A stretch of DNA of 11,025 bases from Candidatus Thorarchaeota archaeon (GTDB lineage Archaea > Asgardarchaeota > Thorarchaeia > Thorarchaeales > Thorarchaeaceae). This document shows positions 1-11,025 of the stretch, piece after piece. Below the pieces are notes generated by a model. It made no database searches. It worked only from the letters and a program-made list of their open reading frames with translations, and was not told where the DNA came from. The position numbers and the translations under genes are program-made. The stretch spans positions 1 through 11,025 of the forward strand of contig JBHLRP010000079.1 in assembly GCA_048882485.1 (NCBI GenBank), written 5' to 3'. Numbering within the stretch: the stretch's first letter is position 1; each line of letters starts with the position of its first letter.

Positions 1-1743
1 CGTCAATGGGATCAAACTGCGAGCTTCCTGCGGATGAAGAACCAAATCGGTACTAACTGGATGCAGTTGGCAGACTCTGACATCGTGTACCTAAAGGGTC
101 ATGAATACTGGATTGCTCCATTGACCTTCGACTATGCCACTATATCTGACAACTTCATCACACAGCATCTCATCTACACACACACTGAAGGAATGGTTGT
201 CCTTGATGCCTATAGTGGCGATATAATCGAAGAGGATAGTTTCGTTGCTCTGATGAATAGGACTGCCGCCGTCGATACATACTATGGTGAGGGTGTTGGA
301 TTCTCCGATGTGGTCTTCGTAAATGTACCAGGGTTTGATGAGATTGGCAATACAACTTTTCCGGGGCAGCCTGACTACACCCTCAGCGGTTTCGAGTCGT
401 TCTTCTACATACTAACCATGGGTCCAGAAGCCTGGTCTTTCATTGGTCGCGACATGGACATGTTGGTGCAACGGGACGTGGTTTCGAGAGTTCGGTCAAT
501 AATGCTTCAAGGACTCACAGTTGATACCGATCCATACATTGTAGCTGCCCCAGACGGAACTCTGTACTATGCTGTGTCAGTCTTCATTGACTATCCATTG
601 GCGACAGGATATGCACACGAGAACTACGTTCGCTTCATGGGTGTTGTGTTGGTAGACATCCAGACTGGAGAGCTTGAGTTCTATAAGTCTCCCACAGCAG
701 AGGGGGGTTTCTTCCTAGACAGTACATATGATGACTACTATGATTGGGCGCCTGCTCCCGAGTGGCTTCAGTCACAAATGAAATGGCCTGAAGACCTCTA
801 TGAACGTCAGCTAGAGATTGCCTACATCTATCACGTCAATGATGGTATCGTCTGGCGCGGTGGAAATGACTTCCACCAGGCTCCAGAGGGTTCTGACACT
901 AGGTACATCATCATGCGAATCCTAGGTGAAGAACGCTTTGTTGCAATGCATAACAGCGAGTTCTTGGACTCAGCTGGACGAAACCTTGCAGGGCTATATG
1001 TCATGGGTTGTGGCGATAAGGACTTCGGAGTATTGCGTTTCTACAAGGCGGGAGAGCTTGGATTCTCGACTCTTCTGGGACCAACAGCTGCTGTACAGGC
1101 GTTCGAAACTAATGATGCAGTACGGACTCAGCTGCAGCTCTGGGGTGAACACAGGTATGGAAACAGACTGCTGTACCACCTCGGAGGCGATCTGTTCTTC
1201 GTGGTTCCTGTGTTCCTAGAGGTGGAAACATCAGCCAATAGAGTCATTGAGAAGCTTGGTGGAGTAGGACTCGTTGATGCACAGACTGGCGAACGAGTGA
1301 CTCTCGGAAACAATGTGGTTGAAGCGTACTACGAAATGTTTGGCTTACTTAATCAAACAACAGTCGGAACTGGAGAAGTGGGCTTCGACAGCGCTCTGTT
1401 CAGCCCGATCACAGTCAGCTCGGGCGATGCTGCTAGCCTTGTGACATTGCTAAGGAACAATGACAATATGAGTCATGACTTGACTCTAGACATTGTGATA
1501 ACCGCTGGCAATTTCTCAGTGAACTGGCATGGAATGGATGTGGTTCCCACTGAGTATCCCGCAAACACGACATTCACACTCAATATTGGCAATGTTGGTC
1601 AGGGCGACCTCTATGGGACAACGCCACTGGTCACTGCATACTTGCCCCCAGGACTTGTCGTGGCTCAGTACCTGGTACAGCTAATCCTGAGGACTGAAGA
1701 GGGAATTGTAGACACAATCAACCTGATTCTGACGGTGACATGA
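1..1743 (+). CDS. UPF0182 family protein, 5'-truncated by the window edge, with extra C-terminal beta-rich domain
   Basis: Frame 1 is open from base 1 (RQWDQTASFLRMKNQ...), so the ATG at 34 is probably internal. Motifs YTHTEG, YYGEG, DTDPY, NYVR..VLVD..TGEL.FY, WPEDLYERQ..YHV.D, NLAG, GP and GN.L...G.L..VVPVF occur in the order seen in UPF0182 (PF03699). Confidence 0.8.
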   Translation, partial: RQWDQTASFLRMKNQIGTNWMQLADSDIVYLKGHEYWIAPLTFDYATISDNFITQHLIYTHTEGMVVLDAYSGDIIEEDSFVALMNRTAAVDTYYGEGVGFSDVVFVNVPGFDEIGNTTFPGQPDYTLSGFESFFYILTMGPEAWSFIGRDMDMLVQRDVVSRVRSIMLQGLTVDTDPYIVAAPDGTLYYAVSVFIDYPLATGYAHENYVRFMGVVLVDIQTGELEFYKSPTAEGGFFLDSTYDDYYDWAPAPEWLQSQMKWPEDLYERQLEIAYIYHVNDGIVWRGGNDFHQAPEGSDTRYIIMRILGEERFVAMHNSEFLDSAGRNLAGLYVMGCGDKDFGVLRFYKAGELGFSTLLGPTAAVQAFETNDAVRTQLQLWGEHRYGNRLLYHLGGDLFFVVPVFLEVETSANRVIEKLGGVGLVDAQTGERVTLGNNVVEAYYEMFGLLNQTTVGTGEVGFDSALFSPITVSSGDAASLVTLLRNNDNMSHDLTLDIVITAGNFSVNWHGMDVVPTEYPANTTFTLNIGNVGQGDLYGTTPLVTAYLPPGLVVAQYLVQLILRTEEGIVDTINLILTVT

Positions 1744-1753
1744 ACAGGGGTCT

Positions 1754-2704
1754 CTAAGTGCTGAGATAGTTTCGATACCAATCCACAGTGCGTTCGAGTC
1801 CATCATCTAGGGTGACTGATGGAGTGAAATCCAGGATTTCCTTGGCTCTCTCTCCTGAGCCAATACTCTCCTTGATATCACCCTGTCTTGCGGGTCCATG
1901 AACAATACTTGATTCAGATTCAGGCACGAGTGCTAAAATGCGGTTCGCCAGATCGAGTATGGAGATTATGTCACCGCCTGCCACATTCAGTGTTTGGCCC
2001 ACAGCTCGATATGACTCTCCTGCGAGCCGTGTGATTTCTACAACATCGTCAATATGAATCAGACTTCGGGTTTGAAGTCCATCCCCATCCACGATAATCG
2101 GCATGTTTTGGATAGCATTATTGATGAAGATTGAAACAACCCCACTGTATGGTGAGAAAGCCTGCCTGGGCCCATAGATGTTGAAACATCTCAATATCAC
2201 AGTTTCAATTCCATAGGTGCTGTGAAACGCCCTGAGATACATCTCTGCAGCAAGCTTTGATGCTCCATAAGGGCTCAGAGGCTCGACGGGTGATTTCTCA
2301 CTAACCGGCATCTTTCCAGGCATTCCATAAACTGCGGCACTTGAGCTGAAGACTATTCTTCTGGCTCGATTCAATCTCGCCAAATCAAGCATCTTCAAAG
2401 TGCCAGTTGCATTGATATTATGCACAAGGAGTGGTTCTTCCACAGATTGCTTGACTGATGATATTGCTGCCAGGTGGTAGATGACATCTATTTCGAAATC
2501 AAGTTGTGAGGCTACATCATCATCCATAATACTGGCTGTAATTAGCTTGAATCGAGGATTCATCAGGGCTGATTCAATATTCGTTTCCAATCCGGTGCTG
2601 AAATTGTCAATGCCTATGACTGAGTAACCTATATCCAACAAGTGATCTACGAGATTGCTGCCGACAAATCCAGCACAACCGGTCACAAGAGCCATTTCAA
2701 CCAT
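1754..2704 (-). CDS. NAD-dependent nucleotide-sugar epimerase/dehydratase (UDP-glucose 4-epimerase-like, extended SDR)
   Basis: TGCAGFVG (GxxGxxG), HLAA, SSSAAVYG, catalytic YGASK (YxxxK), R.FNIYGPRQ, DG.QTR..IHIDDV; 316 aa. Confidence 0.93.
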   Translation of the reverse strand: MVEMALVTGCAGFVGSNLVDHLLDIGYSVIGIDNFSTGLETNIESALMNPRFKLITASIMDDDVASQLDFEIDVIYHLAAISSVKQSVEEPLLVHNINATGTLKMLDLARLNRARRIVFSSSAAVYGMPGKMPVSEKSPVEPLSPYGASKLAAEMYLRAFHSTYGIETVILRCFNIYGPRQAFSPYSGVVSIFINNAIQNMPIIVDGDGLQTRSLIHIDDVVEITRLAGESYRAVGQTLNVAGGDIISILDLANRILALVPESESSIVHGPARQGDIKESIGSGERAKEILDFTPSVTLDDGLERTVDWYRNYLST

Positions 2705-2803
2705 AGTTCTCGCTTCGCAAAGAGGTGCTCACTCGCTATAGCCCTTTTCCCTAACACTAAACCGATGTGTTGATGTGTTAGTATTGCAAGCTCCTATATC
2801 AAC

Positions 2804-3121
2804 ATGTCTGAACCTGAGGATGATATGACTGGCCCATTCTTCGTCTATATCTTGGAGACCGCGGACGGCACATTTTACACTGGGCAGACCAACAACCTGC
2901 ATCGTCGTTTCACTGAGCACTTGTCCGGAAACTCTAAGGGTGCCAGATATTTACGGGCTCACAAGCCAGAATTCTTGGTATATTTGGAAGAGTTCGAAAC
3001 GCGAGGAGAAGCAATGAAGCGCGAACATAGAATTCAACGGAGCAGAAAGTTGAAAATTAGTCTGGTGGGCCCGCGCCGCGACATTCGTGAGGTCATAGAA
3101 TCTGAAAGGAGCTATCAGTAA
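2804..3121 (+). CDS. Stand-alone GIY-YIG nuclease (UPF0213/YhbQ-YazA type)
   Basis: FVYIL...DGTFYTGQTNNL.RR..EH..G..GARY...LVY.EEF.TR.EAMKRE has the GIY/YIG strands plus conserved Arg, His and Glu; 105 aa. Confidence 0.9.
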   Translation: MSEPEDDMTGPFFVYILETADGTFYTGQTNNLHRRFTEHLSGNSKGARYLRAHKPEFLVYLEEFETRGEAMKREHRIQRSRKLKISLVGPRRDIREVIESERSYQ

Positions 3122-3174
3122 TATCACGAAGCTTTCTTATCATGGATTCTCCCCCGAATCCAAGGGGGTCTTCA

Positions 3175-4695
3175 ATGACAGAACTTATTCTTGCTATTGA
3201 TGCCGGGACCACTGGCGTCCGCTCTATGTTCTTTAAGCCCACAGGTGAGGTGGTCGCTAGGGCGTATGAGGAGTTTGAGAATCACTTTCCGAAGCCCTCT
3301 TGGGTTGAGCAAGAGGCATCCGATTGGTGGACATCCACATGCAATACGATATCTGCTTGCTTCAAATCGGACCTAGCAAAGGCTGAACAAGTTGTCGGTG
3401 TTAGTGTGACTAATCAGCGTGAAACCGTGGTTCCAATTGCTAAGAATGGTGCCGCGTTGAGAAAGGCAATTGTTTGGCAAGACCGTCGCACAGTTCCAGA
3501 GTGCGAATGGATAAAGAGCCAGATCTCAGAGGATGAGATCTATTCCATAACAGGGCTCACCGTGGATCCTTATTTCACAGCACCTAAGATACTTTGGGTC
3601 AAGAGGAACCAGCCTGAGGTCTTTGAAAAGACTCACAAGTTCTTGTTGGTGCATGACTACCTTGTCTACAAACTCACTGGCTTGACAATCACTGATCACT
3701 CTAATGCAAGCAGGACCCTGCTCTTTGATGTTTCCAAGGGTACTTGGTCTGGAACAATGCTTGATTGTCTAGGCATACCAAAGGATAAACTCCCTGATCC
3801 CATTGGTTCTGGAATCAAGGTTGGAGAAATTAGTGAGCAAGCTTCGAAAGAGTCTGGACTTATCCCGGGCACTCCAGTTGTAGCTGGTGGGGGAGACCAG
3901 CAATGTGCTGCTCTGGGTGTGGGAGTGGTACGTCCAGGCTCATTCAAATCGACTACAGGCACTGGCACGTTCATGCTTGCATTCTCTGACACTCTGAAAC
4001 TTGATTCCCAGCGCAGAGTTCTCTGCAGTAGACACGTGGTGCCTGATGCATTTGTTGTAGAGGCATCAATGTTCACCACAGGCTCAGCACTACGCTGGTT
4101 TCGTGACCAGCTTGGAAGTGTGGAGATTGCAGCCGCCGAGGAACAGGGAATGGATCCTTATGAAGTAATAACTGAGGGTGCAGGGCAGATTCCTGCTGGC
4201 TCTGAAGGTGTCCTTCACATTCCTCACTTCGTGGGCGCAGGAGCACCATATTGGAATCCGCATGCAAGAGGGGTCTTTGCAGGACTCGCTCTCGGACACA
4301 CACGACATCATCTAATGCGTGCAATCCTTGAAGGAGTCTGCTACGAGATACGAACCAATCTAGAAGTGATGTGGGAATTGGGGCTCTCTGTCAATGAAGT
4401 TCGTGTCACAGGAGGCGCAGCTAGGAGTGAGACTTGGATGCAGATACAGGCTGATGTCCTCAACATTCCTGTAATTCGAACGAAAATGGAGGAGTCCACC
4501 GCATTAGGTGCTGCAATATTGGCAGCGAAAGGAGTTGGGATATTCAAATCAGTAGTTGAAGCTGCAGAAGAAATGGTCTGTCCCATCTCACCTCTGACTC
4601 CTACTGACGAGAATAGGTCTGTTTACGATGATGGATTCGAGAGGTACAAGACCCTCTACAATTGCCTATCTGGGATTACATGGACATCAGACTAG
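3175..4695 (+). CDS. FGGY-family carbohydrate kinase (glycerol-kinase-like substrate pocket; could be auto-annotated as xylulokinase)
   Basis: DAGTTG, TNQRET, WQDRR, PYF, SNASRT, GDQQ.AA.G, K.T.GTG.F, PYW, GGAA. Start placed at ATG 3175 (MTELILAID) behind AGGGGG at 3163-3168, rather than ATG 3142. Confidence 0.9.
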   Translation: MTELILAIDAGTTGVRSMFFKPTGEVVARAYEEFENHFPKPSWVEQEASDWWTSTCNTISACFKSDLAKAEQVVGVSVTNQRETVVPIAKNGAALRKAIVWQDRRTVPECEWIKSQISEDEIYSITGLTVDPYFTAPKILWVKRNQPEVFEKTHKFLLVHDYLVYKLTGLTITDHSNASRTLLFDVSKGTWSGTMLDCLGIPKDKLPDPIGSGIKVGEISEQASKESGLIPGTPVVAGGGDQQCAALGVGVVRPGSFKSTTGTGTFMLAFSDTLKLDSQRRVLCSRHVVPDAFVVEASMFTTGSALRWFRDQLGSVEIAAAEEQGMDPYEVITEGAGQIPAGSEGVLHIPHFVGAGAPYWNPHARGVFAGLALGHTRHHLMRAILEGVCYEIRTNLEVMWELGLSVNEVRVTGGAARSETWMQIQADVLNIPVIRTKMEESTALGAAILAAKGVGIFKSVVEAAEEMVCPISPLTPTDENRSVYDDGFERYKTLYNCLSGITWTSD

Positions 4696-5978
4696 GAGGA
4701 ATAGACTGCCAGCTTATTGCCCTTATCGAGCACGAGAATCTTAGTTTTTGGATCCTCTGAAATCCATGCATCAATCACAGATTGAATATCATCCACCTTC
4801 TCTAGATGCGCAGACTGAACGGTATCCTCATCGAGAGTAGTATACATCTTTACGCCTGAAACACGATTCAGCAATTCCGCAAATTTGTAGGCCTTGTGCT
4901 CATAGAGATGATATTGTCCACTGATGGATGCGATGACATCATTAAGTGGAGCTGCGAGTTTATTATAGAAATTCTCAGTGGCCTTTGGAGGTGCAACACC
5001 ATCACGGCATTCAGCTACGAACAAGACTTCTCCACCATCAGCTACTGCGTTTTTCGTTAGCTCCAAACCTCTTTGAGCATGGTATAGGCTCTTGTCCTGT
5101 GGATAGCCTCCCGGGGACACGATAATCCTGGACACAGGATCTACCGTGAAGCTAGCAGTTTCATCTAGTACCTCAATTCCTCTAGCTATTACTGGCTCTA
5201 GTCGTCCTGCATCTGCCCAAACTAGACTCTTCCCACTTGTGATGACAGATAGTGTGAACACCTTTGCATTCTTAGTCACAATCTCCATGGCTTCTTTCAT
5301 ATCATCAGCCAAGGGATTGGTGCGCTTGGCCGGATCAGGATGATATGGATGTCTGCCAAAGGTTGAATTTGGGTCCAATGCCATCGAGTGATTAGCTTCA
5401 ATAGTCTTGAACGCACACACGCCTGGAAGGAAATTCTTCAATCCATTTGAGTAACCAGCAAAATAGTGTGCTTTCATATCTGTTAGGGACACATAGATAT
5501 CATGTTTCGTTGCGAGAGCGTTTACGACAATAGGCGTCCCTCTACTCGTGACGCCAAGATCAACAACATCTTCGCTTTGACAGTCATGTATGTGAACATC
5601 AAATTTGCTCAAGCCTCCATCACGAGCCACTCGTTGAATCATGTCTACTATCTCGAGGTTGGCAGGATGATTCACTTCATGTGACCCTGTGGTAATGATG
5701 AATTGTACATTGTTTGCATCCGTGAGTAGTGGGACGACTGCACTCACAAGTTCCCGATGTGGAGATTCTCTGGTATGGTCTTCGACAAGAACGCAGACAT
5801 TCCTACTCCGCACAAGTTCTTCAAGGTGAGGCCCGTGAGGATTTGCTAGCACACGGGCAAGCTCTGCCTCAAAATCAGATGAAGCAGCCACTTGCCTTGG
5901 AATAATCATCCCTGCAAGATTCTCATCCGGTATGTCAAACTCAATCTTGGATTCACCGTATGATAAGTCCACCTTCAT
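4692..5978 (-). CDS. larA: LarA-family nickel-pincer-nucleotide-dependent 2-hydroxy-acid racemase/epimerase (substrate uncertain)
   Basis: EDHTR, TGSH, HD, G.TSRGTP, HYFAGYS.G.K..LPG, NH, SPGGYP.D..LY, AEC.DG. Start likely ATG 5978 (MKVDLSYG) with GAGGA 7 nt upstream; ORF track starts at 5996. Confidence 0.88.
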   Translation of the reverse strand: MKVDLSYGESKIEFDIPDENLAGMIIPRQVAASSDFEAELARVLANPHGPHLEELVRSRNVCVLVEDHTRESPHRELVSAVVPLLTDANNVQFIITTGSHEVNHPANLEIVDMIQRVARDGGLSKFDVHIHDCQSEDVVDLGVTSRGTPIVVNALATKHDIYVSLTDMKAHYFAGYSNGLKNFLPGVCAFKTIEANHSMALDPNSTFGRHPYHPDPAKRTNPLADDMKEAMEIVTKNAKVFTLSVITSGKSLVWADAGRLEPVIARGIEVLDETASFTVDPVSRIIVSPGGYPQDKSLYHAQRGLELTKNAVADGGEVLFVAECRDGVAPPKATENFYNKLAAPLNDVIASISGQYHLYEHKAYKFAELLNRVSGVKMYTTLDEDTVQSAHLEKVDDIQSVIDAWISEDPKTKILVLDKGNKLAVYSS

Positions 5979-6093
5979 CCTAGTGTCCTCGTTCATCTTG
6001 GTGCCTTTGCTACAGAAAAGCGTTGACCCTGCTGCACATTGAGCTTCACCGCGTCACCAAAACTGATATCCGACTGATTTGGTTTGAAAGATT

Positions 6094-6417
6094 ATGAGCA
6101 ATTCGGATGATCAAAGGAAAACTGGCATGGCAGGAATGGGTCGCTGGTTGGCAGTAGGCTCTGAGTTGCCTTGTTCTGTGATCATCATGACATATGTTGG
6201 ATCTTTCCTAGGCACGGCCTGGTGGGGGCCTCAGGGTGCCGTGTCTGGAGGAGTCCTGGGTTCTCTAGTAGGATTTGTGCTGGGTGTCTTAAGCGTCTAT
6301 AAGACTGTGGAGTACTATGACCGCTTAGAAACTCAGAATCAGACCAGACGCACTTACATGCCGCCGCTTGAAGAAATCTACGAGGAGTTTGATCTCCCCG
6401 GAAAGGAAGATGAATAG
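6094..6417 (+). CDS. Small 2-TM membrane protein resembling the AtpZ/AtpQ (ATPase gene 1, 'AtpZ/AtpI') family
   Basis: WLAVGSELPCSVIIMTYVGSFLG..WWG...GGVLGSLVGFVLGVLSVYK follows the pattern G.El...v...G..l..w.g...G.llG...G...vy+ of this family; acidic C-terminal tail. The CDS is solid; the family call is by eye only. Confidence 0.6.
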   Translation: MSNSDDQRKTGMAGMGRWLAVGSELPCSVIIMTYVGSFLGTAWWGPQGAVSGGVLGSLVGFVLGVLSVYKTVEYYDRLETQNQTRRTYMPPLEEIYEEFDLPGKEDE

Positions 6418-6429
6418 CTAGCCACTTTT

Positions 6430-6978
6430 TCAAGTGACTTTCTCGCCTAGACTGTAGTAGTTGAAATCGCCACCGGTAGCCCAAACAAAAGTATTTGCTT
6501 TTCTCAGATTCAGTTTGCCATCGTTCAGACAATGGGGAGTGACATATGAGCCGATGACTTCACCAATAATCCCTTCATTTGGGTCGTAGTCCAAGACTTC
6601 TGTGAGTCTGCATTCCATGTTTATTGGACACTCCCGAATCATAGGGGCTGTTGAGATCTTTCCGTAGAATGTTTCGAACAACGATGACTTGTCAAAATCT
6701 CGTCCAGATTTGCTACCACATATTTTGGTTTCAGGCATTAGGTCTACTGAAGGTATATTCACGCTGAATGTTCCCTGTTCATGTATTCCAATCCTTGTGT
6801 GTCGTTTTTTGAACAAGCTGAAGAAGATGTGTTTTCCAAAATTGAAGGGGGCTATATAGCCGATAACAAGATAGTTTGGTTTTCCATTCACCAGTGCTCC
6901 AACTAACGCCACGGGCAAAGGATTGAGAATATTACCCCTGATTTCTTGCTTCCCCAGTTTCTCAATCGATGATGCCAT
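6430..6978 (-). CDS. Flavin reductase-like / flavoredoxin family protein (FMN-binding split barrel)
   Basis: P.PVALV...NGKPN, RHT..GI...GTFSVNIP, CGSKSGR..DK, APMI.ECP.N.EC, IGEV. Start is ATG 6978 or GTG 6984; lies directly after the nitroreductase stop, suggesting an operon. Confidence 0.88.
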   Translation of the reverse strand: MASSIEKLGKQEIRGNILNPLPVALVGALVNGKPNYLVIGYIAPFNFGKHIFFSLFKKRHTRIGIHEQGTFSVNIPSVDLMPETKICGSKSGRDFDKSSLFETFYGKISTAPMIRECPINMECRLTEVLDYDPNEGIIGEVIGSYVTPHCLNDGKLNLRKANTFVWATGGDFNYYSLGEKVT

Positions 6979-6985
6979 TAGCACA

Positions 6986-7579
6986 TCAACTCAGTCTGCC
7001 CTGATCTAGGAAAGGAGTGCCATACTTCTCTGAATATACAATCTCTCCAACATCTATCCTAGGTCGTTGCCTTGGATCTTCATCCGCAAGACCCAGCGTC
7101 ACCAGCGCAATGATGTCCCCATCAGCTGGAATCGCCAATGCATCTTTTACAATCCTTGTCACCTCGTTGGGCGCAGACTGGAACATTGCAATCCAACAAC
7201 TACCATACCCAAGTGCTGTTGCTGCAAGTATTAGATGCTCAGCGGCAATCATGGTGTCCATTGCATGCCATTTTGCAGGATTATTGGGACAACACGAGGC
7301 TTCCTGCATTGCAAGTACAACCACCACTGCATTTGCTTTTGCAATGAACTTTTGTCCTCCTGCTGCCTCAGCCAGTATTTCTTTCATCACGGGTGTCCGA
7401 ACTACTATGAAGCGCCAAGGTTGGCTATTGTTTGTAGATGGAGCTAACTGTGCCGCTCTGAACATTCTTGCTATGTCATCATCCGGAATCTCGAATTCCC
7501 TGTATTTCCTAATGCTCCGCCTTTCCTCGATGACCCTGAAGAATAAATCAGCGGCTTCAACTCTTGTTTGAGCCTTCAT
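6986..7579 (-). CDS. Nitroreductase family protein (FMN-dependent)
   Basis: RRSIRKY, A..APS..NSQPWRFIVV, D..IAA.HL.LAATALGYGSCWI, LG. Start at ATG 7579 with GGAGGT RBS at 7590-7585; the ORF track start at 7612 lies inside the operator region. Confidence 0.92.
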   Translation of the reverse strand: MKAQTRVEAADLFFRVIEERRSIRKYREFEIPDDDIARMFRAAQLAPSTNNSQPWRFIVVRTPVMKEILAEAAGGQKFIAKANAVVVVLAMQEASCCPNNPAKWHAMDTMIAAEHLILAATALGYGSCWIAMFQSAPNEVTRIVKDALAIPADGDIIALVTLGLADEDPRQRPRIDVGEIVYSEKYGTPFLDQGRLS

Positions 7580-7596
7580 ATAGAACCTCCAGTTAA

Positions 7597-7642
7597 TATA
7601 TTGGATGACCAATAGAATAAGTATTGGTTGTCCAATATAAAT
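7597..7642 (-). promoter_or_regulatory. Promoter of the nitroreductase-flavin reductase operon with two palindromic operator boxes (TATTGG-N4-CCAATA)
   Basis: Box 1 is 7599-7614 TATTGGatgaCCAATA and box 2 is 7622-7637 TATTGGttgtCCAATA. A minus-strand TATA-like TTTATAT at 7641-7635 overlaps box 2. The region is locally AT-rich. Confidence 0.7.
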
Positions 7643-7716
7643 GCATGTTACAGCGCAAGAGTCACCTGGCCCAAATTCCGTTTGTGAGGAGTTTCACAGT
7701 CAGCACAATCTTTCTT

Positions 7717-8307
7717 CTATCTGAGAAACTCATCATCATCGTCTGCATCAAGTACCTCAATGATGACCTTTGTGGCACTTCTACCCACGCCAGCTATAAT
7801 AATCTGGACTAGGAGTGCAATCATGAATGCTCCAAGTGCGAAGCTGAATATTGCTAGCGAGAATGACCCTGCAGCTGTTACCCATGGGCCTACATAGTAC
7901 AGGTCCACGAGATACCACATGTAAAAACCAGTTACCGCCATCACGACAACCAATATTCCGTAGAGCATCACTACTGTCTTTACCTTCGGCGTATCAAACC
8001 TGACCTGTTCGATTCCTGGACCTACCACGGCGTTGCCAATCTTCCTAGAGAACCTCACGAATGCGCTGATTGCGGCAAGGAATAGGACGATGAAGATAAT
8101 GATGATCACTAGGAGGAGAAGCGGCTTCAACGCATCATCGAGTGTGAAGAAGAGATCTCCTATTGCGTATGCAGTGAGCGATCCTACCATCACTATGATG
8201 GCAACTATTTCTACGACAAATGTGATGGTGGCAGAGTTTCTAAAGAGGCTCCCAAGGTCGAAATACTCGTCGCGCCTCGGTACGAGATCGTCAGTTCCTT
8301 CCGTCAT
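7717..8307 (-). CDS. Hypothetical 4-TM membrane protein
   Basis: Four hydrophobic stretches in two hairpins separated by a basic loop (VRFSRKIG...KVK); acidic C-terminus DADDDDEFLR. Start guessed at ATG 8307 (MTEGTDDL, 196 aa), which leaves room for a divergent promoter. Confidence 0.7.
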   Translation of the reverse strand: MTEGTDDLVPRRDEYFDLGSLFRNSATITFVVEIVAIIVMVGSLTAYAIGDLFFTLDDALKPLLLLVIIIIFIVLFLAAISAFVRFSRKIGNAVVGPGIEQVRFDTPKVKTVVMLYGILVVVMAVTGFYMWYLVDLYYVGPWVTAAGSFSLAIFSFALGAFMIALLVQIIIAGVGRSATKVIIEVLDADDDDEFLR

Positions 8308-8380
8308 GGCGACCAACTTGATTGCACGAGCCTTCCCGGTTATTTGAATTCTTCTACTATCGTCAGTTTCCTTCCCTTCG

Positions 8381-8441
8381 TCAACCTTTATATCCCGCAT
8401 GCATTGAAAAATCGTAATCCCGCCGACCAAAAATCACGGTG
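8381..8441 (+). promoter_or_regulatory. Putative archaeal TATA box and RBS for atpC
   Basis: TTTATAT at 8387-8393 in the divergent intergenic region; GGTG at 8438-8441, 7 nt before ATG 8449. Confidence 0.45.
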
Positions 8442-8448
8442 TTTCAAA

Positions 8449-9513
8449 ATGGGCTCAAGGGCTGCGAATGAATACGGCTACATCAATGCAAGAATCAGAG
8501 GTATGAAGTCTCGATTTCTGACAGTAGGCGACTACGAACGACTTCTGCAGTCTGCAAGCTATGAGGACTTCATGAGGAATCTGGGTGGGACCTATTATGG
8601 GCCCATAATTAATGCAGAGTTTCCACGAGAGGTTCCTGACCCCGCTGACCTTGGATTAGTACTCTCCAAGGATTTCGCAGATATTAGCTATAGGCTCATT
8701 AGGTCACTCACTGGTCGTGTACGCGACTTTACTGAAACCTATCTCAATATGTTCCTAGCAGAGAGCGTCAAATCGATCCTCCGTGGACTTCATGTAGAGC
8801 TTGAACGTGACGAGATATTGAGATTTCTTGTGCCGACTTCTCCAGAACAGGCAAGCGAGTTCGAACAGATAGTTGATTCCGGCTCAGTCAAGAAAGCTAT
8901 TGACATCTTGCCCTACTGGGATGTCAAAATTGCCCTTCTTACGAAGCTTCCTACTTACGAGGAGTATGAATCTACAGCTCCTCTTGAGGTTGCAGTTGAG
9001 GAATGGTATCTTCGAACCGTCATGGACGCTCTAAAAGAATTCTCCAATGAGGATCAGAGTCGCGTTTTGGACGTTCTTGAGGCAAGAGTTGACCTCAGAA
9101 ACATCTTGACAATGATCAGAGCACTTGTTCTGCAGCTAGAGTCAAGGGTCATTGAAATGTCTCTTATACGGTTCACTAGGAAGTCGCAGGCCATAGTTGA
9201 GCTCATCAAAGTTTGCTCGACTTGGCATGAAATCTTCAACAAGATAGGTTCGACTAGATATGGTCAGCTTGCGGGAAGGCTGGCAAGGATCTACGAAGAA
9301 ACAAATGATCTCTCGGAGGTCGAGCTGGCAATCGAAGACTACATTGCAAAACGGGTGAAGCTCCAACTCACAGCTTTTCCATTCCACATTGGAACAGTGT
9401 TAGGATTCTTCAATCTCAAGTACTATGAGATTAGGAATATCCGATCCATTGCGGTAGGTATCGAAAGGGGTGAGGCCCCAGAAAATATCAGACGAATGAT
9501 TACAATATGGTGA
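8449..9513 (+). CDS. atpC: A1Ao/V-type ATP synthase subunit C (AC39 family, homolog of eukaryotic V0 subunit d)
   Basis: N-terminal YGYINARIRGMKSRFL...YERLL, VDLRNI.T.IRA, C-terminal PF.IG.VLGF..LK.YEIRNIR.IA.GIE; 354 aa from ATG 8449. Confidence 0.93.
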   Translation: MGSRAANEYGYINARIRGMKSRFLTVGDYERLLQSASYEDFMRNLGGTYYGPIINAEFPREVPDPADLGLVLSKDFADISYRLIRSLTGRVRDFTETYLNMFLAESVKSILRGLHVELERDEILRFLVPTSPEQASEFEQIVDSGSVKKAIDILPYWDVKIALLTKLPTYEEYESTAPLEVAVEEWYLRTVMDALKEFSNEDQSRVLDVLEARVDLRNILTMIRALVLQLESRVIEMSLIRFTRKSQAIVELIKVCSTWHEIFNKIGSTRYGQLAGRLARIYEETNDLSEVELAIEDYIAKRVKLQLTAFPFHIGTVLGFFNLKYYEIRNIRSIAVGIERGEAPENIRRMITIW

Positions 9514-9597
9514 CCGGAGGGCAACATTTAGAAAGAGGAGAATTACCCGAAAACGTCAGAGAATGATTACAATTTGGCAACTGGAGGACAACATTCA
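9463..9597 (+). repeat. Diverged tandem direct repeat (68 bp + 67 bp) of the atpC 3' end and downstream RBS
   Basis: Copy 1 (9463-9530) gaaaggggtgaggccccagaaaatatcagacgaatgattacaatatggtgaccggagggcaacattta; copy 2 (9531-9597) gaaagaggagaattacccgaaaacgtcaga-gaatgattacaatttggcaactggaggacaacattca. Hand alignment gives 52/68 identical with one 1-nt gap. Confidence 0.9.
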
Positions 9598-9987
9598 GTG
9601 AAAATCAATACATGGAATACCAACATATTGATGCTAGGATTGGGAGCAGTTGTATGCGCCATCTTTGCAGCAGCGTTCTATGCACCTACCCCTGTCAAGG
9701 CACTTGGTGTGCCAGGTTCTGGATTTGTGCCACTGCAAACCACTGAGGGTGCTGGTTTGGCCATTCTTGGTCTTGCAATCGGTGCAGGTCTTGCTATTGG
9801 CCTTGCGGGTATTGGCGCTTCCCTGGGTATGGGCACTGCATCTGCAGCAGCATTAGGCGCAATCACAGAGAAGCCAGAAACCTTTGGCAAGAGCATTCTC
9901 TATGTCGTGCTCATTGAGGCTGTTGCTATCTACGGTTTCGTCATTGCGTTTCTACTCATTGGGTCGATTTCGGGCCTCATTGGTTAA
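9598..9987 (+). CDS. atpK: A1Ao/V-type ATP synthase subunit K/c (single-hairpin proteolipid with N-terminal hydrophobic extension)
   Basis: GAGLAIGLAGIGASLGMG glycine stripe, EKPE loop, essential Glu in LIEAVAIYG. Start likely GTG 9598 with GGAGGA at 9583-9588; ORF track starts at TTG 9574. Confidence 0.93.
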   Translation: MKINTWNTNILMLGLGAVVCAIFAAAFYAPTPVKALGVPGSGFVPLQTTEGAGLAILGLAIGAGLAIGLAGIGASLGMGTASAAALGAITEKPETFGKSILYVVLIEAVAIYGFVIAFLLIGSISGLIG

Positions 9988-10036
9988 AAAAACAACTCTA
10001 GTAGAGGATGGATGGGAGTAACCCATTTCCTCTACT
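9986..10036. terminator. Putative bidirectional terminator between convergent atpK and atpE
   Basis: AGTAGAGGA (10000-10008) pairs perfectly with TCCTCTACT (10028-10036), with an inner GATGGG/CCCATT stem. A7 at 9986-9992 forms a U-tract on the minus strand. Confidence 0.55.
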
Positions 10037-10658
10037 CAGATCCCTTCTTTGGAAAGAGGGCGGATGCTACTCGATCCCTCAATGAGTCATCAAACCGTTC
10101 TTTTCTGGCGTCGTATGTATTATCTACTGATTTTGTGCTATCTTTGGTTCGAACAATCACTCCGCCAGTGGCTCTGATGGTGTCCTTTGAAATGCTCACG
10201 TTTGTCTTGACGCCTGTTTCTTTCGAGATTGTCTTTGCGAGCTCATCCACACCGAGGCTGACCTTTTGTCCTACAGGTAGGACTAGCTCAATGTCTGGCT
10301 CCTGAAGAGAGCCAGCACCATCGACAGCTAGGTTGAAGACAGTCTTGTCGTATTTCTTTTCGAGAACACTCTTCTGAAGGTTGTCCCACGCAGCTTCGAA
10401 AACCTCGTTCATGATTGCCTCTTTGCGTTCAAGAAGGCGGTATTTTGCCTGGAGCTTGGCACTAGCGTGGTACTTGGCAACTTCTGCATCAGTTTCGCGC
10501 TCAGCTCTTCCTGCAATCTCCTCAGTGATTTTCTTGGCACGATTCCTCGCCTTCTCAAGGCGTTGCTTCTTGAATTCCTCGGCCTCAGCGATGATTCTGT
10601 CGCACTCATTCTTGGTTTTGGAATTGATTATCTTGATGATGTTGTTGACTCCTTCCAT
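10032..10658 (-). CDS. atpE: A1Ao/V-type ATP synthase subunit E (peripheral stalk)
   Basis: MEGVNNII..I...coiled coil, then GGVIV......VDNTYDAR.E...R..VA..LF; 208 aa from ATG 10658, RBS GGAGG within the end of the upstream gene. Confidence 0.92.
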   Translation of the reverse strand: MEGVNNIIKIINSKTKNECDRIIAEAEEFKKQRLEKARNRAKKITEEIAGRAERETDAEVAKYHASAKLQAKYRLLERKEAIMNEVFEAAWDNLQKSVLEKKYDKTVFNLAVDGAGSLQEPDIELVLPVGQKVSLGVDELAKTISKETGVKTNVSISKDTIRATGGVIVRTKDSTKSVDNTYDARKERFDDSLRDRVASALFPKKGSE

Positions 10659-10662
10659 GTTA

Positions 10663-10986
10663 TCATTCCTCCCCCGTAACCACCTTATAGACAATGTCAA
10701 CGGCTTTCTTAACTTGGCCACGAGCTGAGTCCTCAATCTCTGAAATCTGCTTCTCAGTTTCTTTCTGGACCTTCTGTTCAATCTCCAATCTTCTGGCCTG
10801 GAGTCCATCTCTCGAACGCTGAGCAGCTATCTTCGCCTCCTTCTCTGCGTTCTCAATTATCTCCTTCGCTTCTTTCTCCGCGTTCTCTCGAATCTTTTTC
10901 GCGCGGGCTTCTGCTTCTTTCAGCTGCTTGTTCGCAGCTTCTTCAGCCTCATGGATTTGGTCAATCTCTTCGTGAGCAGCACTCAT
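10663..10986 (-). CDS. atpH: A1Ao ATP synthase subunit H (homolog of V-ATPase subunit G)
   Basis: About 107 aa E/K/A-rich coiled coil (I..I.EAE..A...EA...A..I...A..EA), C-terminal KAVDIVYKVV, directly upstream of atpE. ATG 10986 is preceded by GGTGAGG. Confidence 0.85.
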   Translation of the reverse strand: MSAAHEEIDQIHEAEEAANKQLKEAEARAKKIRENAEKEAKEIIENAEKEAKIAAQRSRDGLQARRLEIEQKVQKETEKQISEIEDSARGQVKKAVDIVYKVVTGEE

Positions 10987-11025
10987 TACTGCATTCCTCA
11001 CCTTTAGCAGGGTGTCGTTTTCACT

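Follow-up and report, generated by a model that had tools for sequence, protein, structure and literature searches.

Does the A/V-type rotary ATPase of Asgard archaea have a membrane accessory protein of its own? The question is raised by a stretch of 11,025 nucleotides from Candidatus Thorarchaeota archaeon (assembly GCA_048882485.1, contig JBHLRP010000079.1), called the window below, in which genes for two small membrane proteins lie upstream of the ATPase rotor genes. Eukaryotic V-ATPase depends on small helpers with two transmembrane segments (2-TM), and AtpI/UncI (PF03899), with four (4-TM), is the c-ring assembly chaperone of F-type operons. To our knowledge, archaeal A-type ATPases have been described as needing no accessory membrane factor. 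According to the original prediction, an AtpZ/AtpQ-like 2-TM protein and an AtpI-like 4-TM protein may form a rotor-assembly system at this locus. The analysis keeps the first of these genes as linked to the ATPase and sets the second aside; a role in assembly would belong to the 2-TM protein. In short, the 2-TM protein is probably a helper of the ATPase, and the 4-TM protein is probably an unrelated passenger.

Organization of the locus

The host contig belongs to the Thorarchaeota, an Asgard group, and all described genes were found at their coordinates. The 2-TM gene (6094-6417, forward strand) encodes 107 amino acids. The 4-TM gene (7717-8307, reverse strand), divergent from atpC, encodes 196 amino acids; a longer, TTG-started frame extends to 8430, and homologues favour the ATG at 8307. 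These genes are followed by atpC (8449-9513, forward), encoding A/V-ATPase subunit C/d, the rotor socket, and by atpK (9574-9987, forward), encoding the proteolipid c subunit. The peripheral stalk genes atpE (subunit E, 10032-10658) and atpH-like (subunit H/G, 10663-11001) converge on this pair from the reverse strand. The products of atpC (PF01992, E 1.3e-51, 176 bits, profile positions 1-338 of 339; TIGR02923 AhaC, E 4.7e-42), atpK (PF00137 at residues 69-128, E 1.4e-19, 70.6 bits) and atpE (PF01991, E 1.7e-19, 70.5 bits) score above the gathering cut-offs of their Pfam families. The matches of the atpH-like product to TIGR02926 AhaH (E 1.1e-6) and PF16999 (E 6e-5) are both below the cut-off, and the position of its gene is kept among relatives. 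The ATG at 10658 is the point from which atpE orthologues align. The atpK product consists of one hairpin with the ion-binding glutamate, in front of which is a hydrophobic N-terminal leader of about 60 amino acids; this leader and an invariant E115 are seen in an alignment of 16 Asgard orthologues.

Measured from where the 2-TM gene starts, atpC lies 2.36 kb away, in agreement with the roughly 2.4 kb upstream of atpC-atpK within which both genes had been placed. About 1.2 kb of this distance is occupied by genes for a flavin reductase (6430-6984, reverse; PF01613) and a nitroreductase (6986-7612, reverse; PF00881), and this pair (6430 to 7612) is a lineage-specific insert that splits the 2-TM and 4-TM genes. 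Among the mapped relatives, the insert is present only in the window genome and in G005; in every other one, the 2-TM and 4-TM genes are side by side. The neighbour on the opposite flank is a LarA-like gene (4692-5996, reverse; Lar_N/LarA_C, PF09861 E 5e-40), which is divergent from the 2-TM gene, adjoins it across the whole order and serves as a synteny anchor.

The ATPase cluster is indeed split, as had been proposed. In the same genome, atpI is found on contig C30, atpF-A-B on C68 and atpD on C21, and a 77-nt overlap between the ends of C79 and C30 indicates that atpI comes after atpH, divergently. The subunit families are those of the canonical archaeal aha/atp operon (H-I-K-E-C-F-A-B-D), with C, K, E, H and I here and F, A, B and D elsewhere in the genome. 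However, the cluster of this genome has come apart into units that diverge or converge (C-K, E-H and I), F-A-B and D lie on separate contigs, and there is an extra PF09527-like gene, of which we know no counterpart in the canonical operon.

Family and structure of the 2-TM protein

When compared with PF09527 ("ATPase gene 1", the AtpZ/AtpQ family), the window 2-TM protein scores 10.3 bits (E 0.76; residues 19-70 on profile positions 5-53 of 54), which is below the gathering cut-off of 26.6 bits, so its membership rests on transitive homology. Asgard orthologues exceed the cut-off and cover nearly the whole profile, with 33.0 and 29.7 bits in two Jordarchaeales genomes (G042 and G052) and 33.6 bits in G060; an orthologue on a Heimdall contig reaches 34.2 bits. 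The passing orthologues are labelled "AtpZ/AtpI family protein" by NCBI. A Thor-only profile (A6) aligns with the profile of these passing orthologues (A7) over 70 columns at 99.3% probability (hhalign, E 8e-21). Judged by sequence, the 2-TM protein is therefore a diverged PF09527 relative and not a Pfam-level member. A locus search with profile A7 gave four related loci: two from Jordarchaeales, one from Heimdall and one labelled "Thermoproteota archaeon". In a control of 14 genomes, PF09527 was flagged in Methanocaldococcus jannaschii and Deinococcus radiodurans, with place and score not given, and no inference is drawn from this.

AF2 folds the 2-TM protein into a hairpin of two helices (H5-44 and H48-82), throughout which pLDDT exceeds 90, and the model contains the two-TM core of about 55 residues expected of PF09527. 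An invariant glutamate (E24) is located where TM1 begins. The protein can be described as a glycine-zipper hairpin, both ends of which should be cytoplasmic by the positive-inside rule. It shares its small 2-TM form and its place in or beside a rotary ATPase cluster with AtpZ of Bacillus pseudofirmus OF4 and with AtpQ, the "gene 1" of N-ATPase operons. In contrast to these proteins, it accompanies an A/V-type enzyme (atpC/PF01992, atpK and atpI/PF01496), not an F- or N-type one. Its Thor branch is too diverged to be recognised by the PF09527 HMM alone and has an additional conserved acidic C-terminal tail, YMPPxEEIxEE. Heimdall forms have a zinc ribbon fused to them. What AtpZ/AtpQ does in bacteria is not settled either, and no defined role was given by Dibrova et al. 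2010 (PMC2881411).

Linkage to atpC in Asgard genomes

The 2-TM gene is present in 32 of 36 genomes of the window's own family, and a family match was obtained with profile A3 in 50 of 61 Asgard genomes. Synteny with the ATPase, which had been named as a check, is conserved: in 42 of these 50 genomes the gene is on the atpC contig, in 41 it is less than 5 kb, in 35 less than 1.5 kb and in 10 less than 300 bp from atpC. In G038, G049, G059, G043, G047 and G057, which come from several families, it shares the strand of atpC and precedes it by 8-28 bp, an operon-like placement; the gene order in G043 is atpI, 2-TM, atpC, atpK. The same 2-TM/atpC arrangement occurs on independent public contigs named Odin, Hod and Heimdall. 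The gene adjoins atpC in at least 11 GTDB families, in which the other neighbours differ.

There are exceptions to this pattern. The 2-TM gene is on a different contig from atpC in G037 and 10 kb away from it in G012. In Thorarchaeia, it is not co-transcribed with atpC; the two are on the same strand, with the oppositely oriented 4-TM gene in between. Profile A3 had no match in four Asgard genomes with atpC-like genes (G040, G041, G055 and G056), so the ATPase can exist without the 2-TM protein or with a form that the profile misses.

Loss together with the ATPase

Four Thor genomes, G017, G021, G027 and G032, are 90-98% complete and have no rotary ATPase, with no match to PF00006 or PF01496. 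Where synteny places the locus, atpC has either shrunk to a fragment or disappeared. In G017, G027 and G032, what is left of the 2-TM gene carries stops or deletions, and in G021 the gene is undetectable. LarA and the 4-TM gene are intact in all of them, the latter sitting between the remnants of the 2-TM gene and atpC. The ATPase-less genomes take three positions in a LarA+4-TM tree, where G021 pairs as sister (support 0.999) with G036, which has the ATPase; on this phylogeny, the losses are independent of one another. LarA was also considered as a functional partner of the 2-TM gene and was rejected, since it persists where the 2-TM gene decays. Transitive PF09527 homology, adjacency to atpC in many Asgard families and joint decay all agree with the earlier view of an AtpZ/AtpQ-like protein tied to the ATPase.

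The 4-TM protein

The model of the 4-TM protein shows four long helices with pLDDT 79. Four helices beside ATPase rotor genes are reminiscent of AtpI/UncI, but the orphan, at 196 amino acids, has no detected sequence similarity to that family and is kept without any ATPase. No Pfam family was found for it, and with E values allowed up to 1, there was no match to PF03899 or to an ATPase family for the window protein or for any of its 14 aligned homologues. Its profile had no matches among PDB sequences, and its model gave no PDB match at E <1 by Foldseek and TM-scores of at most 0.38 in the ESM Atlas. A wide VIA-align search reached at best Z 8.1, on generic helical bundles, which is no more than noise when helical proteins are compared. 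The protein has only 23 representatives in 1.84 billion proteins, and a feature search of the ESM Atlas returned only unnamed Thor and Promethearchaeota clusters. An internal duplication was rejected, as the two halves align at 0.5% probability (hhalign).

The 4-TM gene is present in 35 of 36 genomes of the window's own family. It was not found in families f3, f4, f7, f8, f10, f15 and f18, each of which carries atpC as well as the 2-TM gene. None of its distant homologues is next to an ATPase gene; their neighbours are peptidase, radical-SAM or aminotransferase genes. A partnership with LarA was rejected because LarA is not adjacent outside the order. An AtpI/UncI gene would be expected to depend on a rotary ATPase in its phyletic distribution and genomic context, which was not seen here. 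For these reasons, the orphan is not a member of AtpI/UncI and is probably not a functional analogue either, and the gene is judged to be a conserved neighbour outside the ATPase system. It is a separate, Asgard-restricted membrane protein gene, independent of the ATPase, in a synteny block of LarA, 2-TM, 4-TM and atpC within one order.

Interpretation and alternative explanations

We consider it likely that the 2-TM protein is a dedicated A/V-ATPase accessory of the AtpZ/AtpQ lineage in Asgard archaea and that the 4-TM protein is separate from it and does not depend on the ATPase. The PF09527 lineage would have become the dedicated accessory of the Asgard A/V-type enzyme. The place of the 2-TM gene directly beside atpC-atpK, and between atpI and atpC in one family, suggests that its product acts on the membrane sector. 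There, it may aid the assembly or the stability of the c-ring/subunit C rotor, or it may ride along as a small AO subunit. A complex prediction with atpC, three atpK hairpins and the 2-TM protein, given as alignments, scored 0.24 and 0.08, short of the mark of 0.32, and was counted neither way.

A rotor-assembly system of two components, comparable to AtpZ plus AtpI in bacteria, would fit the adjacent and convergent arrangement of the 2-TM and 4-TM genes, with 13-50 bp between them in nearly every genome of the family and also in G037, from a second family. It would also fit the intergenic region common to the 4-TM gene and atpC and the Phe-containing acidic tails that end both proteins. Homology between the two proteins was nevertheless rejected (at most 16% probability by hhalign), PF03899 similarity was not detected, and the 4-TM gene was not found in most ATPase-bearing Asgard families with the 2-TM gene, and its distant homologues have unrelated neighbours. 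The co-loss pattern, in which the 4-TM gene stays intact, largely refutes this reading, and we regard it as improbable. It is still harder to believe that the proximity is coincidental and that the 2-TM gene is unrelated to the ATPase. The Thorarchaeia gene does always adjoin LarA as well, and it is apart from atpC in the two exceptional genomes, but coincidence is contradicted by an adjacency kept among otherwise different neighbours and by the decay of the 2-TM gene where LarA is kept.

The 2-TM protein could instead be a divalent-cation (Mg2+/Ca2+) channel or uptake factor that supplies the ATPase rather than assembling it. A role in divalent-cation uptake has reportedly been proposed for Bacillus pseudofirmus AtpZ, and Hicks et al. 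in 2003 are said to have linked AtpZ to Mg2+ uptake. The Pfam lineage is the same, its description reads "putative F0F1-ATPase subunit Ca2+/Mg2+ transporter", E24 is invariant and the glycine zipper could drive oligomerisation. Such a factor should stay useful without the ATPase, yet the 2-TM gene decays in its locus whenever the ATPase is lost, and the tight operon place between atpI and atpC points to the membrane sector of the enzyme. This role is thus unlikely. A further alternative, in which Vma21 (PF09446) or the V0 subunits e/f of eukaryotes descend from this protein as its homologues, draws on a common size class, the 2-TM topology, an A/V-type enzyme and an Asgard host, all of which are matters of analogy. 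The proposed likeness found no support in sequence: neither PF09446 nor PF05493 (V0 subunit e) is among the best 25 of 47 weak families (19 members), and when the profile was run against all PDB sequences, among which such V-ATPase chains should be present, it gave generic TM matches alone (E >=0.006) and no V-ATPase chain. Foldseek returned nothing at E <1 from the PDB for a two-helix hairpin that is too simple for fold comparison to decide. The detectable homology goes to the bacterial-type PF09527, and common descent with Vma21 or subunits e/f seems very improbable; a comparable way of working on the V-type membrane sector, a functional analogy at most, is what the 2-TM protein may share with them.

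Significance

The preferred reading, a dedicated ATPase accessory, can be taken one step further, if tentatively. It is possible, though rather doubtful at present, that the PF09527-like hairpin is an Asgard-wide dedicated factor of the A/V-ATPase membrane sector, which would either bind the c-ring/subunit C intermediate while the enzyme is being assembled or remain in place as a small AO subunit. If true, archaeal A-type enzymes would have their first factor of this kind, and in function it would be a forerunner of the eukaryotic Vma21/e/f-type small V0 proteins. No paper was found in the literature that ties PF09527 to A/V-type enzymes or Vma21 to archaea.

A family assignment is now available for "hypothetical" Thorarchaeota 2-TM proteins, and the 4-TM gene should not carry an ATPase-related annotation. 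The ATPase-less Thorarchaeia form a natural knockout series for telling true ATPase partners from bystanders. A 2-TM gene that accompanies atpC across Asgard lineages and decays when the ATPase is lost offers a concrete and testable candidate for an accessory factor, and it is found in the archaeal group closest to eukaryotes.

Gene Order and the Split ATPase Cluster

The gene order of the window was read from the ORF listing together with Pfam and NCBIfam scans. The window spans contig C79 in full, one of 157 contigs in a genome of 3.96 Mb that is assigned to Thorarchaeota, an Asgard lineage, by the database names of near-identical proteins. A LarA-like gene (4692-5996, minus strand) is followed by the gene of the 107-aa protein with two transmembrane helices (2-TM; 6094-6417, plus), a flavin reductase gene (6430-6984, minus), a nitroreductase gene (6986-7612, minus) and the gene of the 196-aa 4-TM protein (7717-8307, minus). 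Then come atpC (8449-9513, plus), atpK (9574-9987, plus), atpE (10032-10658, minus) and an atpH-like gene (10663-11001, minus). The remaining ATPase genes are found on other contigs of the genome, with atpI at the end of C30, atpF-A-B on C68 and atpD on C21. Because the last 77 nt of C79 (10949-11025) exactly match the C30 end in reverse complement, the two contigs join, and atpI (C30:36160-38487) stands after atpH in divergent orientation, as in relatives. Gene calls and the subunits on C30, C68 and C21 thus bear out the original prediction of a split A/V-ATPase cluster with two small membrane protein genes.

Some local variation was also observed. This genome and one relative, G005, are the only ones in which the flavin reductase/nitroreductase pair (6430-7612) stands between the 2-TM gene and the 4-TM gene; in all other mapped relatives, the two genes are 13-50 bp apart. 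An insert of ~10 kb separates the 4-TM gene from atpC in G012, and a tandem 4-TM paralogue occupies this place in G024. The atpK product carries an N-terminal extension of ~60 aa (9574-9770) before its single c-subunit hairpin, with a hydrophobic segment resembling either a signal peptide or an additional TM helix, and this extension is seen in nearly all of the aligned Asgard orthologues.

Linkage and Joint Loss of the 2-TM Gene and the ATPase

The 2-TM gene is linked to atpC-atpK (and atpI) at the level of the operon. When ATPase subunits were placed by tblastn on 20 loci from relatives, the order in the Thor family was LarA(-), 2-TM(+), 4-TM(-), atpC(+), atpK(+), atpE(-), atpH(-), atpI(+), and in other Asgard families the 2-TM gene immediately precedes atpC in the same orientation; G043 has it between atpI and atpC. 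A profile of the 2-TM family (A3) gave a match in 50 of 61 Asgard genomes. The match is on the atpC contig in 42 of these 50, within 5 kb of atpC in 41, within 1.5 kb in 35 and within 300 bp in 10, and the shortest gaps are 8-28 bp (G057, G047, G038, G049, G059 and G043). Six of the eight genomes with the match off the atpC contig are heavily fragmented assemblies (260-510 contigs) from the window's own genus. Public contigs named as Odin, Hod and Heimdall have this adjacency too, according to precomputed Pfam labels. A giant proteolipid gene is found near atpC and the 2-TM gene, at a distance of ~4 kb, in the Hodarchaeota-labelled G047 (L036:423-5315; L049:10216-10264); its called product is 1139 aa long, with no fewer than 11 PF00137-like hairpins in tandem.

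It is unusual for a free-living archaeon to lack both A/V- and F-type ATPases. In four Thor-family genomes that are 90-98% complete (G017, G021, G027 and G032), no rotary ATPase was found, as judged from the absence of matches to PF00006, the catalytic-subunit family, and PF01496 (atpI); both are present in G036, a congener of G021. A binning artefact can be rejected as the cause, since each of the four genomes retains the syntenic locus (L053 in G017:C1, L054 in G021:C7, L052 in G027:C11 and L055 in G032:C61). At this locus, the LarA and 4-TM genes are intact in every case. Of atpC, G017 retains an 84-aa fragment and G027 a fragment interrupted by three stops; in G021 and G032, no atpC sequence was found at the locus. 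In G017, G027 and G032, all that remains of the 2-TM gene is a sequence disrupted by stops, frameshifts or deletions, and in G021 no trace of it could be detected. A tree of LarA and the 4-TM protein places the four genomes at three positions, with G021 and the ATPase-bearing G036 as sisters (support 0.999) and G017 and G032 in a clade of their own (support 1.0). As the deeper nodes are weak, the ATPase was lost independently at least twice, and probably three times. These genomes constitute a natural knockout series for the ATPase. The 2-TM gene decayed at each loss while both flanking genes stayed under selection, so the 2-TM gene is functionally dependent on the ATPase. Conserved linkage and co-loss thus support the predicted tie to the ATPase cluster.

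The 2-TM Protein as a Diverged Member of the AtpZ/AtpQ Lineage

The 2-TM protein of the window scores only 10.3 bits (E 0.76) against PF09527 (ATPase_gene1, AtpZ/AtpQ; cut-off 26.6 bits), with the match spanning positions 5-53 of the 54 in the profile. Orthologues collected by whole-genome search are closer to this family. Those of G042 and G052, both Jordarchaeales, reach 33.0 and 29.7 bits, that of G060 reaches 33.6 and a Heimdall orthologue 34.2, and that of G037 scores 24.7. The gene adjoining atpC is the sole PF09527 match in the genomes G042, G052 and G060. The Jord and Heimdall orthologues are labelled 'AtpZ/AtpI family protein' by NCBI, and one Thor homologue is labelled 'F0F1-type ATP synthase assembly protein I' by JGI. 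Compared as profiles, 18 Thor-type sequences (A6) and 12 PF09527-passing Asgard sequences (A7) match with 99.3% probability (E 8e-21, 70 columns). By this profile match, the Thor 2-TM protein is placed as a diverged branch of the PF09527 (AtpZ/AtpQ) lineage, and the AtpZ/AtpQ-like assignment proposed earlier holds through the PF09527-passing orthologues.

The family shares a GRW motif, an invariant Glu opening TM1 (S-E-L-P-C) and a glycine zipper along TM2; Thorarchaeia proteins add a conserved C-terminal tail, Y-M-P-P-x-E-E-I-x-E-E. The AF2 model is a confident hairpin. Heimdall-type copies (L050:5001-5726; L035:9325-9651 in G060) carry a zinc ribbon (PF10571) fused to their C-terminus, and the gene after them encodes another small membrane protein, likewise with a zinc ribbon, that gives a faint PF09527 signal. 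In Thorarchaeia, the 2-TM and 4-TM proteins both end in Phe-containing acidic tails (…EEIYEEFDL…, 6340-6417, and …LDADDDDEF…, 7717-7760), which may represent one short linear motif common to both.

The 4-TM Protein

The 4-TM gene is genuine and conserved, being present in 35 of the 36 genomes of the Thor family, and its product is modelled as four long helices (pLDDT 79). Neither this protein nor any of 14 homologues matched a Pfam family, only 23 proteins came up when its profile was searched against 1.84 billion representatives, ESM Atlas neighbours are Asgard clusters without names, and PDB sequence and fold searches gave nothing above noise. Profile comparisons showed neither an internal duplication between its halves nor a relationship to the 2-TM family. 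A paralogue with 42% identity (182 aa; G000:C19:35854-36402) is flanked by an inorganic pyrophosphatase-like gene, recognized by eye, and a gene for a 400-aa membrane protein, and a second copy of this kind occurs in most Thor-family genomes.

The 4-TM protein had also been proposed as a component of rotor assembly, and this part of the prediction is not supported: it matches no family, its gene is intact in genomes without the ATPase and its distant homologues are unlinked to the cluster. We conclude that the 4-TM gene is carried along as a passenger of a synteny block shared at the level of the order. No copy was detected in families f3, f4, f7, f8, f10, f15 and f18, all of which carry atpC and the 2-TM gene, and none beside the ATPase cluster at the mapped loci (20 in all) of families other than Thor. 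Distant homologues in G047, G048, G057 and G058 are far from atpC, the neighbours of paralogues and distant homologues are unrelated, and LarA adjacency is confined to the order.

Possible Function and Significance

We infer that the 2-TM hairpin works on the membrane sector of the ATPase, where it would be an assembly or stabilising factor of the c-ring/subunit C rotor or a small AO subunit. The glycine-zipper hairpin would be suited to pack against proteolipid helices, and the conserved acidic tail could contact a cytoplasmic partner, e.g., subunit C. The idea of a Mg2+/Ca2+ channel, which is attached to PF09527, is a poorer fit, since a channel for cations in general is not expected to decay along with the ATPase. 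The parallel once drawn with Vma21 and V0 subunits e/f found no counterpart in sequence: no likeness to them was detected among the Pfam matches listed or in a PDB profile search. Foldseek gave no PDB match with E below 1, although the fold of a two-helix hairpin carries little information. Any relation of the 2-TM protein to these would be a functional analogy only.

AtpQ was defined as PF09527 and is not confined to N-ATPase operons, and no role was assigned to it (Dibrova et al. 2010, PMC2881411). Full-text searches found no literature linking PF09527/AtpZ to A/V-type ATPases or Asgard archaea, or Vma21 to archaea. The function of the 2-TM protein is still an inferred one; with its gene, a known accessory-gene family is joined here to another class of rotary ATPase.
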